Notes under the pieces: model-generated | The model's database searches: none | What the model was told of the DNA's origin: nothing | The model's input: the letters and a program-made list of their open reading frames with translations, nothing else | Translations under genes and position numbers: made by a program | NCBI GenBank assembly: GCA_045656885.1 | Contig: JAZORZ010000071.1 | Span: 2,509-66,508 of the forward strand | DNA: 64,000 bases | Direction: 5' to 3' | Origin: Eubacteriales bacterium | GTDB taxonomy: Bacteria > Bacillota > Clostridia > Oscillospirales > CAG-272 | Shown: positions 1-64,000 of the stretch, piece by piece | Layout of the letters: each line of letters opens with the position of its first letter | How positions within the stretch are numbered: the stretch's first letter is position 1

Positions 1-2197
1 TGGCGGGGGTGTAGATGCCGTCACTGTAATACCCTTGGTCAAGAAGCCCATGGAAGAAATAGGGCTTGCCGTTCAGGCACAGTCGCGGCTTGCCCGCAAC
101 CATCTTGGATTCGATGGTACGCAGAGCAAAATAAGAGTCGATTTTATCGTCTCCGTCCGCAAGGGTAAAGGTGTAAAGGTGAGGGTTTTCGGGAGACCAG
201 AGAATGGGATCTTTCACCTCGATCTCAATACGGTTTCCCTCGTAGGTGTAAATCTTATCGCCCTCGGGCAGGTGGAGTGTGAGCGTTTTTTGCGCGTTGC
301 CGCCCAAGGTTTCAACCGTTACAGAGGACAGCGTGGGCGTAACGTAGAGCGAGGAGATATAATGCTCGGGAACGCTCTCAAGCCACACCGCTTGCCAAAT
401 GCCGCTGATGGGTGTGTACCACATTCCGCCGCGCTTTTTGCGCTGCTTTCCGTATGCAAGCTGAATATCCAGCTCGTCGGTCACGCGCACGCGCAGGGTG
501 TTGCTTCCCGTCTTTGCGGCGGCGGTAACGTCAAAGGTAAAGGGCAGATATCCACCCTCGTGCTTGCCAAGATAGGTGTCATTGAGCCACACCTCGGCAA
601 TTTGGTCGACCGCGCCAAAATGCAAAAGGATTTTTTCTTTCGTAAAATCGGAAGAAAGGTTGAAGTTTTTTTCGTAGACGTATTTTTCTTTCTTTTCAAG
701 GGTTCGATTCACACCCGAAAGCCGTGTTTCGGGAGAAAACGGAACGGTGATATTTGAAAGAGGTGTTACAACTCCTTTTTTCTCAACACTCAAATTCCAA
801 ACGCCGCAAAGGGAAAGATAGGAGTCGCGCTTCATTTGCGGGCGAGGATACTCCCTCTCCCACTCGTCTCCCTTTGCGGCTATCTCAAAAGGGGTTTTCA
901 GGTCAACGGTACGAGCCGGCTTTTTGGGGCGCAGAACAAGCAGCAGAACCGTCAGTACCGCCGCTACAACGAGCGCCGCCAAGAAAATGTTTTGGTTGGG
1001 CAGGAAGGAGAATGTTCCGTCGTTGTTGGGAACAAGCTCGGCATTGCGAAGAACCCAGCTACCGATCTTAGGACCGATAACGCCGGGAACGAGCACCTGC
1101 GCACAGATGCGCACGCCTTGCAGCATGCCCGCTTTGCCGTCGGGGGTGAGGTCACGGATCTTTGCGCCAAACACTGCCATACCGCAAAGGTAGCCGCACA
1201 TCATAAAGAGCGAGCCGACAAACACAAGGGCTGTTTCTTTGAAGAAGTACAAAAGAACGTAACCGAGCATTAAGGATGCGATTGCGATAAAGCCCGAAAA
1301 ATCAAAACCCTTTTTGTCATATACCTTGCCCCAAAGCGCGGTTGCAACCGATGCCAGAATGATGGCACGTGCCATAATAAAGACGTAATCTGCCATGCCC
1401 AAAGACTTCTCATAATAAATAATGAGGTAGGGCATAAAGATTTGAATGGAAATGTTAAAAAGGATAAACGCGGCAAGATAGAAATACAAAGATCCGTTGC
1501 CCTTTACAGTTGAAGGGCGGAAGCCGTAAATGATGTTTTGGAAATATCCCGTTTCGGATTTGACACACTTAACGGGGTCTTTGATGAGGAAAATGCCAAG
1601 AATACCAATGGCAATAACAACAACACCAATGATAGCAAAGATCCAAGTCCAGCTATCGGCTTTGGTCAGATCAAAGAACATAAAGCCGCCAAACACAACG
1701 AGAATGGCAACCAGCGGCATCATAGAGTTGATGCCCTCGGCAGCACCGCGGTTGGTGCTATCGGTGCTATCGGTCAACCATGCATTAAATGCCGCATCGT
1801 TGGCGGAAGAGCCGAAAAAGGTCATTAAGCAATCGAAAATGATTACAAGAGACACCGCAACGGCAGAGGAGCTAACGGTCAGCCACGCGCCTGTGTTGGC
1901 TTGGTCAACGCGAATAAAGCAAAAACCGAGAATAGAAATACCCCAGAGGATATAACCCGCGCACATAAAGAGCTTGCGCTTGCCTGCGCGGTCGGAGAGC
2001 GCACCGATGAGAATTGTGGTCAAGGCGGCAGAGATAGCACTTGCCGCAACCATGGTGGAAATGTCGTCGGCGGTCGCGTTGAACATGTTGTAGATGAACA
2101 CGTTGAGATACATATTCTCCACAACCCACGCCACCTGGCCGATCAAGCTGAACAAGGTCAGCGCACACCAAAAACGGGGGGAAAGCTTGGTTTTCAT
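1..2197 (-). CDS. MFS-type permease fused in frame to a GH2 glycoside hydrolase; C-terminus lies beyond the window start
   Basis: Absent from the ORF track because it has no in-window stop. Read codon by codon on the minus strand from ATG 2197-2195 (GGAGGA just upstream, in-frame TAG upstream) to position 2: no stop. N-terminal ~430 aa: MKTKLSPRFWCALTLFSLIGQVAWVVENMYLNVF..GALSDRAGKRK (MFS motif A) plus many hydrophobic spans. It continues ..RPKKPARTVDLKTPFEIAAKGDEWEREYPRPQMKRDSYLSLCGVWNL..HFGAVDQIAEVWLNDTYLGKHEGGYLPFTFDVT..ILWSPENPHLYTF, the GH2 sugar-binding N-domain pattern. Confidence 0.8.
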   Translation of the reverse strand, partial: MKTKLSPRFWCALTLFSLIGQVAWVVENMYLNVFIYNMFNATADDISTMVAASAISAALTTILIGALSDRAGKRKLFMCAGYILWGISILGFCFIRVDQANTGAWLTVSSSAVAVSLVIIFDCLMTFFGSSANDAAFNAWLTDSTDSTNRGAAEGINSMMPLVAILVVFGGFMFFDLTKADSWTWIFAIIGVVVIAIGILGIFLIKDPVKCVKSETGYFQNIIYGFRPSTVKGNGSLYFYLAAFILFNISIQIFMPYLIIYYEKSLGMADYVFIMARAIILASVATALWGKVYDKKGFDFSGFIAIASLMLGYVLLYFFKETALVFVGSLFMMCGYLCGMAVFGAKIRDLTPDGKAGMLQGVRICAQVLVPGVIGPKIGSWVLRNAELVPNNDGTFSFLPNQNIFLAALVVAAVLTVLLLVLRPKKPARTVDLKTPFEIAAKGDEWEREYPRPQMKRDSYLSLCGVWNLSVEKKGVVTPLSNITVPFSPETRLSGVNRTLEKKEKYVYEKNFNLSSDFTKEKILLHFGAVDQIAEVWLNDTYLGKHEGGYLPFTFDVTAAAKTGSNTLRVRVTDELDIQLAYGKQRKKRGGMWYTPISGIWQAVWLESVPEHYISSLYVTPTLSSVTVETLGGNAQKTLTLHLPEGDKIYTYEGNRIEIEVKDPILWSPENPHLYTFTLADGDDKIDSYFALRTIESKMVAGKPRLCLNGKPYFFHGLLDQGYYSDGIYTPA

Positions 2198-2417
2198 AAA
2201 GTCCTCCTATTTATAATAAAATGTCTTCCCTTTCATTATAGCATATTCCCTGCGCGTTTGCAAGAGGGCAGGAAAAAGTGCAGAGTGAAGAATGCAGAGT
2301 TGGGGATTGTTACATCGCATAAAAAGCCACCGAAATTTTAAGCCATATCCCGCTGCGGCTACGCCTTGTGCTCAGAATGACATACAGTGGGGTTGTCGGG
2401 TTGTAATTTTTAAGTGC

Positions 2418-2440
2418 GGGCGACCAATGGTCGCCCCTAC
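2418..2440 (+). repeat. Family-B (REP-like) unit: GGGCGACCA/TGGTCGCCC hairpin followed by CTAC
   Basis: gggcgaccaatggtcgcccctac. Same architecture as the units at 17915-18049 and 53650-53780. Confidence 0.6.
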
Positions 2441-2572
2441 GTTTCTCTTATAATTCTGTACTCCTCTTTGTGTTTCTTTTTCCTTGACAACCCTTTTGAT
2501 TTGTGGTACAATAAAACCGATGACTTGGCGCGGTTGGAAAACCCAAATTTTCGCGCACAAAAGGAGACTATT

Positions 2573-2992
2573 ATGAAACGCAAAACAAACGGATTTCATC
2601 ACCTCGCGCTCAAATGCGTAAACGAAAAACATTTTGATGATACGGTGCATTTTTACCGTGACCTGTTGGGTATGGAAACGGTTCGCACGTGGTACGATGC
2701 AAACAATCATCCCTGCACAATGCTCGACACCGGCTCGGGCGTGCTCGAGATCTTCTCTACCGGAGGGACTCCTTTGCATAGCGCATATAACGGTGTCAGC
2801 GGCGCTCTCAATCACATCGCGTTCGCAGTAGATGATGTGGACGATTGTATCGAGACCGTCCGCGCGTCGGGCTATCTTGTTACCGTAGAGCCGAAGGACA
2901 TTTGTATCCCATCCAACCCCCCCTACCCTGCTCGCATCGGTTTTTGCATCGGTCCCGTAGGCGAGGAAATTGAATTTTTCCAAGAAAAATAA
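2573..2992 (+). CDS. VOC (glyoxalase/bleomycin-resistance fold) family protein
   Basis: ORF 2414..2992 trimmed to ATG 2573, which is preceded by AAGGAG. FHHLALKCVN..FYRDLLGM..LNHIAFAVDD pattern. Confidence 0.7.
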   Translation: MKRKTNGFHHLALKCVNEKHFDDTVHFYRDLLGMETVRTWYDANNHPCTMLDTGSGVLEIFSTGGTPLHSAYNGVSGALNHIAFAVDDVDDCIETVRASGYLVTVEPKDICIPSNPPYPARIGFCIGPVGEEIEFFQEK

Positions 2993-3023
2993 AACAAAAC
3001 AGACAAAATAGAAAGGCACATCT

Positions 3024-3797
3024 ATGCGTATTCTTGCCCTTGGTGACGTTGTTGGACACGTTGCCATCGATTATCTCGCCGACAAGCTTTGGGCGTTCCG
3101 CTCGAAGGAAAAAATTGATTTTTGCGTTGCAAACGGAGAGAACGCCACCGAAATTCGCGGTATTTCCGCCGCCGATGCCGAGTCTCTCCTCGATACGGGC
3201 GTTGACCTCATTACGCTTGGCAACCACGCCTTTGGCATGCGTGACATTTATTCCTATCTCGATGCCAACGATGGGCGCATCATTCGCCCCGCAAACTACC
3301 CCACCGACGCGCCCGGCGTTGGTTACACAATTTGCGATGTGAACGGTTGGCGTGTGCTTTGCATCAACGTAAGCGGCAGAGTTTACCTCGATCCGCTTGC
3401 CTCTCCCTTCGATACCGTCGACCGCATTCTCGAACGCGAGAACGGTCGCTATGACCTCGCCTTGCTCGACATTCACGCCGAGGCGACCAGCGAAAAGCTT
3501 GCCATCGGTCGCTATTTCGATGGGCGCATTCAGGTGATGTTCGGCACGCACACCCACGTCCCCACTGCCGACGAGCAGATCCTGCCCCACGGCTCGGGCT
3601 ACATTACCGACCTCGGTATGTGCGGCCCACAGGATGGCATTCTCGGCACCGATGTCGATGCCGTCATTCACCGCTTCCGCACACAAATGCCCACGCGCTT
3701 CTCCGTCGCTTCCGGTGACGTGAAGGCACAAGGCGTCATTTTTGACATTGACGAGAGCGCGAGAAAAGTCCGCAGTGTGAGGAGAATTAGTTTCTAA
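3024..3797 (+). CDS. ymdB: YmdB-type metallophosphoesterase (2',3'-cyclic-nucleotide 2'-phosphodiesterase family)
   Basis: 257 aa. MRILALGDVVG..VANGENA..LGNHAF..GTHTHVPTAD metallophosphoesterase motifs in YmdB order. Confidence 0.8.
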   Translation: MRILALGDVVGHVAIDYLADKLWAFRSKEKIDFCVANGENATEIRGISAADAESLLDTGVDLITLGNHAFGMRDIYSYLDANDGRIIRPANYPTDAPGVGYTICDVNGWRVLCINVSGRVYLDPLASPFDTVDRILERENGRYDLALLDIHAEATSEKLAIGRYFDGRIQVMFGTHTHVPTADEQILPHGSGYITDLGMCGPQDGILGTDVDAVIHRFRTQMPTRFSVASGDVKAQGVIFDIDESARKVRSVRRISF

Positions 3798-3802
3798 AGT
3801 GT

Positions 3803-4030
3803 ATGCGGGGGAAACTTCTTGAGAAGAACAACGCAACGTTCCGTTGCTACGATAATATTTCGCAGGCGAAATATTATGCTCCCCCGCACCCCCTTCAAGA
3901 ACACTCGCACAAATATATCAAAAGAGAATTTCCAGCACACGGACGGACAGTCGGCGCGAGCGCAACGCTCGCTTTTGCTCTCGCGAGCGATTAGGGACCA
4001 CTAACCCTACTCGCTAAGAAAGTTGTTTGG
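3803..4030 (+). repeat. Family-A long intergenic element, copy 1 (GCGGGGGAA..TCCCCCGC hairpin, here with nested inner hairpins, + ACCCCCTTCAAGAAC + linker + two-hairpin module)
   Basis: Starts 6 nt after the ymdB stop. Aligns by eye with 7118-7295, 60649-60828 and the reverse complement of 62278-62460. Confidence 0.8.
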
Positions 4031-4161
4031 TATTGGCTAACGACAAAAAGCAAACAAAACCTTACCGCCGCCCGTGATATGTGAGATAGAAAACCTGTTT
4101 ATTATGGTATGGTTGGTTTTATCCATCAGCCGATCATCTTGTCACAAAGAAAGGGGTTTTT

Positions 4162-5124
4162 ATGGTAAGAAAAATTTTACAGGTCATTTTTACGGCAATA
4201 TTTTGCCTGGATATTGCCGTTGGTGTCATCAGCGCCTTTTCCTATCCTCATGATAACGAGGCATACGAACAGCTACAACCCGAAACATTTACGCACGAGC
4301 CCATCGACTCGGTTTACATCAAGGAAGATTTGCAGCAAATTTACGTTTGCTACAATGCGGCGTCCTATGTCAACGTATATACCGTTGACGGCAAATTTCT
4401 CTGGGCGATCTCAACTCCCGAATTAGGCAACAACACGTATTTTGAAATTTTGGATGACAATCTGGTCGTTTACGATTCGGAAACCGCCTACCTCTACAAC
4501 GCGAAAAACGGTGCTTTTGTTGCCAAACGAAACGCCGAAGAGTTGGAGTTGGCATACTACTTTGACTCCGGCGACGAGTCACTGCCCGAGCCCGCCCCGG
4601 GAGATTTTTGTTTTGATGCACACCAGGTATACAAAATAGAAGCGGACGGCAGCGAAACGGTGCTTGTAAAAAGACCGTTCTGGCACAACCTTGTTGACCC
4701 CGTTTTTTGCATCCCGCTCACCTTTCTCGCGGCTTTGGGCATCGGTATTTTGACCTTTTCAAAAGTGTTTCAAGAATACCGTTTTGTAAAAAGAAAATAT
4801 ACAACAGATAGGCAAGGCGTTGTTGTCGGTCACGCACGTGCAAGATTTATTCAAAAGTATTTTCGCGTAGCATCCATCGTCTACCTGGCGTTTGCGGTTT
4901 TGGATGTTCTTTTAGGCATCTTTCTTGACGGCATCCTCGCCGCTGGTATTATTCCCCTCGCGCTACACTTCATTGTATCCAATGCTGTTTTTGCCAATAT
5001 GATGGAGCGCATTCCCTTGACAGAAGACGAAGAAAAAATTATGAATTTTTGGAGTACCGCGCAATTCGCCTCTTTTTTCATTGCCTTTTTCTCGGTTATG
5101 GTTGCCACAGCGTTTGCCACCTAA
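4162..5124 (+). CDS. hypothetical membrane protein (N-terminal TM, extracytoplasmic region, C-terminal multi-TM block)
   Basis: 320-aa ORF with GAAAGGGG RBS and hydrophobic segments at the N-terminus and in the last ~150 aa. No family recognised. Confidence 0.6.
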   Translation: MVRKILQVIFTAIFCLDIAVGVISAFSYPHDNEAYEQLQPETFTHEPIDSVYIKEDLQQIYVCYNAASYVNVYTVDGKFLWAISTPELGNNTYFEILDDNLVVYDSETAYLYNAKNGAFVAKRNAEELELAYYFDSGDESLPEPAPGDFCFDAHQVYKIEADGSETVLVKRPFWHNLVDPVFCIPLTFLAALGIGILTFSKVFQEYRFVKRKYTTDRQGVVVGHARARFIQKYFRVASIVYLAFAVLDVLLGIFLDGILAAGIIPLALHFIVSNAVFANMMERIPLTEDEEKIMNFWSTAQFASFFIAFFSVMVATAFAT

Positions 5125-5151
5125 AATACTCTTTTATATAAGGAGCTCACT

Positions 5152-7107
5152 ATGAAATACATCCCCTACGTTAATATAAAACAAGGTTCGGCGTCGATCT
5201 GCCGATTTTCCAACGGCAACACGTTGCCGCTGGTGCAACGTCCGTTTGGTATGGCACCCTTCTGCTTGCAATCGGACGCGGGCGGCGGTCGTTGGTTCTT
5301 TCACCCCGACCACCCTTGCACCGAAGGTATCCGGCTGACGCATCAGCCCAGCCCTTGGCTTGGTGAATACGCCACCTTTTTGATGATTCCGCAAAATGAC
5401 GTTATCTCCAACAACGCACCCGGTGCGTGGTCGGGATACCGTCCGCGCGAGTCGGTCTTTCGCCCCGATTACCTCAAGGTGACCTTTTTGCGCTCCAACT
5501 GCACGTTTGAGCTCACCCCCACCGATCGCGGTGGCGCGATTCGTCTCACATTTGGCGATGAACGCCCCTCGGTTCTCTCCTTCCTGCCCGTAACGGGCAA
5601 CTACGCCTACCGTTATGATGCCGACACACACACCCTCATTGGCACAAACGATGCCACGGGCTCGGGTGTTGCGGTCAATTTCAAATCCTATCTTGCGGTC
5701 AAGTTTTTGGGTGATGTGGTAGACGATGAAAAGGTGATTATTCAAAGCGGCAAGCACACCACCAACGTGCACGTACCGCTCAAAAGCAAAACCGTTGAGG
5801 CGCGCATCGGGTTCTCCTACATCAGCGAGGAAATGGCACTTGCCACCATCGAGCGCGAATGCGGTTCTCGTTCCTTTGAGGAGATTCGCGTGGAAAGCGA
5901 GGACGTTTGGGAAGAAAAGCTCTCCCGCGTTGAGGTAACCACCAAGACCGAGGACGAAATGAAGACCTTTTATTCCTGCTTATGGCGTACCTTCCTCTTT
6001 CCGCAAAAGGCATATGAATTAGACGCCAACGGCAATCCCGTGCATTACGTTCCCGCCACGGGCGAAGTCATGCCGGGATACCGTTACACAAACAACGGCT
6101 TTTGGGATACAAGCCGCACGGTATATCCCCTCTTTACCTTGACTGCTCGCGAAGAATTTGCCGAGATGCTTGAGGGCTTTGTAAACGATTACAAAGAGTG
6201 CGGTTGGCTGCCCCGTTGGCTTGGCTTGGGCGAGATCGGTTGTATGCCGAGCACCTTGATCGACAGCGTGATCGCCTGTGCCGCCGTCAACGGCATTGGC
6301 AAAAAAGAAACGCTCGAGGTAGCACTCGAAGGCATGCTCCACCACGCAAACAACGAGAGCGAAAATCCTATCTACGGTCGCAACGGTGCGCTCTCCTATT
6401 GCAAATACGGCTACGTGCCGAGAAACGAGCAGCGCGAGTCTGTCAACCTCACGCTCGATGCCGCCTACGGTGACTGGTGCATCGCAACAGTTGCAAAAAT
6501 TCTCGGCAGAGATGATTTGGTAGACGAATACATGGCACGCTCCAAAAATTATAAAAATCTGTTTGACCCCTCTACCGGCTTTATGCGCGGCCGCGACACC
6601 GACGGCAATATGGCACCGGACTTTGACCCCTGCACGTGGGGCGGTGAATACACCGAGGGCTCCGCTTGGCAAAACTCGATGTTCGTTCCTCACGACATAG
6701 AGGGTCTTGCCGCTCTCTATGGCGGGCGCGAGCAGTTCCTCGCCAAGCTCGACAAGCTCTTTGCAACCCCTCCCCGCTACCGCGTATTCGGCTATGGCAA
6801 CGAGATTCACGAAATGACCGAAATGGCTGCCGCCGACTTTGGTCAGTGCGCTATCTCCAACCAGCCGTCCTTCCATCTGCCCTTCCTCTATGCCGCTCTC
6901 GGTGAACAGGAAAAAACCGACTACTGGGTAACAAAACTCTGCCGCGAGGCCTTCTCATGGCACAACGACGGCTTCCCCGGTGACGAGGACAACGGCACCA
7001 CCGCCGCTTGGTACGTCCTCGCCTCCCTCGGCTTCTATCCCCTCTGCCCAGGCCATAAAGAGATGATTAAGTGCAAGCAACAGGTAAAGAGTTATAAGAT
7101 TAGATAA
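5152..7107 (+). CDS. GH92-family alpha-mannosidase-like glycoside hydrolase, apparently lacking the usual C-terminal segment
   Basis: AAGGAG RBS. GH92-like blocks: NGNTLPLVQRPFGM, GFWDTSRTVYPLFTL, GWLPRWL, GYVPRNEQRESVNLTLDAAYGDWCIA, EGSAWQNSMFVPHD, SNQPSFHLPFLY, FPGDEDNGTTAAWYVLASLGFYPLCPG. The ORF ends 20 aa after the CPG block. Confidence 0.7.
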   Translation: MKYIPYVNIKQGSASICRFSNGNTLPLVQRPFGMAPFCLQSDAGGGRWFFHPDHPCTEGIRLTHQPSPWLGEYATFLMIPQNDVISNNAPGAWSGYRPRESVFRPDYLKVTFLRSNCTFELTPTDRGGAIRLTFGDERPSVLSFLPVTGNYAYRYDADTHTLIGTNDATGSGVAVNFKSYLAVKFLGDVVDDEKVIIQSGKHTTNVHVPLKSKTVEARIGFSYISEEMALATIERECGSRSFEEIRVESEDVWEEKLSRVEVTTKTEDEMKTFYSCLWRTFLFPQKAYELDANGNPVHYVPATGEVMPGYRYTNNGFWDTSRTVYPLFTLTAREEFAEMLEGFVNDYKECGWLPRWLGLGEIGCMPSTLIDSVIACAAVNGIGKKETLEVALEGMLHHANNESENPIYGRNGALSYCKYGYVPRNEQRESVNLTLDAAYGDWCIATVAKILGRDDLVDEYMARSKNYKNLFDPSTGFMRGRDTDGNMAPDFDPCTWGGEYTEGSAWQNSMFVPHDIEGLAALYGGREQFLAKLDKLFATPPRYRVFGYGNEIHEMTEMAAADFGQCAISNQPSFHLPFLYAALGEQEKTDYWVTKLCREAFSWHNDGFPGDEDNGTTAAWYVLASLGFYPLCPGHKEMIKCKQQVKSYKIR

Positions 7108-7117
7108 GGACGCGGTT

Positions 7118-7295
7118 TTGTGGGGGAACTTCTTTCGAGAAGTTCCCCAACACCCCCTCAAGAACTTGCTGACAAGGGGTTTATCAAAAGAAGTCCGCAG
7201 TGCGCCAACGGACGGTCGACGCAAGCGGCACGCTTGCTTTTGCTGCCGCGAGCCGGTGGGCACCACCAAGACCCCGCCGGCTCAGAAAGTTGATT
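7118..7295 (+). repeat. Family-A long intergenic element, copy 2
   Basis: gtgggggaacttctttcgagaagttcccc hairpin + accccctcaagaac + linker + two-hairpin module. Begins 11 nt after the GH92 stop. Confidence 0.8.
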
Positions 7296-7348
7296 AGCCC
7301 AAACCTTCTGTCCATCCGCGCACTGACAAATCTATTTTACTATTTTTT

Positions 7349-7415
7349 GCGAGTGCTTTTTGGAGGGGGTGCGGGGGAACACTTTTTCGCTGAAAAAGGT
7401 TCCCCCGCAAATCCT
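7349..7415 (-). repeat. Family-A short form (hairpin + ACCCCCTCCAAAAAGCACTCGC when read on the minus strand)
   Basis: gcgagtgctttttggagggggtgcgggggaac..gttcccccgc. Downstream of rny on its strand. Confidence 0.75.
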
Positions 7416-7427
7416 TCATAAATACAC

Positions 7428-7466
7428 AAAAGGGAAAAACCGGAATGGTTTTTCCCTTTTGTTTTG
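7428..7466 (-). terminator. rho-independent terminator of rny (bidirectional shape)
   Basis: AAGGGAAAAACC-GGAA-TGGTTTTTCCCTT stem-loop with T-runs on both strands. Confidence 0.7.
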
Positions 7467-7543
7467 CATTTATCGGAAGCCGTTAGGCAATTATTTCATC
7501 ACACTAGAATATATGATAAAATCCGTTTTGGATCGGAGATAAA

Positions 7544-9100
7544 TTATTTAGCATAATCGACGGTACGGGTCTCGCGAATAAGATTCAGCTTGATCTGACC
7601 GGGATATTTAACTTCATCTTCAATCTTCTTTGCCATTTCGCGGGCGATGAGCTTCATGCCTTCATCGTTAACGATTTCGGGCTTAACCATAACGCGGATC
7701 TCACGACCTGCCTGAATGGCGAATGCTTTGTCAACACCTTGGAAGCTTGCTGCGATTTCCTCGAGCTTTTGCAGGCGTTTAATGTAGTTTTCCATATCCT
7801 CGCGGCGTGCACCGGGACGAGCGGCAGAAACTGCGTCTGCGGCTTGAACGAGGACGGCTACGATGGTTTGGGGCTCCACGTCATTGTGGTGTGCCTCTAC
7901 TGCGTGAAGAACCTCGGGGCTCTCCTTGTACTTTTTGAGTGCGTTAACACCCAGTTCTACGTGCGAGCCTTCCATATCCTGCGGGAATGCCTTACCGATA
8001 TCGTGGAGAAGTCCTGCGCGGCGTGCGGTTGTGCCATCTACACCGAGCTCGTCTGCCATGATGCCTGCCAGCCATGCCACCTCGATGGAGTGCTGCAGTA
8101 CGTTTTGCCCATAGCTTGTGCGGTAGCGCAAGCGACCGAGCAGTTTGATCAGGTCGGGGTGGATTCCGTGTACGTGAACCTCAAAGGTTGCACGCTCACC
8201 TGCCTGCTTGATAACGTTTTCTACTTCCTTGCGGGATTTTTCAACAGTTTCTTCAATGCGTGCGGGGTGGATTCTACCGTCGGAGATCAGCTTTTCCAAT
8301 GTCAGTCTTGCAATTTCACGTCTGACGGGGTCAAAGCCCGAAATTGCAATGGTCTCAGGGGTATCGTCGATAATGAGCTCGACGCCCGTGAGGGTTTCCA
8401 GCTTTTGAATGTTACGTCCTTCACGACCGATGATGCGGCCCTTCATTTCCTCGTTGGGCAATGCCACAGCGGAAACGGTCGCCTCGGTTACGTGGTCAGC
8501 AGCACATCTTTGAATTGCCAGGGACAACAGATTGCGTGCCTTGCTTTCGGCTTCCTCTTTGAATTGTGCTTCGAGCTCGTCAAGCTTTTGCGCCATATCG
8601 TGCTTTGCTTCGGATTCAACGCGATGCATCAGCTCGGATTTGGCCTCTTCGGCGGTATAGCCGGAGATCTCTTCAAGACGAGACAGGTGTTGTGTCAGAA
8701 CCATTTGGATCTGCTCTTTCACAATGTCGTTTGCCTTCAGCTTTTCGTCCAGTTGCTCGTTTTTGCGTTCCAACGCTTCGGTCTTTTTGTCAAGGTTTTC
8801 TTCCTTTTGCACCAAACGGCGCTCTTGACGGGAAATTTCAGTGCGACGCTCTTTGAGATCACGCTCGGTCTCATTACGCAGGCGGAGCACTTCTTCTTTG
8901 CCCTCAAGGAGAAGTTCCTTCTTCTTGGCCTCGGCGTTCTTTTTGCCTTCTTCTACGATGCGCTTGGCTTCCTGCTCGGCAGAACCGATCTTCTTTTCGC
9001 CAATATTCTTACGAATAGCGAAACCGATTCCGCAACCGGCAGCACCTGCCACAACAATAGCGGCCACAACGGAGACAACCAGAACCCATAATTGTACCAT
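7544..9100 (-). CDS. rny: ribonuclease Y
   Basis: 518 aa: N-terminal TM, long coiled-coil ([11 protein letters not shown]..), KH domain ([12 protein letters not shown]) and HD domain (LLHDIGKA). Confidence 0.95.
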
Positions 9101-9180
9101 TCTTACACCTCCCTTTTCTTATTTCGTTAGTATGCAGTATGAAAAATACAAACTCTTGCCGAGTGTATCATACTTATTTA

Positions 9181-9209
9181 ATTATACACAAAAAAAGCCC
9201 TTTTGTCAA
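9181..9209 (-). promoter_or_regulatory. sigma-A type promoter of rny
   Basis: The minus strand reads TTGACA-17 nt-TATAAT. Confidence 0.6.
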
Positions 9210-9328
9210 GGGCTTTTAGGGGATTTTGTATATAAGAAATATATTAAAATATTTAAGATAAACATAAAAAAGTGTTTTGTCGAATTTTGGCGTATATTAA
9301 CTATATACGGAAAAACAGGAGGTATACA

Positions 9329-10042
9329 ATGGAAAATTTCAATCAAAGTGTTTTGAACTATGGATTTACTGCCGGAACAAAAGCAATCGACAATTACAAT
9401 AGCTGTTGTTCGCTATTTGGCTTTAAACAATCTCTTAGCGGGAATTTCACCCAACAAAAAATGTTATATGCCAAAAACGCAACGCGCGAAGGCTATAGCG
9501 TATGGATGCTTGCTCATTCGAGTTTAAATGAGTCCTTCAACAAAAACAAAAAATGGTACAATATCTTTGTTTATCCAGATATAATTAGAGAAATTTGGTT
9601 TAACCCGAGTGACATTAGTGCTTCTCAAGAAGATTACTCCTATCGTGTTTGCTTTGCCAAAAACAAACACGGTATGTATGTATTTCAAGGAATATATGCA
9701 CCACAAAAAATCGAGTGGGAGGATGTTTTTGGAAAAAAAGAGCTAGTAAGAACATTTAAAAGAATATCTTTAGTTTACCCCATTGAAGAACACCATAAAA
9801 AAGAAATGCCTTCCACTAAAGTTAGCGCGCCTTCCAAAGAAGAAGCATTAGAATTACCACATGTAATTGATAAATGCCAAATAAAAGCCAAAATTCTCGA
9901 AAGCAACAAAGACACCACTATAGCAGTCGATATTGTAAACCGTCCTTTTCAAAATATCTTAATTGGTAAAAAGGTAGGCGATCGATTTTCCTTGCCTAAT
10001 GTAAAATTAACATACGAAATCAAAAAAATACAACAATCTTAG
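9329..10042 (+). CDS. hypothetical protein; C-terminal ~50 aa resemble the GreA/Rnk C-terminal domain, N-terminal domain unassigned
   Basis: ORF 9272..10042 trimmed to ATG 9329 behind AGGAGG. The C-terminus ..RPFQNILIGKKVGDRFSLPNVKLTYEIKKI resembles the GreA C-terminal pattern (..LLGKKVGD..V..P....YEI..). Visibly AT-rich versus flanks. Confidence 0.6.
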   Translation: MENFNQSVLNYGFTAGTKAIDNYNSCCSLFGFKQSLSGNFTQQKMLYAKNATREGYSVWMLAHSSLNESFNKNKKWYNIFVYPDIIREIWFNPSDISASQEDYSYRVCFAKNKHGMYVFQGIYAPQKIEWEDVFGKKELVRTFKRISLVYPIEEHHKKEMPSTKVSAPSKEEALELPHVIDKCQIKAKILESNKDTTIAVDIVNRPFQNILIGKKVGDRFSLPNVKLTYEIKKIQQS

Positions 10043-10086
10043 GTTTTACAGCATTTCGCTTAGATTTACAACAAAGGAGTTTTAAC

Positions 10087-10365
10087 ATGTCTTTTCATGT
10101 GCCATTTGAAGTTGTGCATGACATTATTGGGGTTGGAACAGCAGTCGCTATTCAAATCAAAGACAACAATAGGGTTATTCTAGTGGAATTCGGCGACAAA
10201 ACCTTAGAGTTCACATATCCCGGACAATTTTGTTTTCATTTGAGAGCAACTAACCCTCTTATTCAAGGAGAAATCCTACAAGATTTAGCACGATACAAAC
10301 CAAATGTATTTGAAATAATAACCGATACCAAAGAAACAAGAATTCGTTTTAAAAAGAGTAACTAA
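10087..10365 (+). CDS. hypothetical 92-aa protein; N-terminal half resembles small Tudor/SH3-like domains (as at the UvrD/PcrA C-terminus, DUF3553)
   Basis: AAGGAG RBS. VVHDIIGVGTAVAIQIKDNNRVILVEFGDKTLEFTYPGQF matches the pattern V.H..FG.G.V....(x)..I.V.F....K.L. AT-rich like its upstream neighbour. Confidence 0.5.
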   Translation: MSFHVPFEVVHDIIGVGTAVAIQIKDNNRVILVEFGDKTLEFTYPGQFCFHLRATNPLIQGEILQDLARYKPNVFEIITDTKETRIRFKKSN

Positions 10366-10382
10366 TAAAAATATTTTTGTTT

Positions 10383-10458
10383 GAGCGCTTTTTTGAAGGG
10401 GGTGCGGGGGAAACGTTTTTTCTCATGAAAAAAGTTCCCCCCGCATTCTCTCTCAAAT
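10383..10458 (-). repeat. Family-A short form
   Basis: gagcgcttttttgaagggggtgcgggggaaacg..gttccccccgc. Confidence 0.75.
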
Positions 10459-10464
10459 AAACAC

Positions 10465-10497
10465 ACAAAAAAGGAGCCGACCGTATGGTCGACTCCT
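10465..10497 (-). terminator. rho-independent terminator of rpsU
   Basis: GGAGCCGACC-GTAT-GGTCGACTCC hairpin followed on the minus strand by TTTTTT. Confidence 0.7.
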
Positions 10498-10518
10498 ATT
10501 TTGTAAGCGTTGTATAAA

Positions 10519-10695
10519 TTACTTATACTTACGCTTTCTGGCTGCTTCAGACTTCTTCTTACGCTTTACGCTCGGCTTCTCATAGTGTTCTCTCTTGCGA
10601 AGCTCGGTGAGGATGCCTGAACGGGCGGTTGCACGCTTAAAGCGACGAAGAGCGCTATCCAAAGATTCGCCTTCCTTTACTCTGATTTCTGCCAT
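10519..10695 (-). CDS. rpsU: 30S ribosomal protein S21
   Basis: Not in the ORF track (58 aa). Hand translation of the minus strand: [69 protein letters not shown] upstream. Confidence 0.95.
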
Positions 10696-10823
10696 TTTCT
10701 TATCCCTCCCCTCAACCGGTTATACAAGATTTGTTCGCGCGGCTTTGCCTTTCGCGAAATATCCTTCAAAATTATACACGATTTTTGTTTGATTGTCAAG
10801 TGTTTTTTGAATTTTTTTGATTT

Positions 10824-12023
10824 TTATTTTTTGCCCTCCAAAATCACGGGTGGACGGCGCAACTGCTCATCGGCGGCAATGGCGCGGGGCAAGCATTTGG
10901 AATAGAGAGCGGCAGATGCCGACTCCAATTCAAACTGTCGTGCCGCGGCAGGCGTTTCGGGCAGGTCGGTCTGGCGTGTAACAATAGGCAGGTCGCTTGT
11001 TTTGCGAGCAGATGCAAGGAATGCTCTGCCTACCTCGTTTGCCGCAAACAAACGGACATAGGAAACAGGTGCACGCAGATCCTCCTTCTTGACGCGCAAG
11101 AGTGCCGCAAGAACACCACGGCGGATACGCGCATCGGGATATTTTTTGGTGGCACAAAGCTCATAAAACTCGGTGAGCGTGGTGGCTTTGAGCGCGGCGT
11201 TGTGCAGCCGCCCCGCAAGACCGCTGCCAAGGCCTACGTAGCCCTCAAGCTCCTTTTGCGGTGTGAGTGCCAGCATGCCAAGCACCAACGCCTCAGCATT
11301 TTTGAGGGTTGCGGGTGCTGTTTTGGCTCTGCCCTCGCGGCGGGACACCTCTCCGCAAACACCCGGAAGATAGGACATAATGCTTTCTATTTCGTTTTCC
11401 TCCCATGCGCGACGTAGGGCGGTGGCAGAGGGGAACTCTCCCATAACCAACTCCTGCTCGGCATATCCGCTGCCCTCACGCTTAATTGTAACGGGCTTTA
11501 TGCTCGATTGCAGCGCGCGAATGGCACGCAGATAGGAAATACCGAGAATATCGTTTGGTGCACATATAGCACCCTTATCGTTTGCCATTTGGGAAAGCAG
11601 CTTGAAATAAGCACTTGCCGTGCCACCCTCGCGCTCGGTCGCTGCGATGTATGCCGCTTGGAATTCTTGGGAGTCGGCAACCTCCGCATAACGCGAAAGA
11701 AGCTCCAAGTCCCCTGACTCCGAGCCAAACCAAACCTCATCTACACCAAGACGGGAAAGGATCTCCACACCGGCGCGTCCAAAAAATTCTGCGCTCGATG
11801 CCGCATACGGAAAGGGAAGCTCAACAACGGCATCTGCCCCGCTCGATACCAAAATTTCGGCTCTCGCGTGCGGCGATAGCACCGCCGCTTCTCCGCGTTG
11901 CACAAAGTTGCCACTCATAACGCAAATGATGGCGTCGGCTCCGCTCTCGCGTGCACATTTCATTAAATATTCATGCCCCCCGTGATACGGGTTACATTCG
12001 CAAATAATACCTATGGTGTGCAT
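10824..12023 (-). CDS. tmcAL: tRNA(Met) cytidine acetate ligase (YlbM/UPF0348 nucleotidyltransferase family)
   Basis: ORF 10824..12161 trimmed to ATG 12023. MHTIGIICECNPYHGGHEYL..ICVMSGNFVQRGE..NDILGISYLRAI. Confidence 0.8.
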   Translation of the reverse strand: MHTIGIICECNPYHGGHEYLMKCARESGADAIICVMSGNFVQRGEAAVLSPHARAEILVSSGADAVVELPFPYAASSAEFFGRAGVEILSRLGVDEVWFGSESGDLELLSRYAEVADSQEFQAAYIAATEREGGTASAYFKLLSQMANDKGAICAPNDILGISYLRAIRALQSSIKPVTIKREGSGYAEQELVMGEFPSATALRRAWEENEIESIMSYLPGVCGEVSRREGRAKTAPATLKNAEALVLGMLALTPQKELEGYVGLGSGLAGRLHNAALKATTLTEFYELCATKKYPDARIRRGVLAALLRVKKEDLRAPVSYVRLFAANEVGRAFLASARKTSDLPIVTRQTDLPETPAAARQFELESASAALYSKCLPRAIAADEQLRRPPVILEGKK

Positions 12024-12153
12024 AAAAACCTTCTTTCTTTTTTGCGCGGGCACTATTGAACGTCCGCGCAGCTTGGTTTTCTTCTCTTTTGTAATTATAC
12101 CACAAAAATCGGCATTTGTCAAACAGATTTGCGGATTTTGGCACGCAAAAAAG

Positions 12154-12279
12154 TTTTCCACACCTTTCCCTCTTGTATGTGCAAAACTGTGGAAAAGTCT
12201 GTGGATTATGCGGAAAACCTGTATTTTGGTGCCATTTTTCGCCTTTTTTAGACCGTTTATGCAAAAAACCTGTGGAAAA
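12154..12279. promoter_or_regulatory. cluster of four DnaA boxes outside oriC
   Basis: TTTTCCACA (12154), TGTGGAAAA (12188), TGTGGATTA (12200), TGTGGAAAA (12271). Each is 1 mismatch from TTATCCACA/TGTGGATAA. Confidence 0.7.
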
Positions 12280-12348
12280 CTTTTGGGTTTGCTTTTTGTT
12301 TTGTCTTCTTTCTTTTTGCGTTTCTTTATTATAACTTTTATAAAAGTA

Positions 12349-12377
12349 TTGATTTTTTATAAAAAATCGGTTATAAT
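12349..12377 (+). promoter_or_regulatory. sigma-A type promoter of the mrnC operon
   Basis: TTGATT-17 nt-TATAAT. The spacer contains the palindrome TTTTTTATAAAAAA. Confidence 0.55.
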
Positions 12378-12430
12378 GGTGTCACAAAACGCTTGAAGCG
12401 GGCATTGTGCCCGCAGGAAGGAGTCGAGCG

Positions 12431-12847
12431 ATGAATTTAAGAGAAATGAGCACGCCGGCTCTTGCCTACCTCGGCGACTGTGTGATCGAGCTTTGCGTGC
12501 GTGAGCACTTGGTTGCCTCGGGGCTTTCGACCTCGCGCAACCTAAACCGTGAAGCTCTCAACTACGTTCGCGCAACAGCGCAGGCCGAGGCGATGAAAAA
12601 GCTCTTCCCAATACTCACCGAGGAAGAAGAAGCGTTCTTCCGCCGCGGACGCAATATCGGGCACACAAATGTTCCCAAAAACGCAACGGTGAGCGATTAC
12701 CGCACCGCCACGGGCATGGAAGTCCTGTTTGGATATTTGCACGTGTCCGGTCAAAAAGAACGCATTGATGAACTCTTCCGCGCCGCGTATCTCGATGGCG
12801 CAGATACAAGAAAGGAAACTGATGATTATGAACAACCCGAAGATTAA
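12431..12847 (+). CDS. mrnC: mini-ribonuclease 3
   Basis: ORF trimmed to ATG 12431 behind AGGAAGGAG. LAYLGDCVIELCVREHL..RRGRN..YRTATGMEVLFGYL. Confidence 0.85.
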   Translation: MNLREMSTPALAYLGDCVIELCVREHLVASGLSTSRNLNREALNYVRATAQAEAMKKLFPILTEEEEAFFRRGRNIGHTNVPKNATVSDYRTATGMEVLFGYLHVSGQKERIDELFRAAYLDGADTRKETDDYEQPED

Positions 12848-13331
12848 AATTGTTGTACGTGATTTTGGCACAATGACCGCCGAGCTCTACCCCGATAAAG
12901 CACCCAAAACCGTTGAAAACTTCCTTGGCCTCGTGAAGAGCGGATTTTACACAGGACTCATCTTTCACCGCGTTATCAGCGGCTTTATGATCCAAGGCGG
13001 CGGCTACAACGAGGGCTTTGGCGAAACCGATGCTCCCGCCATCAAGGGTGAGTTTGCTGCAAACGGCTTCCCTCAAAATGACCTGAAACACACCCGCGGT
13101 GTTCTTTCGATGGCGCGCACCAACAATCCCAACTCGGCATCCTCTCAATTCTTCATTATGCACCAAAACGCGCCCTATCTTGACCGTCAATACGCGGGCT
13201 TTGGCGCGGTTATTGAGGGCATTGAGGTAGTCGACAAGATCGCCGCTGTTCCCACCGGTCGCATGGGCTGGTTCGATGACGTTCCCCGCGTTCCCGTCGT
13301 CATCGAAAAGATGGAAGTTATTGAGGAGTAA
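12822..13331 (+). CDS. cyclophilin-type peptidyl-prolyl cis-trans isomerase
   Basis: FHRVISGFMIQGGG..SMARTNNPNSASSQFFI. The start (ATG 12822 or 12828) overlaps the mrnC end. Confidence 0.9.
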   Translation: MIMNNPKIKIVVRDFGTMTAELYPDKAPKTVENFLGLVKSGFYTGLIFHRVISGFMIQGGGYNEGFGETDAPAIKGEFAANGFPQNDLKHTRGVLSMARTNNPNSASSQFFIMHQNAPYLDRQYAGFGAVIEGIEVVDKIAAVPTGRMGWFDDVPRVPVVIEKMEVIEE

Positions 13332-13370
13332 TTCTTCTTCCTCAAATTTTTGGAAAGGCAGATATGATTT

Positions 13371-13853
13371 ATGAATATCAAACTGTTAAAGCTATTGAAT
13401 AAAAACGCGCGACTCTCTCCTGCCGATATGGCAACCATGCTCGGCATCAACGAGGAAGAGGTTGTTCGCGAGATTGCAGAAATGGAAAAGGAAGGTCTCA
13501 TTCGCGGCTACAAGGCCGTTATCGACTGGGATCAGCTCGACCACGCCTTTGTTTCCGCTATTATTGAACTCAAAGTTACCCCCAAGGCAGGTCTTGGCTT
13601 TGAGGACGTTGCCGCAAAGGTAATGAAATATCCCGAGGTTGAGTCGGTTTACCTGATGTCGGGCGTTTACGACCTCAACGTAGTTGTAAAGGGCAAATCT
13701 CTGCAAGACGTTGCCAATTTTGTTGCCAAGGAGCTCTCGGCTATGGAGTCGGTGACCTCTACCGCAACCCACTTTGTATTGCGCCGCTACAAGGAGCTGG
13801 ATGTAGAATTGCTCGGCAGCGGCAAGGATGAGAGAGGAAGCTACTCGCTGTGA
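13371..13853 (+). CDS. Lrp/AsnC family transcriptional regulator
   Basis: 160 aa. N-terminal HTH (LLNKNARLSPADMATMLGINEEEV) + RAM-like C-domain. Confidence 0.85.
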   Translation: MNIKLLKLLNKNARLSPADMATMLGINEEEVVREIAEMEKEGLIRGYKAVIDWDQLDHAFVSAIIELKVTPKAGLGFEDVAAKVMKYPEVESVYLMSGVYDLNVVVKGKSLQDVANFVAKELSAMESVTSTATHFVLRRYKELDVELLGSGKDERGSYSL

Positions 13854-15019
13854 TGGATTATCAAAAGCTACTCTCCCCCACCGTCGTTGGTATCAAGCCC
13901 TCGGGCATTCGTAAATTCTTTGACATTGCCGGCACAATGGAGGATGTTATTTCCCTTGGTGTTGGTGAGCCCGATTTTCCCACTCCGTGGGAGATCCGCA
14001 AGGCGGGCATTCTCTCGCTTGAGGGCGGCAAAACGCGCTACACGTCCAACCGCGGGCTGGAATTGCTCCGCGAGGAGATCGGCCGCTACGTCGAACGAAA
14101 ATACAACGTTACCTACGACGCAAAGAGTGAAATTCTCGTAACTGTTGGCGGCTCGGAGGCCATTGACGCCTGCATCCGCGCAATTGCTTCCCCCGGAGAT
14201 GAAATTATCATTCCCCAACCCAGTTACGTTTGCTACGAGCCCATTACCGCTCTGTGCGGCTGCAAGCCCGTCATTATTGAAACAAAGGCAGAAAACTCCT
14301 TCCGCCTCACGCCCGAGGAGCTCCGCTCTGCCATTACATCGCGCACCAAGGCGCTCATTCTCCCCTACCCCTGCAACCCGACGGGTGCGATTATGGAGAG
14401 AGCCGACCTTGAGGCGATCGCCGCCGTTCTGCGCGACACGAATATCCTCGTCATCTCCGACGAGATCTATGCCGAATTGACCTTTGGTGATGCCTCTCAC
14501 GTATCCATCGCATCGATTGACGGAATGAAGGAGAGAACCGTGCTCATCAACGGTTTTTCCAAGACCTTTTCGATGACAGGTTGGCGTCTCGGCTATGCCT
14601 GCGGCCCCGCACCTGTGATGGAGCAGCTCACTAAAATTCACCAATACGCCATTATGTGCGCGCCTACTACCTCGCAATACGCCGCCATTGAGGCACTGCG
14701 CAACGGAGACGAAGCCGTTGCCGCTATGCGCGAGGAATACGATATGCGCCGCCGCCTGATTGTAAACGGCTTTAACAAGCTCGGGCTTGCCTGCCGCGAG
14801 CCCAAGGGCGCGTTCTACGCCTTCCCTTGTATTCGCTCTACGGGAATGTCCTCTGAGGAGTTTTGCGAAAAACTGCTCTACTCCGAAAAAGTTGCCGTTG
14901 TTCCCGGTACCGCCTTTGGCGAGAGCGGCGAGGGCTTTGTTCGCGCCTCCTATTGCTACTCCACCGAGCACATTTTGGAAGCCCTGCACCGCATTGAAAG
15001 ATTTTTGAATAGTTTATAA
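13853..15019 (+). CDS. pyridoxal-phosphate-dependent aminotransferase, class I/II
   Basis: LGVGEPDFPTP..PCNPTG..SDEIYAEL..FSKTFSMTGWRLGY (PLP lysine motif). The start overlaps the AsnC stop. Confidence 0.9.
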   Translation: MDYQKLLSPTVVGIKPSGIRKFFDIAGTMEDVISLGVGEPDFPTPWEIRKAGILSLEGGKTRYTSNRGLELLREEIGRYVERKYNVTYDAKSEILVTVGGSEAIDACIRAIASPGDEIIIPQPSYVCYEPITALCGCKPVIIETKAENSFRLTPEELRSAITSRTKALILPYPCNPTGAIMERADLEAIAAVLRDTNILVISDEIYAELTFGDASHVSIASIDGMKERTVLINGFSKTFSMTGWRLGYACGPAPVMEQLTKIHQYAIMCAPTTSQYAAIEALRNGDEAVAAMREEYDMRRRLIVNGFNKLGLACREPKGAFYAFPCIRSTGMSSEEFCEKLLYSEKVAVVPGTAFGESGEGFVRASYCYSTEHILEALHRIERFLNSL

Positions 15020-15026
15020 GATTTAT

Positions 15027-15066
15027 GGGGAAATTTCTCTTTTGAAATTTCCCTTCTTTTTTTACA
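15027..15066 (+). terminator. rho-independent terminator after the aminotransferase
   Basis: GGGGAAATTTC-loop-GAAATTTCCC followed by TTCTTTTTTT. Confidence 0.75.
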
Positions 15067-15216
15067 CAAGGTGTAACCTTTTACCAAAAAGAGCGAGATA
15101 TAGAGTGAGCCCCTCAAAAACTGTGTTTTTGAGCCCTCTTGCAAAAAGAGGTAAAACGTGGTATAATAAGGATGTACGACATTCCTTTTTGAAAACGTCT
15201 TTTTTTGTAAAACCTA

Positions 15217-15244
15217 TTGACATTTTTCGGGGGGGGGGTATAAT
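15217..15244 (+). promoter_or_regulatory. sigma-A type promoter with a G10 homopolymer in the spacer
   Basis: TTGACA (15217-15222), 16-nt spacer tttttcGGGGGGGGGG (G10 at 15229-15238), TATAAT (15239-15244). 42 nt upstream of the first lipoprotein gene. Confidence 0.65.
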
Positions 15245-15285
15245 AAATTTACCACCCGACCCAAAAACCAAAAGGAGGACATTTT

Positions 15286-15705
15286 ATGAAGCGCGTCATT
15301 TCCATTTTACTTTTGCTTTCCCTCACCTTTTCGTTTTTCGCTTGCACCCCACACAGGAGCGAGGAGATTACCTGCGAGGATATCATTGCGGCGTATGAGA
15401 ATGCGGGCTACACAATGGAGCACCATCTGCACGAAGATCCCGTTTATCTCGAGGAAGGCATTTGTTGCAGCTTGCTGTTCCAAGACCCCGAAAACCCCGA
15501 TAAAAATTATATCTACATCGACCGCTACCGCACCGGAAGAGATGCGCGGGATGCCACTATCAAAAGCAAGTATCATCCCATTCTTTGGTTTTTCTTCGCT
15601 CTGCACGGCGAGGGGCGTTGGCGCCGCTCCAAGCAATTTGGCATACTCCACTGCACGACCTTTGACAGAAAAATGTTAAAGCCCTTGCAAAGCATTGTTG
15701 AATAA
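15286..15705 (+). CDS. hypothetical lipoprotein
   Basis: AAGGAGG RBS. Signal peptide with lipobox SFFAC. Confidence 0.65.
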   Translation: MKRVISILLLLSLTFSFFACTPHRSEEITCEDIIAAYENAGYTMEHHLHEDPVYLEEGICCSLLFQDPENPDKNYIYIDRYRTGRDARDATIKSKYHPILWFFFALHGEGRWRRSKQFGILHCTTFDRKMLKPLQSIVE

Positions 15706-15716
15706 GGAGGTACATC

Positions 15717-17384
15717 ATGAAAAAAACAAGAATTTTATCGGCACTTTTACTCGTTGCCGTTTTATGCGGCACGCTCTCTTCCTGCGTGTTTCTCTTTCGG
15801 TTTGGGGATCGAAAGCCGTGGACAGAGGATAAAATTCCCGAAACGTTCTTTGATGAAGAATATCTCGCAGAACGCGGCGTTGCCGATTTTCCCGTGCCCA
15901 AGCTTGAGGGCGCATACCTTGACCCCGAAAAGAATATCCTCTACCTCAACCTCTCGCGCACCGAGTATGAGGACTACGCCGAGCTTATTGCCGCCTATTT
16001 GCGTGGAAAAGAGGAATTCCTAGTTAAGGGCTTCCACTGCGGCAACAACGATCAATACTTAATGTTTCTTCCCATGAAGAGATATCAATTTGCTTCTCTT
16101 GACGTGGATGACGTCCCCTACATCAGAGACAACGAGCGGTTATTTGTTTTTTCTGCCTTTCCTCTGGGAGAAATGTCTTCCGATGGCGCGACAGAAATCA
16201 AAAACCCCACACACGTCCTACTAAAGTGGAATGATGCCACCGCCAAAAACGTTGATGAACCCTATACGGTGGAAATGTCCTTCCCCGACCTGCTTGGCAA
16301 ATCGGAGTTCCTTTCCTGCTATCATGGGCACACGTTTGAAGAGATCATCTATCCCGTTCCCGGAACGGTGTTGACCACAACGATTCGCACCTGCACACGC
16401 TGCGGCGAGGAAGAACGCGAGGGCTTCGGCTACGGGAATGTGTTGAAGAAGTTTTCGTGGACCGTAACAGCAGGAACCGAGCATCTTGTTTCGGGCATAC
16501 ATGCCATGGCTTACCGCGGTGAGATCGTTGAAATTGCCGTAAAAGCGCCCGAGAGCGGCGACATCAAAATGACCGCGAACGGCACCGAAATTCCAAAGGT
16601 CAAAGAGACAGACGGCGAGTGGATCTACGCATTTGTGATGCCATACATAAATATTGAAATCACGATTGAAGCCGTTGAGCACGAGCATACGGGCAGATGG
16701 GGCTGTGGTAAAGAAGCACACTGGTACGAGTACACCTGCGGTTGTCCTTCCAACGACATCGCGGAACTTCACTACGACCACAACAACGACGGATTGTGTG
16801 ACGCTTGCGCGTATATGATGGGCGTTAAACAATATTACAGCTTGATGATGAATGCCCCCGAGTGCCTCTATGAAGAATTGAAGCATACCTACTATGCGGG
16901 AGAGATGGTTTCCGTTAAAATCAGCATGGTCACCGACACGGGCTTTTTGTTCTTCGTTAACGGCGAAGAGATCACCGATTATCAAGACGTTGACGGTCTT
17001 TATTGGGAGTTCACCTTCCCGATGCCAGCGTGCGAAACGTACGTTCATTTTAAGACCTATGACGGCTTTTTGCCCGATTGGAATTACGCGGTTTTGATGG
17101 AGACCTATTACAGACAAAATCTTGATGCCCCGTTCGTTCACGTCAGACACTACTATGGCGAGTTTGCAAGCGGTGCAATTGTAGCAATGCTTGATACAAG
17201 CGGTTACGATGAATATTTGTGGCAAGAGGAAATTGGTGACACCGTTATCCACTACAGAGACGGCAACCGCATTGTTGCCCTGTGCCCCAACAACAAGTTT
17301 TACACCCTGACCGAGGCGTTTGAAAACGGTTACCTCACCACCGAGGACATTGCGGCAATTGCAGAGATGCATAATAATCCGTAA
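15717..17384 (+). CDS. hypothetical lipoprotein, Cys/His-rich (555 aa)
   Basis: Lipobox LSSC. Motifs TCTRCGEEE and HEHTGRWGCGKEAHWYEYTCGCPSNDIAELHYDHNNDGLCDACAY. No family recognised. Confidence 0.7.
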   Translation: MKKTRILSALLLVAVLCGTLSSCVFLFRFGDRKPWTEDKIPETFFDEEYLAERGVADFPVPKLEGAYLDPEKNILYLNLSRTEYEDYAELIAAYLRGKEEFLVKGFHCGNNDQYLMFLPMKRYQFASLDVDDVPYIRDNERLFVFSAFPLGEMSSDGATEIKNPTHVLLKWNDATAKNVDEPYTVEMSFPDLLGKSEFLSCYHGHTFEEIIYPVPGTVLTTTIRTCTRCGEEEREGFGYGNVLKKFSWTVTAGTEHLVSGIHAMAYRGEIVEIAVKAPESGDIKMTANGTEIPKVKETDGEWIYAFVMPYINIEITIEAVEHEHTGRWGCGKEAHWYEYTCGCPSNDIAELHYDHNNDGLCDACAYMMGVKQYYSLMMNAPECLYEELKHTYYAGEMVSVKISMVTDTGFLFFVNGEEITDYQDVDGLYWEFTFPMPACETYVHFKTYDGFLPDWNYAVLMETYYRQNLDAPFVHVRHYYGEFASGAIVAMLDTSGYDEYLWQEEIGDTVIHYRDGNRIVALCPNNKFYTLTEAFENGYLTTEDIAAIAEMHNNP

Positions 17385-17408
17385 AATGAAAAAACAAAGG
17401 AGAATATC

Positions 17409-17855
17409 ATGATGAAAAAAACAATATCTATTATCGCTCTTGTGGCTGCTGCCGCATTGATGCTGGCAAGCTGTTCCCTCTTTTTTGATGAAGAAAAATG
17501 CATTGAAAAGCTCAAGGCAGAGGGGTTGACCGAGGGCATGTGCTACATCACCGAGGAAGAATGTGCACGCGCGACCTCGCTTACCAACTCCCAAATCAAA
17601 TTTGACGGCGGCGACTTTACAGTAGAGGTTGTCAGACAGTACGGTTTGATTGAAAACGGCGACTATTCCAAATCCTGCACGTTTATCACCTTTGCTACCG
17701 AGGAGCAGGCAAAACAATTTATAGAGCTTCAAATCAAATGGTTTTCTGAAAAAACAGACAACACAAACAACTGGAAATTTGCGCGCAGCGGTTGCATCGT
17801 TGTGATGACCAATCTCGAAATAGCACAAAAGATTATTCCCTTAAAATTCAAATAA
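17409..17855 (+). CDS. hypothetical lipoprotein
   Basis: AAGGAG RBS. Lipobox LASC. Confidence 0.65.
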   Translation: MMKKTISIIALVAAAALMLASCSLFFDEEKCIEKLKAEGLTEGMCYITEEECARATSLTNSQIKFDGGDFTVEVVRQYGLIENGDYSKSCTFITFATEEQAKQFIELQIKWFSEKTDNTNNWKFARSGCIVVMTNLEIAQKIIPLKFK

Positions 17856-17867
17856 AAAAGCAAAAAA

Positions 17868-17888
17868 GCGGCAGAAATGCCGCTTTTT
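17868..17888 (+). terminator. rho-independent terminator of the lipoprotein cluster
   Basis: GCGGCA-GAAA-TGCCGC + TTTTT. Confidence 0.8.
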
Positions 17889-17914
17889 GTGTACTTGAGG
17901 TTCGTTTCTTTTTC

Positions 17915-18049
17915 GGGATGCCGAGGACGTCATCCCCTACAAGGTGTTTTTCATTTTTATTGTAGGGGCGATTCACGAATCGCCCGCCTCTATAAACGAT
18001 AATCGCTTATTTTGCGGGAGCCCCAAGGGACTCCCCTACCGGTTGATTT
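17915..18049. repeat. three Family-B (REP-like) units in +,-,+ orientation (BIME-like cluster)
   Basis: gggatgccgaggacgtcatcccctac / gtaggggcgattcacgaatcgccc / gggagccccaagggactcccctac. Confidence 0.7.
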
Positions 18050-18093
18050 TTTGTATACAAAAAAATTGTTGCTCGTGGGGCGCCCCCCGAAAC

Positions 18094-18128
18094 AAAAGCC
18101 CTCTGTCAAAAATGACAGGGGGCTTTTG
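18094..18128 (-). terminator. rho-independent terminator of the acyltransferase-yfcC operon
   Basis: GCCCTCTGTCA-loop-TGACAGGGGGC. The minus strand is followed by TTTTGTTT. Confidence 0.65.
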
Positions 18129-18165
18129 CTTATATGTTTTTGTTCTTCGCCAAGCAAATTGCTTT

Positions 18166-19647
18166 TTACAATCCAATAAACACCGCCAGCATCAGGAATG
18201 CAAGCGAGAGTGCCATGAGGAACAGCTGGAACAAAATTGTCTTTTTGAACCACTGTGCAAAGCTGACGTCGGCAAGGCCAAGGCCAACGAGCAATGTTCC
18301 GCAGGTGGGATAGAGAACGTTGGTATATCCGTCGGCAAACAGGTAGGTCAAAATAATAACGGTCTTGCTGATGCCCTCGATGGGTGCGAGTGTGAGCATG
18401 GGAATGATAAGAACCGCCTTTGCGGATGCGCTGGGGATAAAGAACTCGATAATGAGCACAAATACATACAAAATGATAACCGCAAGATAGGGTGAAATAT
18501 CGGTTACCGCATTGTAGAAATAATAGAAAATGGTGTGCAAAATGTTGCCCTCTTGCGCGATGTGCGTAATACCAAAGGCAATCATAATGATGACGATAGA
18601 GGGGAGAACGTCCTTGACGCCCTTGACAAAGCTCTTGCCGAGTTGGCGATATGTACCAAGTAAAAGCTTGCCCACAATGACTGTTCCCACAATGAATGCA
18701 ACTGCCATAAAGACCATTGCAAGTGAACGGAGCGAATCGATGGCGGTAGTGACGATGACCGACAAAAGCGCAACGGAGAACAAAGCAATAATCATTTTTG
18801 CCTTGCGCAGATCCTCTTTGTGTTCCTCGGGGGATACCAGCACAAAGCCGTCAACGTCAAATTTTTCGGTGGCTCTCTTTTCGTCGTTCTTGGCAAGCGT
18901 TACCAAAAAGAAGGAAGTAACCACATACATCACGCAAAAGATGATCAGGCGGTACCACAAGCCGTCGGTGACGCTCACGCCTGCGGCGATAGACGCCGTA
19001 CCGATGGTGAGGGGGTTTGTGATCGCGGTGGTAAAGCCAACGCCCGACGCGATAAGCACAAAGGAAATAGCCGTAAAGCGCGACCAGTTGAGCGCGGTGC
19101 AGAGCATTGCAAATACAGGGTAAAGAATGAGCAGCTGCTCCTGCAAGCCAAATACCGCAGAGAGTAACATAATCACCGCAGTGATGACCCAAATGGCAAT
19201 AAAGCGCTTTGCCTGCAGCTTTGCCATAATGACACGAACGAGAGAAACAAGTCCACCGCTCTCCTCAAGCACCTTAAAGGTTCCGCCAAGCACCAAAAGG
19301 AGTGCTATGATCATGATCATATTGGTGCTGTTAGAGCCAAAGATCAATGCCTCAAAGGGAGAGGTCAACCAGCGAAAAACGGGCAGACGTGTTGTGTTTT
19401 CGCCGTCTTCGAGCTCGCGGTAGGAGTCAATGACGATTTGCTTATTTAGAGATTCGTCTGCGGTATATTGATAAAAGGGTTCGTCGATTTTGGTCTCGTC
19501 GTTTGTGTAAACGGTGTAACGGCCTGCGGGAATGACAAAGGTCAGCACGCCAACCACAATCAGAACTGCTATCAGGATTGCTACAACGGTGATAAAGCTT
19601 TTGAGTCCAAATTTTACTTTTACGTCCATTTCGGTTGATTTACCCAT
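18166..19647 (-). CDS. YfcC/DcuC-superfamily membrane transporter
   Basis: ORF trimmed to ATG 19647 behind GGAGAAAAAA. ~490 aa, polytopic. The sequence style resembles YfcC-type putative basic amino acid antiporters (by eye). Confidence 0.6.
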   Translation of the reverse strand: MGKSTEMDVKVKFGLKSFITVVAILIAVLIVVGVLTFVIPAGRYTVYTNDETKIDEPFYQYTADESLNKQIVIDSYRELEDGENTTRLPVFRWLTSPFEALIFGSNSTNMIMIIALLLVLGGTFKVLEESGGLVSLVRVIMAKLQAKRFIAIWVITAVIMLLSAVFGLQEQLLILYPVFAMLCTALNWSRFTAISFVLIASGVGFTTAITNPLTIGTASIAAGVSVTDGLWYRLIIFCVMYVVTSFFLVTLAKNDEKRATEKFDVDGFVLVSPEEHKEDLRKAKMIIALFSVALLSVIVTTAIDSLRSLAMVFMAVAFIVGTVIVGKLLLGTYRQLGKSFVKGVKDVLPSIVIIMIAFGITHIAQEGNILHTIFYYFYNAVTDISPYLAVIILYVFVLIIEFFIPSASAKAVLIIPMLTLAPIEGISKTVIILTYLFADGYTNVLYPTCGTLLVGLGLADVSFAQWFKKTILFQLFLMALSLAFLMLAVFIGL

Positions 19648-20944
19648 AAATTTTTTCTCCTTTTGCATAATCGTAAACGTCCTCGCAGGCAGCTCTCCAT
19701 CTCGCATCGTAAAGATTGTGGATTTCCTCTGCCGCAAGCGTCCATTTGATAAGTCCGCGGGTACCCTCATCGGGAATGATCATAAAATAGTCGTTGTTGT
19801 GATAAAACTCTAAAAAGCCCTTTGTAGAAAAGGTGAGCGAATAAAGCGATTTTGCTTCAAAATGAAAGCTTACCGCTTTGCCGTTAAGCTCGCCCTCAAA
19901 GGTAAGCCCTTTGTTGGTAAGCGTTGCGTGGCCTTCTGCCAGCAGCTCCCTATCGTGTGGGGGCTTTCTTAACTTATCGAGCTTGAGCGCACATAGTTTT
20001 CCGCTCATGGTGATTGAAAAATCATCGCTCCTGATCTCTTCGGCAACACATTTGCGCTGCCATTTGTACCACGCATCAATGTCAGCGGGGAGATTGTTTC
20101 CGCCTACCTTGATAAGGTCGTAGTATTCATTCACCTTGGCCGCAAAGCCGCAATGCTCGCACTTGATGGTGTCCCCCTCGACGCGCAGACCGTTTTCCTC
20201 CTCGCAATCGGGACACTTATAAAGAATCTTATCAAGCCCCGCGGCGTTTGGCAGCTTGCCAACGTATTTGTGGCGTGCCACCTTGTTAAATGCAAAATCG
20301 TTGTAGCTGATCTTCTCGAGCAGTTGTGCGTAAATCTCTTCCTCGGTCAGCTCCAAAAGCATTTCGGGGGTGAACAGGTGTGTGTAATGAACACCAATGT
20401 AGCCCTTTTTGCGGTCGCTCGAATAGCGGTTGGTAGCCAAATATGCCCCCTTGGTGGTGCAGACCACAACGTTGGCTTTGCAGTTTTTGATAAAATGTGC
20501 CGTTGCGGGATTGATGGGGTGCGTGGAGCCGCTTGTGGATTGAATGCCCTCGGGGAACAGCCCAATGGCTCCGCCGCGTTTGAGAACACGCAGCATGTTT
20601 TTGACGCACATAAGGTCGGGCTGATATAAGTATTTGGAAATAACGCCAAGCTTGATGAAAAGATGAAAGAGTCCTTTTTTGAGAATGTTCTGATAGCCGC
20701 AAACAACGTTGATATCCTTGCGGCCAAAGCCGTAAACGGTATAGAGAAACTCCAGACGTGATGCATGAGAGGAAAGCAGGACCGTTGGTTGATGCGCGAT
20801 GGATTTGCGATCGTAATCGTAGCTGAATGCGACCTTATAACGCCGATTCAAAAGCCCTACGATCCACATGCCCACCGTCATCAGTACGGCATCGGGTGCT
20901 TTTACCTTTCTGTTCACCAGTATTGTTTTTAAGTCCTTTTTCAT
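19640..20944 (-). CDS. PlsC-family (lysophospholipid) acyltransferase with an internal CxxC..CxxC zinc-ribbon
   Basis: LLSSHASRLEF (HX4-D/E-like), GLFPEGIQS, KCPDCEEENG..CEHCG. Its stop overlaps the downstream transporter start. Confidence 0.6.
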   Translation of the reverse strand: MKKDLKTILVNRKVKAPDAVLMTVGMWIVGLLNRRYKVAFSYDYDRKSIAHQPTVLLSSHASRLEFLYTVYGFGRKDINVVCGYQNILKKGLFHLFIKLGVISKYLYQPDLMCVKNMLRVLKRGGAIGLFPEGIQSTSGSTHPINPATAHFIKNCKANVVVCTTKGAYLATNRYSSDRKKGYIGVHYTHLFTPEMLLELTEEEIYAQLLEKISYNDFAFNKVARHKYVGKLPNAAGLDKILYKCPDCEEENGLRVEGDTIKCEHCGFAAKVNEYYDLIKVGGNNLPADIDAWYKWQRKCVAEEIRSDDFSITMSGKLCALKLDKLRKPPHDRELLAEGHATLTNKGLTFEGELNGKAVSFHFEAKSLYSLTFSTKGFLEFYHNNDYFMIIPDEGTRGLIKWTLAAEEIHNLYDARWRAACEDVYDYAKGEKIYG

Positions 20945-21104
20945 TTTTTGAAAGACTCCTTAAACGCTTTTATGTGTAAATTATAGCATATAAATAAGAA
21001 TATTGCAATACTTATGCAAAAAAATGGCGTTTTTCAAAAACAACAGGAAGATTTTTCTTCCCTTCCCGCTTGTTTGCAAGCAACGGATTTTGTTTTTCTT
21101 TTTT

Positions 21105-21177
21105 CGCAAGTGCTTTTTGGAGGGTGCGGGGGAACGCTTTTTCTCTTGAAAAAGGTTCCCCCGCATTCTCTCAAAAG
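21105..21177 (-). repeat. Family-A short form
   Basis: cgcaagtgctttttggagggtgcgggggaacgc..ggttcccccgc. Confidence 0.75.
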
Positions 21178-21191
21178 CAGTCTTACAAACG

Positions 21192-21226
21192 AAAAAGCGG
21201 ATTTGGTTTACAAATCCGCTTTTTTC
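21192..21226 (-). terminator. rho-independent terminator of rpmF (bidirectional shape)
   Basis: GCGGATTTG-GTTTA-CAAATCCGC with T-runs on both strands. Confidence 0.75.
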
Positions 21227-21241
21227 GCTGTGTTTTGGAAA

Positions 21242-21436
21242 TTAAGCATCCTTCTTAACGTCCAGAACCTGCTTTCCATTATAGAAGCCACAAACCTTGC
21301 ATACGCAGTGATTCTTAACGAATGCATCACATGCAGGGTTGGAGCACTTGTTCATGCCGGGCAGGGTAAGCTTGCTGTTTTGAGAGCGTCTCTTATCTCT
21401 GCGAGCGGACGATACTTTTTTCTTCGGTACTGCCAT
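21242..21436 (-). CDS. rpmF: 50S ribosomal protein L32
   Basis: MAVPKKKVSSARRDKRRSQ.. with CxxC..CxxC. Confidence 0.95.
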   Translation of the reverse strand: MAVPKKKVSSARRDKRRSQNSKLTLPGMNKCSNPACDAFVKNHCVCKVCGFYNGKQVLDVKKDA

Positions 21437-21463
21437 GTCTACACCTCCTCTTAATTCTCTTCC

Positions 21464-21982
21464 TTAATCTTCCTCATTTTTGTCAAACAGCTTCTTCAGC
21501 ACGGCAAGCCGCGGATCCGGTTCAAACAAGGAACAACCGCAATCGCCGAGGCGACGGGGTTTTCCGCATTTGGGGCATAGGCCGGGGCAATCCTCTTGGC
21601 AAAGGAAGCGCATGGGGAATGAAAGAAGCAGCTCCTCGCGGATCTCTTCGTCAAGATCAAGCATACCGTCCTTAATTACGGCGTACTCGTCTACGTTCTC
21701 CTCCAATTGTTCCTCTGTGAGTGTCCCCTCCGCAGCGACCGTCCGTTCAAGCTGAACGGCAAAGTCTCCGCTGACGGGCTCCAGACAACGTGCGCACTCG
21801 GTGCGGTAAGCCACGGTTGCCGTGAGTATCAGGTGCATATACCCTGCCTCGTCGGTAACGTCGCCAACCACGTGTGCGTCGCCATCAAACTGGGCGCCAT
21901 CCGGAAGATCGGGCGTGAGCAGATAGTCAATGTGAATATGTTTTGTTTCACCGCGAAGCATCGGGCGCATATCCAAAATCAT
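21464..21982 (-). CDS. yceD: YceD/DUF177 family protein
   Basis: Conserved position upstream of rpmF. C-terminal CQEDCPGLCPKCG motif. Start uncertain (ATG 21982 or 22024). Confidence 0.8.
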   Translation of the reverse strand: MILDMRPMLRGETKHIHIDYLLTPDLPDGAQFDGDAHVVGDVTDEAGYMHLILTATVAYRTECARCLEPVSGDFAVQLERTVAAEGTLTEEQLEENVDEYAVIKDGMLDLDEEIREELLLSFPMRFLCQEDCPGLCPKCGKPRRLGDCGCSLFEPDPRLAVLKKLFDKNEED

Positions 21983-22136
21983 ACTATCTTCCTCCCATTT
22001 TTCGGTTGACATAAAATGCGACATTAAATATTATAACCGCTTTTATTGTATTTGTCAATAGTTTTTTTACATTTTTCCAATCATTTTCGCACAAATTGGC
22101 ACGGGATATTGCAAAAGAACAACACCGTTCTCACTT

Positions 22137-24566
22137 TTACTTTACTTTCTTCAATCTCCAGATGCGATCGGCATACTCCTCAATAGAGCGGTCGGCTGCA
22201 AACTTGCCGGCTGCCGCAATGTTGAGAAGCGACATACGGTTCCAAGCATCCTTGTTTGCATAAGCACCGATCATGCTTTGACGGGTTTGATAGTAAGACT
22301 CGAAATCTGCCAAGCACATATACGGATCTGCCACGCCGTGGCCGTTGTTTAAGAGATATGCGGCAATATCAGCAAAGGATTCGCCCGCAAAACCCGTGGA
22401 AAGATATTTGACGATGCGCATCAGTCTTTCACTCGAGATATAATAGTTGGCCGCACGGTAGCCGCTCAGCCACAGCTGCTCGACCTCATCGGCGGTCAAA
22501 CCGAAGATAAAGATATTTTCACTTCCCACCGCCTCTTGCATTTCGACGTTTGCACCGTCGAGCGTACCGATGGTAAGCGCGCCGTTGATCATCAGCTTCA
22601 TGCAACCCGTACCGCTCGCCTCTTTGCCTGCAAGGGAGATCTGTTCGCTGATCTCTGCCGAGGGAATGAGTGCCTCTGCCATGCTGACACTGTAATTTTC
22701 AAGGAACACAACGTTGAGCTTTTCCTTGATCTTGGGGTTTTGGTCGATATCCTTGCTGATCATGCAAAGCAGCTTGATGATGCGCTTTGCCATGTCATAG
22801 CCGGGCGCCGCCTTAGCACCGAAAATAAAGGTTTGGGGCTGCATATCAAGGTCGGGGTTCTCTTTGAGGTCGAGATAGAGACCAATGATGTTGAGCGCGT
22901 TGAGAAGCTGTCTCTTGTATTCGTGCAAACGCTTGATCTGCACGTCAAAAACAGAGTGCGTGTCAATGATCTTGCCCGTCTTTTCCTTTACCATCTTGGC
23001 AAATTTGACCTTGTTATCGTGCTTGATGGCGCGCACGCGGTCGCGCACGGTGGCATCGTCTGCAAACTTTGCAAAGTCGGCAAGTGCCTCGGGGCGGTGG
23101 CGGTAGTCGGTGCCGATGCACTCATCGAGCAGCTCCGCCAAGCCGGGGTTGGAGTAGCACAACCAGCGGCGGTGTGCTATGCCGTTGGTAACGTTATCGA
23201 ATTTGTTGGGATAGAGCTTGTAGAAATCCTTAAAGGTGGACTCCTTGAGAATGCTTGAGTGCAACTCGGATACACCGTTGACCGAGTGCGAGCCAATAAC
23301 CGAAAGATTTGCCATTCTGACCTGTCCGTAGCCGACAACACTCATTTGCGAGATGCGGTTCCAGTTGCCGGGAAAGGCGTTCCACGCCTCGGCGCAAAAT
23401 CTCTCGTTGATCTCCTTGACGATCATATAGATGCGCGGCAGCTTGAGGCGGAAAAGGTCCTCGTTCCAGCTTTCAAGCGCTTCGGGCATAACCGTGTGGT
23501 TTGTGTAGGAAACGGTGCGCGTAACAATGCTCCACGCCTGCTCCCAAGAGAAGAAATAATCGTCGATGAGAATACGCATCAATTCGGGAATGCAAAGCGC
23601 GGGGTGGGTATCGTTGATGTGGATAGCCACCTTTTCGGGCAGGTTGTCAAGGCGTCCGTAAACCGCCATGTGGTCACGAATGATGCTTTGAATAGATGCC
23701 GACACCAAGAAGTACTGCTGCGACAGACGGAGCAGCTTGCCCTCGGTGTGGTTGTCCGAGGGGTAGAGCACCTTGGAGATGATCTCGGCGTTTGTGCTCT
23801 GCTCGAGCGCTTGGGTATATTGACCTTGTGTAAAGAGGCGCATATCGAATTTTTGAATATTTCTCGCTCTCCAAAGGCGGAGCTGGCTGACCGCGGAGCT
23901 ATCCGCTCCCGAGATCATCATATCGTAAGGAACGGCCTCGACTTCTTCGCTATCCTCGTAAATGATCTCGCAGTGTCCGTCGAGCTTCCACTCCTCGCGC
24001 ACTCTGCCGCCAAAGCGGATCTTGTAGGTGCGGTCGGTGCGGGGAACGAGCCAAACCTCGCCGCCGGGCAACCATACGTCTGGCGTTTCAACCTGAATGC
24101 CGTCTACGATCATTTGCTTGAAAAGACCGTATTCGTAGCAGATGGAAAAACCGGTTGCGGGATAATCGAGCGAGGAAAGAGAATCCATAAAGCAAGCGGC
24201 AAGACGGCCAAGACCGCCGTTGCCAAGTCCTGCATCGGGTTCACATTCATAAAGATCCTCAAGGTTGAAGCCAAGCTTTTTGAGGGCTTTTTCGTATGCG
24301 GTTGCAAGACCGAGGTTGTGAAGATTGGTTTTGAGCGAGCGACCGAGCAAAAACTCCATGCACATATAATAAACGCGCTTTGCCCCCGCCTCGTTGACCT
24401 TTTTCTTGTAGGCGGAGCGTTTGTCGCTCAAAATATTCTTGACGGTGATCGCGGTTGCCTTATACATTTGGTCGCGCGATGCTTCTTTTGCACTGCATCC
24501 GAAATGGCGTTGCAAAACGCCCTCGATCAGCTGTTTGACTTCGGTACTGTTGGGGTTGTAATTCAT
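22137..24566 (-). CDS. glgP: glycogen/alpha-glucan phosphorylase
   Basis: 809 aa. GLGNGGLGRLAACFMDS, EASGTGCMKLMINGA (PLP-lysine region). Confidence 0.95.
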   Translation of the reverse strand: MNYNPNSTEVKQLIEGVLQRHFGCSAKEASRDQMYKATAITVKNILSDKRSAYKKKVNEAGAKRVYYMCMEFLLGRSLKTNLHNLGLATAYEKALKKLGFNLEDLYECEPDAGLGNGGLGRLAACFMDSLSSLDYPATGFSICYEYGLFKQMIVDGIQVETPDVWLPGGEVWLVPRTDRTYKIRFGGRVREEWKLDGHCEIIYEDSEEVEAVPYDMMISGADSSAVSQLRLWRARNIQKFDMRLFTQGQYTQALEQSTNAEIISKVLYPSDNHTEGKLLRLSQQYFLVSASIQSIIRDHMAVYGRLDNLPEKVAIHINDTHPALCIPELMRILIDDYFFSWEQAWSIVTRTVSYTNHTVMPEALESWNEDLFRLKLPRIYMIVKEINERFCAEAWNAFPGNWNRISQMSVVGYGQVRMANLSVIGSHSVNGVSELHSSILKESTFKDFYKLYPNKFDNVTNGIAHRRWLCYSNPGLAELLDECIGTDYRHRPEALADFAKFADDATVRDRVRAIKHDNKVKFAKMVKEKTGKIIDTHSVFDVQIKRLHEYKRQLLNALNIIGLYLDLKENPDLDMQPQTFIFGAKAAPGYDMAKRIIKLLCMISKDIDQNPKIKEKLNVVFLENYSVSMAEALIPSAEISEQISLAGKEASGTGCMKLMINGALTIGTLDGANVEMQEAVGSENIFIFGLTADEVEQLWLSGYRAANYYISSERLMRIVKYLSTGFAGESFADIAAYLLNNGHGVADPYMCLADFESYYQTRQSMIGAYANKDAWNRMSLLNIAAAGKFAADRSIEEYADRIWRLKKVK

Positions 24567-24877
24567 AATTCGTTAGGGCCTCCGTGGGGTATCTGTTGGG
24601 ATTTTTTCTTTTTGAATTTTTTTAAAACCGATACGCCTTGTTTTAGGTGCATGGTTTTCTTTTCGGCCTCTCTCCGAGAGGGAGGTGGCGAACGAAGTGA
24701 GCCGGAAGGAGCCTGCGCAACTAACACATTGCGCTCGCAACAAACCGAGTGCTTTTTTGTGCGCGCTTTCTCCTTCCACCGCTATCGCGGTCCCCCTCCC
24801 TCCCGGAGGGAGGCCTGTGATAGTTCGCCTTGTTGGTTTTATTGTCGTTTGTAAATTGCTACTATATAAAGCTTGTT

Positions 24878-26311
24878 TTACACTTCTCTATACATCTGCA
24901 AATACTGTTGCGCCGAGGTATTCCAAGAGAAGTCGGTTGTCATAATTTTGTGTACGAGTTTTTCGCGCATCTCGGGGGTGTTCCAAAGGGCGATGGCGGC
25001 TTCGGTTCTCTCCTTGAGCTCGGCGGCACGGTAATTGGCAAAGGTAAAGCCGTTGCCCATTATTTTGTCGCCATCCATCCAGAAGGGCTTGATGGAGTCG
25101 TAAAGTCCGCCCGTTTCGCGCACAACGGGAATTGCTCCGTAGCGCGATGCGATCATTTGCGAAAGTCCGCAGGGCTCGCTCTTCGACGGCATCAAAAAGA
25201 TGTCGGTTGCCGCATAGATGCGTTTGGAAAGATCGCGGTCATAGGTGATGAGTGCGCGCACCTTTTCGGGGTATGCCGCCTGCAATGTGAGGAACATCTG
25301 CTCGTATTTTTCCTCTCCCTTACCGAGCACGATGAGTTGAACGTCATTGTCTCTTACGATGCTCCAAATGCATTCGGTAACAATGTCAAGACCCTTGTGC
25401 GAAGCAAGACGGGAGATGATAGAAAGCAGCGGTACGTCATCTCTTTCGGGCAGTCCTGCCTCTTTTTGCATAGCCGTCTTATCCTTGGCCTTTCCTGCCA
25501 TATCGTTGGGGGTAAAGCTTGCCAAAAGAACGGGGTCGCCCTCGGGATTGTAGTAGGTGTAATCAATGCCGTTGAGAATGCCGCGCAGCTTGTGGGCATT
25601 CTTTTGCAAACAGTACTGAAGACCGTGTGCGTACTCGGCGGTTTGGATCTCCTCGGCATAGCGGGGGCTGACCGTGGAAACCGCATCGGCACACTCGATG
25701 GCCGCCTTCATCAAATTGATGCAGCCGTTGTAGTCCATCAGCGAACGGTGCTCCTCGCCAAGCGCGAAAACGTCACCGAGAATAAAATGATCGTATTTGC
25801 CTTGGTACTCGATGTTGTGAATGGTGAAAACGGTTTTGATGTTTGCAAACTCGGGCAGCGTGCGATAGAAACAGTTGAGATAAACAATGGAGAGTGCCGC
25901 TTGCCAATCGTGTGCGTGCAGAACATCGGGATAGTAATTCAGATGGCGCATGACCTCGGGAATTGCTTTGCAAAAGTAAGCATACCGCTCGCCGTCATCA
26001 AAAAAACCGTAAAGTGCGGGACGCTTGAAATAGTATTCGTGATCGATAAAGTAATAGGTCACGCCATCCTTTTGTAAGCTGTAAACACCGCAATATTGCT
26101 GACGCCATGCGAGAGAGACCGTAAAAACGGCTTCTTGCTTCATTTGTGCGCGCCATTTTTCATTCACCGCTCCGTAAAGAGGGAGAAAGACCGAGACCTC
26201 ACATTCACCGGTAGCTGCAAGAGCCGCGGGGAGAGAACCCATTACGTCGCCAAGTCCACCCGTTGCGGCAAAGGGCATCGCCTCCGCGCCAACGAATAAA
26301 ATCTTTTTCAT
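24878..26311 (-). CDS. glgA: glycogen synthase
   Basis: ORF trimmed to ATG 26311. MKKILFVGAEAMPFAATGGLGDV.., PSKSEPCGLSQM. Confidence 0.95.
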   Translation of the reverse strand: MKKILFVGAEAMPFAATGGLGDVMGSLPAALAATGECEVSVFLPLYGAVNEKWRAQMKQEAVFTVSLAWRQQYCGVYSLQKDGVTYYFIDHEYYFKRPALYGFFDDGERYAYFCKAIPEVMRHLNYYPDVLHAHDWQAALSIVYLNCFYRTLPEFANIKTVFTIHNIEYQGKYDHFILGDVFALGEEHRSLMDYNGCINLMKAAIECADAVSTVSPRYAEEIQTAEYAHGLQYCLQKNAHKLRGILNGIDYTYYNPEGDPVLLASFTPNDMAGKAKDKTAMQKEAGLPERDDVPLLSIISRLASHKGLDIVTECIWSIVRDNDVQLIVLGKGEEKYEQMFLTLQAAYPEKVRALITYDRDLSKRIYAATDIFLMPSKSEPCGLSQMIASRYGAIPVVRETGGLYDSIKPFWMDGDKIMGNGFTFANYRAAELKERTEAAIALWNTPEMREKLVHKIMTTDFSWNTSAQQYLQMYREV

Positions 26312-26364
26312 AATTGTTTGTTTGTCCTTTCTTTCGGTTTTGGCTATTGGAAAGTGCAAAAGCC

Positions 26365-27498
26365 CTAAACCGTTGCGCCCTTGTCGATAAAGAAGGGCAT
26401 GGTTTCGTGACCGGAGAGGGTTCTGCCCTCTTTGATAATAACGTTTTTATCTGCCACTACGCAATTAAGATTTACGTTGTCGCCAACGTAAGTATCCTGC
26501 AAAAGGATGCAATTTTTTACAACCGCTCCCTTGCCTACGTGTACGCCACGGAAGATGATGGAATTTTCTACCTCGCCCTCAATGGTGCAACCATCGGCGA
26601 TCATGCTGTTGCTGATCTTTGCGGTGCTATCGTATTTGGTGGGCGCACTGTTGCGAACCTTGGTAAAGATCTGGCGATCACGGTTTGCAAACAGGTCGGC
26701 ACGAACGTCATCTTCAAGCATCTTCATGGAAACATTGAAATAGCTCTCAAGCGAGGTAACAGACGCACAGAAACCGTCATAGATATATGCGCGGATGTTC
26801 TTCTTTTTGAGCTGACGTGTGATGATATCGTTGGAAAAGCTTGTGTAGCGATGCGCGATAGAATCGGAAACGATGTTTTGCAAATCGGCACGGCTCACAA
26901 CCATCAGATTGGTATGTGCATAGTAGTTGCCCTTTGTGGGAGCGGTGTAAGAGAGAGAGGTTACGCGACCTTCTTCGTTAATGCCGAGCACGTCGGCGTT
27001 GTGGCCGAAGAGAGAATCCTTGGCGTTGACCTTTTTGGCAACCAAGGTAATGTACGCCTCGTTGCGAATGTGGTCCTCAACAACGGCAGAAAGATCGATG
27101 TTCATGATCACGTCGCAATCGCTGAGCACGATATAATCCGCTCCGCAACGGTTGATAAAGTTAACAGAGCCCATCAATGCCTCAAGACGGCTCTCATAGA
27201 GCTTACCTGCGGCGTGGTTTTCAAACGCGGTTACGTAAGGGGGCAAAATTTTGATACCGCCCGAGCGGCGCGCGAGGTCCCAGTCCTTGCCGGCACCGAT
27301 GTGGTCCATCAAGGATTGGTAATTATAGTGGGTCACAACGCCGACGGTGTTGATGTCGGAGTTGACCATATTGGAAAGCGGAAAGTCGATAAGACGGTAG
27401 CGGCACGCAAAAGGAATGCTCGCCGTTGTGCGGCGTCGCGTCATTTCGGGAAAGCCCTGGTCTTGCTTGTTGGAAAAAATCAAACCTGCAACTGTCAT
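26365..27498 (-). CDS. glgD: glucose-1-phosphate adenylyltransferase subunit GlgD
   Basis: 377 aa. ADP-Glc pyrophosphorylase fold without the GGxGxRL loop; LbH C-terminus. Follows glgC as in Bacillota. Confidence 0.9.
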   Translation of the reverse strand: MTVAGLIFSNKQDQGFPEMTRRRTTASIPFACRYRLIDFPLSNMVNSDINTVGVVTHYNYQSLMDHIGAGKDWDLARRSGGIKILPPYVTAFENHAAGKLYESRLEALMGSVNFINRCGADYIVLSDCDVIMNIDLSAVVEDHIRNEAYITLVAKKVNAKDSLFGHNADVLGINEEGRVTSLSYTAPTKGNYYAHTNLMVVSRADLQNIVSDSIAHRYTSFSNDIITRQLKKKNIRAYIYDGFCASVTSLESYFNVSMKMLEDDVRADLFANRDRQIFTKVRNSAPTKYDSTAKISNSMIADGCTIEGEVENSIIFRGVHVGKGAVVKNCILLQDTYVGDNVNLNCVVADKNVIIKEGRTLSGHETMPFFIDKGATV

Positions 27499-27512
27499 AG
27501 TCCTCTACCTCC

Positions 27513-28697
27513 TTAAGATTCAGAGAGCATCGCGCCCGGGGCAACGACCTCACCTGCTTTGATTGTAACGTCGGCACCGACAACGGCGATTTGTGCACCG
27601 CTCTCGCGAGATGCGCCAACGATTGCTTTTTTGCCGATGGTAACCTTTTCGTCAAGAATGGCATAACGAACAACAGCGCCATCCTCAATGGTGGTGTCGT
27701 TCATGATCACGCTATCCTCAACAACGGCACCCTTGCCAACCTTTACGTTGGCACCGAGCACGCTGTTCTTTACCGTGCCGTAAATTTGACAGCCGGCAGT
27801 AACAGATGCATTCTCGACAACCGCACCCTTTGCGATGTATTGCGGGGGCTGCGCCGAGTGGCGGCTGTAAATTCTCCACGCCTCGTCAAGGAGCGAAAAT
27901 GCGGGAGCATCGCCCAAAAGGTCCATGTTTGCTTCCCACAAAGATTGAATGGTTCCAACGTCTTTCCAGTAACCCTCAAAAGAGTAGGACATCATCTTCT
28001 CGCCCGATGCAAGCATGGTGGGAATGATGTTCTTGCCGAAGTCGTTGGCGGATTCGGGATCATCGTTATCTGCTTTGAGGTATGCCTCAAGCTTATCCTT
28101 GGTAAACACGTAAATACCCATAGATGCCTTGGTGCTATCGGGATTCTTGGGCTTTTCGGTAAATTTGAAGATAGAGCCATCCTCACGGGTGCTCATAATA
28201 CCAAAGCGGCTTGCTTCCTCGATCGGTACATCAAGCACGGCAATGGTGCAAGCTGCACCGCTCTTTTTGTGCTGCTCCAGCATTTTTGCATAGTCCATTT
28301 TATAAATGTGGTCGCCCGAAAGAATGAGCACGTATTTGGCATCGTAACGGTTGATGAACTCCATGTTCTGCCAAATCGCGTTTGCCGTTCCGCGGTACCA
28401 GTCGGCTCCGCTCTGCCCTTGATAGGGTGCAAGAATTTGAACACCGCCAAAGCGACGGTCAAGATCCCATGCGAGTCCGTTACCGATATATTCGTTGAGG
28501 AGCAAGGGACGGTATTGGGTAAGAACACCTACGGTATCTACACCCGAGTTGATGCAGTTGGAAAGAGGAAAATCGATGATGCGGTATTTGCCGCCAAAGG
28601 ATACGGCAGGTTTTGCGGTTTTTTGGGTCAGTGCGTAGAGTCGGCTGCCTTGTCCTCCTGCCAAGAGCATGGCAACACATTCTTTTTTCTTGAACAT
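27513..28697 (-). CDS. glgC: glucose-1-phosphate adenylyltransferase
   Basis: ORF 27513..29057 trimmed to ATG 28697 behind [40 protein letters not shown]. Confidence 0.95.
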
Positions 28698-28723
28698 AGT
28701 GTGCGATTCCTCCTTTGTGTGAT

Positions 28724-30682
28724 TTATATAATTGTTTTTTTGTTTCTTGTTTGCTTTATCTTTTTCAAGATCACCGCGCCCATGGGGGGTAAGGTGATAG
28801 ACACTGCGTGCGTGTAGCCGCGCGGCATCTGGCATTTTTTGGCGGCAAGAATACCCTCGTTGAGGTTTCCTTCTCCACCAAACTCGGCGGCGTCGCTGTT
28901 GAAAACCTCCTCGTACTTGCCTGCCTTGGGCACAGCAGCAAGAAAGTTCTCCCTTTTTACGGGTAAGAAGTTGAGGAAAACAACGAGCTCCTCGCCGTTT
29001 TTGGCGATACGTCTGTAAGATAGAATGCTCTCCTGATTGTTGTCGGGATCGATCCATTCAAAGGATGCAGGGCCCTCGTCGGCATTCCAAAGCTCGGGGT
29101 GCTCCAGGTAGAAGCGGTTGAGACGGGAGACGAACAATTGGTACTTGGCGTGCATATCATAGTCAAGCATGAACCATTCAATTCCGTTGTCATAATCCCA
29201 TTCGCGGAAGACGCCAAGCTCCGAGCCCATAAACAGCAGCTTTTTGCCGGGGTGCGTCATCATATACGTAAGATACGTGCGTGCGCCTGCAAACTTGGTC
29301 TCGTACTCGCCTGCCATTTTATCAAGCAGCGATTTTTTGCCGTGCACTACCTCATCGTGCGAGATGGAAAGAACGTAGTGCTCGTCAAAGGAATACATAA
29401 TGGAGAAATTCATTTTGCCGTGGTGATAGGAACGCCACAGAGGATCTTCCTTTACGTAGGAAAGGGTATCATTCATCCAACCCATGTTCCATTTGTAAGA
29501 GAAGCCGAGACCGTCCTTTTCAAAGCCCGTGATCTGCACGATAGCGGCGGATTCCTCGGCGATGGTCATCACGTCCGGATAATTGGCGGCAAGATAGCGG
29601 TTCATTTTTTGGAAGAATGCGATTGCCTCGAGATTGCGGTTGTCGCCGTATTGATTGGGCAACCACTCGCCGGGGGCTTTGTCGTAATCGAGATAGAGCA
29701 TTGCCGCCATGGCATCTACACGAAGCGCATCGATGTGATATTCGCGCAGCCAATAAACGGCGTTGGAGATGAGAAAGCTCTGCACCTCCTCGCGGCCGAG
29801 GTCAAAGCAACGTGTGCCCCAGCCCTTGTGCTCTTGGCGATCCCAGCCCTGATATTCGTACAGGGGTTGTCCGTCAAACTCATAAAGGCCGTGCGCATCC
29901 TTTGCAAAGTGCGCGGGGACCCAGTCAAGAATAACGCCAATGCCTGCCTCGTGCATGGCATCTACAAACGCCATAAAATCCTTGGGGCTGCCGTAGCGCG
30001 CAGTGGGTGCGTAATATCCGCAGACCTGATAACCCCACGAGCCATCAAAGGGATATTCGCTGACGGGCATCAATTCAACGTGTGTATACCCCATCTGCTT
30101 GAGATAGGGTGCGAGGTCGCTCGCGGTTTCGGCATAGGAGTAATAGCTGCCGTCGTCGTGTCTCTTCCAAGAACCGAGATGCAGCTCGTAAATATTGAGC
30201 GGTTGCGAGAGATATTTTGCGCGACTGAAGTGCGTTTTGCGGTATTTTAACCAATCCTCATCGCGCCAAGAATAGCCGCTGATGCTGCAAATGAGAGATG
30301 CGGTTTCGGGCGGACGTTGCATCGAAAAACCGTAGGGATCGGCTTTGAGAAGCTCTTTTTCCCCGTTGCGAATGCAGTATTTGTAGCACTGTCCCATTTG
30401 CACGCGGTCAAGCGGCAAGGTCAGCTCCCAAATGCCTGCCTCGGTGACGCGAGACATCGGATCCGCATCGCCGTTCCAACCGTTAAAGTCGCCGCACACC
30501 GAAACAAAGTCGGCATTTGGTGCCCAAACGCGGAATGCTACGCGGTCCCCCTCAAAATGTAAGCCAAGATATTCGTATGCTAAAAAATTAGTGCCCTGAT
30601 GGAACAGATACGCCGCCATTTCGGTGCCTTGTGTCATCTGCTTTTTTGTGCACGTTCCTTTTTTCACAAACTTCCCTCCCAT
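28724..30682 (-). CDS. glgB: 1,4-alpha-glucan branching enzyme
   Basis: GH13 motifs: [36 protein letters not shown]. Exact start uncertain (ATG 30682, GTG 30667 behind GGGAGG, or ATG 30637). Confidence 0.95.
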
Positions 30683-30776
30683 GTCAAAAATTCAAACAAT
30701 GGTAGTATATCCAAAACGCGCCGTGCTATCCCAAATCTTCTTGTTTTACGGCTTGGCGCAAGGTTCTCCATCTTCT

Positions 30777-30805
30777 ATTTTATCATATTTTTTTGTCGTT
30801 GTCAA
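30777..30805 (-). promoter_or_regulatory. sigma-A type promoter of the glg operon
   Basis: The minus strand reads TTGACA-17 nt-TAAAAT. Confidence 0.55.
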
Positions 30806-30894
30806 TGCGCCGTTGGCACAAATTCATCGCTTTATAATAAGAAAATCTATTATATATCTCCCGCGTGCGCGAAAAAGCGACAACAGCCGTCAAT

Positions 30895-31401
30895 TTACGA
30901 GCCGACTTCCCCTTTGTTGCCGCTCTGCCACCACACCACCCGGGCGGTGATGTTCTCCCCCAAAAAGGATAGCGGCTCCCCTTTGGGAGAGAGCGTCAAC
31001 GTGCCACCCGATGGGAAAGCAAGCACAGTGTTCTCCTCCACTCGTTGCACGCTTTTGGCTTCTTCTTTTGGTAAAAACGCGGTAACGGGTCGCAAAAACC
31101 CCGCCACCTCAGAGGTATCGCAGACATACCTCACATTCCTCAAGAACACCTCACACCGCTCCCCCTCTGCCTCAAGCACAAGACCGCAAAGGGATGCGGG
31201 TGCAAGGTATTCCACACGCACGGGAGAACCGCCCTCCCCTATTTCCAAAACGGCGCAAAACGCTATGCCGCTCATCTCTCCCTCAACCTCGCCGCGCCCT
31301 CCTGACACGATGTAGCCCGCATTGCTTCGAGCGGGTGTACACCCAACCGCCAAGGACGACATCACTACGACAAGCAATAGCAAAAAATGTCGAATTTTCA
31401 T
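30895..31401 (-). CDS. hypothetical lipoprotein
   Basis: ORF trimmed to ATG 31401 behind GGGAGGAAAAG. MKIRHFLLLLVVVMSSLAVGC lipobox. Confidence 0.65.
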   Translation of the reverse strand: MKIRHFLLLLVVVMSSLAVGCTPARSNAGYIVSGGRGEVEGEMSGIAFCAVLEIGEGGSPVRVEYLAPASLCGLVLEAEGERCEVFLRNVRYVCDTSEVAGFLRPVTAFLPKEEAKSVQRVEENTVLAFPSGGTLTLSPKGEPLSFLGENITARVVWWQSGNKGEVGS

Positions 31402-31485
31402 TTCTTTTCCTCCCAATATTTGCACAAAACGCGCTTTCTTATAAGTATTTTTATGAGAATTTTTGAAAAAGATGCAAAAAAGGGA

Positions 31486-31514
31486 TTGCAATATTTGTCT
31501 TATAATGGTATAAT
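31486..31514 (+). promoter_or_regulatory. sigma-A type promoter of alr; contains a copy of the 13-mer GCAATATTTGTCT
   Basis: TTGCAA-17 nt-TATAAT. The 13-mer is at 31488-31500. Confidence 0.6.
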
Positions 31515-31547
31515 AGATGCAGTATTTTGAAAGAAAGGTGGAACGCC

Positions 31548-32774
31548 ATGGAAGCATTCTCTCGCACCCCCGCAAAACCCCAACCGAAATATCCTTGGTT
31601 TACCTCAACCAAGCGCGCCGAGATCGACATTGGCGCTCTGCAAAACAACTATCGCGCTTGCTTGGAAAAGCTCCGCCAAATCACACCGAATGCGCGTATT
31701 CTAGCTGTGGTTAAGGCCGATGCCTACGGGCACGGCTCCAACACCTGCGTGTGGGCGCTCGAAAATGCCGGTTGTGACTTTTTTGCGGTCTCCTGCCTCG
31801 AAGAGGCCTATCCCGTCCGTGACCAAGCAAAGCATGCCGATATTCTGGTTCTCGGTTACACGGCTCCGCAATTTGCAAGTGAATTAACCAAGCACGGTCT
31901 TATTCAAACACTCCTTTCCCACGACTATGCACGCGAGCTTGCCGAGGTGGCAAAAAAAGAAAAGCTCGCCCCCCTGCGTGTTCACATTGCGGTTGACACG
32001 GGCATGGGGCGCATCGGCTACCCCGCCCGCACCGAACAAGAAATTGACGATACGGTAAAAAAGATTCTTTCACTCCGCGATGAGGGCGTGTTTGAGATTT
32101 GCGGAATGTTTACCCACTTTGCGCGCGCCGACGAAGGGCTTGCGACCTCAAAAGAAAAAACAACGCTGCAGGCAACGCGCTACCGCACACTCAAGAAAAA
32201 GCTTGAAGAGAGCGGCATGATCATTCCCTTTCACCACGTGTGCAACAGTGCGGCGGCACTGACACGCCCCGGCGACATTTTTGACGGCGTGCGCCTCGGC
32301 CTTTGCCTCTACACGCCGCCCACGTACACGCCAAAACGCCTGAAGTTGCAACCCGTTATGCATCTTTCGGCAGACGTGGTGCACATTCAAACGATTCCCG
32401 GAGGTGAATCGGTTGGCTACGGCGGTCGGTTCACCGCACTCAACGATACCCCGATCGGCGTGCTCCCTATCGGTTATGCCGACGGAATCCCCCGCTCGCT
32501 CAGGGGCGCGACACTTTCTATCAAAACCGAAAAAGGCACATTCCCCGTTAAAATCATCGGCAGCGTTTGCATGGACCAATGCATGATCGACCTCTCGGGC
32601 ATTGACGCAAAGGTTGGAGATCGCGTCAACTTTTTCGGCCACACCCCCACAGCTCTTTCGGCGCTTGCCGAACACGCAGGCACAATTCCCTACGAGCTGC
32701 TTTGCGCAATCTCCCTGCGCGTTCCCCGCAACATCATCTGCCCGGAACAAAACGAAAAGAAAAAAGAGGATTGA
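31548..32774 (+). CDS. alr: alanine racemase
   Basis: AVVKADAYGHG (PLP lysine), ..GYADG... Start ATG 31548 behind AAAGGTGG. Confidence 0.9.
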   Translation: MEAFSRTPAKPQPKYPWFTSTKRAEIDIGALQNNYRACLEKLRQITPNARILAVVKADAYGHGSNTCVWALENAGCDFFAVSCLEEAYPVRDQAKHADILVLGYTAPQFASELTKHGLIQTLLSHDYARELAEVAKKEKLAPLRVHIAVDTGMGRIGYPARTEQEIDDTVKKILSLRDEGVFEICGMFTHFARADEGLATSKEKTTLQATRYRTLKKKLEESGMIIPFHHVCNSAAALTRPGDIFDGVRLGLCLYTPPTYTPKRLKLQPVMHLSADVVHIQTIPGGESVGYGGRFTALNDTPIGVLPIGYADGIPRSLRGATLSIKTEKGTFPVKIIGSVCMDQCMIDLSGIDAKVGDRVNFFGHTPTALSALAEHAGTIPYELLCAISLRVPRNIICPEQNEKKKED

Positions 32775-32777
32775 AAA

Positions 32778-33503
32778 ATGAAACGATTTGTAAAAATATC
32801 TTCCCTGTGCATTGTTATCACCTTGATCATCACAATGCTTTGTGCACCCGTAAATGCGATTGGTAACACCGCAAGCAAACAAATTGTTGGACACGGCTCA
32901 GTCAGCGACGGTATTGGAAAACACACCACGGTGATTGATTTTGCGAGCTCTGACCTTGGCGGCTTTGTTCCTTTTGCCGGAACCGAGCCCCTGAACTTTG
33001 GCGCATCTGCCGTTTGGGGAACCAACGTGCTCAAGACCCCGCTTTCTTCCTCACAAAACGGGGTAGGTATTAAAAAGACCTTTGCCGACGCATCTGCTTT
33101 TGCGGGCGCTACCACCCTTTCGGTACAACAGGTAGCACAGGCATCTGCCTACACGCTGACCCTGCACCTTTCGGGCATTGATAAAAACAATACCCCCTTG
33201 ACCTTTGTAGCAACCGTTGCTGCCACCACAAATCAATGGCAGACTGTTACCTTTGATATTTCCCCCTTCTTGTCTCTTGTCAACGAAAACGCCCCCTTGA
33301 CGCTTTCGATTGTGGTGGCTACCGATGTCGGGGCCAATTCCGGTGCCGAATGGATGGTCAAGTCCATTTACGTATGCGCACCCCAAACCGTTCCCGAGAT
33401 TCTTCTCCCGATTGCAGCGGCCGTTTGCGGTTTTGCGGTTGGGTTTGCCATCTTCTTTGTGATTTATCGCACCATGTGTAACAAAAAACGCCGCGCACAC
33501 TGA
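32778..33503 (+). CDS. hypothetical secreted protein with C-terminal membrane anchor
   Basis: Signal peptide (..CAPVNA), beta-rich middle, C-terminal TM + KKRRAH. Confidence 0.6.
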   Translation: MKRFVKISSLCIVITLIITMLCAPVNAIGNTASKQIVGHGSVSDGIGKHTTVIDFASSDLGGFVPFAGTEPLNFGASAVWGTNVLKTPLSSSQNGVGIKKTFADASAFAGATTLSVQQVAQASAYTLTLHLSGIDKNNTPLTFVATVAATTNQWQTVTFDISPFLSLVNENAPLTLSIVVATDVGANSGAEWMVKSIYVCAPQTVPEILLPIAAAVCGFAVGFAIFFVIYRTMCNKKRRAH

Positions 33504-33516
33504 GAGGATCGCTGAT

Positions 33517-34353
33517 ATGTCATTGAACGTAAAATACGAGCACAAGCTGCAGGACATTGCGTTTTTGAGTGGACATCGCATTCAATACATACCGCACCTG
33601 CACCGCGAATTGGAGCTCATATGTCTTTTAGAGGGTGACGTGATCGCCTATGCCGATTCGGTTCGCTACGAGCTGCACGCGGGCGATATTTTCCTCACCT
33701 TCCCAAATCAGATCCATTCCTATGAAAAGGTAACGGAAGAAACACACGTCGGCTTTATTTTTAAGCCCGATCTCTTGCCCGAGCTGATGGAGACATTTAC
33801 CATTGGCACACCTACCTCGCCTGTCATCACGGGGGCGGCAAACGATCCGCGCATTCGCGCGCTGATCGACGCTCTGACCGATACGATCACACGTGAGGAC
33901 TTCTCACACGTTTCCGAGCTTCGCCGCGGCTATCTGTTGGCCCTGTGTGCTGAGCTTATCCCCATGATGAAGATTTCCAAGCTCCCTTTGGGAGATTCGG
34001 AATCCTTACGCACCATCGTTTCCTTTTGCACCCAAAACTATGCCGAGAACCTTTCTCTTTCCCTCTTGGAAGAAAAGCTCCACCTGAACAAGTTTTACAT
34101 TTCTCACTTGTTCAGCGGACGACTCGGCTTGGGCTTTAACGACTACATCAATTCCCTGCGCGTTTCCGAGGCCTGCCGATACCTACTCAACTCCTCGCTC
34201 AGCATCACAGAGATCGGCTCTCTGGTCGGTTTTAACACGCCGCGCACCTTTAACCGCGCATTTATCAAGCAGTTGGGGCTTTCCCCCTCGGAATACCGCA
34301 AGCAGCGTATGCCCGAGATGCGCGCACACGTCAAACGCCTCTCCGAGGAGTAA
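33517..34353 (+). CDS. AraC-family transcriptional regulator (cupin + HTH)
   Basis: N-terminal cupin-like HLHRELELI..GD.F, C-terminal ..ITEIGSLVGFNTPRTFNRAFIKQLGLSPSEYR. Confidence 0.85.
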   Translation: MSLNVKYEHKLQDIAFLSGHRIQYIPHLHRELELICLLEGDVIAYADSVRYELHAGDIFLTFPNQIHSYEKVTEETHVGFIFKPDLLPELMETFTIGTPTSPVITGAANDPRIRALIDALTDTITREDFSHVSELRRGYLLALCAELIPMMKISKLPLGDSESLRTIVSFCTQNYAENLSLSLLEEKLHLNKFYISHLFSGRLGLGFNDYINSLRVSEACRYLLNSSLSITEIGSLVGFNTPRTFNRAFIKQLGLSPSEYRKQRMPEMRAHVKRLSEE

Positions 34354-34438
34354 AACGCGCAACCACGACACCCTGTTTGTCGCACATGTCTTATTAAAAA
34401 GAAAAGAATAGCAATATTTGTCTGATTGGAGAAATAAT

Positions 34439-35680
34439 ATGAGCCAAATTAAGGATATTAAACTCGCACCTTCGGGCGCGGACAAGATCGCATGGGTTGC
34501 CTCTTATATGCCCATTCTCAACTCTGTAAAAGAAGAATTTGAAAGAACAAAACCCTTTGCGGGCAAGAAGATCTCGATGTCGATCCACCTGGAAGCCAAG
34601 ACCGCATATCTTGCAAAGATCCTGCGTGCGGGCGGCGCCGAGGTTTGGGTAACGGGCTGCAATCCCCTTTCTACTCAGGATGACGTTGCGGCGGCTCTTG
34701 CTGCCGAGGGCTTCGAGGTCCACGCCATTCACGGCGTATCGATGGAAGAATACGTCGAGCACCTCAAAATGACACTTTCCTGCTGCCCCGATCTCATCAT
34801 CGACGACGGCGGCGACCTCATCTCGCTCCTTCACAGCGAATGCCGCGAATACGGCAAAAACTTGATTGGCGGTTGCGAAGAAACCACCACGGGTATTCAC
34901 CGTCTGCTCTCCCGCGAAAAAGCAGGGCTGCTTGACTACACGATGATCGACGTGAACGACGCCGATTGCAAGCATTTGTTTGACAATCGCTACGGCACGG
35001 GACAGTCGACACTGGACGGAATCATGAACGCCACCAACCTGATTATTGCCGGCAAGACTGTTGTAATTGCGGGCTACGGGTGGTGCGGAAAGGGCTTTGC
35101 AATGCGCGCAAAAGGCATGGGCGCGGTTGTAATTGTAACTGAGGTCGACCCCATTAAAGCCATTGAAGCAACCATGGACGGCTTTACCGTTATGCCCATG
35201 GACGAAGCCGCAAAATACGGCGATTTGTTCGTTACCCTGACCGGCTGCGCGGATGTTCTTGTAAAGCGTCATTTTGAAACCATGAAGGACGGTGTTCTGC
35301 TTGCCAACAGCGGTCACTTTGACGTAGAAATTAATAAGGATCACCTTGCAGAGCTTGCAACCGAGATTTGGGAACGCAAGCCCAACATTCGCGGTTACCG
35401 CATGGCAGACGGCCGCGTGCTCAATCTGCTTGCCGACGGCCGACTTGTCAACCTTGCAGCAGGTAACGGCCATCCCGCCGAAATTATGGATATGTCCTTT
35501 GGTATTCAGGCAAAGAGCTTGGCATACCTTGCCAAGAACGGCAAGAGCTTGGATAAAAAAGTTTACGCCGTTCCCACCGAGATCGACCGCGAGGTCGCCC
35601 TCATCAAGCTCAACTCCACGGGCGTGAATATCGATGTTCTCACCCCCGAACAAGAAGAATATCTCGCTCGCGTTGAGTAA
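34439..35680 (+). CDS. ahcY: adenosylhomocysteinase
   Basis: ..CNPLSTQDDVAAAL..IIDDGGDL..GGCEETTTG..VIAGYGWCGKG.. (NAD site). Confidence 0.95.
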   Translation: MSQIKDIKLAPSGADKIAWVASYMPILNSVKEEFERTKPFAGKKISMSIHLEAKTAYLAKILRAGGAEVWVTGCNPLSTQDDVAAALAAEGFEVHAIHGVSMEEYVEHLKMTLSCCPDLIIDDGGDLISLLHSECREYGKNLIGGCEETTTGIHRLLSREKAGLLDYTMIDVNDADCKHLFDNRYGTGQSTLDGIMNATNLIIAGKTVVIAGYGWCGKGFAMRAKGMGAVVIVTEVDPIKAIEATMDGFTVMPMDEAAKYGDLFVTLTGCADVLVKRHFETMKDGVLLANSGHFDVEINKDHLAELATEIWERKPNIRGYRMADGRVLNLLADGRLVNLAAGNGHPAEIMDMSFGIQAKSLAYLAKNGKSLDKKVYAVPTEIDREVALIKLNSTGVNIDVLTPEQEEYLARVE

Positions 35681-35789
35681 ACCAAAGCCACGTATATTTT
35701 TCTTTTATTTCCTTATTTGTTATTTATTTACAATAGCAATATTTGTCTTGTTTTTGTTTTGAGTTCAAAGTTGAAGGAGTTTCCTCTCG

Positions 35790-37727
35790 ATGTTAAATCA
35801 ACCCCAAAATAACCAAAATTCTCTTTCCTGTCGCGTTGCTGTTATCGGTGCGGGACATGCAGGTATTGAGGCAGCTCTCGCCTCGGCACGGCTCGGCGTT
35901 GATACCGTTCTGTTTACAATGTCGCTCGAGTCGATTGCCAACATGCCCTGCAACCCTTCCATCGGTGGAACAGCTAAGGGACACCTCGTTTATGAGATAG
36001 ATGCCCTGGGCGGCGAAATGGGCCGCGCTGCGGATCTGGTCACCCTGCAATCCCGTCTTCTTAATATGGGAAAAGGCGTTGCCGTACAAAGCAAGCGCGT
36101 GCAAGCAGACCGCAAAAAGTATCAATCTATTATGAAGCGCACGCTTGAAACAACGCCCAATTTGCGTCTTGTGCAATCCGAGGTGACCGCAATATTTGTC
36201 TCTTCTAACGACAAATGTAGTGAGTTGTTAGAAAAAAGAGAAGATAATACCGCAATATTTGTCTCAGGTTTACAAACGCGCTTGGGCGAGAAATGGGATT
36301 GTGATTGTATTATTGTTGCCACAGGAACCTACCTTGAGAGTGCTATTTTTGTGGGCGACGTCAGCTACGAAGCAGGCCCCGACGGCTTTCTTCCCGCCAA
36401 GGGTCTCTCTGCTTCTCTAGAAGAGATTGGCGTCAAACTGCTCCGTTTTAAGACAGGTACGCCCGCGCGAATTAAGCGTGAGACCATCGATTTCTCGGTA
36501 CTCGAGGAGCAACCTGGTGATAAATTTATTCTCCCTTACTCTTCCCTTCATGACGAAAACTTCTTCAAGGATTTTGAACAGATCAGTTGCCACATCGTTT
36601 ATACCAATTCCGAGACCCACCGCATCATTCGCGAGAATATCACACGCAGCGCCCTTTATTCGGGCAAGATCCACGGCACAGGCCCTCGCTACTGCCCCTC
36701 GATTGAGGACAAGCTCGTTCGCTTTGCCGATAAGGAGCGACACCAGCTCTTTGTAGAGCCAATGGGTGCCGATACCTCGGAAATCTATCTGCAGGGCTTT
36801 TCCACCTCTCTCCCAACAGATGTGCAGGTCAAAATGCTGCATTCTCTTACGGGATTTGAGAATGCCGAGATCATGCGGTATGCCTACGCCATCGAATATG
36901 ACTGCGCTGACCCCTTGCAAATGGATGCAACGCTCGAATTTAAGCATATCAAAGGCCTTTTTGGCGCAGGACAGTTCAATGGTACATCCGGCTATGAGGA
37001 AGCCGCCGCACAAGGCCTTGTTGCAGGCATCAATGCTGCAAGACGTGTCAAAAACCTTCCTTCTATTATATTACCGCGCTCCGGCAGCTACATTGGCACC
37101 TTAATTGACGATCTTGTCACCAAAGGAACCAACGAACCCTACCGTATGATGACCTCTCGCTCGGAGTATCGTCTGCTTTTGCGTCAAGATAACGCAGATT
37201 TGCGTCTGACACCCATCGGATACGAGGCAGGACTCATTGATGAGGCCCGTTATCAGGCGTTTTTGTGCAAAAAAGAGGCACAAGAGGCCGAAAAAGAGCG
37301 ATTGGAGCAAACATTTGTATCTCCCGCACTTGCAAATCCTCTCCTGGAGCGCATTGGCGAAACTACGCTTAAATCCGGCTCTTCCTTGGCAAATTTGCTC
37401 CGCAGACCCGCCGTTACCTATGATTTGCTTGCAGAAATTGATACAAATCGCCCCGAATTGCCTTATTCTGTGCAACTTTCGGTTGAAACCGACACAAAAT
37501 ATAAAGGTTACACCGACCGCCAGATAGCCGACGTTGAAAGACAAAAGAAATTCGAGGCAAAATCACTCCCCGAAAGCATCGATTACACAAAAATAAAAGG
37601 TTTACGCCTTGAAGCCGCGCAAAAATTGGCAAACATTCGCCCCAAAACACTCGGCCAAGCCGCGCGCGTTAGCGGTGTTAATCCCGCCGACATTACCGTT
37701 TTGATGATTTATTTAGAAATGAAATGA
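35790..37727 (+). CDS. mnmG: tRNA uridine 5-carboxymethylaminomethyl modification enzyme MnmG, carrying a 21-aa in-frame insertion
   Basis: VIGAGHAGIEAA..MSCNPSIGG-type motif (MPCNPSIGGTAKG), GTGPRYCPSIEDK. Confidence 0.95.
   Translation: MLNQPQNNQNSLSCRVAVIGAGHAGIEAALASARLGVDTVLFTMSLESIANMPCNPSIGGTAKGHLVYEIDALGGEMGRAADLVTLQSRLLNMGKGVAVQSKRVQADRKKYQSIMKRTLETTPNLRLVQSEVTAIFVSSNDKCSELLEKREDNTAIFVSGLQTRLGEKWDCDCIIVATGTYLESAIFVGDVSYEAGPDGFLPAKGLSASLEEIGVKLLRFKTGTPARIKRETIDFSVLEEQPGDKFILPYSSLHDENFFKDFEQISCHIVYTNSETHRIIRENITRSALYSGKIHGTGPRYCPSIEDKLVRFADKERHQLFVEPMGADTSEIYLQGFSTSLPTDVQVKMLHSLTGFENAEIMRYAYAIEYDCADPLQMDATLEFKHIKGLFGAGQFNGTSGYEEAAAQGLVAGINAARRVKNLPSIILPRSGSYIGTLIDDLVTKGTNEPYRMMTSRSEYRLLLRQDNADLRLTPIGYEAGLIDEARYQAFLCKKEAQEAEKERLEQTFVSPALANPLLERIGETTLKSGSSLANLLRRPAVTYDLLAEIDTNRPELPYSVQLSVETDTKYKGYTDRQIADVERQKKFEAKSLPESIDYTKIKGLRLEAAQKLANIRPKTLGQAARVSGVNPADITVLMIYLEMK
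36186..36265 (+). repeat. 17-bp direct repeat ACCGCAATATTTGTCTC x2 spaced exactly 63 bp, inside mnmG
   Basis: Copies at 36186-36202 and 36249-36265, encoding TAIFVS twice. The internal segment contains the hairpin ATTTGTC-N9-GACAAAT and AT-rich codons. Confidence 0.9.
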
Positions 37728-37736
37728 GGTTTTTCC

Positions 37737-38465
37737 TTGGATTTTACTACTTTTTCGCAGATTTTTAACACTGCGGCAGCCAAAAACGGCATTTTAATAC
37801 CAAACGAAGCACAAATGCTTCAATTTTACCGCTTTACAGAGTATCTTTTAGAAGTAAACGCGCACACCAATCTGACCGCCATCCGAGAACCTGTTGGCGT
37901 TGTTGATAAACACTATATTGACTCTCTTTTAGCAATGGATCTCATTCCGAATGGAGCTCGCGTGCTTGATTTGGGTTGTGGACCGGGATTTCCGTCCATT
38001 CCACTTGCCATCATGCGCCCCGATTTAGAGATCACCGCACTTGACAGTACCGCAAAAAAGATTGATTTTGTGCAAAAAAGTGCAGAAATCCTGCAATTAT
38101 CCAACTTAAAAAGTGTTTGCGGGCGTGCAGAAGACGCAAAATTAAGAAAAATGCTTGGTAAGCACGATATTGTGGTAAGTCGTGCCGTGGCGCGGCTCAA
38201 CGTGTTGTGTGAACTCTGTATTCCATATTTGAAAATCGGTGGCTGTTTGGTTGCATTAAAAGGCGCTAAATATGAGGAGGAATTGGTCGAGGCAACCAAC
38301 GCAATCAAGATTTTAGGCGCGGAAACCACTAAAACAGAACAAAAAGAGCTCATTACAGCCGATAACCAAGCAGAAACACGCGGAATAATCATTATTCAAT
38401 CCAAAAAAGAAGCACCAAGCCAATATCCGCGTGCCTACGCAGCCATTCTTAAAAAACCGTTATAA
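37737..38465 (+). CDS. rsmG: 16S rRNA (guanine527-N7)-methyltransferase
   Basis: VLDLGCGPGFPSIPLAI SAM motif. Follows mnmG. TTG start as given by the track. Confidence 0.9.
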   Translation: MDFTTFSQIFNTAAAKNGILIPNEAQMLQFYRFTEYLLEVNAHTNLTAIREPVGVVDKHYIDSLLAMDLIPNGARVLDLGCGPGFPSIPLAIMRPDLEITALDSTAKKIDFVQKSAEILQLSNLKSVCGRAEDAKLRKMLGKHDIVVSRAVARLNVLCELCIPYLKIGGCLVALKGAKYEEELVEATNAIKILGAETTKTEQKELITADNQAETRGIIIIQSKKEAPSQYPRAYAAILKKPL

Positions 38466-38469
38466 ATAA

Positions 38470-38591
38470 AGTTTCACGTGAAACAATTATCTCTGTTGTT
38501 GATATGTTTCACGTGAAACTCTTTGTTTTTATTGCCATATGTTTCACGTGAAACATATGCTCGCTGTTGGGTGTTTGTTTCACGTGAAACG
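38470..38591. promoter_or_regulatory. parS: array of four parS centromere sites
   Basis: aGTTTCACGTGAAACa (38470), TGTTTCACGTGAAACt (38505), TGTTTCACGTGAAACA (38540), TGTTTCACGTGAAACg (38576). These match the Bacillus consensus TGTTNCACGTGAAACA. Spacing is 35/35/36 bp. Confidence 0.9.
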
Positions 38592-38631
38592 TGATTTTTT
38601 TGATATTTCTTTAATTTATTTGCAAAAAACA

Positions 38632-38660
38632 TTGCATTTTTGTAAAAAATGTGGTATAAT
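38632..38660 (+). promoter_or_regulatory. sigma-A type promoter of parA-parB
   Basis: TTGCAT-17 nt (ending TGg)-TATAAT, an extended -10. Confidence 0.6.
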
Positions 38661-38711
38661 AATAAAAAAAACACAACCTTTACAACTTACATCAAAGAGA
38701 GGATTTACATT

Positions 38712-39473
38712 ATGGGAAAAATTATTGCTTTCGCAAACCAAAAAGGCGGCGTTGGTAAAACAACCTCCGCAGTAAATATTGCAGCATCTTTGGGCGTTTT
38801 GGGCTACAAAGTGCTCATGATCGACCTTGACCCCCAAGGAAATGCCACCAGCGGCGTGGGCGTTATCAAAAAGAGCTTGAAAATGACCGCTTTTGATCTT
38901 CTGACCACCGATGCTACCGTTCAAGACGTTATGATCAAGACAAAATTTGATAATTTGAGCATCATTCCTACCAATACAACACTTGCACGCGCAGAATATG
39001 AGCTCGCAGACGTTGAAAACGGCGAATTTGTTATCAAAAATAAGCTCGCTCCTGTTTTGGACGGCTTTGATTACGTTATTATTGACTGTCCTCCGTCTCT
39101 TGGCATGCTTACCGTTAACGCAATGACTGCCGCAAACGGCGTTGTTATCCCCATGCAATGCGAATTTTTCGCACTTGAGGGACTTTCTCAGCTGATGTTT
39201 ACCATTAGCCGCATCAAATCGCATTATAATAAGGAACTCAACGTTACCGGTATCCTTATTACCATGTATAACAACCGCCTCATTCTCTCCGCACAGGTTC
39301 TCAACGAGCTGAGAAAGCACTATGCGGACAAGCTGTTTGAGACAACCGTATCCAGAAACGTTAAGCTTTCCGAAGCTCCCAGCTTTGGTGCACCCGTTTA
39401 TTACCACGAAAAGCGCTCCAAGGGTGCTATTGAGTACCTGAATATTGCAAAAGAGCTTGCGGAGCGCATTTAA
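38712..39473 (+). CDS. parA: chromosome partitioning ATPase ParA/Soj
   Basis: MGKIIAFANQKGGVGKTT deviant Walker A. Start trimmed to ATG 38712 behind AGAGAGGA. Confidence 0.95.
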   Translation: MGKIIAFANQKGGVGKTTSAVNIAASLGVLGYKVLMIDLDPQGNATSGVGVIKKSLKMTAFDLLTTDATVQDVMIKTKFDNLSIIPTNTTLARAEYELADVENGEFVIKNKLAPVLDGFDYVIIDCPPSLGMLTVNAMTAANGVVIPMQCEFFALEGLSQLMFTISRIKSHYNKELNVTGILITMYNNRLILSAQVLNELRKHYADKLFETTVSRNVKLSEAPSFGAPVYYHEKRSKGAIEYLNIAKELAERI

Positions 39474-39484
39474 GGAGGTAGCAA

Positions 39485-40384
39485 ATGGCAAAATCAAGAA
39501 GTGGACTGGGGCGCGACTTCTATTCCTTGCTTGATGACAATATTTTAGCAAGTGATAAGACGTCTGCTGCCACCAATTTGCGTATTTCGCAGGTAGAACC
39601 TCGCAGCGACCAGCCCAGAAAGGAGTTTTCTCCCGAGGCACTCGGTCAGTTGGCAGATTCTATTGCACAATTTGGCGTTTTGCAACCCATTATCGTTCGT
39701 GAGAGCGCACTTTTGGAAGGGAACTACGAAATTATTGCCGGTGAACGCCGTTGGAGAGCTTCCAAAATGGCAGGACTGAGCGAAATTCCCGCAGTTATCC
39801 TTGACGGTGACGATCTCAAGGCGGCTCAAGTTGCCGTTATTGAGAACGTACAGCGCGAAGACCTCAATCCCGTCGAAGAAGCATTCGCTTACGATGCTCT
39901 GATTGAGCGTTTTGGTCTGACACAAGAGCAGGTTGCAAAGCAAGTAGGCAAGAGCCGCTCCGCAATCACCAACTGCTTGCGTTTGTTGGATCTTCCCGAT
40001 GAGGTTTTGGATCTTTTGAAGAGAGGCGAGCTTTCCGCGGGCCACGCACGTGCATTGCTCGGGCTTGATAATGAAGAACAGATGGCCCCTTTGGCAATGA
40101 AGGTTGTTGAAAAAGGTCTTTCTGTTCGCGATGTTGAGCGCACGGTTCGTCTGATGAACTATACCCCTGACGAGGTGGATACCGAAGAGCAAAACGAAGC
40201 AAAGCAGAGAAAAGCATACATGCACGATCTCGAGCATCGCGCCGTTTCTGTTCTCGGCAGACGTGTTCGCATTCTTAAAACTGCCAAAAAGAAGGTTGTT
40301 GAGCTGGCTTACAGCGACGATGACGACCTGGCAGAGCTCCTTAAGAGCATTTGCGGCGGAGACTTTTTCGCTGACAACGATTAA
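39485..40384 (+). CDS. parB: chromosome partitioning protein ParB/Spo0J
   Basis: ..IIAGERRWRA.. (ParB box), HTH QEQVAKQVGKSRSAITNCLRLL. Confidence 0.95.
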   Translation: MAKSRSGLGRDFYSLLDDNILASDKTSAATNLRISQVEPRSDQPRKEFSPEALGQLADSIAQFGVLQPIIVRESALLEGNYEIIAGERRWRASKMAGLSEIPAVILDGDDLKAAQVAVIENVQREDLNPVEEAFAYDALIERFGLTQEQVAKQVGKSRSAITNCLRLLDLPDEVLDLLKRGELSAGHARALLGLDNEEQMAPLAMKVVEKGLSVRDVERTVRLMNYTPDEVDTEEQNEAKQRKAYMHDLEHRAVSVLGRRVRILKTAKKKVVELAYSDDDDLAELLKSICGGDFFADND

Positions 40385-40411
40385 TTTACGATTACCATTT
40401 GGAGAAAAACA

Positions 40412-41692
40412 ATGTTAGATATCAAATATATTAAAGAAAATCCCGAAGAAGTGATTGCAAGATTGGCAAAAAAAGGAAAAGATGGAAAAAATGATATAGA
40501 AATGATCCTTTCCTTAGATACCGAGCGCCGTGCAATCATTGGTGAGGTTGAGCAGCTCAAGGCACAGCAAAACCAAACCAACAAGCTGATCCCTCAATAC
40601 AAAAAAGAGGGCAAGGATATGGCACCTATTTTTGCCGAAATGAAGGAGCTTGGTGCAAAAATCAAGGCAGATGACGACAAGCTGAAGGAAGTTGAAACTC
40701 AACTGACCTCCTTTATGCTCGGTCTACCCAATCTGCCCGATAACGACCTCCTCCCCGGCGGAAAAGAGAATAATGAGCCCCTGCGCTACTATGGCGAGCC
40801 CAGAAAATTCGACTTTGAGTTCAAAAATCACGTTGATCTGTGCACAGATCTGGGGCTTATCGACTACAAACGCGGTGCAAAGCTCTCCGGCAACGGTTTT
40901 TGGATCTATTCCGGCATCGGCGCACGCCTTGAATGGGCACTTTTGAATTATTTTATCGACTATCACCTTGGAAATAATTACCAATTAATGCTCGTTCCTC
41001 ACATGCTTGGCTACGAATGCGGTCTTACCGCAGGTCAATTCCCCAAGTTCCAGGACGAGGTTTATTGGATGGAGACCGCAGAGGACGAAAGACGTCGTTT
41101 TATGCTGCCTACTGCAGAGACGGCACTGGTTTCCTTGCACCGTGACGAGATTTTGACCGAGGCAGACCTGCCCAAGAAGTATATCTCCTATACACCTTGC
41201 TTCCGCCGCGAGGCCGGCTCTTATCGCGCAGACGAGCGCGGTATGGTTCGCGGACACCAATTCAACAAGGTTGAAATGGTCCAGTACACACTGCCCGAAA
41301 AGAGTGACGAGGCATTTGAAGAGCTCGTTGCCAACGCCGAGGGCCTTGTTAAGGGCTTGGGCTTCCACTTCCGCACCGTGAAACTCGCCGCAGAGGACTG
41401 CTCCGCATCGATGGCACGCACCTATGACATTGAAATCAACATTCCCTCTATGAACGGCTACAAAGAGGTTTCTTCTGTTTCCAACGCACGTGACTATCAG
41501 GCAAGACGCGGCATGATGCGTGTAAAGCGCGACAACGGTAAGACCGAATTCTTGCACACGCTCAACGGTTCGGGCCTTGCAACCAGCCGTATTTTCCCCG
41601 CTTTGGTAGAGCAAAACCAAAATGCCGACGGCAGCGTAACTGTGCCCGAGGTTCTTCGCAAGTATATTGGTCTTGATGTTATCAAAAAGTAA
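40412..41692 (+). CDS. serS: serine--tRNA ligase
   Basis: MLDIKYIKENPEEV.., class II motifs FRREAGS, GSGLATSR. Confidence 0.95.
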   Translation: MLDIKYIKENPEEVIARLAKKGKDGKNDIEMILSLDTERRAIIGEVEQLKAQQNQTNKLIPQYKKEGKDMAPIFAEMKELGAKIKADDDKLKEVETQLTSFMLGLPNLPDNDLLPGGKENNEPLRYYGEPRKFDFEFKNHVDLCTDLGLIDYKRGAKLSGNGFWIYSGIGARLEWALLNYFIDYHLGNNYQLMLVPHMLGYECGLTAGQFPKFQDEVYWMETAEDERRRFMLPTAETALVSLHRDEILTEADLPKKYISYTPCFRREAGSYRADERGMVRGHQFNKVEMVQYTLPEKSDEAFEELVANAEGLVKGLGFHFRTVKLAAEDCSASMARTYDIEINIPSMNGYKEVSSVSNARDYQARRGMMRVKRDNGKTEFLHTLNGSGLATSRIFPALVEQNQNADGSVTVPEVLRKYIGLDVIKK

Positions 41693-41722
41693 TTTTTCTC
41701 CCATTCAAAACTGTAAAGGAGA

Positions 41723-42382
41723 ATGCTTATGCTAACCCCTGCTGTCGTTTTTTCTCTCGCCGCCAGCTCCTCTTTTTGGGAGCAATTTGCAGGATGGTAT
41801 CAAAATTCCACCCTTGGCGAGTTGATACGCTATTTTAAGGAAACCTATTTTTCCATTCGTTTTGGGGCATACGACAATTTTTCCGTTACCGAGCAAACCG
41901 CAAGCATCATTAACAAAATCATACCCGCGCTTGTTTTGGGAATCATCGTTGCCGCTATCGCGACTGTTTTCAGCCGCCGCGCATTAGGCGGTTTTGTTAA
42001 GACGTTATGCAAAAAAGAGGCATTTTCACCCGAGAATGCGGTAACGTTGTTTGATACCGGCGCGTTTCGTAGCACGGTCGTGCGACGCGAACTGTGCCGC
42101 GGTGCGTTCTTGCGAAAGGTCGTACTTTGCCGCGAGGAACAAGCGTTTTTGAGTGAAAAAGGGAAGGACGCTACGTACGAAATCGATTTTACCAAGGATC
42201 ATTTCTACATTCCCGAGGACCTCAAATACCGTGCCGAAAATCGCTTTAGACAAAAGGGAACGGGTTGGCCGACCGTTGTACTGACGGTCATTCTGGTTCC
42301 CCTCGTTGTGGGGCTGCTTTGCCGTTTTATGCCCAACATATTGCAATTTGCCGACTCTATTATCACGTTTTTCGCACCATAA
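41723..42382 (+). CDS. hypothetical membrane protein
   Basis: 219-aa ORF with 3 hydrophobic segments and AAGGAG RBS. Confidence 0.55.
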   Translation: MLMLTPAVVFSLAASSSFWEQFAGWYQNSTLGELIRYFKETYFSIRFGAYDNFSVTEQTASIINKIIPALVLGIIVAAIATVFSRRALGGFVKTLCKKEAFSPENAVTLFDTGAFRSTVVRRELCRGAFLRKVVLCREEQAFLSEKGKDATYEIDFTKDHFYIPEDLKYRAENRFRQKGTGWPTVVLTVILVPLVVGLLCRFMPNILQFADSIITFFAP

Positions 42383-42391
42383 AAAAAGAAA

Positions 42392-42421
42392 AGCACCTGT
42401 GTTTTTTCACAGGTGCTTTTT
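42392..42421. terminator. bidirectional rho-independent terminator
   Basis: AGCACCTGTG-TTTTTT-CACAGGTGCT flanked by an A-run and a T-run. Confidence 0.8.
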
Positions 42422-42437
42422 GTGTTGTGAAACTTGA

Positions 42438-43379
42438 TCAGGTTTTAGAAAAAGGAAAAAGAGTAAGCATAAGTTCTTTTCCTGTTGCGAGCATAGAAAC
42501 AGAGGAAAGAAGTGCTTTTTGTCTAAGCGGAATATGCAAAGAGATTGCGCCGTCGTTCTCGTCTATTATATAATCCTTAAAAATCGGGTGCTTTGCAAAA
42601 GATGCAACGTCTGCCGACGATGGAAGATCAAACGCAGTGGGTTTTGCAATTCTTTCCTTTATACTTTGTTCAATGCGTAAGCCGTATTCCTGCGACACGT
42701 GTTGCAAATTTGCATGTGTTTGTTCTCTGTCGGGCAGGGCAGATACCTTTCCGTTATAGCGGCGCATTGTCATAAAAGTGCAAAAGAGATATGCGCCAAG
42801 ACGATCCAGCTTTTGTTCGTCAAGAGAGATTTTTACACGTGAAATCGACATCTCTTGTAAGTGACAGCCAACAAGGTTTGCAATCATCAAAATGTGTGCC
42901 ACCGCGTTGGTTTGCCGCTTGGCTCCAAATAGGGCGTCCATATAGAATTGGAGCGTGCAAAGTTTGCTCTCAATGTTCAACCCGCGGTTGTTTTTGGGCT
43001 CATCTGATGCGTCAAAAAGTGCCGAAAACGCATACCGTTGTGCATTTTCATATGCTTTTTGCACCTCTTTGGGACTCTCATTCAAAAGAAACGCCAGTGC
43101 AAGCTCAAGGTGCGGCCACGCAGGGTAAACCAAGAGAGTACCGCGAGAAGAGGGAAGTATTAAAAACTCTTTGCTGCCGTTAAACAATGTTAGCAGAGTT
43201 GCCATTTGGGCGGCCGAAAACGCAAAAGCTCCCGTGCCTCGACAGGATGCGATAACGTTAACACCGTTATGAAGATCGACCACAAAGCAATCTTCAAACA
43301 CCGCACGCCAAAAGCGCGCATCTTTGCCCTGATAAAAACTTTCTTCGGGCAGGTAACTTTCAATTTTATAACCACGCAT
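42438..43379 (-). CDS. hypothetical 313-aa protein, partner of the NERD gene
   Basis: ATG 43379 lies 5 nt after the NERD TGA (the track start 43388 is a TTG). No own RBS. No recognisable motif. Confidence 0.6.
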   Translation of the reverse strand: MRGYKIESYLPEESFYQGKDARFWRAVFEDCFVVDLHNGVNVIASCRGTGAFAFSAAQMATLLTLFNGSKEFLILPSSRGTLLVYPAWPHLELALAFLLNESPKEVQKAYENAQRYAFSALFDASDEPKNNRGLNIESKLCTLQFYMDALFGAKRQTNAVAHILMIANLVGCHLQEMSISRVKISLDEQKLDRLGAYLFCTFMTMRRYNGKVSALPDREQTHANLQHVSQEYGLRIEQSIKERIAKPTAFDLPSSADVASFAKHPIFKDYIIDENDGAISLHIPLRQKALLSSVSMLATGKELMLTLFPFSKT

Positions 43380-43384
43380 AGCAA

Positions 43385-44215
43385 TCAAAAAACAATATGA
43401 CGCACGCGGTGGAGCGCGATCTTTTGGCAGGTTCCGTCAAGGCACATCACGTCAAAAACCGTGTCACGGTTGTAAAAAACGTCACTCGCGCCATTGGTAA
43501 AGGTGATAAAGAGCTTATCCTTCATTTTCAGCGGTTGCGTTTCCACGCTCAAATATGCAATGCTACCCGTATCAACGCGCACAAGAGAGCCGTCGGCGGC
43601 ATCGCAATCAAAAAAGCAATCAGCAAGCATACCCTTGCAAAATTCGCTGTTGCGGCTGTAAAAGCGTGTGCAGTGAAGGATCTGTGCAGGGTCTGCAAAG
43701 GGCTCCTTTTGTGCCAACTCATTTGCGCGTTTTTTGATGTACGGAATGGCTTTTTGCGCTGTTAAGAGGGCAATGCCGTCCATTTCCTCGGGGAGTGTGA
43801 TCTTGCAATCGGGCTCGGCAAAAATCACAACACCGCAAATGGGCGTGGCCGTTTTGTAAAACCTGTGCATTTTATCGATGAATTGCTTGGTTGTGCCAAC
43901 GGGGCTTTTGAGCGTTTTATGCACACCGTTCTCTTTGTTTTGGTAAAAATCACCGTTTTTTTCCTGCCCGATCTCGCCTTTCCAATTTTTCACCTCGATG
44001 ACAAACGGAACGTTTTTGTGAATGACAAGAAAGTCCTTTTCGAGATAGAGCTTTTTATGGGGAACGACAACGTTTCGAATAACGCAATCAAAGCTTGTGC
44101 AAAGCAGGCGGTAGATGTTTTCCTCGCCGTCCGCTCCAAAGCTTTCAATCTCCTCCAGTGGGGGTAGATGCTTGGCACTCGCGCGGTTCCACATGGTTTT
44201 CAAAATTTGACTCAT
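43385..44215 (-). CDS. NERD (nuclease-related) domain protein with unassigned C-terminal domain
   Basis: ORF trimmed to ATG 44215 behind AGAGG. GEENIYRLL..VIRNVVVP..EKDFLVIHKNVPFVIEVKNWKGEI follows the NERD pattern (E..D-hydrophobic..E.K.w.G). Confidence 0.7.
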   Translation of the reverse strand: MSQILKTMWNRASAKHLPPLEEIESFGADGEENIYRLLCTSFDCVIRNVVVPHKKLYLEKDFLVIHKNVPFVIEVKNWKGEIGQEKNGDFYQNKENGVHKTLKSPVGTTKQFIDKMHRFYKTATPICGVVIFAEPDCKITLPEEMDGIALLTAQKAIPYIKKRANELAQKEPFADPAQILHCTRFYSRNSEFCKGMLADCFFDCDAADGSLVRVDTGSIAYLSVETQPLKMKDKLFITFTNGASDVFYNRDTVFDVMCLDGTCQKIALHRVRHIVF

Positions 44216-44245
44216 TTTTATAACCTCTTTTATTTCTTCTCTTGC

Positions 44246-44274
44246 AGTATAGCACAAAATTTCAAAACAGTCAA
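44246..44274 (-). promoter_or_regulatory. promoter of the NERD operon
   Basis: The minus strand reads TTGACT-17 nt (ending TGc)-TATACT. Confidence 0.6.
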
Positions 44275-44302
44275 GGGGAAAAGCAATTTCTGTTGATACG
44301 TA

Positions 44303-44328
44303 TAAAAAAGAGCGACCGGCGGTCGCTC
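44303..44328 (-). terminator. rho-independent terminator of the XRE gene
   Basis: GAGCGACC-GGC-GGTCGCTC followed on the minus strand by TTTTTT. Confidence 0.7.
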
Positions 44329-44334
44329 TCAAAA

Positions 44335-44547
44335 TCATTTTTCTTCGTCTTTTACGTATTCCAAAATATCGCTTACATTGCACTCTAAAGCCACACAAAT
44401 GCGGTCTAAAATATAACTGTCATAGCGAATAACGCGATTTTTATAGTAACGGTCGATTGTTTGAAATTTAATTTCCGTCCTTTTTGCCAATTCATATCGG
44501 GTAATGCCGCGCTTTTCCAAAATTTTATCGATTGTAAGTCTTATCAT
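44335..44547 (-). CDS. XRE-family HTH transcriptional regulator (70 aa)
   Basis: ILEKRGITRYELAKRTEIKFQTIDRYYKN Cro/C1-type HTH. AGAGAGGA RBS. Confidence 0.8.
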   Translation of the reverse strand: MIRLTIDKILEKRGITRYELAKRTEIKFQTIDRYYKNRVIRYDSYILDRICVALECNVSDILEYVKDEEK

Positions 44548-44565
44548 TTTTATTCCTCTCTTTCT

Positions 44566-44636
44566 GTATATATTCTAACGAATATATACCCACTTGACAA
44601 TCTACTTGTTTTGGTATATACTTATATAAGTATATA
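44566..44636. promoter_or_regulatory. divergent control region: two perfect palindromes flanking/overlapping a TTGACA-17-TATACT promoter
   Basis: GTATATATTC-TAAC-GAATATATAC (44566-44589). TTGACA 44594-44599, TATACT 44617-44622. 22-bp perfect palindrome TATATACTTATATAAGTATATA (44615-44636). Confidence 0.7.
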
Positions 44637-44652
44637 TAAAAAGAGAGGTTTT

Positions 44653-44982
44653 ATGAAACTTTTAATCGTTGGTTCAAGAAGCATTACAAGCTTTGACTTA
44701 TCTCCATATATTTCAAAAGAAGCAGACACCATTATCAGTGGGGGGGCAAGCGGTATAGATTCCTTGGCAGAACAATACGCCGACATGCACCGACTCTCAA
44801 AGTATATTATAAGGCCTTGCTATAATCGATTTGGCCGCGCTGCACCACTCAAGCGAAATGAGCAAATGATTGACATGGCAGATGAAATATTGATCATTTG
44901 GGACGGACATTCAAAAGGAACAAAATACACAATACAGTATGCAATCAAAACCAACAAACCATTAACGGTTGTTACAATTTGA
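44653..44982 (+). CDS. DUF2493/SLOG-like Rossmann-fold protein (109 aa)
   Basis: MKLLIVGSRS..IISGGASGIDSLAEQYA..GRAAPLKRNEQMIDMADEILIIWDGHSKGT matches the DUF2493 pattern (GxR..GGA.G.D..A...A.....G..A...RN..M....D......G.S.GT). Confidence 0.65.
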   Translation: MKLLIVGSRSITSFDLSPYISKEADTIISGGASGIDSLAEQYADMHRLSKYIIRPCYNRFGRAAPLKRNEQMIDMADEILIIWDGHSKGTKYTIQYAIKTNKPLTVVTI

Positions 44983-45026
44983 TTGTTTTGTGGAATTGTT
45001 GAATCGTTTATAAAAAGAACAAAAAA

Positions 45027-45050
45027 AGAGCGACCTCTGTCGCTCTTTTT
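45027..45050. terminator. bidirectional rho-independent terminator
   Basis: AGAGCGAC-CTCT-GTCGCTCT flanked by an A-run and a T-run. Confidence 0.8.
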
Positions 45051-45068
45051 GCTGTTTTTTTTACACCG

Positions 45069-45827
45069 TTATGCAAGTTTGCTTTTTGTGTGTCCTTTTG
45101 CCTTTTCTTTTATCGGCTTGCCGTTTGCATCAAATTGCATCTTTCCAAGCTCGTTGCAACGGTTGCAAAGGTATTTTGCAATTTGGTCTCGGCTTTTGTA
45201 TTTTGCACAAAGCTCCGAATACATTACGGGAGAGTCGAATATGTAGGTGCGGTCACTTTTGCGAAAATAAGAAACGTAGATAGGAAGATCCATACCCTTC
45301 TTTTTACAGCAGTCTGCGAGAAGGACAAATCCCTCGTGAAAGCCCTCAAGCTCAGAAAGGTATCCTTTTGTAGAATCCTCGGGGAAAACAACAATGTTAT
45401 CGCCGCTCTTCAATGCCTCAATACTCTCTCGCAAAGTTTTTACAAGGCGCACGTCACGATAGGTGGAGATCAAGTCAAATCCCGCATAAAAGAGGTGCGT
45501 CAGAGGGCTTGCAATCAGGCAGAACAGCCGTGCCAGATGAATATTCCAATGCTTTTTTTCGTGAAAATAAACCTTTGTTTGATATTTATAAAGCGGGATC
45601 AATCCCGAGTTCATTTCATGTGCTCCCCACATACGAATGGGCTTGTCACAGTAGATTTCAAGCGACATGGGAGAATCTGTTCCTTCGTGGTTAGATAAGA
45701 TCAATGCACTGTTTTCAAACGGCTCACCAAGGTAAATAAAACGGGGCTCTTTGTATCTTACCCTCATTATTCTTTTTAATATTCTAAAATACAGTTTTCT
45801 TTTGGCTTTTTCTTTTTTCACTGTCAT
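45069..45827 (-). CDS. PlsC-family acyltransferase
   Basis: LILSNHEGTDSP (HX4D), VVFPEDS. Confidence 0.65.
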   Translation of the reverse strand: MTVKKEKAKRKLYFRILKRIMRVRYKEPRFIYLGEPFENSALILSNHEGTDSPMSLEIYCDKPIRMWGAHEMNSGLIPLYKYQTKVYFHEKKHWNIHLARLFCLIASPLTHLFYAGFDLISTYRDVRLVKTLRESIEALKSGDNIVVFPEDSTKGYLSELEGFHEGFVLLADCCKKKGMDLPIYVSYFRKSDRTYIFDSPVMYSELCAKYKSRDQIAKYLCNRCNELGKMQFDANGKPIKEKAKGHTKSKLA

Positions 45828-45984
45828 TTCTCAACCTCCTTTACAAAAAGAAAACCTTGGGTAGAGGGTATTATACCACCTTTTTCGACAGAAAACAACC
45901 TTTTTGTGTCATTTTGCTTTTGGGCAATTTGGACACATTGTAATACTTTTTATTTTATGATGCCTGTACTTTTTTTATGCTAAA

Positions 45985-46019
45985 AACAAAAAAGAGCGAA
46001 CTCGCGTCCGCTCTTTTTC
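45985..46019 (-). terminator. rho-independent terminator of copA
   Basis: AGAGCG-N10-CGCTCT. The minus strand is followed by TTTTTTGTTTTT. Confidence 0.65.
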
Positions 46020-46033
46020 TCTTTTGAATCTTC

Positions 46034-48595
46034 TTATTTTTCTTTACATTCATAGCCGGCTGCAACAACAGCATCTATGAGTGTTGCCATAGAAACGCTT
46101 GATAACGCATCTACGGTGGCGGTTTTGGCGTCAAGGTCTACCTCTGCGGCAGATACGCCCTTAATGCCCTCCAAGGCCTTTTTAACGTGTGCCACGCAGT
46201 GCTGACACATCATGCCCTCAACTGCGAGGGTATAGGTGATATTTTCTTTCTTTTTTATACCAAACATTTTCTTTTCTCCTTTATGATGATCAAGTGAAAT
46301 AAAGCGCAAGCGCAGCGCGTTGGAAACAACAAACAGGGAAGAAAAGCTCATTGCCGCCGATGCAAGCATGGGGCTGAGCTGCCAATGCAAAATTGGGAAG
46401 AACACTCCTGCCGCAACGGGAATGCAGATGGCGTTGTAGAAAAGTGCCCAGAACAGATTTTGCTTGATGATACGCAAGGTTGCACGGCTGAGCTGCCAAG
46501 CGTCAAAAACACCCGAGATAGCATTACCCGAAAGCACGATATCAGCACAGTCGATAGCAACCTCTGTTCCTGCTCCAACAGCAATACCGATGTCGGCGCG
46601 TGTGAGGGCGGGGGCATCGTTGATGCCGTCACCAACCATTGCGCATACACCCGTGAGAGAAAGCTCGTGCAAAATGCGTTCTTTATCCTCGGGAAGGAGT
46701 CCCGCACGGTAAGCATCAAGCCCTGCCTGTGCGGTTATTGCCGCGGCCGTGCGCTCGTTGTCGCCTGTCAGCATCAGGGTAGAAATACCTTTGTTTTTCA
46801 GCCCCTGCACCGTCTGTTTTGCTTCCTCGCGAATGCGATCGGCAAGAGCCAAAACACCGATGGGCTCGTTTTCGAGTGTGACAAGTACAACGGTTTTGCC
46901 TTGGTTTTCTAGAGTTAAAATATCCTCTTGAATATTACAAACACCCGTTTTTTGCACCACGTGTAGCGAAAAAGCGGTGTTTTCTTCTGTTTGAATATTA
47001 TTTTCGGTGTTTTTTGTTTGTGTCAAAAACTCTGTGCTCGGTCTGCCGATACGCAAGCATTTGCCGTCTATTTTGCCGATGGCACCAATGCCTGTCAGGG
47101 TTTCAAAATCGGTGACCTCGTCAAGCTGTGTAACACCGTAGCTTTCCGCGCCCCTGCAGATTGCCGTGGCGAGGGGGTGAATTGAGAGATGCTCCACCGA
47201 TGCGGCGGCGCGCAAAACGTCCTCTGCGGCGGCGTTGTAGGTATATACGTCGGTCAGAGATGGCTTACCCTCGGTGAGTGTTCCGGTCTTGTCAAACACC
47301 ACCGTTTGTACCGTTGAAAATTTTTCAAGCGCCTCTGCGGAGCGGAAAAGAACGCCTTTTTTGGCGGCTCTGCCAACCCCTACTGTAATTGCCGTGGGGG
47401 TAGCTAAACCGAGCGCACAGGGGCAGGAAATAACCAATACAGATATAGCGGAACGCAACGCCTGCTCAACGTTTTGTGTTGCTATGAGCCAAACAGCAAG
47501 CGTGCATGCGGAAATTGCCATAACAACAGGAACAAATACCGCGCTTACCTTATCGGCAACGCGCGCAATGGGGGCTTTTGAGGACGCAGCATCCTCGAGG
47601 AGTCGAATGATACGGGCTAGGGAAGAATCCTCTCCTACACGCTCTGCGCGCACCGTAAGAGCACCCGAGAGCAAAACGCAAGCCGCGCGAACCTCGCTGC
47701 CCTCGCTTTTCTCTGTGGGCATACTCTCACCGGTCAAAGCCGATTCGTCAACCGTTCCGCTCCCCGAAAGAACCACACCGTCGGCGGGGATACGCTCTCC
47801 TGCACGAATGAGAAAAACGTCATCCTTTTGCAGCTCTTCAATAGGCAAAAGAATTTCTTTGTCCTCTTTGATCACCGTTACAAACGCGGGGGCGAGGGTG
47901 GAAAGGGAGCGGATGGCATCCGCGGTTTTATCCTTGGCTCTCGCCTCAAGGAGCTTGCCGACAGAGACAAGTGTGAGGATCATAGCGGCGGACTCAAAAT
48001 AGAGGTCATGCAGATATTTGTGCACCGTGTCTGTATCCTTTGCTGTTACGATCATAATGAATGCAAACAGACCGTACACAACAGACGCGCCTGCACCCAC
48101 GCAAATGAGAGAGTCCATATTGGGCGAGCGATTCCACAAAGCCCTGGCACCGCTGATAAAAAAGCGACGGTTGAGAATAAGAACAGGAACAGTAAGGAGC
48201 AGTTGTGCCAAACACATAAATGCGGCGTTTTCGGCACCTCTTAAAAAAGCAGGCGCATGCAATCCAACCATCGAGCCCATGGAAAGATACATCACGCAAA
48301 GGGTGAACAGAGCCGATAGAATCAGTGTGACAATTTGTTTTTTGCTTTCTTTATTTTCTTTTTGTTGCTTGGGTTGCTCGGTAACAAGCTCGTATCCCGC
48401 ACGCTGAATGGCGGCGGCAAGTCGTTTTTCCAAGCTCTGTACGTCGGTGGTGTCGTCAACGGTAAGAGAGACCGAATTGGTAAGAAGGGAGACGTTTGCG
48501 CTCTCTCCCTCGCCTATCACGCGGCCGATCGCCCGTTCCACGTGCGCCACGCACGCCGCACAGGTCATTCCTTTTATTGTGTAGTGTAGTCTCAT
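46034..48595 (-). CDS. copA: copper-translocating P-type ATPase with one N-terminal and one C-terminal HMA domain
   Basis: GMTCAACV (N-terminal HMA), CPC (SCPCALGLATP), DKTGTLT, GDGINDAP. The C-terminal 70 aa ..YTLAVEGMMCQHCVAHVKKALEG.. form a second HMA domain. Confidence 0.95.
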   Translation of the reverse strand: MRLHYTIKGMTCAACVAHVERAIGRVIGEGESANVSLLTNSVSLTVDDTTDVQSLEKRLAAAIQRAGYELVTEQPKQQKENKESKKQIVTLILSALFTLCVMYLSMGSMVGLHAPAFLRGAENAAFMCLAQLLLTVPVLILNRRFFISGARALWNRSPNMDSLICVGAGASVVYGLFAFIMIVTAKDTDTVHKYLHDLYFESAAMILTLVSVGKLLEARAKDKTADAIRSLSTLAPAFVTVIKEDKEILLPIEELQKDDVFLIRAGERIPADGVVLSGSGTVDESALTGESMPTEKSEGSEVRAACVLLSGALTVRAERVGEDSSLARIIRLLEDAASSKAPIARVADKVSAVFVPVVMAISACTLAVWLIATQNVEQALRSAISVLVISCPCALGLATPTAITVGVGRAAKKGVLFRSAEALEKFSTVQTVVFDKTGTLTEGKPSLTDVYTYNAAAEDVLRAAASVEHLSIHPLATAICRGAESYGVTQLDEVTDFETLTGIGAIGKIDGKCLRIGRPSTEFLTQTKNTENNIQTEENTAFSLHVVQKTGVCNIQEDILTLENQGKTVVLVTLENEPIGVLALADRIREEAKQTVQGLKNKGISTLMLTGDNERTAAAITAQAGLDAYRAGLLPEDKERILHELSLTGVCAMVGDGINDAPALTRADIGIAVGAGTEVAIDCADIVLSGNAISGVFDAWQLSRATLRIIKQNLFWALFYNAICIPVAAGVFFPILHWQLSPMLASAAMSFSSLFVVSNALRLRFISLDHHKGEKKMFGIKKKENITYTLAVEGMMCQHCVAHVKKALEGIKGVSAAEVDLDAKTATVDALSSVSMATLIDAVVAAGYECKEK

Positions 48596-48742
48596 AAAAT
48601 TCCTTTTAACAGGACGGCAAGGTCACCGTCTTTTTTGTTTTTCTTTTTCATTATACCCTTTTTTTGACCACTTGTCAACAACCTGTTTTCTATGTAAAAT
48701 ATAAATTATTTGTAAATTTTATTAAAATTACGCGCGCGGGCG

Positions 48743-48771
48743 TTGTAAAATATTATTATTTATGTTATAAT
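48743..48771 (+). promoter_or_regulatory. sigma-A type promoter of dnaA
   Basis: TTGTAA-17 nt-TATAAT in a very AT-rich stretch. Confidence 0.55.
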
Positions 48772-48818
48772 ATATATAATTATGAGCACGACATCAAAAT
48801 TGTGAAAGGAGATCGTCA

Positions 48819-50222
48819 ATGCCTTCTCAAAATTACATCGAAGAAATCAGAGAAATTTGGAATATGGTCAAGGAATCCTTCCGCTCGGAGCTTTCCGAGA
48901 CCTCGATTGAGCTTTGGTTTGGGGAAATCAGTGTTGTTTCTTTTGACACCTCGGTTTACACCCTTACCCTGGGAATTCCCTCTGCTTTCAAATTCGACAT
49001 TGTCAAAAACAAATATCTCGCCTCTGTTGAGGAAAAATTCTGCCAGCTTTTGGGGTTTGACGTCAAGGTTAATCTCACCTTTACCGGCTCTGCCGCGGCA
49101 GGAGATAGCATTAAGAGTCAGGTGATCGGTCTTGAGCCCGCTCCCAAAAAGGAAGAGGTCAAGAGCCCACTCAACACACTCTCCGATTTCAATTTTGAAT
49201 ACACCTTTGAAAACTTTATTGTAGGCAGCACAAACAAATTTGCACACGCCGCCTGCTATGCGGTTGCAAACCGACCCGCCAACTATGAGTCGGATACAAA
49301 ATCCTCGCTCTCTACCTACAATCCTCTCTTTATTTACGGCAACAGCGGTCTTGGCAAAACACACCTGATGCATGCAACCATCAACCGCATGAAGCAAAAC
49401 AATCCCAATATCAAGATCATCTACACCCGCGGTGAGGATTTCACCAACCAGATGATCGCCTGCCTTGCAAACAAGACCATGGCAGACTTCCACGAGAAGT
49501 ACCGCAATTGCGACGTTCTCCTCATCGACGATATTCAATTTATCGCGGGTAAGACCTCTACACAGGAAGAATTCTTCCATACCTTTAACGCTCTGTATGA
49601 CGGAAAGAAGCAAATTATTTTGACGTCCGACCGTCCGCCAAGAGACATTAAAACACTTGAGGACAGATTGACCTCGCGCTTTGAATGGGGACTGCTTGCC
49701 GACATCGAGCCGCCGGATCTTGAGCTGCGTATTGCCATTATCAAAAAGAAGGCAGAGCAGGTCAATATTACCATTCCCGATGACGTGCTGACCTTCCTTG
49801 GTGAAAACCTGCGCTCCAATATTCGTCAAATTGAGGGCGCTATCAAAAAGCTGGGAGCGCTCAGTTTCCTCTCCGGCAAGGAGATCAACATGGAGCTGGC
49901 ACAGGAATGCATCTCCGAGCTTCTCGGCGGTGCAGAGCCCGTTAGCGTGACTGTTGATAAGATCTTTAACGCAGTCTTTAACAAATACGGCATCTCCCGC
50001 GAGAGCTTAACCGGCAACAAGAGAAACAAGGATATTGCCAACACACGACATATTACCATTTATTTGATCCGTGAGCTTACCGAAATGTCTTTCCCAAGCA
50101 TTGCAAAGATTTTTGAGAGAGACCACTCCACCATCATTTCCTCTCACCGACTGATGGAGACCAAACTTTTGGAGGATCCTGCGTTCCTCTCCGAGATCAA
50201 CGAGCTCAAAAAGGAAATTTAA
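48819..50222 (+). CDS. dnaA: chromosomal replication initiator protein DnaA
   Basis: GNSGLGKTHLMHA (Walker A), LLIDDIQF, C-terminal DNA-binding domain ..HSTIISS... Confidence 0.97.
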   Translation: MPSQNYIEEIREIWNMVKESFRSELSETSIELWFGEISVVSFDTSVYTLTLGIPSAFKFDIVKNKYLASVEEKFCQLLGFDVKVNLTFTGSAAAGDSIKSQVIGLEPAPKKEEVKSPLNTLSDFNFEYTFENFIVGSTNKFAHAACYAVANRPANYESDTKSSLSTYNPLFIYGNSGLGKTHLMHATINRMKQNNPNIKIIYTRGEDFTNQMIACLANKTMADFHEKYRNCDVLLIDDIQFIAGKTSTQEEFFHTFNALYDGKKQIILTSDRPPRDIKTLEDRLTSRFEWGLLADIEPPDLELRIAIIKKKAEQVNITIPDDVLTFLGENLRSNIRQIEGAIKKLGALSFLSGKEINMELAQECISELLGGAEPVSVTVDKIFNAVFNKYGISRESLTGNKRNKDIANTRHITIYLIRELTEMSFPSIAKIFERDHSTIISSHRLMETKLLEDPAFLSEINELKKEI

Positions 50223-50223
50223 C

Positions 50224-50662
50224 TTTTCCACACAAAAATATGAGTTTTCCACACAGTTTTCAACACCTGTGGAAAAGTTGTTGATTTTGATTTGATTTTA
50301 CACAGTTTTTCCGCAAAATCATGCTGTTCTTGCCGCCACGCGTAGGTTTTTCCCTGTGGAATGGCAAAATGAAGGAATGGTGGAAAAGTCGTCCTTTGTG
50401 TCGATTTTCTTCGACAAACTTCGTCTTTTCCACAAGAGTTTTCCACCCACAGCCAAATCGGCAAAACCGAAAAACGACCAATAGAGAAAAGTGGCGCCCT
50501 AAAAGAGTGTTTTTGGGTACTTTGAGCCCTCTTGGTGCAAAAAAGCCAACTCTTTTTCCACACCTCTTGGGGAACAAAAATCGCGGTTTATGCGCCACAG
50601 ATACACAATTCGGGGCTTTCCACAGTTTCCCCTGCCCCTACTACTATTACTATTTCATTTAT
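50224..50662 (+). other. oriC: oriC: DnaA-box cluster, GC cluster, DnaA-trios and adjacent AT-rich unwinding region
   Basis: TTTTCCACA at 50224, 50245, 50426 and 50554. TGTGGAAAA at 50268. Weaker boxes at 50355, 50379, 50439 and 50616. After the last box (CTTTCCACA 50616-50624) come the GC cluster CCCCTGCCCC (50629-50638), then CTA CTA CTA TTA CTA (50638-52) and an AT-rich run. Confidence 0.85.
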
Positions 50663-50734
50663 CTATACCATTCTTTCGTTATAGAGCGCTGCGCGCAAAG
50701 AGAGCGAAAGGATACCAAGAAAGGAATTTTTGTT

Positions 50735-51886
50735 ATGAAGATCATATTCAACCGCCAAAACGTAAGCGATGCAGTAGCTCCCCTGATGTGCGCCGTATCG
50801 GGCAAATCCACGCTCACGGCAGCCGAGGGTATTTTAATTGAAGCAAATGCCGATGACACTTGTGTAATGACCACCTTCGACCTTGAAAAGGGTATGCGTA
50901 TCAAGCTTGAGGCAGAGGTTGAAGAAGCAGGTTCCGCTATCATCAACGCGCAAAAGTTTGTGCAGACCATTCGCGTTATGGAAGGCGAGACCGTTACCCT
51001 GACAGTCAGCGAGAATATGCAGGCGTGCATTCACAGCGGTAAGTCCAACCACAAAATGACCGCACTCCCCGCCGAGGATTATCCCACCATTCCCCGCCTT
51101 GTTACCGAGGACGGCTTTGTAGTCGGTCAGGCAGTGCTCAAAAAGATGCTCTCCAAGGTCATGTTTGCAATGGCATCCAATGACCAACGTCCTGTGCTCA
51201 ACGGTTGCTACTTCCGCGTCAGCGATGATGAGCTCCTGACGGTTTCCTGCGATAGCTACAAGCTGGCAAGATGTGCTACCAAGGCAAGCATTGAAAACAA
51301 GAATGAGGACGGCTCTGCCCTTAAGTTCTCCTTTATTATTCCTACAAAAACCATCAACGAGCTCTACAAGCTGCTCAAGGACGACGAGCGCGAGGACGTT
51401 CGCATTTACATGAGCCGCAAGAACATCGTGTTCAACATTGGCGATATGGTATTCTTCTCCCGTCTGATCGAAGGTCAATACATCGATTACGACCGCATCA
51501 TTCTCAAGTCTCACCGCATTTTTGCAACCGTTGACCGTGAAAGAATGATCTCGGCTCTTGAAAGAGCTGCACTTGTTACCGAGGAAAAGATCGCAGGCAG
51601 CGTGCGCTCGCACGTAAAACTTGAATTTGAAGATAGCGTTCTCAAGGTTTCGGCAGTTTCCACCCTTGGCAGCACCTATGATGAGATTGAGACCGAGCAA
51701 GAGGGGGACCGCATCCTGATCGCGTTCAACAACCGCTTCCTCATTGATAGCTTGCGCGCAAGTGACGCTGAAAAGGTGAAGATCTCCATGACCTCGGCAC
51801 TGACCAGCATCAACATTGAGCCCGCAGTAGCAGACGAGGACGCTACTGACCTCTTTATGCTCCTGCCCGTCAGAATGAAAGAGTAA
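50735..51886 (+). CDS. dnaN: DNA polymerase III beta sliding clamp
   Basis: ORF 50321..51886 trimmed to ATG 50735 (the upstream part is oriC). MKIIFNRQNVSDAV.., 383 aa. Confidence 0.95.
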   Translation: MKIIFNRQNVSDAVAPLMCAVSGKSTLTAAEGILIEANADDTCVMTTFDLEKGMRIKLEAEVEEAGSAIINAQKFVQTIRVMEGETVTLTVSENMQACIHSGKSNHKMTALPAEDYPTIPRLVTEDGFVVGQAVLKKMLSKVMFAMASNDQRPVLNGCYFRVSDDELLTVSCDSYKLARCATKASIENKNEDGSALKFSFIIPTKTINELYKLLKDDEREDVRIYMSRKNIVFNIGDMVFFSRLIEGQYIDYDRIILKSHRIFATVDRERMISALERAALVTEEKIAGSVRSHVKLEFEDSVLKVSAVSTLGSTYDEIETEQEGDRILIAFNNRFLIDSLRASDAEKVKISMTSALTSINIEPAVADEDATDLFMLLPVRMKE

Positions 51887-51895
51887 TCAAAATAA

Positions 51896-53002
51896 ATGGA
51901 ATGTAATAAGATCTCCATTCGCAATTTTCGCAACATAGAGGTAGCCGAGATCGAGTTTGACAGAGGCGTTAATATTCTGTGCGGTGAAAATGCGCAAGGG
52001 AAGACAAATTTGCTCGAGGCAATTCATTTTACCTCACTGGGCAAAAGCTTTCGCACCTCTCACGATGAGGAAATGATCCGCTTTGGCGAGGAGCTTTGCG
52101 AGGTGTCGCTTGACTTTTGTGACTCCGTGCGCCGACAGAACATTACTGTGCGTATGATGCAGGGGAAGAGAAAGCAGATCGAGCACAACCGCATCAAGGT
52201 GGGAAGAGTCTCCGACATTGTGGGCGCGTTCCGCACGGTGCTCTTTTGTCCCGAGCATCTATCCCTGATCAAAGAGGGACCGGGTGAGCGGCGCAACTTT
52301 TTGGATATTGCGCTCTCGCAGCTTTATCCCGTGTATCTCAAAAGTTTACAACGCTACAACCAAATACTCAAGCAGCGCAATCAGCTCATCAGGGCAGCAG
52401 AGGACGATCGTTCGACCTTTGATGCCACGGTGGAGCTTTGGTCGCAGCAGCTTGCACACGAGGCGGCAGTCATCGCGCGTTACCGTTATCGCTATATCAA
52501 AATGGCACAGGAGCACGTTACACGCTTCTTTGGCGAAATGACGGGCGAGCGCGAGACACCCATGCTTGTGTATCTCGGTTCGTCAAAACAACCTGTTGAA
52601 GAATATGAGGATATAGAAAAAACAGAGACAGCATACCGCACGCTTTTGTCCTCGCATCACGACCGCGAGATTGGAGCGGGGAGCACGCTTTGGGGTATTC
52701 ACAAAGACGATATTGAGATTTTACTCAACGGTAAGCCCGCACGCTCCTTTGCATCGCAGGGGCAGCAACGCTCCTTGGCGCTCTCACTCAAGCTTGCCGA
52801 GGGCGAGGTTTGTGCAACCGTTTGCGGAGAGAAGCCCGTGTTCCTGTTTGACGACGTTTTCTCCGAGCTTGATAGCACCCGCCGCGCTTACCTTTCGGGC
52901 AAGATTGGCGAGCGTCAGGTCATCATCACCACCTGCGAGCCCTCGGGCATCGTTGGCGGCAAGATGATAAGGGTAGAAAAAGGAACTTTCCAATCAACGT
53001 AA
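51896..53002 (+). CDS. recF: DNA replication/repair protein RecF
   Basis: GENAQGKTNLLEAI Walker A, ..SQGQQRSLALSLKLAE.. signature, LFDDVFSELD. Confidence 0.95.
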   Translation: MECNKISIRNFRNIEVAEIEFDRGVNILCGENAQGKTNLLEAIHFTSLGKSFRTSHDEEMIRFGEELCEVSLDFCDSVRRQNITVRMMQGKRKQIEHNRIKVGRVSDIVGAFRTVLFCPEHLSLIKEGPGERRNFLDIALSQLYPVYLKSLQRYNQILKQRNQLIRAAEDDRSTFDATVELWSQQLAHEAAVIARYRYRYIKMAQEHVTRFFGEMTGERETPMLVYLGSSKQPVEEYEDIEKTETAYRTLLSSHHDREIGAGSTLWGIHKDDIEILLNGKPARSFASQGQQRSLALSLKLAEGEVCATVCGEKPVFLFDDVFSELDSTRRAYLSGKIGERQVIITTCEPSGIVGGKMIRVEKGTFQST

Positions 53003-53004
53003 AA

Positions 53005-53337
53005 ATGGAACAATACAAAGAAAAAATAATAGAAATTATGGCAAATTCTTCTATCTCTTTTCTCCTGTTGTTAATCTTGGGGTTGAGTGCATATGAGTTA
53101 TATCAACTCTGTAAGGCACAAAGAAAACCAAGAAAAGGAAACATTATTTCAGCAGCTGTTATGATTGTGCTTCAAATGTTTATTGCTTTGCTTGAACTTT
53201 TAGATTCAAGCATCAACGCAGAAACGTTAGCATATGCAACAATTATCATTGTTGTTTGTCTGTGTTTTCTCATTCCCGAGTCTGTTTTTTACTATCGAAT
53301 GAGAGGGCAAGAGAAAAAAAGAAAAGAGGAGCCCTAA
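53005..53337 (+). CDS. hypothetical small membrane protein (110 aa, 3 predicted TM), AT-rich
   Basis: Starts 2 nt after the recF stop. Its TAA overlaps the next ATG by 1 nt. Composition is visibly AT-richer than the neighbours and contains TTA codons. Confidence 0.55.
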   Translation: MEQYKEKIIEIMANSSISFLLLLILGLSAYELYQLCKAQRKPRKGNIISAAVMIVLQMFIALLELLDSSINAETLAYATIIIVVCLCFLIPESVFYYRMRGQEKKRKEEP

Positions 53338-53591
53338 TGTATTTACACGTAGGCAACAACCAAAACATCAGAGAGCGGAACATCATCGGTATTTTTGATG
53401 CCGATACGGCAACTGTTTCCACTATCACAAAAAAATATCTCTCGGCGGCGGACGCGCGGCGCGCGGTTGAATTCGCATCTGAGGAAATTCCCAAATCCTT
53501 TGTTTTATATAAGGATAGAGAGGGAAACTTTAAGGTCTGCTTTTCACAGCTTGCCGCGGCATCGCTCGTGGGCAGATCGATGCACGGATAA
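53337..53591 (+). CDS. DUF370 (RemB/YaaB-like) protein
   Basis: MYLHVGNNQNIRERNIIGIFD.. Conserved position between recF and gyrB in Bacillota. Confidence 0.8.
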   Translation: MYLHVGNNQNIRERNIIGIFDADTATVSTITKKYLSAADARRAVEFASEEIPKSFVLYKDREGNFKVCFSQLAAASLVGRSMHG

Positions 53592-53649
53592 AATAATCAA
53601 AAAATAATAGAAAGATTTTTTTATAAAAAAACATAAACCACTTGAAGGC

Positions 53650-53780
53650 GGGCCGTCGGGGACGTCGGCCCCTACAAAAGTTGTTTAGAATCATACGCGA
53701 AAATGCTTTTGGGTTTAGATGAGAAAAAGGACGCGTTAAGTGTTTTGATTTCTCGTAGGGGGCGACGTCCCCGACGCCCC
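53650..53780. repeat. Family-B REP-like pair in inverted orientation (BIME/MITE-like, 26-bp termini around an AT-rich core)
   Basis: Left arm gggccgtcggggacgtcggcccctac. Right arm gtagggggcgacgtccccgacgcccc. The arms are near-identical as reverse complements. Confidence 0.75.
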
Positions 53781-53913
53781 GAAAAACAAACGTTTATTGT
53801 GTGCAAGGTTGAACAATACAAAAAACTTTCGCAAAAATAAACATCTGATATCTTTTTAGAAACCCTATTGACAAGATCACAAAGGTTCTGACACCAACAG
53901 AAAGGAAACATAA

Positions 53914-55860
<1,947 letters not shown>

Positions 55861-55902
55861 TTCATACCCCTTGCAAATCTTACGAAAGGGGGATAGAAAA
55901 AC

Positions 55903-56745
55903 GTGAGAATTTTTCAAAACAAATTTTTCATCATTTACCTGTGCATTGCTTTGGTTTTGACAATTGTTCCGTCGGTATTTTCCATTATGGGTTATCGCAG
56001 TCTTGCAAAAAACATTGTAGGAACAGTCACAATGCCTGTGCGTTGGGTGGCAACCACAATCGGTAATGCGTTCCAGGGTTGGGGCAAATATTTTGCCAGC
56101 ATGAAAGCACTCGACGAAAAAAACAAAGCACTCATTGATGAAAACGCGGCTCTGAGGGAGCAGCTGCAAAATGCAGAGCTACTCGAAAAAGAAAACGAGC
56201 GGTTGCGTGATTATCTTGACATGAAGAACAAATATCCCTCTTTTAAGATGGAAGAGGGAATGGTCATCAGCCACTCATCGGGCAACTACATTACAAACTT
56301 TACACTCAACCGCGGCACGCTGCACGGCATTGAACCCAATATGCCGGTTGTCACCAAAGATGGCATTGTGGGCTACGTGGTTGAGGTTGGATTGAATTGG
56401 TGTATGGTATCCACCCTGATCGAAACGGCAACGTCTGTGGGTGCATACATTCCGCGCTCCGAGGTTGTTGGCATCGTCAGCGGCGATTACAGCATGCGCC
56501 AAGAAGGAACCTGCAAGATAGGATACATCGATGCCGCTGCCGACGTACAGGTCGGTGATACCGTTTATTCGAGCGGTACAGGCAGTGTCTATCCTGCAGA
56601 CCTCAAAATAGGAACAGTTACCTCTATTGAGGTAGACGAATACAACCGCACGCTTGTGGCAACCGTAACCCCCGCAGTGGATTTTTCATCGCTCAAATGG
56701 GTCATGGTCATTACGGGTTACGAAAATATTAGCGGTGATAAATAA
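55903..56745 (+). CDS. mreC: rod shape-determining protein MreC
   Basis: N-terminal TM, coiled coil (ENAALREQLQNAELLEKENERLRDYL), beta-barrel domains (..VVTKDGIVGYV.., GDTVYSSGTGSVYPADLKIGTV). GTG start. Confidence 0.85.
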   Translation: MRIFQNKFFIIYLCIALVLTIVPSVFSIMGYRSLAKNIVGTVTMPVRWVATTIGNAFQGWGKYFASMKALDEKNKALIDENAALREQLQNAELLEKENERLRDYLDMKNKYPSFKMEEGMVISHSSGNYITNFTLNRGTLHGIEPNMPVVTKDGIVGYVVEVGLNWCMVSTLIETATSVGAYIPRSEVVGIVSGDYSMRQEGTCKIGYIDAAADVQVGDTVYSSGTGSVYPADLKIGTVTSIEVDEYNRTLVATVTPAVDFSSLKWVMVITGYENISGDK

Positions 56746-56768
56746 AACACAGAAAAAGGAGTGAGGAC

Positions 56769-57308
56769 GTGTCGAGAAATCGCATTATGGGCTTTGAAGC
56801 ACAGGCACGCTCACGCCTTGTGGTGTTTGGTGTTTCGCTGGCACTCCTCATTCTCGGGGGAGCAATTCTTCAAACAAGTGTGTTTGGCAAGCTCACCTAC
56901 ATAGGTGCCGTTCCCGATTTAATGCTCTGTATAGTCACCTGTGTTGCTTTTTTCAACGGGCGACATCACGGAGCGATTACGGGTCTTGCGGCAGGCGCGC
57001 TGATTGAAGCCATTGCCTCGAGCGGAGTAGTACTGTTACCGTTGTTTTATATGGTCTTTGGCTACACGGCTGGGCATTACGCACGTGCCGTGCAACCCAA
57101 AAGATTTATACCGTATCTCATTTATTTAATGTTTGCACTGTTTTTGCGAGCGTCGGTTACTGTTCTTTACGCTTGCTTGACCTATCAAAACATAAACCTT
57201 GTGCAAATTTTCATTCACGCGGTACTTCCCGAAATACTGGCAACGACACTTGCGGGAATTGCACTTTACTTACCGCTCAAACTATTTTGTAAAAAATTGA
57301 AAGCTTAA
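56769..57308 (+). CDS. mreD: rod shape-determining protein MreD
   Basis: 179-aa polytopic membrane protein directly after mreC. GTG start. Confidence 0.7.
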   Translation: MSRNRIMGFEAQARSRLVVFGVSLALLILGGAILQTSVFGKLTYIGAVPDLMLCIVTCVAFFNGRHHGAITGLAAGALIEAIASSGVVLLPLFYMVFGYTAGHYARAVQPKRFIPYLIYLMFALFLRASVTVLYACLTYQNINLVQIFIHAVLPEILATTLAGIALYLPLKLFCKKLKA

Positions 57309-57346
57309 TCATCTCTTGAAATAAAGACAGGAAAGGGACAGAAATC

Positions 57347-59944
57347 GTGGCTAACGAAAAGGACAAAAATTTAGAAAAAGAACAGGAGCTCGCCCTGTTT
57401 GAAAATCAGAAAATCGTCGACGTGGGTATGGAAAAGGAAGTTAAAAAATCCTTTATCGAGTATTCTATGTCGGTTATTATGGCGCGTGCGCTTCCCGACG
57501 TGCGCGACGGAATGAAGCCCGGTGCTCGCCGTATTCTTTACGCGATGTACGAGGACGGCTTGGTGCATTCCAAGCCCTTCCGCAAGTCGGCTACCACCGT
57601 AGGTAACGTGCTCGGTCGCTATCACCCTCACGGTGACGCTGCTGTTTACGGCACTATGGTTCGCATGGCGCAGGATTTCTCTATGCGTTATCCTCTGGTA
57701 GAGGGACACGGAAACTTTGGCTCTGTTGACGGTGACGGCGCGGCTGCTTACCGTTATACCGAGGCACGTCTTGATAAGATTGCCGACGAAATGATGCGTG
57801 ATCTTGATAAGAACGTCGTTCCCATGATGCCTAACTTTGATAACCGCTTGCAAGAACCCACGGTTCTGCCTTCCCGTTTTCCCAATCTCTTGGTTAACGG
57901 CTCTATGGGTATTGCGGTTGGTATGGCGACCAATATTCCCCCTCACAACCTTGGTGAGGTCATTGACGCCACCATCTACCGCATGGATAACCCCGAGTGC
58001 TCGGTTGACGATTTGATGGAGTACATCAAGGGTCCCGATTTTCCCACTTATGCCACCATTTACGGCGTTAACGGCATTCGCTTGGCATACGAAACCGGCA
58101 AGGGTCACATCATGGTTCGTGCACGCGCAACCATTGAGGAAGACCACCGCCGCATTGTATTTACCGAAATTCCCTACGGCGTTAACAAGAGTTTGCTCTG
58201 CGAGTCTATTGCAAACTGCGTTAAGGAAAAGAGAATTGAGGGCATTACTGAGCTGCGCGACGAATCGGGCAGAGACGGTATGCGCATTGTTGTGGAATAC
58301 CGCCGCGACGTCAACTCGCAAATTCTTCTCAATCAACTGTATAAATATACCCAGCTGCAGGAGACTTTTGCTATCAATATGCTGGCTCTTGTTAACAACG
58401 AGCCCAAAGTTCTCAACCTGCCGCAAATTCTTGACCATTACATTGCTCACCAAGAGCAAGTCATCACGCGCCGCACCGAGTTCGAGCTTGAAAAGGCAAA
58501 GGCAAGAGCGCACATTTATGAGGGCTACAAGATCGCGCTTGATAACATCGACGAGATCGTGCAGATTATGAAGACCTCTCCCTCTATTCCTGCATCCAAG
58601 CAGACCTTGATGGAGCGCTTTGGTCTGACTGATATTCAATCGCAAGCCATTGTTGAAATGACCCTTGGTAAGCTGACCGGCATGGAAAGAAGCAAGATCG
58701 AAGACGAACTCGCACGCCTGCACGCTCTCATTGAAGAGCTTGAAGGCATTCTTGCCGACATTGGCAAGATCAAGCAGATCATTAAGGATGAGATGGGCGA
58801 GATCCGCCGCAAGTATGCAGACGACCGCCGCACCGACATTATGGCGGCCGAGCACGAGATCATTCTTGAGGACCTCATCGAGCGTCACAACTGTGTTATC
58901 ACACTCACCAACGCGGGTTACATTAAACGTCAACCTGCGGCAGTTTATTCTGCACAACACCGTGGCGGACGCGGCGTAATTGGTATGTCCACTAAGGAAG
59001 AGGACTTTATCGAAAAGGTCATTGCCGTTAACAGCCACTCTTATCTGTTGATGTTCACCAACACGGGTAAGGTTCAAATGCGTAAGGCATATATGATCCC
59101 CGAGGCGGGACGCACCGCACGCGGACAAAATATCGTTAACATTCTCGAGCTTGAGGCAGGGGAAAAGATCACCTCTTGCATCAGCGTAGACGAGTTTACC
59201 GACACCCATTACCTCACCATGGTAACCAGAAACGGTGTTATTAAGAGAACAAAACTTTCCGAATACGAATACCAACGCAAGGGCGGTAAGATCGCGCTCA
59301 CCCTTGACGAGGGCGACGAGCTGCTTTACGTAGTGCTGACTGACGGCACCTGCGAGCTTCTCATTGCAACCGAGCAAGGTCAAGCAATCCGCTTTGCCGA
59401 AGAGGGTGCACGCGCACTCGGACGTACCGCACGCGGTGTTCGCGGCATCAGTTTGCGCGAGGGCGACCACGTTAAGGGCGTTTGCACCGTTGAAGAAGGC
59501 AAGGATCTGCTCTGCATCACCGCAAACGGCTTTGGTAAGCGCAGCCCGTTCGATGACTTCCGCTTGATGAAGCATCGCGGCGGCTACGGTGTCACCTGCT
59601 ACAATCTGACCGAAAAGAGCGGTGACCTGACAGGTATTGCCGCTGTTGACGATAGCATGGATATTATGATGATCACCGATTCGGGTACCATTATTCGTAC
59701 TCCCGTTGCAGGTATTCCTTCCCGTTCCCGTAGTGCAGGCGGCGTAATCGTAATGCGCCTTGGCGAGGGACAACAGCTTGTCAACTTTACCGTTGTTGCT
59801 CGCGAAGAAGAGAACGAAGAGGAAGAAGTCGAATTCGATGAAGATGGCAACGAGATCGTAGCAGAAGTCACTTCTGAAGCAACAGAAGTTGTTGAAACGG
59901 CTGAACAGGTAGAGGAAACCACACAATCCCAAAGTGAAGAATAA
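57347..59944 (+). CDS. gyrA: DNA gyrase subunit A
   Basis: [47 protein letters not shown] (active-site Tyr), C-terminal beta-pinwheel and acidic tail. GTG start. Confidence 0.97.
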
Positions 59945-60642
59945 TGGAAGAAACAAAAAAACTCACCAAGGAAATTATCCTTGTGTTTTTCAAAAAGCAT
60001 TACAAAAAAATTATAGCTGGGGCACTCGCGGTGGTGGTTTTGGCCGTGAGCTGCGTGCTCCTGTTCCAATGCAACGCCGCGCCGCGCATTGAGGATATTT
60101 ACGATAGAATGGTCTATCTTCTCGAATCCTCGCAAGAGGTCAATGCGCTCATTTACGGTTGCGGACTGCCTGTTTGGGAGGACGACTCCGAATACGTAGC
60201 GTTTGAACACATTTATTACGGTCTCGACTCTGCCCAACACTACGAAATCGTAATGCCCAATGCAAAATATCACACCGCGCAGGATATGAAGGATGCCATC
60301 GAAAAAATCTACTCCAAGGCGTATCTCGACGAGGTCATCTACACAGCAATTTTCGACGGCTTTGCCATCTCCGATAGTGTTGGTGGCTCGGTTGTCGGCG
60401 TTGCGCGATACTACGAGGAAGGTATGTACCTCTGGCAGTCTAAGGAGTTCCGTGTTACCCCCTACGAGGGTATGCGCATTTATGATTTTTCTACCATGAA
60501 GGTGCAGTCACTCGGTAAAAAAGACCGCTGCGTCATCACCGTCGACTCCTGGCTCGAGGATACTCCCGAAAACGTCGAAAACGTCGAAATTCTCATCGCC
60601 CTGCAGGACGGTCAGTGGTATTTAGATAATTTTATAGTGTAA
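59944..60642 (+). CDS. hypothetical membrane-anchored protein
   Basis: The start overlaps the gyrA stop by 1 nt. One N-terminal TM. No family recognised. Confidence 0.6.
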   Translation: MEETKKLTKEIILVFFKKHYKKIIAGALAVVVLAVSCVLLFQCNAAPRIEDIYDRMVYLLESSQEVNALIYGCGLPVWEDDSEYVAFEHIYYGLDSAQHYEIVMPNAKYHTAQDMKDAIEKIYSKAYLDEVIYTAIFDGFAISDSVGGSVVGVARYYEEGMYLWQSKEFRVTPYEGMRIYDFSTMKVQSLGKKDRCVITVDSWLEDTPENVENVEILIALQDGQWYLDNFIV

Positions 60643-60648
60643 TGGAAA

Positions 60649-60828
60649 AGTGGGGAAAACTTCTTGCAAGAAGTTTTCCCCACACCCCTTTCAAGAACTC
60701 TCTAACAAGGGACTATAGAAATAAGTTGTTAGTTTATAAACAGACAGTCGGCGCGTGCCTCTTGGCACGCTTTTGCTCTCGCGAGCGCGTGGGCACCACC
60801 AAGACCCCGCGCGCTAAGAAATTTGTTA
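60649..60828 (+). repeat. Family-A long intergenic element, copy 3
   Basis: gtggggaaaacttcttgcaagaagttttccccac + acccctttcaagaac + linker + two-hairpin module. Confidence 0.8.
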
Positions 60829-60872
60829 AAATAAAAAACAAGGAATATACCATTTCGTTCACAAAATGTTAT

Positions 60873-60905
60873 GTTCCCCCGCACCCCTTCAAAAAAGCAC
60901 GCACA
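60873..60905 (+). repeat. Family-A fragment (right hairpin arm + ACCCCTTCAAAAAAGCACGC)
   Basis: gttcccccgcaccccttcaaaaaagcacgcac. No matching left arm seen. Confidence 0.6.
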
Positions 60906-61093
60906 AAAAAATAAAAATAAAATAATTATGTTCGGCTGGACGAATTATTTAATTCGCATCGTAGTTTTTTATAACATAACACAAACCGATAATTTTTCTC
61001 GCAAAATGCGTTATTGCTTTTTCTGTGTTTATGGCGTATAATAAAGATGTCGACACAAAAAGGCCTTGAAAAAGAAAACAAGGAGAGAAAATT

Positions 61094-62263
61094 ATGAAAT
61101 TGACTATTGGTGAAAACATCCGCAATTTTCGCAAAAAGAACGATTTAACGCAAGAGGAGCTTGCCGACCGTTTGGGTGTGACTTATCAATCCATCAGCCG
61201 TTGGGAAAACGGCGCGACCTACCCCGACCTTGAACTAATCCCCGCGATTGCCGAAACGCTCTCGGTTACAATAGACGAGCTTCTCGGTATGCCGCAGATT
61301 GAAAAAGAAAAAAGAGCACTTGCAACCTTTGATGAGCTCCGCCGCGAGTGTATGAAAAAAGAATACGATGCCGACAAAATCGTAACACTTCTGCGCGATA
61401 TTCGCCGAAATTATCTAGATAGCGACTACGCGTGGCGTCCGTGGAGCGAGGGCAACGACCGTACATTCCGCGATCCCAAAATTTTGCCCGAGGTGCGCTT
61501 TTTGGCGGAGGAATATCTCAAGCGACATCCTATGTATCCCCATACCATTCAAACGATGGCAGAGGTTGAAGACGAAGAACATCTTAATGATTTCCTAAAA
61601 AAACACACTACCTCTTTTGATTGTTCGGAACGTGCATTGCTTTTTAGACGGTATATGTATCGCGGTGATGCGAAACGCTTTGAAACAGAAAGAAACTATC
61701 AGCTTTACCACGCATTTAACAAATTGCTTTGCCCGAGTTATCTGTTAAAATGGGGAGAAAGCAAAAACAACAAAGACTATGCGGATGATTTTATGGAAAC
61801 CATACTTTCTCTGATACGGCGAGATGCAACGGATGACGGTCCGGATATGTGGATAGCCGACCGCATAGAACTTGGATTAAAATCTGCGGTACGATTGATC
61901 TCTGTTAACAAGCAGAATGAAGCACTATTACAGATTGAAACGGCAGTAAAACTATTGGAAGAGACCATGAAAATTACAGATGAGGTGTTGTTGCCAACAT
62001 CCTGCCGTTTTCTTGAGAAAATGGAGTGGAAGGCAAAAGAGGATTGGTTGAGTCCCAATAACAATCCCGATGTTGCTGAAGAACGAATGATCTATATTTA
62101 TACGTCTATAAACGGTATGAGCACCTGCTATTGCATATACCCGAGCGTAGAGTTGTATACTTTGCAAGGCAAAGAATTCGACCCCATCCGCAACCACCCC
62201 GAATTTCAAAGTCTTTGCGAGCGCGTAAAAGCGCTGATTGTAACAAGACCAAAAGAAAAGTAG
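61094..62263 (+). CDS. XRE-family HTH regulator with a long helical (TPR-like) C-terminal domain
   Basis: IGENIRNFRKKNDLTQEELADRLGVTYQSISRWENG HTH, then ~320 aa of helical repeats. Promoter TTGCTT-17-TATAAT upstream. Confidence 0.75.
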   Translation: MKLTIGENIRNFRKKNDLTQEELADRLGVTYQSISRWENGATYPDLELIPAIAETLSVTIDELLGMPQIEKEKRALATFDELRRECMKKEYDADKIVTLLRDIRRNYLDSDYAWRPWSEGNDRTFRDPKILPEVRFLAEEYLKRHPMYPHTIQTMAEVEDEEHLNDFLKKHTTSFDCSERALLFRRYMYRGDAKRFETERNYQLYHAFNKLLCPSYLLKWGESKNNKDYADDFMETILSLIRRDATDDGPDMWIADRIELGLKSAVRLISVNKQNEALLQIETAVKLLEETMKITDEVLLPTSCRFLEKMEWKAKEDWLSPNNNPDVAEERMIYIYTSINGMSTCYCIYPSVELYTLQGKEFDPIRNHPEFQSLCERVKALIVTRPKEK

Positions 62264-62277
62264 GCGCTCACGCCAAC

Positions 62278-62460
62278 GCAAAACAACTTTCTTAGCGAGT
62301 AGGGGTGGTGGTCCCTAATCGCTCGCGGCAGCAAAAGCAAACGCCCACCGGCGTTGCGCCTCCCGTCTGTTAGTAAACTGGCAAATTTATTTTGATAACC
62401 CCTTGTCAGCAAGTTCTTGAGGGGGTGTGGGGGAACTTCTCGAAAGAAGTTCCCCCACAT
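62278..62460 (-). repeat. Family-A long intergenic element, copy 4 (inverted relative to copies 1-3)
   Basis: Its reverse complement aligns with copies 1-3. The hairpin gtgggggaacttctcgaaagaagttcccccac is at 62427-62458. Confidence 0.8.
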
Positions 62461-62470
62461 TTTCGCGTCT

Positions 62471-62839
62471 TCAAAACAAATTCTCCACCGAAAACTGTTC
62501 TAATCTTCTCACATCGTCAATGCTGTCTTGCAAGAGGGTGAGGGCGGCGTGGTAGCCGTAAACGTCACCGACCTCGGCACAGGAGAGGAGAGTTTGGCAA
62601 TGCTCGGAGAGCTTGTCAACGGTGAGAAAACCGACGGTGAGCCCCACGAGGGGCGCGTTCTTTTCCCACTTTTTGCAAAGGGCAGCGGCTTTTTCCACGC
62701 ACGTGGAATCGTTTGGTGAAGGGAGAGAATCTGCCATCTCTGTAAGACTGTCCGCCAAGCGGTTGATATAAATAAAATTTGCGGTTGCCGCCAAAACCAT
62801 CGCAAAAACCAAAATAACGGTCGCAATCAAAGATCTCAT
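62471..62839 (-). CDS. DUF4363-like protein
   Basis: ORF trimmed to ATG 62839. One N-terminal TM. Sits downstream of and overlaps a DUF421 gene, the usual pairing. Confidence 0.65.
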   Translation of the reverse strand: MRSLIATVILVFAMVLAATANFIYINRLADSLTEMADSLPSPNDSTCVEKAAALCKKWEKNAPLVGLTVGFLTVDKLSEHCQTLLSCAEVGDVYGYHAALTLLQDSIDDVRRLEQFSVENLF

Positions 62840-63519
62840 TTTTTCTCTCCTTTCATTTTGGGTATCCAATAAATCTCGCCTTGGCTGTTCGCAGTCACGC
62901 AAAACTGATCTGCCGGAGCCACCCCGCGTCGCAAAAGCTGTTTTTCCACCCACGCGCGATCTTTTCCAATCAGCGAGAGCCCTTTGTCATTGTAACAGTT
63001 TCCGTTATACACAACGTGCATCAAGCTTTCCTCGCTCGTGGTGATGTTCATTTGTTCCTGCGTCGGCGGAGAATATCGCGCGCGCGGAAGAATGGTCAAT
63101 CTGCCGTCCTTTTCGAGAATAGCATACCAAACGCAAGCAAGACTGCAAAATCCCTGTTGACGAATCTCGCTCATCAGCTCTTCAATCGAAAGGCGCGTAG
63201 CAACCAGCGCGGTTTGGTCAAGAATGCCGTCTTTGATGAGGATCGTGGGCGCCGCCGATAGAAAATTCTTCAGTTTTGGCACTCTTATTAATATATAGGA
63301 AGAAAAAACTTCGAGCGAGAGCAAAACGATCATTGGGATGATCGCGTGCAAAACGGGAATGTTCGGGTCGGTAATGGGGAGGGAGGCAATTTCCGAAAGC
63401 AGGAGCGTGGCAACAAGATCGGTCACTTCCAATTCTCCAATTTGTCGTTTTCCCATCAACCGCATAATTAAAATGAGAAAAATATAGACCAAAAGCGTGC
63501 GAAAAATCAGCGTTATCAT
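62836..63519 (-). CDS. DUF421 (YetF-like) membrane protein
   Basis: MITLIFRTLLVYIFLILIMRLMGKRQIGELEVTDLVATLLLSEIA.. is the typical DUF421 N-terminus. Confidence 0.8.
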   Translation of the reverse strand: MITLIFRTLLVYIFLILIMRLMGKRQIGELEVTDLVATLLLSEIASLPITDPNIPVLHAIIPMIVLLSLEVFSSYILIRVPKLKNFLSAAPTILIKDGILDQTALVATRLSIEELMSEIRQQGFCSLACVWYAILEKDGRLTILPRARYSPPTQEQMNITTSEESLMHVVYNGNCYNDKGLSLIGKDRAWVEKQLLRRGVAPADQFCVTANSQGEIYWIPKMKGEKK

Positions 63520-63611
63520 TCAAAATCTCCAAACAAAATGGGGTTTATTTTAGTATCATTTGTGAAACTTGCTATTATGCAAAAAAATGTAAAAAAAATT
63601 ATAAAAACCCC

Positions 63612-63640
63612 TTGACAAAAGATTTGTTGTGTGATATAAT
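63612..63640 (+). promoter_or_regulatory. rRNA operon promoter
   Basis: TTGACA-17 nt (ending TGa)-TATAAT, full consensus with extended -10. ~200 nt upstream of the 16S 5' end. Confidence 0.75.
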
Positions 63641-63841
63641 ATGCAAGATGCCGCGCAAAAGTGGCGTCACACGGTCATTGAAAATTGAACAACAAGAGAG
63701 AAGTACAAAGCTAAAAAAATAGTATGTGTATTGGATCTCGAACAATTCAAAAGAGAATACTACTCAAACAAAAAGTAAAATTGCTAAGAGCAAAAGCTCG
63801 ATGTAAACAGATTGAATCAGCTAAGGCTGTTTTAATACAAT

Positions 63842-64000
<159 letters not shown>

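Follow-up and report, generated by a model that had tools for sequence, protein, structure and literature searches.

The flagged element lies at positions 3803-4025 on the plus strand of the window, by which we mean the whole 64,000-nt stretch analysed here, and begins 5 nt past the stop codon of ymdB (ORF 3024-3797; cmsearch score of the repeat 142.8 bits, E 2.9e-36). The repeat is also present at the orthologous ymdB site in L019, L043 and L046. Read in the sense direction, the window copy starts with the 5′ arm of a hairpin, P1 (GCGGGGGAAACTTCTTG, 3805-3821), which is interrupted by a 56-nt insertion with small hairpins of its own (3822-3877) that is missing in the orthologous copies of L043, L046 and L019. 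A remnant of the P1 3′ arm (GCTCCCCCGC, 3878-3887) follows, and then S3, a C-rich strand (CCCCCTTCAAGAAC, 3889-3902) that mirrors this arm. Further downstream, terminator scanning and covariation both identify P3 (3956-3972), hairpin 1 of the preliminary description, in which GCGAGCG-CAA-CGCTCGC precedes TTTTGCT; with a folding energy of -10.7 kcal/mol it resembles an intrinsic terminator. The conserved junction TTTTGCTCTCGCG (3973-3985), whose columns are invariant among copies that were themselves selected by a pattern containing this motif, leads into P4, the former hairpin 2 (AGCGATTAGGG/CCCTACTCGCT, 3986-4015), in which a pyrimidine-pyrimidine mismatch is conserved and the loop is ACCAC. 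The copy ends in a conserved tail, AAGAAAGTTG (4016-4025). GTTG in this tail may pair with CGGC upstream of P3 as a closing stem; only G.U to A-U changes are seen there, so they lend it little support.

Three further full copies are present in the window. The second (7117-7292, plus strand, 170 bits) lies 12 nt past the stop of a GH92 gene (5152-7107) and comprises P1 at 7120-7151, S3 at 7153-7165, P3 at 7221-7237, the junction at 7238-7250, P4 at 7251-7282 and the tail at 7283-7292. The third (60648-60825, plus strand, 179.5 bits) begins 7 nt past the stop of ORF 59944-60642, with P1 at 60650-60683, S3 at 60685-60698, P3 at 60753-60770, the junction at 60771-60783, P4 at 60784-60815 and the tail at 60816-60825. 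The fourth is on the minus strand (62284-62461, 150.2 bits), 12 nt past the stop of a DUF4363 gene (62471-62953, minus strand), and its parts run from P1 (62458 to 62427) through S3 (62425 to 62413), P3 (62357 to 62337), the junction (62336 to 62324) and P4 (62323 to 62294) to the tail (62293 to 62284); its ortholog is present in L010. The preliminary description had reported four long copies at these places, and a covariance model built from 28 copies relocated all of them at 143-180 bits and E ≤ 3e-36.

Shorter forms accompany the full copies. Behind rny (7544-9100, minus strand) and its terminator lies a truncated minus-strand copy at 7304-7408, consisting of P1 (7408 to 7371), S3 (7369 to 7355) and a linker to about 7304. 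It is without a 3′ module and almost touches the end of the second full copy, so that two copies of opposite orientation stand only 12 nt apart (7292/7304); in the same place L046 has a full minus-strand copy and two extra genes. Copies made up of the 5′ module alone are found on the minus strand at 10387-10444 (P1 10444 to 10404, S3 10402 to 10387), behind rpsU and a terminator at a site conserved in L043 and L046, and at 21112-21164 (P1 21164 to 21126, S3 21124 to 21112), behind a yceD-like gene and a terminator. Finally, a plus-strand fragment of a second 5′ module at 60873-60900 retains a P1 3′ arm and S3 (GTTCCCCCGCACCCCTTCAAAAAAGCAC) and matches the intact module of L012 at the orthologous site. 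The truncated copy, both isolated modules and the fragment had escaped the preliminary description, and the separate GGGGGAAC hairpins that it listed are the 5′ module alone. The count for the 64 kb is 9 copies or fragments, and the genes upstream of the window copies (ymdB, GH92, rny, rpsU, yceD and DUF4363) are unrelated housekeeping genes.

The flagged sequence belongs to a real family of folded repeats of ~180 bases that was previously unnamed. Its anatomy, covariation, position and orientation, species spread and module shuffling are direct observations of the present analysis. The core GCTTTTGCTSYCGCGAGC occurs exactly four times in the window, and six matches are found when up to three mismatches are allowed, compared with 0.26 expected by chance. 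More than 45 full and ~25 short copies were found in ~300 kb of related genomes, and the holders found by one pattern scan of a genome collection and one of metagenomes are ~10 MAG species of uncultured ruminant-gut Clostridia, in several of which repeats are retained at the same sites. Copies were collected with a search pattern containing the conserved junction, so the invariance of such motifs is partly imposed. A search of the whole window against Rfam 15 at the gathering threshold matched only SSU rRNA (63842-64000) and nothing on the repeat. In E-value mode the best scores for two copies were 22-25 bits, against thresholds of 43-80, and all were generic hairpin matches; the self-cleaving ribozymes and riboswitches known to Rfam were among the models searched, and none came near threshold. 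That the repeat was not recognised as a named RNA family agrees with these searches, and a literature search for a named repeat family in Oscillospiraceae found nothing. Neither a conserved ORF, a transposase nor terminal inverted repeats were found in the repeat family, and an origin from a phage or plasmid was rejected on the strength of searches of viral contigs and of phage and plasmid collections, which gave no match.

Full copies share the order leader, P1, S3, variable linker hairpin, P3, P4 and tail (AAGAAAGUUG). The short leader, GGA(YGCGG)TTTT, stands immediately 3′ of the stop codon; P1 is a G/C-clamped hairpin of 14-17 bp; P3 is a GC hairpin followed by UUUUGCU; and P4 carries a conserved ACCACC loop. 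Short forms consist of P1 and S3 only, with an ordinary terminator next in some copies. This agrees with the layout proposed originally (a 5′ hairpin, ACCCCCTYAAGAAC, a linker, hairpin 1, TTTTGCT..CGCGAGC, hairpin 2 and AGAAAKTTG), with two amendments: the 5′ hairpin of the flagged copy is broken by its insertion, and that of the second copy has a C.A mismatch near its base (CCCCAAC, compared with CCCCCAC elsewhere). The stem variants listed for hairpins 1 and 2 were correct.

Compensatory changes, initially noticed between four copies, hold on a set of 41 drawn from the window and ~10 other genomes. Predicted partners pair in 96.6% of cells, compared with 89.8 ± 0.4% in shuffled sets and 44-52% in sets with slid partners. 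Two-sided changes are seen in 19 of the 34 pairs, where shuffling leaves 8.9 and sliding 2-7. Covariation is located in P1, P3 and P4, whose pairs are independently ranked top by mutual information. The fold z-score is -6.0, and in well-supported helices G.U pairs outnumber A.C pairs by 34 to 13. Within P4 the pyrimidine-pyrimidine mismatch is conserved and swaps from C.U to U.C. A diverged copy in L036 has a wholly different P4 stem (CCATTTTGG/CCAAAATGG) and keeps the ACCACC loop and the tail GAAAGTT; between its recognisable P1-S3 and P4-tail lies another interior of 120 nt. The proposal that structure and not sequence is under selection is backed by covariation across ~10 species. The preliminary description would have yielded to an absence of covariation or to an insertion sequence or MITE whose terminal repeats explained the pairing; covariation is present, terminal inverted repeats are not, and phage, plasmid and viral sequences gave no match. 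An alternative pairing of the P3 3′ arm with a downstream GCGAG is seen by eye to be lost where the stem is GCACGC or GCGCGC, and it was rejected. Linkers are highly diverse between copies. P4 types are found with both P1 types, and so modules assort independently, the two arms of each helix staying matched; shuffling moves modules from copy to copy, and at orthologous sites they are gained, lost or swapped.

We also considered a small protein-coding gene starting at the base of P1, an idea with some appeal in that an SD-like GGA and GTG, ATG or TTG are often present and three-way length changes in the module preserve the frame. The candidate was set aside on several grounds: a start codon is missing in 10 of 57 modules and ~10 stop after 1-6 codons within the P1 loop, peptide lengths range from 1 to >80 aa, copies that stop in the loop still covary, and the positions where a start codon would lie change in step with the bases they pair with.

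S3 mirrors the P1 3′ arm and co-varies with P1, in the layout of an intrastrand triplex motif. A copy's own S3 scores 8.53 against the mirror of its 3′ arm, compared with 6.54 for the S3 of other copies, and 0 of 5000 permutations attain the own-copy value; against the direct or reversed 5′ arm S3 scores only 1.2-1.6. S1, S2 and S3 co-vary both in run lengths, T-runs of 4, 5 and 6 corresponding to A-runs of 4, 5 and 6, and in single bases; G3 matches C3, and an AAGG insertion has its mirror counterpart. We rejected an antiparallel pairing between S3 and the 5′ arm, as the blocks are in the wrong order and a top base that covaries consistently emerges only under the mirror, or parallel, reading. 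The arrangement comprises the purine run, complementary pyrimidine run and mirroring third block of three-block triplex motifs, and the central C-run of S3 copies the 5′ arm rather than mirroring the 3′ arm. ITxF motifs are defined by loops of 1-6 nt and an uninterrupted homopurine tract, in place of which a helix extension of 14-20 nt lies here between the lower-stem blocks.

The position of the repeat behind genes and its sense orientation had gone unnoticed in the preliminary description. Thirty-eight of 48 5′ modules begin 5-23 nt past the stop of a long ORF on the same strand, where a random intergenic position and strand would give ~12% (binomial p ~2e-26). An in-frame stop codon directly abuts the leader in ~65% of copies. 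All seven window copies are co-oriented with the upstream gene, three on the plus and four on the minus strand, with both strands represented within a few hundred bases; in L003 and L011 convergent genes carry two convergent copies between them. Orientation in the window is tied in each case to the upstream gene and not to a replication strand, on which the GC skew of the window is too weak to inform. In ~20% of copies no same-strand stop codon lies ahead: among them, those at L043 15305-15481 and L046 18004-18116 adjoin the start of an opposite-strand gene, and that at L036 8317-8551 is antisense relative to both neighbours. Of the two options originally left standing, a transcribed RNA or a structure-recognised mobile element, the evidence tilts towards RNA because of sense orientation, adjacency to stop codons and the excess of G.U over A.C pairs; the mobile element remains a candidate.

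We put at about even the chance that the repeat is a modular, mosaic element of 3′ UTRs, similar to BIME, BOX and SPRITE elements, whose constraint acts on the RNA and whose role is to form or protect the 3′ ends of mRNAs. In all four full window copies a terminator scan finds P3 with its TTTTGCT to be terminator-like, with 6-7 pairs counted, 4-6 of them G-C, and folding energies of -8.9 to -13.3 kcal/mol; in the fourth copy the scan set the stem a few bases inward and the tail reads TGCTTTTGCT. The U-tract has just 4 U before GCU. No further terminator-like site lies within 160 nt downstream of 26 of 40 full copies, and in L035 a copy that has neither P3 nor P4 directly adjoins the ribosome-binding site of the gene that follows. 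Among short forms a terminator follows in 4 of 19 according to a simple finder that missed at least one evident case. Three 5′ modules in the window are located after a canonical terminator, not before it, which counts against this reading. On this account the repeat would act in cis on its transcript, with P3 stopping or pausing transcription and the very stable P1, possibly as P1-S3, blocking 3′-to-5′ exonucleases one ribosome footprint past the stop codon; P1 and P3 together would determine where the upstream mRNA ends and how stable it is, a role also suggested for REP/BIME and SPRITE elements. Copies become homogenised and shuffled, and now and then are gained or lost, through recombination with one another or through some route of transposition. 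Transcription of the repeat, its terminator and stabiliser activities and triplex formation are what we infer from sequence. An efficient P3 would terminate first, so P4 and the tail would go untranscribed, yet they are the most conserved parts of the repeat. Presence/absence differences, subtype replacement, nested insertions and inter-copy deletions suggest the behaviour of a selfish repeat, and also count against an mRNA-end role, as do the ~20% of copies with no same-strand stop ahead of them.

It is possible, if somewhat unlikely, that the repeat is a non-autonomous mobile element whose ends, leader-P1-S3 on the left and P4-tail on the right, are read, in the form of folded single strands of DNA, by a transposase whose gene lies elsewhere, such as one of the HUH/Y1 type that serves IS200/IS605 PATEs and REP/RAYT systems. 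Hairpins would then co-vary because the enzyme reads shape, and sense orientation at gene ends would reflect preference for a T[AG]A-containing target together with purifying selection. Such an element would account for conserved ends around a variable interior, as seen in the diverse linkers and the 120-nt interior of L036, and for nested insertions, inter-copy deletions and contig breaks or chimeras at copies. The close relatives L043 and L046 differ from the window in presence at the HIGH_NTase site, one L046 copy starts straight after a TAG that is not in use as a stop codon, and the leader retains T[AG]A even where no ORF ends there. In the one filled/empty comparison, of L043 and L046 with window positions 12020-12100, the flanking sequences have diverged too far for the junctions to be located. 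Like PATEs, the repeat is short, of fixed polarity and without terminal inverted repeats, and has a subterminal hairpin at each end, the right one (P4) 10 nt from the terminus. As DNA, each half of the S3 mirror could plausibly form a triplex on chemical grounds. IS200/IS605 left-end and right-end hairpins, however, resemble each other, whereas P1 (GGGGGAAACTTCTTG...) and P4 (AGCGGCTGGG...) share neither sequence nor loop, which led us to reject an IS200/IS605-type PATE in particular. No transposase gene lies between or beside the ends in ~300 kb with >45 full copies, among which no autonomous tnpA/tnpB relatives with the same ends were found; those of greatest length (252-254 nt) hold small repeats of other kinds and no ORFs, no RAYT (Y1 transposase) gene flanked by repeats was found among the called genes of L033-L046, and the repeat has no Rfam match to IS605-related RNA motifs. 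The lack of matches in viral contigs and in phage and plasmid collections weighs against mobility as well, as do persistence at orthologous sites across species, the lack of a definable target-site duplication, and orientation that tracks the upstream gene rather than one DNA strand, as with the plus copy at 7117-7292 and the minus copy at 7408-7304 within 300 bp. A DNA transposase is moreover blind to reading frames, yet ~65% of copies have an in-frame stop against the leader. If the repeat is mobile, no known bacterial transposon explains its gene-end targeting. A MITE was rejected, as no complementarity exists between the left terminus (T[AG]A-GGAYGCGGTTTT-P1) and the right one (..GCTAAGAAAGTTG). 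An integron attC site, with R''/R' core sites (RYYYAAC ... GTTRRRY) in one long imperfect hairpin 3′ of a cassette ORF, shares with the repeat its location 3′ of ORFs in the same orientation; it was rejected in view of an end reading GTTG-WTT, no inverse core at the 5′ side, several separate hairpins, and flanking housekeeping genes that form no array.

Three other readings each start from one part of the repeat. The three-way covariation of hairpin and mirror strand within one module suggests a triple helix, and there is a small chance that P1-S3 is a genuine intrastrand triplex, in RNA or in unwound DNA, acting one ribosome footprint past the stop codon as a translation-coupled 3′-end device. 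Intrastrand triplex repeats exist in bacteria (PMC4666352). Purine-motif triplex is reported not to form in RNA (PMC4666352); it is the type to be expected of the purine half of the S3 mirror, and this counts against the RNA version. We think it distinctly improbable that the 3′ module (closing stem, P3, junction, P4 and tail) is an independent RNA domain, such as a three-way junction that binds a protein or ligand, a processing site or a small ribozyme, that is carried on many mRNAs and places a set of genes under common post-transcriptional control. It does bear the signature of a functional RNA, with co-varying stems and near-invariant junctions and loops (GCUUUUGCU, CGCGAGC, ACCACC and AAGAAAGUUG), and the conserved P4 mismatch with its C.U to U.C swap, the G.U to A-U exchanges of the closing stem and the fold z-score of -6.0 point the same way. 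These motifs are, however, partly imposed by the collecting pattern, no Rfam family comes near threshold, the upstream genes have no common function, many sites have only a 5′ module or a copy truncated before P3, and P3 with its U-run would end many transcripts before P4. Highly doubtful, finally, is the possibility that the repeat acts as DNA and has no role in the transcript, P1-S3 being a potential intrastrand triplex like E. coli BoxC/TMECO that folds when strands unwind, stalls polymerases and promotes rearrangement as a source of genome instability. The preference of the mirror for a copy's own S3, the covariation of S1, S2 and S3, and the clustering of rearrangements at copies are in line with this, and from the chemistry described in PMC4666352 the antisense blocks would be expected to form G.G-C and T.A-T triads, which are the most stable at neutral pH. 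More frequent rearrangement is reported for TMECO loci than for control loci. TMECO shows no strand or distance bias relative to genes (PMC4666352), unlike the strongly biased family described here. A DNA triplex would also leave P3, P4 and the conserved junctions unexplained, the run of C in the middle of S3 violates the triplex code, and the linker from P1 to S3 is just 1-4 nt.

Comparison with PIT motifs (BoxC/TMECO; Hoyne & Maher 2000; Holder et al. 2015, PMC4666352) places the lower P1 stem and S3 in the class III order on the sense strand (purine, pyrimidine, Hoogsteen pyrimidine) and in class I on the antisense strand. Both kinds of repeat have a purine run, its pyrimidine complement and a mirroring third block, are intergenic, and are tied to rearranged loci. 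They differ in that the first 'loop' of the present module is a helix extension of 6-7 bp; because this extension is also mirrored in S3, an alternate-strand triplex would be required. The module is, furthermore, specific in strand and position relative to genes and part of a larger element, and its triplex is a prediction. Were P1-S3 to fold in this way, it would be the bacterial equivalent of RNA stability elements built on a triple helix, or else a terminator aided by a triplex, and the repeat that carries it would be of a new kind, inserting itself at stop codons in sense orientation.

For the preferred reading as an mRNA 3′-end element, E. coli BIME/REP sequences are instructive. They too are high-copy, extragenic mosaics of a few interchangeable modules, found mainly at gene 3′ ends and between the genes of operons, and form stable hairpins in the transcript; stabilisation of upstream mRNA and a part in termination have been proposed for them (general knowledge; PMC3733652). 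A REP unit is a simple palindrome of 20-40 nt with a conserved GTAG or CGTC head, a definition that the present repeat does not fit: P1 is preceded by GTG, GCG, TCG or ACG, which pair with the 3′ side. The present repeat is also unlike BIME/REP in its fixed gene-relative orientation beginning at the stop codon and its multi-helix 3′ module with invariant junctions, and shares no sequence similarity with them. A separate GTAG-headed REP family occurs in the same genomes, some members lying beside or inside copies of the repeat. In pneumococci, BOX elements are modular (A-B-C), with modules absent or repeated, and fold extensively when transcribed (Croucher et al. 2011, PMC3049150), and SPRITE elements have a terminator-like hairpin with a U-rich tract, are enriched near CDS 3′ ends and have been proposed as co-opted terminators (PMC3049150). 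Their restriction to a narrow clade recurs in our family, with which they have no homology. Terminal inverted repeats and target-site duplications are features of BOX and RUP, whereas here the former are absent and the latter not definable; and the strand bias of those pneumococcal repeats is ~60%, compared with exact adjacency to same-strand stops in ~80% of cases for the repeat.

REP, BIME, BOX and SPRITE elements have been known for decades, and their function is still argued. The family described here is an unusually clean case, combining strict polarity, a near-fixed distance from the stop codon and multi-helix covariation across about ten species. If it acts on the transcript, a sizeable share of the genes of this clade would owe the 3′ ends of their mRNAs to one common, interchangeable cassette. 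Copies also break metagenome assemblies: contigs end or fold back at them, and for this reason the repeat should be modelled when MAGs of this clade are annotated.

The repeats make up a mosaic extragenic family, new and confined to one clade, in which selection on structure is real and coupling to gene ends is strict. Adjacency to stop codons, together with polarity, is the main new fact about the family. Of 48 5′ modules (the 5′ hairpin P1 with the C-rich strand S3 that follows it), 38 start 5-23 nt past the stop codon of a long same-strand ORF, a placement expected for 12% of random intergenic positions and strands (binomial p ~2e-26, with copies not fully independent). The stop codon lies directly against the conserved leader GGA(YGCGG)TTTT in about two thirds of the stop-adjacent copies, and T[AG]A is retained in the leader even where no ORF ends there. 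All seven oriented copies in the window, which represent both strands, are co-directional with their upstream gene (ymdB, a GH92 gene, an unannotated ORF, DUF4363, rny, rpsU and a yceD-like gene), and two convergent copies are present between convergent genes. Exceptions are three window 5′ modules that come after a canonical terminator, a copy in L043 and L046 (L numbers denote loci from related genomes or metagenomes) that adjoins the start of an opposite-strand gene, and the L036 copy, which is antisense relative to both neighbours.

The preliminary description placed four long copies in the window and outlined their layout, and both were borne out on re-inspection. A covariance model trained on 28 family copies finds copies 1, 2 and 3 on the forward strand (3803-4025, 7117-7292 and 60648-60825) and copy 4 on the reverse strand (62284-62461), all with E <= 3e-36. 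The family core, GCTTTTGCTSYCGCGAGC, has four exact occurrences in the window, and allowing up to three mismatches yields six matches vs 0.26 by chance. Two corrections apply: a 56-nt insertion (3822-3877) splits the 5′ hairpin of copy 1, and a C.A mismatch lies close to the base of that hairpin in copy 2. The insertion has hairpins of its own (CAACG..CGTTG and ATAATATTTCGC-AG-GCGAAATATTAT), and the orthologues of copy 1 in L043, L046 and L019 lack it.

RNAalifold and pair counting returned P1, a hairpin with two helical segments; P3 and P4, which equal hairpins 1 and 2 of the preliminary description, P4 having 9 pairs flanking a conserved pyrimidine-pyrimidine mismatch; and a possible 4 bp closing stem, CGRC/GUUG, weakly supported because it shows G.U<->A-U exchanges only. 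The earlier proposal that structure is under selection agrees with covariation in 41 copies, which lies well above both controls: 96.6% of cells are paired vs 89.8 ± 0.4% when shuffled and 44-52% when slid, and both-sided changes affect 19 of 34 pairs vs 8.9 shuffled and 2-7 slid. P3, P4 and P1 also supply the top-ranked pairs in a blind mutual-information scan. Stems fall into discrete types; the roughly seven P4 types, common to several species, combine freely with both P1 types, and modules are therefore shuffled while helix arms stay matched. In the more distant L036 genome (ymdB 74% identical), a diverged copy bears a P4 stem of entirely different sequence, CCATTTTGG/CCAAAATGG, and retains the P4 loop ACCACC and the tail GAAAGTT. 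The excess of G.U over A.C pairs in P1, P3 and P4 (34 vs 13) modestly favours folding of the strand co-directional with the upstream gene.

S3 mirrors the 3′ arm of P1, which is equivalent to complementing the 5′ arm in parallel. Against the mirrored 3′ arm of its own copy it scores 8.53, vs 6.54 against those of other copies (0 of 5000 permutations reach 8.53), 4.88 against the 3′ arm read directly, and 1.19 (direct) or 1.60 (reversed) against the 5′ arm. The two arms and S3 co-vary as three strands in different sequence backgrounds: T-run length (4/5/6) tracks A-run length (4/5/6), G3 tracks C3, TTCTT/AAGAA/AAGAA swaps with TTTTT/AAAAA/AAAAA, the base following the run is G<->C or C<->G according to type, and an AAGG inserted in L015 has a mirrored counterpart, TTCC. 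The central C-run is the sole break in the mirror rule. A coding cause, three frame-keeping indels, was rejected, since the covariation persists in copies with a putative ORF that terminates within the loop. On this strand the blocks run purine, pyrimidine, mirror pyrimidine, the order of a class III intrastrand triplex; the opposite strand has the class I order. The mirrored upper stem of such a candidate triplex would require an alternate-strand form. The PIT, BoxC and TMECO intrastrand triplex motifs occur as repeats in bacterial genomes and can fold in vitro, and purine-motif triplexes are noted in the same paper not to form in RNA (PMC4666352).

The separate GGGGGAAC hairpins of the window (7371-7408, 10404-10444 and 21126-21164, other strand) are the 5′ module alone, read from the opposite strand. 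Outside the window a conserved terminator of ordinary type, GGGATAGC..GCTATCCC-TTT, sometimes comes after this short form, and for one orthologous gene (C-terminus ..VELE*) two species have the short form and a third has the full one. In each of the four window copies P3 plus TTTTGCT registers as terminator-like, and in 26 of 40 full copies no second terminator-like site lies within 160 nt; in L035, a copy cut off before P3 adjoins the ribosome-binding site of the next gene. Canonical terminators at 7426-7462, 10470-10500 and 21190-21225 separate the rny, rpsU and yceD-like genes from reverse-strand 5′ modules, and G/C-clamped TTTTT-type P1 modules in this genome lie behind terminators, not in front. 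One terminator hairpin, (A)AGGGATAGC-loop-GCTATCCCTTT, was not found in the window; it recurs with unchanged sequence after short or full copies at unrelated loci of different species (L004 at ~5530 on the reverse strand, L025, L013, L022, L003, L006 and L024) and so seems to be a repeated module too. In the distant relative L033 (ymdB 78% identical), the post-ymdB site holds only a G5..C5 hairpin (GGGGGAGCTTGCAAAAAGCCCCCC, 6785-6815), with neither mirror strand nor 3′ module, which could be an ancestral or decayed state of P1.

We give roughly even odds to a cis-acting 3′ UTR element that forms or protects mRNA 3′ ends, a reading drawn from sequence. P3 would serve as terminator or pause site, P1, possibly with S3, would block exonuclease, and copies would spread and be homogenised through recombination with one another. 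Its chief weaknesses are that P4, which lies beyond the putative terminator P3, is strongly conserved and that the dynamics look selfish. In close relatives, copies at orthologous sites vary in module subtype, in truncation and in presence between genomes; other small repeats are inserted in the P4 loop of L046 (GTAG-REP-like) and in P1 of window copy 1. Mobility, with the element recognised in the form of folded single-stranded DNA, is possible, if doubtful; a pattern scan of viral contigs gave 0 loci, and blastn against plasmid and phage collections gave no match.

It is unlikely that the 3′ module is an autonomous RNA domain. A triplex acting purely at the DNA level seems more improbable still. 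BIME/REP, BOX/SPRITE (PMC3049150) and PIT elements are the closest in kind to the family and are not homologous to it. It lacks defining features of REP, MITE, IS200/IS605-PATE and attC elements. Rfam 15 holds no matching family, in keeping with the earlier failure to recognise a named RNA.

Among 185,579 species genomes, a pattern scan located 32 loci, which all fall within ~10 MAGs labelled Eubacteriales or Oscillospiraceae bacterium, and metagenomes added five. The nearest ymdB relatives, at 92-94% amino-acid identity, derive from metagenome samples of the ruminant gut and carry just the label 'Clostridia bacterium'. Across 246.6 kb (window plus loci) the covariance model detects 41 copies that are full or nearly so, along with ~25 short ones, and additional loci contain more. 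Metagenome contigs stop or fold back at family copies; L042 is a palindromic chimera with the same genes mirrored around ~13125, and L044 and L045 end ~48 nt past the ymdB stop codon, within the element, all assembly artefacts.

Within the window, the truncated copy 7408->7304 arose via loss of DNA that L046 retains between two convergent copies. The copy 3 site holds a full element where L012 carries a different subtype, a leftover fragment of which lies beside copy 3 (60873-60900). A 320-aa ORF without a Pfam match (4162-5124) separates copy 1 from the GH92 gene. L046 has this ORF, and L043 lacks it and has a reverse-strand short copy in its place; this difference is a repeat-bounded indel. 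An HTH_3-domain gene (61094-62263) lies between convergent copies 3 and 4; L012 lacks it, and there a REP-like element lies in the gap, only ~120 nt long, that separates the orthologues of these copies.

Three GTAG-headed palindromic repeats cluster at 17920-18042 (GTAGGGGCGATTCACGAATCGCCC on the forward strand and two on the reverse, reverse complements GTAGGGGATGACGTCCTC and GTAGGGGAGTCCCTTGGGGCTCCC). The cluster is classically REP/BIME-like and gives this genome a second repeat family. Such repeats often lie 10-20 nt past the element tail (..GTTGTTTTGCRTT|GTAGGGG..), as in L043 (15492-15555), L012 (~110-230), L025, L017 and L027, and in L046 (8147-8400) one interrupts the P4 loop at TAGGG; these positions suggest that the GTAG family has its target site in the structured repeat or adjacent to it. 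A 16S rRNA gene starts ~1.4 kb from copy 4 (63842-64000, 118.7 bits, cut by the window end).

Follow-up and report, generated by a model that had tools for sequence, protein, structure and literature searches.

The window (the whole stretch of DNA analysed, 64,000 nucleotides) contains a run of co-oriented genes extending from alr to rsmG, and a 13-mer, GCAATATTTGTCT, occurs five times, ahead of, between and inside these genes. The features considered below are as follows:

31485..31501 (core 31488-31500), + strand: candidate operator copy 1, 17-mer ATTGCAATATTTGTCTT
31486..31514, + strand: promoter of the alr operon, TTGCAA (31486-31491), 17 nt and TATAAT, with TG before the -10
31548..32774, + strand: alr, alanine racemase, 408 aa (Ala_racemase_N, 8e-52; Ala_racemase_C, 4e-37)
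32778..33503, + strand: orf241, 241 aa, with an N-terminal signal or transmembrane segment, a C-terminal transmembrane segment and a basic tail
33517..34353, + strand: gene for an AraC-family regulator, 278 aa, with a cupin (AraC_binding) domain and a two-HTH HTH_18 domain
34408..34424 (core 34411-34423), + strand: candidate operator copy 2, ATAGCAATATTTGTCTG
34439..35680, + strand: ahcY, S-adenosylhomocysteine hydrolase, 413 aa (AdoHcyase_NAD, 2e-54; AdoHcyase, 4e-53)
35733..35749 (core 35736-35748), + strand: candidate operator copy 3, in the gap between ahcY and mnmG, ATAGCAATATTTGTCTT
35790..37727, + strand: mnmG (gidA), tRNA U34 modification enzyme, 645 aa (GIDA, 2e-150)
36189..36201, + strand: candidate operator copy 4, inside mnmG and in frame, encoding A-I-F-V-S
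36252..36264, + strand: candidate operator copy 5, inside mnmG and in frame, encoding the same A-I-F-V-S
37737..38465, + strand: rsmG (gidB), the last gene of the co-oriented run (GidB, 2e-45)
38470-38591: cluster of four true parS sites, separate from the 13-mer

An exact search located GCAATATTTGTCT on the + strand at positions 31488, 34411, 35736, 36189 and 36252. The repeat, described in a sequence-only reading of the window as five same-strand copies within 4.8 kb, is real, and a check of the coordinates confirmed the positions given there relative to the alr promoter, ahcY and mnmG, together with the longer word common to copies 2 and 3 (AATAGCAATATTTGTCT). The expected number of copies in the window is 0.01, and none of 100 dinucleotide-preserving shuffles reached five. 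The same reading had reported no further copy in the window, and this held even when up to two mismatches were allowed. The genome-wide search that it had proposed (2,020,921 bp, 79 contigs searched) yielded only six exact copies, the sixth being located on another contig (C32:7829), after rnpA-yidC-jag-mnmE, and a single functional-looking copy with one mismatch (C2:22247), adjoining lepA. The reverse complement was not found in the whole genome, other than as the co-oriented sites of minus-strand genes. The likeness between copies stops at about 17 nt, so GCAATATTTGTCT is not part of a longer repeat; neither a similar density throughout the genome nor a longer known repeat, the two outcomes named beforehand as speaking against a specific site, was observed. 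The A/G-rich run noted upstream of several copies is kept across species at the ahcY copy, but at the copy inside mnmG the coding sequence differs between species, so the resemblance there looks coincidental.

The consensus sequences of parS (TGTTNCACGTGAAACA) and of the DnaA box (TTATCCACA) do not match the 13-mer by inspection, and both identities were rejected. To our knowledge, the 13-mer does not fit the sites of Spo0A (TGTCGAA), CodY, CcpA (cre), Rex, Fur, LexA, IHF, sigma-54 or the sporulation sigma factors either, and the earlier statement that it matches no known operator consensus stands for the consensus sequences considered here. The literature yielded two incidental string matches only for the motif.

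The alr promoter is the sole 10/12 sigma-70-type match on the + strand between 31200 and 38600 in a consensus scan, and copy 1 takes in the last 4 nt of its -35 and most of the spacer (about -33 to -21). The regulator gene begins only 13 nt after orf241, and is therefore probably co-transcribed from this promoter. No Pfam family matched orf241. Most species keep this ORF in the interval from alr to the regulator gene, and in many its C-terminal transmembrane segment and basic tail immediately precede the AraC orthologue. Copy 2 lies between the stop codon of the regulator gene and the ribosome-binding site of ahcY, ending 15 nt before the ATG (34439), and copy 3 is separated by 41 nt from the mnmG ATG (35790). 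No + strand terminator was found between alr and rsmG, and the consensus scan detected no + strand promoter proper to ahcY or mnmG. CAATAT, or the hexamer just 5' or 3' of the motif, was considered as a -10 for these two genes and did not hold across species, and when hexamers within or near the motif were each tried as a reference, no -35 emerged consistently at a set spacing. Searches with Rfam covariance models (31200-36500, both strands) gave no match at E <= 1, and a SAH riboswitch or other known structured RNA upstream of ahcY was rejected on this basis.

Conservation and promoter phasing of the site in the genus

The sample consisted of 61 species genomes from one uncultured genus of ruminant-gut Clostridia, with coding DNA 68-85% identical among the relatives compared. 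The exact 13-mer was present in 45 of the 61, with one to eight copies each (the reversed control gave approximately none), and the conservation in orthologous promoters suggested earlier as a check was thus found. The copies precede five gene families (alr, ahcY, mnmG, an IolE-like sugar isomerase and an IolG-like oxidoreductase), and the exact word always has the same orientation as the downstream gene; ahcY, mnmG and the sugar genes are still preceded by copies when they sit on contigs without the regulator gene. An exact copy lies 12-30 nt before the ATG of ahcY in 10 non-identical upstream regions, one per species, and 16-43 nt before that of mnmG in 16 such regions. The order TTGCAATATTTGTCT-N8-TATAAT is identical in the alr promoters of at least 10 species, and the -35 and -10 of alr are kept genus-wide, including in species lacking the motif in the spacer. 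Flank conservation extends the 13-mer to 17 bp (A at -3, 0.87; T at -2, 0.71). In genomes with a regulator orthologue of 52-64% identity, variants of the operator (GCAATAAATGTCT, GCAACAAATGTCT and GCAATATTTGTCC) take its place in the promoter, their distal and proximal copies carrying the same change. A TT-to-AA variant characterises one clade (G016, G047 and G061), and one variant (G073) is inverted upstream of an alr -35. The motif is missing from some genus members with the same origin-proximal genes.

Elsewhere in the genome, the promoters of the sugar isomerase and oxidoreductase genes (C32:7829 and C2:22247) carry arrays of the site. At both, the distal copy is perfect and occupies -68..-56; exactly 21 bp further on comes a weaker direct repeat, which touches the -35 and finishes on its first T, and a third copy is 42-43 bp away. 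The secondary copies scored 9.1 and 8.5 of 13 (+21) and 10.2 and 10.0 of 13 (-42/+43), against a background of 3.6. The 21-bp direct repeat with its contact to the -35 was also observed at 8-11 orthologous promoters per sugar gene. In 30 secondary sites picked by offset alone, positions 2-4 and 6 (CAA.A) and 9-13 (TGTCT) were kept at 0.63-1.0, versus only 0.40-0.50 for positions 5, 7 and 8. These comparisons establish, for the candidate operator, a site that is conserved, fixed in orientation and phased to promoters, and in which two boxes, GCAA and TGTCT, are conserved at a spacing of roughly one helical turn. The motif shows only weak self-complementarity, and its degenerate copies retain GCA...TGTCT instead of two symmetric halves, for which reason a palindromic site for a dimeric symmetric repressor was rejected. 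A relaxed bipartite scan of the genome for a larger regulon gave 24 matches, against 12 in the control, and apart from the known promoters none was convincing.

The motif has the characteristics of AraC/XylS half-sites (asymmetric, about 17 bp, two boxes), and the activating arrangement of that family is found at the sugar-gene promoters, but not at the five window copies, which are single half-sites with no +21 partner. The single half-sites of the window do not form a classical AraC arrangement, and transcription-factor sites usually vary more than these numerous, almost identical copies do.

The AraC-family regulator as the probable reader of the motif

The 278-aa protein encoded at 33517-34353 matched HTH_18 (5e-21) and AraC_binding (3e-12), with full-length similarity to AraC and RhaR. 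Its NCBIfam scores were 76 bits for AryK (cut-off 850), 62 for AraC (208), 53 for RhaR (363) and 31 for MarA (250). Orthology to Escherichia coli AraC, RhaS/R, MelR, XylS or MarA was rejected, with all scores below the equivalog cut-offs, and we class the protein, from its domains and scores, as an AraC-family member only, rather than as an orthologue of a named regulator.

A regulator orthologue was identified in 55 of the 61 genomes, including all 45 with the motif (raw counts, kinship ignored), and the motif was absent from all six genomes without one. In five of these six, which were searched for both sugar genes, true orthologues of these genes were absent. The regulator gene, the motif and the sugar targets are thus present or absent together in the genus, as judged from gene and motif content, although the genomes without all these components may form a single clade. 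Two other cupin-AraC paralogues, found in 13 and 23 of the 61 genomes, were missing from most of the motif genomes; these controls cover two of the eight AraC paralogues besides this protein and are confined to the AraC family. A co-encoded, co-inherited two-HTH AraC-family protein therefore accompanies the motif, kinship being ignored in this statement. Of 144 exact copies, 81 lie no more than 7 kb from the regulator gene, a co-location partly explained by the conserved alr-araC-ahcY-mnmG synteny.

On this evidence, the copies of the 13-mer are probably high-affinity half-sites of the AraC-type regulator encoded at 33517-34353, and the most likely reader of the motif is this cupin and two-HTH protein, whose gene lies inside the copy-bearing cluster. 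The unknown regulator proposed in the sequence-only reading is thereby narrowed to one that would use an AraC-family operator half-site. The half-site, recognised on DNA, would be asymmetric and span about 17 bp (a-T-A-GCAATATTTGTCT-t), with the 13-mer as its core. The regulator would work as a dimer at the sugar promoters, activating transcription from the adjacent pair of half-sites, with the third copy serving for repression or poising, like the switch of AraC between adjacent and distant half-sites. Copy 1, across the -35 and spacer of the alr-orf241-araC promoter, would provide negative autoregulation. Copies 2-5 may act as single high-affinity half-sites, in the form of auxiliary operators or roadblocks, such that bound regulator would lower ahcY-mnmG-rsmG expression, and one dimer could possibly bridge two of them. 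Copies 2 and 3 immediately precede ribosome-binding sites and have no recognisable promoter around them, and AraC-type action there is a conjecture.

The closest parallel described here is E. coli AraC, which has the same domain order, with a cupin domain for ligand binding and dimerisation and a two-HTH DNA-binding domain. Its half-sites (araI1, araI2, araO1 and araO2) are, like those of the genus, asymmetric, about 17 bp long and arranged with a 21-bp direct-repeat period, and the extended site begins with TAGCA, like araI1 (TAGCATTTTTATCCATA). In araBAD, a weak proximal half-site touches the -35 and a strong distal one lies near -70..-55. The arrays at the sugar promoters are araBAD-like, and both systems have extra distant half-sites and a site in the promoter of the regulator itself. 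However, sequence identity between the two regulators is low (62 bits versus the cut-off of 208), the B-box is TGTCT rather than the TCCATA of AraC, and the additional half-sites lie at 42-43 bp or at kilobase distances, compared with 210 bp for AraC. Furthermore, unlike in the AraC system, the housekeeping genes alr, ahcY and mnmG bear single perfect half-sites, two of them intragenic. The marbox of MarA, SoxS and Rob (AYnGCACnnWnnRYYAAAY) is also asymmetric and bipartite, with GCA(C/A) in the first box and the second box one helical turn away; the site fits 14 of its first 15 positions, and in both cases sites overlap the -35 region or sit near -62. The DNA-binding domain of the regulator is homologous to MarA (5e-07), SoxS (9e-06) and Rob (4e-05), but MarA-type proteins are monomers without a ligand domain, whereas the regulator has a cupin domain, and their sites flip orientation between promoter classes, in contrast to the 21-bp direct repeats and constant orientation observed here, with the one inverted variant in G073.

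Copies inside mnmG

Copies 4 and 5 are 63 bp apart (3 x 21), within a 17-nt direct repeat (ACCGCAATATTTGTCTC), and copy 4 is placed 453 bp after copy 3. A comparison of mnmG in seven species revealed that only 22% of third codon positions are invariant and that no invariant run in the gene is longer than the 14 nt of copy 4 (GCAATATTTGTCTC). By this comparison, copy 4 is constrained at the nucleotide level beyond what the protein code demands. Copy 5 is less constrained, reading GCAAC[AT]TTTGTCT in three relatives. Intragenic operators downstream of a promoter-proximal operator are also found in the lac O2 site in lacZ (+401) and gal OI in galE; these are palindromic sites of LacI/GalR-family proteins with proven looping, whereas the mnmG copies are asymmetric half-sites at which looping is only inferred. 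Unlike in lac O2 and gal OI, the host protein segment itself, in which TAIFVS occurs twice, appears to have been remodelled.

A tentative and rather unlikely extension of the half-site reading is that selection on the operator has reshaped MnmG: in one subclade, a variable surface segment of this essential-pathway enzyme would have gained 11-13 residues, with both flanks turned into the peptide TAIFVS, encoded each time by the 13-mer at a distance of 63 bp (three operator periods), and copies 2-5 would then form an array throttling tRNA modification, the methyl cycle and D-alanine supply. In this array, made up of the in-gene pair and the single half-sites before ahcY and mnmG, an AraC-type protein that senses sugar would act by roadblock or by bridging.

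Other explanations and implications for the genus

The motif could be a DNA operator for another factor, an AraC paralogue or a protein of another family encoded elsewhere; we regard this as unlikely. The genome encodes nine HTH_18 proteins, the linkage of motif and regulator could stem from the conserved synteny with alr, ahcY and mnmG, and in G017 the regulator orthologue adjoins ahcY with no motif there. However, all 45 motif genomes have the orthologue, with the two tested paralogues missing from most of them, and loss of the regulator goes along with loss of the motif and the sugar targets. Three hallmarks of the AraC family are seen, namely a bipartite half-site of 17 bp, direct repeats at 21 bp and overlap with the -35, and the regulator's own operon promoter bears a copy.

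An RNA-level signal, in the form of an mRNA site for an RNA-binding protein, small RNA or nuclease affecting translation or processing of ahcY and mnmG, is improbable. The constant sense orientation would suit it, as would the sites of the copy 2 and 3 type, which precede start codons by 12-43 nt and lack their own promoter, and alr to rsmG may be a single transcript with four copies; the synonymous-site constraint on the in-gene copy also fits RNA recognition. By contrast, the alr and sugar-gene copies lie in or upstream of the -35 and spacer, where transcription is not expected, the 21-bp phasing to the -35 at the sugar promoters is fixed, and one variant sits inverted upstream of a -35. The spacing to the ribosome-binding site varies, and no complementary sequence in the genome, Rfam match or conserved hairpin was seen.

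Slightly harder to sustain, and likewise improbable in our view, is the idea that the motif is bound by a nucleoid-associated protein, or by one that organises the chromosome near the origin, instead of by a gene regulator; the nucleoid protein was one of the options of the sequence-only reading. Five of the six copies adjoin mnmG-rsmG and the parS cluster, the sixth follows rnpA-yidC-jag-mnmE, all have one orientation and two lie inside a gene. Nevertheless, the copies track particular genes rather than the locus, even on contigs other than that of the regulator gene, and their positions are fixed relative to the -35 and -10 hexamers; this explanation does not account for the constant 21-bp register with the -35 hexamers of promoters at other genomic locations. 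The motif is also absent from genus members with the same origin-proximal genes, and the one-mismatch copy beside lepA has no evident origin context. Nothing pointed to the recombinase also suggested in that reading, with no recombinase gene nearby and no inverted or paired core sites.

The last of its options, a functionless terminus or footprint left by a tiny mobile sequence, or alternatively a product of local duplication or gene conversion, is scarcely credible: the copies are exactly identical and the 17-nt direct repeat around a 46-nt stretch in mnmG resembles a target-site duplication, but the similarity ends at about 17 nt with no inverted termini, there are only six copies per genome, and these occupy orthologous positions across species 68-85% identical, remaining exact where the flanks have diverged. 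A miniature mobile element or REP-type repeat was rejected, with no longer shared unit, inverted arms or variable insertion sites.

The half-site of an AraC-type regulator is a control element of an ordinary kind, yet undescribed and unusually exact, and it offers a concrete regulon, open to testing, in a genus of ruminant-gut Clostridia that is still uncultured. This regulon would comprise a single regulator, a single 17-bp site and some five operons, with the textbook architecture of the araBAD promoter reproduced in outline in a distant lineage. Three features go beyond the routine, namely the near invariance of the copies across species, the spread of the putative regulon from sugar-oxidation genes to the regulator-adjacent housekeeping genes alr, ahcY and mnmG-rsmG, and the operator copy in mnmG, which is the most conserved nucleotide stretch of the gene and coincides with an apparently remodelled protein segment. 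If the predicted binding is true, this would be a clean natural case of a regulatory site constraining, and perhaps shaping, coding sequence, and carbohydrate sensing would be linked to tRNA modification and methyl-cycle genes.

Distribution of the 13-mer

The 13-mer GCAATATTTGTCT occurs five times in the window, for which shuffled sequences gave an expectation of 0.01 copies:

Core from 31488, + strand: copy 1, in the alr promoter, covering the last four bases of the −35 hexamer TTGCAA (31486–31491) and most of the 17-nt spacer before TGgTATAAT
34411, + strand: copy 2, ending 15 nt ahead of the ahcY start
35736, + strand: copy 3, ending 41 nt ahead of the mnmG start
36189 and 36252, + strand: copies 4 and 5, in frame within mnmG, 63 bp apart, in a 17-nt direct repeat

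The sequence-only reading had reported these five same-strand copies and their placement relative to the alr promoter, the ahcY and mnmG starts and the mnmG interior, and all were recovered at the same positions; its claim that the window holds no other copy stands even with two mismatches allowed. The similarity between copies ends at about 17 nt. Pfam confirmed the identities of alr, the AraC-family gene, ahcY, mnmG and rsmG. No Rfam match to the copy-bearing region was found, and no paper found in a literature search mentioned the 13-mer in the sense of an operator.

The genome-wide search proposed in that reading yielded only six exact copies in 2.02 Mb (79 contigs, 48.6% G+C). The sixth, outside the window on contig C32 of this genome (G000 C32:2596–9964), lies 3′ of rnpA-yidD-yidC-jag-mnmE-orf158 and precedes an IolE-like isomerase and a 388-aa Gfo/Idh/MocA oxidoreductase, so that inserted sugar-oxidation genes separate mnmE from the usual surroundings of mnmG.

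The genus consists of uncultured ruminant-gut Clostridia, recorded as Eubacteriales, Oscillospiraceae or Clostridia bacterium MAGs from roe deer, buffalo and sheep gut. One to eight exact copies were present in 45 of its 61 species genomes, in which a reversed control word was almost never found. Conservation in orthologous promoters, also proposed for checking, was borne out: despite coding DNA only 68–85% identical to that of the window, the compared relatives carry the exact 13-mer in intergenic DNA at orthologous places. Sorting 96 motif sites by the gene downstream gave five recurring targets, and the motif always had the orientation of its target:

alr
ahcY
mnmG
C32:7945–8760 in this genome: a 271-aa IolE-like sugar-phosphate isomerase/epimerase
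Contig C2, minus strand: a 349-aa Gfo/Idh/MocA, IolG-like oxidoreductase

The isomerase and oxidoreductase annotations are weak family-level matches. A relaxed scan of this genome revealed nothing convincing outside the promoters of these five targets, suggesting that the regulon is small.

An AraC-family gene as the proposed reader

The product of the gene between copies 1 and 2 (33517–34353, + strand) is 278 aa long and combines an AraC-type cupin domain with a two-HTH HTH_18 domain. This protein aligned full-length with AraC and RhaR and scored under every equivalog cut-off; it is not an orthologue of any named AraC/XylS-family member. With orthologues defined by at least 50% identity, and in raw genome counts that ignore kinship, the regulator was present in all 45 motif-bearing genomes and in 55 of the 61 overall, and the motif was absent from all six genomes lacking the regulator. 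In the five regulator-less genomes searched, no true orthologue was found for the isomerase (best 27–32% identity, versus 74–81% elsewhere) or the oxidoreductase (best 26–30%). Two further cupin-AraC paralogues encoded in this genome were ruled out as readers, their orthologues being limited to 13 and 23 of the 61 genomes. Of 144 exact copies, 81 lay no more than 7 kb from the regulator gene, and 38 of 45 genomes had at least one such copy; this co-location is partly due to conserved synteny.

Genomes with an orthologue only 52–64% identical lack the exact word and carry variant operators (GCAATAAATGTCT, GCAACAAATGTCT and GCAATATTTGTCC) at the same place in the isomerase promoter; the TT-to-AA change of the G016 clade is shared by the proximal copy. 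At alr, these genomes with the less similar orthologue retain the −35 and −10 of the promoter and have no motif, which is also missing upstream of ahcY and mnmG. From this pattern, the window copies seem to have been added later, as the regulon expanded around the gene of the regulator itself. Genome G060 has three tandem paralogues of the AraC-family gene (L117, G060:C58:1981–4752), whose products are 57%, 48% and 43% identical to that of the window, and no exact motif.

The regulator gene starts 13 nt past the preceding ORF, the alr promoter is the only good + strand promoter in 31200–38600, and no + strand terminator was found downstream of it. The gene is thus probably transcribed from the promoter carrying copy 1, an arrangement suited to autoregulation. 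Across the genus, the gene order alr, (membrane ORF), araC is kept. The intervening 241-aa ORF (32778–33503), kept in most species, has an N-terminal signal/TM segment, a C-terminal TM segment with a basic tail and no Pfam match; its product might work together with the regulator.

Promoter architecture

The alr promoter layout (TTGCAATATTTGTCT, 8 nt, TATAAT) is identical in more than 10 species, placing the site at about −33 to −21. Both sugar-gene promoters consist of a −35 hexamer reading TTGAAA/TTGACA, a 17-nt spacer and TATAAT/TATACT; the exact copy stops 20 nt short of the −35 and therefore occupies −68 to −56. Scoring of every offset around exact copies (background 3.6 of 13 matches) revealed secondary copies at +21 (9.1 and 8.5 of 13), with the last base forming the first T of the −35, at −42 in oxidoreductase promoters (10.2 of 13) and at +43 in isomerase promoters, abutting the −10 (10.0 of 13). 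Thirty distinct secondary sites were picked by offset alone and are thus free of search bias; they keep positions 2–4 and 6 (CAA.A) and 9–13 (TGTCT), and positions 5, 7 and 8 vary. Flanking conservation (A at −3, 0.87; T at −2, 0.71) extends the motif to a 17-bp unit, aTAGCAATATTTGTCTt, which we interpret as an asymmetric half-site with two boxes one helical turn apart.

The sugar promoters share the architecture of AraC at araBAD: the half-sites are directly repeated every 21 bp, the proximal one being weak and in contact with the −35, and the distal one, near −70 to −55, being strong. The araI1 half-site reads TAGCATTTTTATCCATA and the marbox AYnGCACnnWnnRYY; their likeness to the motif is a resemblance and not a test. 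The element behaves as an AraC/XylS-family operator and has the sequence-level features of that family that were examined. A single inverted copy was seen, in G073:C47 (L114), where the variant operator GCAACATTTGTCC precedes the alr −35 hexamer by 8 nt.

Copies at ahcY and mnmG

Copies 2 and 3 lie 12–43 nt ahead of start codons, just 5′ of ribosome-binding sites, and the ahcY–mnmG gap holding the mnmG copy is only 46 nt in some species. No consistent −35/−10 could be placed around them. They accompany ahcY and mnmG even on contigs other than that of the regulator gene, which argues that they serve those genes. They would act as intercistronic operators, either roadblocks or bridging partners, and this is the weakest step of the proposed mechanism. 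Alternatively, they may act at the RNA level; however, recognition on DNA is favoured by the phasing of the alr and sugar-gene copies to their promoters and by the inverted variant in G073. A short element, TTGTCGCACATGTCTT (34378–34393), about 20–30 nt upstream of the ahcY copy, is also kept in distant species (tgtcgcagatgtcat in L021 and L026; tgtcacagatgtcct in L024).

When mnmG genes of seven subclade species are aligned by codon (1683 aligned bases), only 22% of third positions are invariant, and the longest invariant run is the 14-mer GCAATATTTGTCTC, corresponding to copy 4 (next longest, 11 nt). Four of the seven species have an exact copy 5, and the others read GCAAC[AT]TTTGTCT there. 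In a protein alignment, a variable segment of MnmG is 11–13 residues longer in the subclade than in other members of the genus, and both its flanks read TAIFVS, with unrelated residues in relatives. The invariant run, these flanks and the 63-bp spacing, equal to three operator periods, point to selection on the nucleotide sequence at this site and not on the peptide alone. In three other species (L006, L020 and L023, from G019, G010 and G002, respectively), the part of mnmG encoding the conserved peptide ESAIFVG contains GCAATATTTGTCG, 530–560 bp past the mnmG-upstream copy; the homologous place in the window (36342–36354) reads GCTATTTTTGTGG. It could represent another operator that arose independently within the gene, or chance codon choice.

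Directly 3′ of rsmG, four tandem parS-like 16-mers (TGTTTCACGTGAAACA, 0–1 mismatch) are spaced 35–36 bp apart at 38470–38591 (eight strand-matches, 0.14 expected), a predicted origin-proximal partition-site cluster. The findings of note are the near-invariance of the operator copies, the spread of the operator to housekeeping genes adjoining the chromosome's parS cluster, and a putative operator embedded in mnmG.

Follow-up and report, generated by a model that had tools for sequence, protein, structure and literature searches.

AbaSI/PvuRts1I-type restriction enzymes (type IV) read modified bases through their beta domain, and their constitutive expression is possible with no methylase present. 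SLOG and XRE genes, in turn, are recurrent in conflict systems. The NERD nuclease domain has been described in PglW (type 2 BREX), MADS6, MkoA and the PADLOC candidate "NERD+UvrD" (PMC12839542), as well as in ZwsA (Zowangsin), an RNA endonuclease directed at RNA phages (bioRxiv 10.64898/2026.04.06.716636). A NERD-like protein is also found in Staphylococcus aureus, where SmdA is a cell-division factor (bioRxiv 10.1101/2021.11.23.469651).

The locus discussed here belongs to a 64,000-nucleotide stretch of a Eubacteriales genome (contig JAZORZ010000071.1), which we call the window. A NERD gene placed beside XRE and SLOG genes resembles a defence island, yet it is none here, and the comparative context separates a core operon from an unrelated inserted cassette. 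Two elements of the operon are new, namely a C-terminal domain of the NERD protein without known fold and a partner protein of an undescribed family. The best overall explanation, to which we give an even chance, is that of a core operon engaged in host nucleic-acid maintenance, next to a separate cassette.

Two Units Within One Patch

A sequence-only reading of this DNA had proposed a single conflict module of four genes in an AT-rich patch of 2.6 kb. The four genes are indeed all present as it had located them (Table 1). The low GC content (0.34-0.40) was verified for positions ~44000-45000, which carry XRE and SLOG, but not for the patch as a whole: the partner and NERD genes have a GC content of 0.43-0.48, comparable to that of neighbouring genes. 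The name "acyltransferase", given to the neighbouring 252-aa gene, is weak (Pfam E 0.16).

The patch is made of two independent units. One of them (42389-44274) is a chromosomal operon, restricted to a lineage and inherited vertically, and the other (44308-45050) would be a small cassette exchanged horizontally.

Table 1. Features of the NERD-partner operon and the XRE-SLOG cassette, in window coordinates or in residues (aa) of the NERD protein.
Feature	Position	Strand	Remarks
Terminator-like intrinsic hairpin	42389-42420	-	13 bp stem and T-run; closes the NERD-partner operon
Partner gene, 313 aa	42438-43379	-	ATG at 43379
NERD-stop/partner-start junction, 5 nt	43380-43384	-	No Shine-Dalgarno
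NERD nuclease gene, 276 aa	43385-44215	-	Pfam, alignment, model
PD-(D/E)xK core of the NERD protein	aa 27-135		E31/E32, D61, E74, K76
Conserved all-beta C-terminal domain of the NERD protein	aa ~181-276		Without significant structural match
Shine-Dalgarno of the NERD gene	44224-44230	-	AAGAGG
NERD operon promoter	44246-44274	-	TTGACT-17-TGcTATACT, extended -10
XRE terminator hairpin	44308-44330	-	
XRE-type (HTH_26) regulator gene, 70 aa	44335-44547	-	Cassette member, outside the NERD operon
Predicted XRE operator	44566-44589		Palindrome GTATATATTC-N4-GAATATATAC; overlaps XRE promoter -10
XRE promoter	44600-44572		TTGTCA-17-TAGAAT
SLOG promoter	44594-44622		TTGACA-17-TATACT
Predicted XRE operator	44615-44636		Perfect 22-bp palindrome TATATACTTATATAAGTATATA; overlaps SLOG promoter -10
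SLOG/DprA-like gene, 109 aa	44653-44982	+	Second cassette gene; phrog_289
Bidirectional terminator hairpin	45023-45050		Separates SLOG from the 252-aa gene and marks the outer cassette limit

Both cassette genes are what the sequence-only reading took them for. The XRE protein matches HTH_26 (E 2.3e-17, 63.4 bits against a cut-off of 22) and the phrog_3 repressor (E 9e-9), and its gene does have a terminator of its own, a near-copy of the hairpin that brackets the cassette on the other side. The divergent SLOG-like protein scores 32.8 bits for DNA_processg_A (cut-off 29.6), with YAcAr/former DUF2493 (22 bits) and cpYpsA (21.9 bits) below cut-off; it matches phrog_289 at E 6e-19 and has relatives in 526 phage records. 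This phage-type gene and the XRE repressor would be transcribed from divergent, overlapping promoters, each under a palindromic operator. The GGTATATA half-sites map to 44583-44590 and 44613-44620, with none near the NERD promoter. The regulator had been supposed to gate the NERD genes; the predicted operators are confined to the divergent XRE/SLOG promoter region, and XRE would regulate itself and SLOG, not the NERD operon.

The NERD Protein and Its Coupled Partner

The NERD assignment is well founded, residues 27-132 matching Pfam PF08378 (E 2.5e-11, 44.5 bits against a cut-off of 22.1) over profile positions 2-110 of 111. The catalytic residues listed in Table 1 are invariant in 39 homologues that share 60-88% identity with the window protein. 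The structural model (pLDDT 84.5) predicts a restriction-endonuclease-like alpha-beta-beta-beta-alpha-beta fold, and Foldseek retrieves for its N-terminal half the PD-(D/E)xK nuclease Bax1 (6p4w; E 8.5e-4, prob 1.0), followed by BspD6I (prob 0.99), Hjc (prob 0.95), Can2 (prob 0.94) and also McrC. Altogether, profile and model point to a PD-(D/E)xK endonuclease, presumably active as a nuclease. The protein is soluble, with a maximal Kyte-Doolittle hydropathy of 1.12 over 19 residues.

The last ~110 residues, which could not be placed from the sequence, proved just as elusive by structure: the all-beta C-terminal domain matches no known fold, with only low-probability Foldseek matches to tandem-PH proteins (Rtt106, FACT) and to AbaSI/PvuRts1I. 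A PDB sequence-profile search with the NERD alignment gave no match. The mean pairwise identity of this domain is 0.71, against 0.75 for the NERD core, and its role might be to recognise the substrate.

The strong promoter attributed to the pair is in place, and the 60-nt block around it has a mean identity of 85% across 13 species, against a proportion of synonymous differences of ~0.59 in the NERD gene itself; this conservation holds regardless of the upstream content. Visual inspection of the promoter revealed no Cheo/LexA box. The gap without ribosome binding site between the two genes was also found as described: TTGCT lies between the TGA of NERD and the ATG of the partner, with no purine-rich Shine-Dalgarno upstream. 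An alternative start of the partner is a TTG (43388) that overlaps the stop codon of NERD. In relatives, the distance from the NERD stop to the partner ATG is 1-6 nt wherever the first ATG is in view, a figure that leaves out two more distant genomes where the partner start codon is unclear. The conservation of this junction upholds the translational coupling that had been suggested. The strong, conserved sigma-A-type promoter and the good Shine-Dalgarno would thus drive NERD, and ribosomes would reach the partner by termination-reinitiation, 1-6 nt beyond the stop codon of NERD.

The partner is a soluble protein, member of an undescribed family whose ~300-aa proteins form about 140 clusters at 50% identity. 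No motif had been recognised in it, and none emerged from Pfam, NCBIfam, PADLOC, PHROGs or a PDB sequence search, nor from a PDB sequence-profile search with the partner alignment; its best PADLOC match (Cas12_x1, E 0.026) is noise. A Pfam search on 42 diverse members of the family gave a single match, to ACPS, in a 536-aa protein, probably the result of a fusion or miscall. The model, of moderate confidence (pLDDT 68.8), predicts an N-terminal alpha/beta domain (aa ~28-118), a helical/beta core (136-209), a low-confidence linker (aa 210-250) and then a C-terminal beta region. Searched with Foldseek against PDB and BFVD, it returned nothing at E <= 1e-3. The N-terminal domain has recurrent weak matches to Roadblock/longin folds, among them LAMTOR, MP1-p14 and MglB (E 0.03-0.12, prob 0.6-0.9, target-side TM 0.33-0.40; none at E 1e-3), which weakly suggests a Roadblock/GAF-like domain.

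Foldseek matches of the partner to sensor histidine kinases are weak, though recurrent (E 0.01-0.06). A histidine kinase/GHKL identity was considered and rejected: hhalign against a HisKA+HATPase_c kinase gave a probability of 0.5%, there is no invariant His, and none of the 42 family members has a HATPase_c or H-box match in Pfam. The motif look-alikes behind the kinase idea were IANLVGC, RRYNG, YGLRIQQS and DG..LHIPL.

No gene of the locus evolves faster than the partner, which far outpaces its nuclease and has an identity of 54-63% where SerS shows 96-99%. Its dN of 0.32, compared with 0.11 for NERD and 0.017 for serS, corresponds to a non-synonymous rate ~3 times that of NERD and ~19 times that of serS, and hypervariable loops are found at aa ~41-60, 119-135 and 210-225. 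The dN/dS values are 0.2-0.26 for the partner, ~0.07-0.10 for NERD and 0.03 for serS; most pairs are close to synonymous saturation, which leaves only the closest ones reliable. Gene-wide positive selection on the partner was rejected because its dN/dS is ~0.2, a value that indicates relaxed purifying selection.

Synteny and Descent of the Pair

The partner lies directly downstream of NERD, on the same strand, in 38 of the 45 species genomes that could be assessed. The pair is therefore a true two-gene unit, as had been proposed, adjacent, coupled and conserved as an operon. The gene order dnaN-dnaA-copA-(251 aa)-NERD-partner-membrane gene-serS-parB-parA-rsmG-mnmG is shared by L001, L002-4, L007 and L009-L027, and more than 25 genomes have the same slot. 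All 18 near-clade genomes or contigs examined carry the pair, at one fixed locus. Moreover, a scan of metagenomes with the adjacent membrane protein as seed yielded only 6 short contigs; the partner is present on all five that could be assessed, and so is NERD where the contig is long enough.

The more distant pairs have as neighbours the genes for RNase Y, DAP dehydrogenase, RsmB and GH109. The location in a variable or defence island, which the earlier reading had put forward for verification, is contradicted by these surroundings, since the pair is syntenic beside serS-parBA and oriC in the near clade, with dnaA, copA, rsmG and mnmG close by, or stands among housekeeping genes in distant relatives. 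Variability is confined to the slot directly upstream of NERD, which holds XRE-SLOG, GlnA-III or the 251-aa gene. Furthermore, no relatives of either protein were found in IMG/VR, in INPHARED phages or in PLSDB plasmids, and the window contains no paralogues of them. Neither a tRNA gene nor an Rfam element nearby marks an integration site.

The divergence of the pair parallels that of SerS and ParB: NERD identity is 80-87% at a SerS identity of 96-99%, and 66-69% at 91-93%. The lineage that passes the pair on vertically is a clade of uncultured Clostridia from gut and rumen (Oscillospiraceae-like MAGs). The full-length NERD family was found in 46 species-level genomes only, of one gut Clostridia clade, which implies that its function is not a universal housekeeping one.

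Possible Roles of the Pair

The idea of one four-gene conflict island, in which XRE would repress the NERD operon and SLOG would be the nucleotide-sensing component of the same system, draws on the adjacency of all four genes in the window, L010, L013 and L017, on the position of XRE directly upstream of NERD in L009, and on weak PADLOC matches to ShosA and PsyrA. It is largely contradicted already, and we hold it to be very unlikely. NERD has its own promoter and XRE its own terminator, and the operator palindromes keep to the XRE/SLOG intergenic region. XRE-SLOG is found in 8 of the 11 closest genomes (in one of the eight, XRE alone), and its position shifts: in L014 and L018 it sits between copA and the 251-aa gene, with that gene and ~2.4 kb separating it from NERD, and in L011 and L016 it is ~2.3 kb away. 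It is absent from L001, L002, L012, L015 and L019, and from every more distant genome that keeps the pair. Its synonymous divergence is also decoupled from that of the flanks, with a dS of 0.02-0.08 between L013 and L017, where serS has 0.25, and of 1.5-2.8 between the window and L011, where serS has 0.37. The sequence comparison indicates that the history of XRE-SLOG is separate from that of the pair. Within the pair itself, a toxin-antitoxin or effector-immunity relation, where a toxic NERD nuclease would be neutralised by the coupled partner, agrees with a coupled two-gene operon that has the nuclease gene first. Nevertheless, the partner is missing in at least nine genomes with an intact NERD gene (L023, L026, L030/L005, L031, L041, L046, L067, L068, L069), its place being taken by PitA/PhoU genes in L023 and the gene being deleted in L026; in two more (L022, L078) it is broken into two ORFs while NERD is intact. 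NERD thereby retains its invariant catalytic residues and its strong promoter with the partner lost or broken, for which reason the partner, dispensable and lost or broken more than once, is not an antitoxin or immunity protein. Neither protein has a DNA-binding antitoxin domain in Pfam, the 313-aa partner is bigger than the supposed toxin, and the pair, at a fixed locus, vertically inherited and without copies on mobile elements, does not show the patchy horizontal spread expected of type II toxin-antitoxin pairs. This second possibility appears extremely improbable.

A role in host nucleic-acid maintenance is the most likely one, a mobile defence or addiction module being less likely. NERD would cut in a structure- or modification-specific manner during repair, recombination or surveillance, and the partner may bind the nuclease and modulate its activity. 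Several observations, some of which fit less well with maintenance, would suit a core-genome defence system established beside oriC, with NERD as effector and a fast-evolving partner that would sense phage components and license cleavage. NERD is recurrent as a defence effector domain (PMC12839542; 10.64898/2026.04.06.716636), PglW, MADS6 and MkoA among them. The rate of evolution of the partner and its hypervariable loops are equally compatible with an arms-race sensor, the coupling is tight, and a hotspot of variable genes sits just upstream of NERD. To this can be added weak domain-level matches (MkoA 2e-4, PglW 0.012, C3a187 "NERD+UvrD" 0.017, MADS6 6e-7) and weak architectural echoes of AbaSI and PvuRts1I, restriction enzymes of type IV (prob 0.13-0.38). 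Against core-fixed defence stand the non-patchy distribution, at one locus and by vertical descent, the lack of copies in phages, plasmids and viral contigs, and housekeeping neighbours in near and far clades alike. In addition, the partner matches no PADLOC model, its selection regime is relaxed purifying rather than gene-wide positive, and NERD stays intact where the supposed sensor has been lost. PADLOC-DB v2 gave no system-specific match to a described anti-phage system, only partial domain-level matches of NERD (E 2e-4 to 0.02). We regard core-fixed defence as unlikely, and its fullest version as slightly more so, that is, an undescribed innate-immunity system in which a fast-changing Roadblock/GAF-like sensor of a new family licenses a NERD nuclease bearing a new beta-rich recognition domain, the whole being transmitted vertically beside oriC throughout the clade.

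Each of these roles would have its own significance. If the pair were a vertically fixed defence, scans based on defence islands would miss a class of immunity genes, and the pair would illustrate how a defence system can abandon the "defence island" lifestyle. If NERD were instead a repair or maintenance nuclease, a lineage-specific DNA-processing factor would be added for abundant uncultured gut Clostridia.

Comparison With Known Systems

Stand-alone NERD proteins (PF08378) share with the window protein the above-threshold Pfam match, the E...D...ExK pattern and the PD-(D/E)xK fold; the latter differs from them in an additional all-beta domain of ~95 aa, equally conserved, and in its coupled partner of undescribed family. 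In PglW, MADS6, MkoA and "NERD+UvrD", NERD is the N-terminal module of kinases or helicases of 560-1600 aa encoded in multi-gene defence loci. The window protein matches these in the NERD core only (28 bits against a family cut-off of 460, and 15 against 990), and its surroundings contain no kinase, helicase or methylase.

In the cassette, the SLOG gene has in common with XRE-regulated phage-type SLOG/DprA-like genes both the phrog_289 match and the divergent XRE-operator arrangement. Compared with the DprA-like antitoxins ShosA and PsyrA, it encodes a minimal single domain with partial matches, and an adjacent toxin gene is absent.

The AbaSI/PvuRts1I type IV enzymes present the same layout, with an N-terminal nuclease of PD-(D/E)xK type and, behind it, a beta domain at the C-terminus. 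The Foldseek matches to them are below threshold (E 0.07-0.11), there is no sequence similarity, and vertical inheritance at a fixed locus is atypical for type IV restriction enzymes. ZwsA, from Pseudomonas, is a NERD effector without modification partner, composed of VHS, DUF647, NERD and S4 domains, which requires the catalytic E/D/E/K residues (10.64898/2026.04.06.716636). Its homology with the window protein is expected in the NERD domain only, and an RNA substrate for the latter is possible but unsupported. SmdA is membrane-anchored and lacks several conserved NERD residues, unlike the soluble window protein, which keeps all the catalytic ones. Nevertheless, it constitutes a precedent for a NERD-related core gene that belongs to one lineage, is inherited vertically, has a conserved C-terminal region and performs a housekeeping role.

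Genes of the Locus

The locus comprises a gene for a NERD-domain protein (Pfam PF08378, E 2.5e-11, 44.5 bits against a cut-off of 22.1, residues 27-132), followed directly by that of a protein hereafter called the partner, and an upstream cassette of XRE and SLOG-like genes. A sequence-only reading of this DNA had described all four open reading frames, and they are present as it stated. The XRE protein carries a helix-turn-helix domain (Pfam HTH_26, E 2.3e-17). The protein that had been called DUF2493/SLOG-like is indeed a member of the SLOG superfamily (DNA_processg_A, 32.8 bits, cut-off 29.6; phrog_289, E 6e-19), while its score for YAcAr, as DUF2493 is now named, stays under the cut-off. 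The partner, in which no motif had been recognised, gave no match in Pfam, NCBIfam, PADLOC or PHROGs. Furthermore, the 5-nt gap, without a Shine-Dalgarno sequence, that separates the ATG of the partner from the NERD stop codon is as reported, and a consensus scan recovered the proposed NERD promoter and XRE terminator. The whole patch had been taken as AT-rich; the partner and NERD genes have the GC content of the flanks (0.43-0.48), and AT-richness is limited to about 44000-45000, i.e., to XRE and SLOG (0.34-0.40).

The 252-aa neighbour is conserved, with 84-89% identity in close relatives; its earlier designation as an acyltransferase is weakly backed (Pfam Acyltransferase, E 0.16; TIGR00530, E 0.024). 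Neither a tRNA gene nor an Rfam element was found flanking the region. Two clusters of DnaA-box-like sites occur in the window. The first lies in the dnaA-dnaN spacer, at a distance of ~6 kb from the NERD operon, and is the probable oriC; the second lies at about 12.0-12.3 kb.

Features of the locus and its surroundings in the window
Feature	Position	Strand	Description
Partner gene	42438-43379	(-)	313 aa
NERD gene	43385-44215	(-)	276 aa
NERD promoter and leader block	44215-44274		60 nt
NERD promoter	44274-44246		TTGACT-17-TGcTATACT
XRE terminator	44330-44308		
Hairpins bracketing the cassette	44308-44330; 45023-45050		AGAGCGAC...GTCGCTCT
XRE gene	44335-44547	(-)	70 aa
Palindrome	44566-44589		GTATATATTC-N4-GAATATATAC; covers -10 of XRE promoter
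XRE promoter	44600-44572		TTGTCA-17-TAGAAT
SLOG promoter	44594-44622		TTGACA-17-TATACT
Perfect 22-bp palindrome	44615-44636		Covers -10 of SLOG promoter
SLOG-like gene	44653-44982	(+)	109 aa
252-aa neighbour	45069-45827		
DnaA-box-like clusters	50224-50562; 12017-12279		Five sites each, mostly TTTTCCACA

The XRE-SLOG Cassette

The promoters of XRE and SLOG overlap and drive divergent transcription. The half-site GGTATATA occurs four times in the 64-kb window, twice in the XRE/SLOG promoter region and never near the NERD promoter. Of the 11 closest genomes, 8 have the cassette, one of them (locus L009) with only XRE; it is absent from L001, L002, L012, L015, L019 and all more distant genomes. 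Its position varies as well: in L014 and L018 it has copA on one side and the 251-aa gene on the other, and in L011 and L016 about 2.3 kb separate it from NERD. Moreover, its synonymous divergence is decoupled from that of the flanks: dS is 0.02-0.08 between L013 and L017, against 0.25 for serS, and 1.5-2.8 between the window and L011, against 0.37. The proposal of one four-gene module does not agree with such behaviour; the cassette is a separate element, and the evidence indicates that it moves independently of the NERD operon. Relatives of the SLOG protein occur in 526 phage records, the best being from a Ruminococcus phage (45% identity).

The cassette is bracketed by two near-identical terminator hairpins, likewise seen as two copies of GGCGACCACGTGTCGCC in L013 (5900-7030), whereas just one such hairpin occupies this place in L002 (7050-7250), which lacks the cassette. 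This suggests that the cassette entered through duplication of the terminator or through recombination there. As operator-like palindromes are found at XRE and SLOG only and the cassette seems to move on its own, we conclude that XRE would control itself and SLOG, its adjacency to NERD being probably incidental; the suggested gating of NERD by XRE is thus not upheld.

The NERD-Partner Pair as a Core Locus

In a large protein collection the partner has 95 homologous clusters, all unannotated, with full-length homologues 42-68% identical to the window protein, and a profile search of 1.84 billion representatives gave a family of ~140 clusters at 50% identity, nearly all of ~300 aa. The NERD protein has 300 homologues, with 60-99% full-length identity among the 120 matches listed. 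The order dnaN-dnaA-copA-(251 aa)-NERD-partner-membrane gene-serS-parB-parA-rsmG-mnmG is common to L001, L002-L004, L007 and L009-L027, including the most divergent partner among the first matches (L002-L004, 42% identity). In a GTDB scan with one genome per species, the full-length NERD family was present in 46 species, all of them uncultured Clostridia of the gut or rumen (under the labels Eubacteriales, Oscillospiraceae, “Ruminococcus sp.” or Eubacterium sp. CAG:180). The co-occurrence that the sequence-only reading had asked about was found: a partner homologue lies directly 3′ of NERD, on the same strand, in 38 of 45 assessable loci. That of L007 (335 aa) has 24% identity, yet an hhalign probability of 99.7%. 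Metagenome contigs carrying the membrane gene also have the partner (5/5 assessable), as well as NERD where they extend far enough. More distant pairs neighbour genes for RNase Y, DAP dehydrogenase, RsmB and GH109. No relative of either protein was found in IMG/VR viral contigs, GenBank phages or PLSDB plasmids. The pair is therefore conserved, but as a uniform core locus and not in the variable or defence island that had been envisaged.

The variable part of the locus is the slot upstream of NERD, not the NERD operon. A type III glutamine synthetase gene occupies this slot in L001 (4886-7096) and L068 (4752-6842), and may also fill an uncharacterised gap of ~2.3-2.4 kb in L011, L014, L016 and L018. 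In the far-clade loci with NERD only, L005 (7081-7830) and L006 (592-1341), the gene upstream encodes a metallo-beta-lactamase-fold protein matching the Anti-Pycsar Apyc1 Pfam family.

Rates of Evolution and Loss of the Partner

Compared with orthologues in the closest species, SerS and ParB are 96-99% identical, DnaA 89-96%, NERD 80-87%, CopA about 80%, the membrane protein 73-84% and the partner 54-63%; in the next clade, the values are 91-93% for SerS, 66-69% for NERD and 24-31% for the partner. By the Nei-Gojobori method, median dN is 0.017 for serS (dN/dS 0.03), 0.11 for NERD (0.07-0.10) and 0.32 for the partner (0.2-0.26). Therefore NERD and the partner are both real genes and evolve under purifying selection. 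Among the genes of the neighbourhood, constraint is weakest on the partner, without gene-wide positive selection at these ratios; the variable stretches of the partner are loops at about residues 41-60, 119-135 and 210-225.

NERD persists without the partner, with intact catalytic residues and its own promoter, in L023, where PitA and PhoU-like genes take the partner's place, in L026, where the partner is deleted, in L067, L068 and L069, still at the serS-parBA locus, and in L030/L005, L031, L041 and L046. In addition, the partner is broken into two ORFs in L022 and L078. These losses exclude an obligatory antitoxin or immunity role and contradict the toxin/immunity reading. In turn, the Logan contigs L070-L072 carry a distant homologue of the partner (P0261, E 2e-15) unaccompanied by NERD, directly after a small RHH-like ORF in L070, so the link of this family to NERD is not a strict one; in these contigs (1-1200) the homologue adjoins AraC and metallo-beta-lactamase-fold genes. 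Another protein, P0095 (ENA, 319 aa, on a 2.2-kb contig), joins an AAA_15/AAA_23 (RecF-like) N-terminus to a stretch 94% identical to residues 206-312 of the partner, and is either a rearrangement or a misassembly.

Protein Anatomy and Expression Signals

The NERD nuclease here carries an additional domain that is unplaced, and its partner is of an undescribed family; both proteins are soluble. The NERD model is confident (pLDDT 84.5); in Foldseek its N-terminal half resembles PD-(D/E)xK nucleases (Bax1, E 8.5e-4, then BspD6I, Hjc, Can2 and McrC), and residues E31/E32, D61, E74 and K76 are invariant. An all-beta domain with some ten strands spans residues ~181-276; it is as conserved as the NERD core (mean pairwise identity 0.71 against 0.75) and has low-probability matches alone (tandem PH domains of Rtt106 and FACT, AbaSI, PvuRts1I). 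The partner model is of moderate quality (pLDDT 68.8, pTM 0.73) and starts with an alpha/beta N-domain, followed by a helical/beta core, then a disordered linker and, at the C-terminus, a beta region. It has no structural match at E 1e-3 or better in PDB or BFVD; weak matches link the N-domain to Roadblock, LC7 and longin folds and the whole protein to sensor histidine kinases, although matching its profile directly against a real histidine kinase gave no support (0.5% probability).

Together, the NERD promoter and its 5′ leader make up a block with 85% mean identity across 13 species (the window and orthologous positions in L001, L002 and L010-L019), against about 41% at synonymous sites of the NERD gene (proportion of synonymous differences about 0.59). 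It is kept with any of XRE, GlnA-III and the 251-aa gene as upstream neighbour, and more distant relatives keep a canonical TTGACA-17-TGnTAnAAT promoter. Across the clade, wherever the first ATG is in view, the junction reads TGA or TAA, 1-6 nt, ATG, with no Shine-Dalgarno sequence. Promoter block and junction together point to constitutive transcription of the operon and to translation of the partner by reinitiation. As the conserved block takes in the spacer and the stretch from +1 to the Shine-Dalgarno sequence, it also hints at a candidate regulatory site beyond the -35 and -10 elements.

Possible Functions

The earlier observations thus largely stand, and their interpretation as a conflict module is borne out in part alone. 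We propose that NERD would be a lineage-specific, vertically inherited and constitutively expressed endonuclease, whose new beta domain probably recognises the substrate and whose activity is probably modulated by a dispensable, fast-evolving and co-translated partner, the enzyme most likely serving host nucleic-acid maintenance or surveillance; we give this proposal an about even chance. The main alternative is a defence system that became part of the core genome and in which the partner acts as sensor. This would fit the rapid evolution of the partner and the known use of NERD domains in BREX/PglW, MADS and ZwsA (PMC12839542; 10.64898/2026.04.06.716636). Against it stand the uniform presence of the pair at a fixed locus among housekeeping genes and its absence from mobile elements, and we consider this alternative rather unlikely. 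Far less credible is a four-gene island gated by XRE, contradicted by the independent behaviour of the cassette, and a toxin-antitoxin couple of NERD and partner, contradicted by the losses of the latter, is the least probable of all.

For a NERD-like protein that serves as a housekeeping factor and is restricted to one lineage, a precedent exists in SmdA of Staphylococcus aureus (10.1101/2021.11.23.469651).
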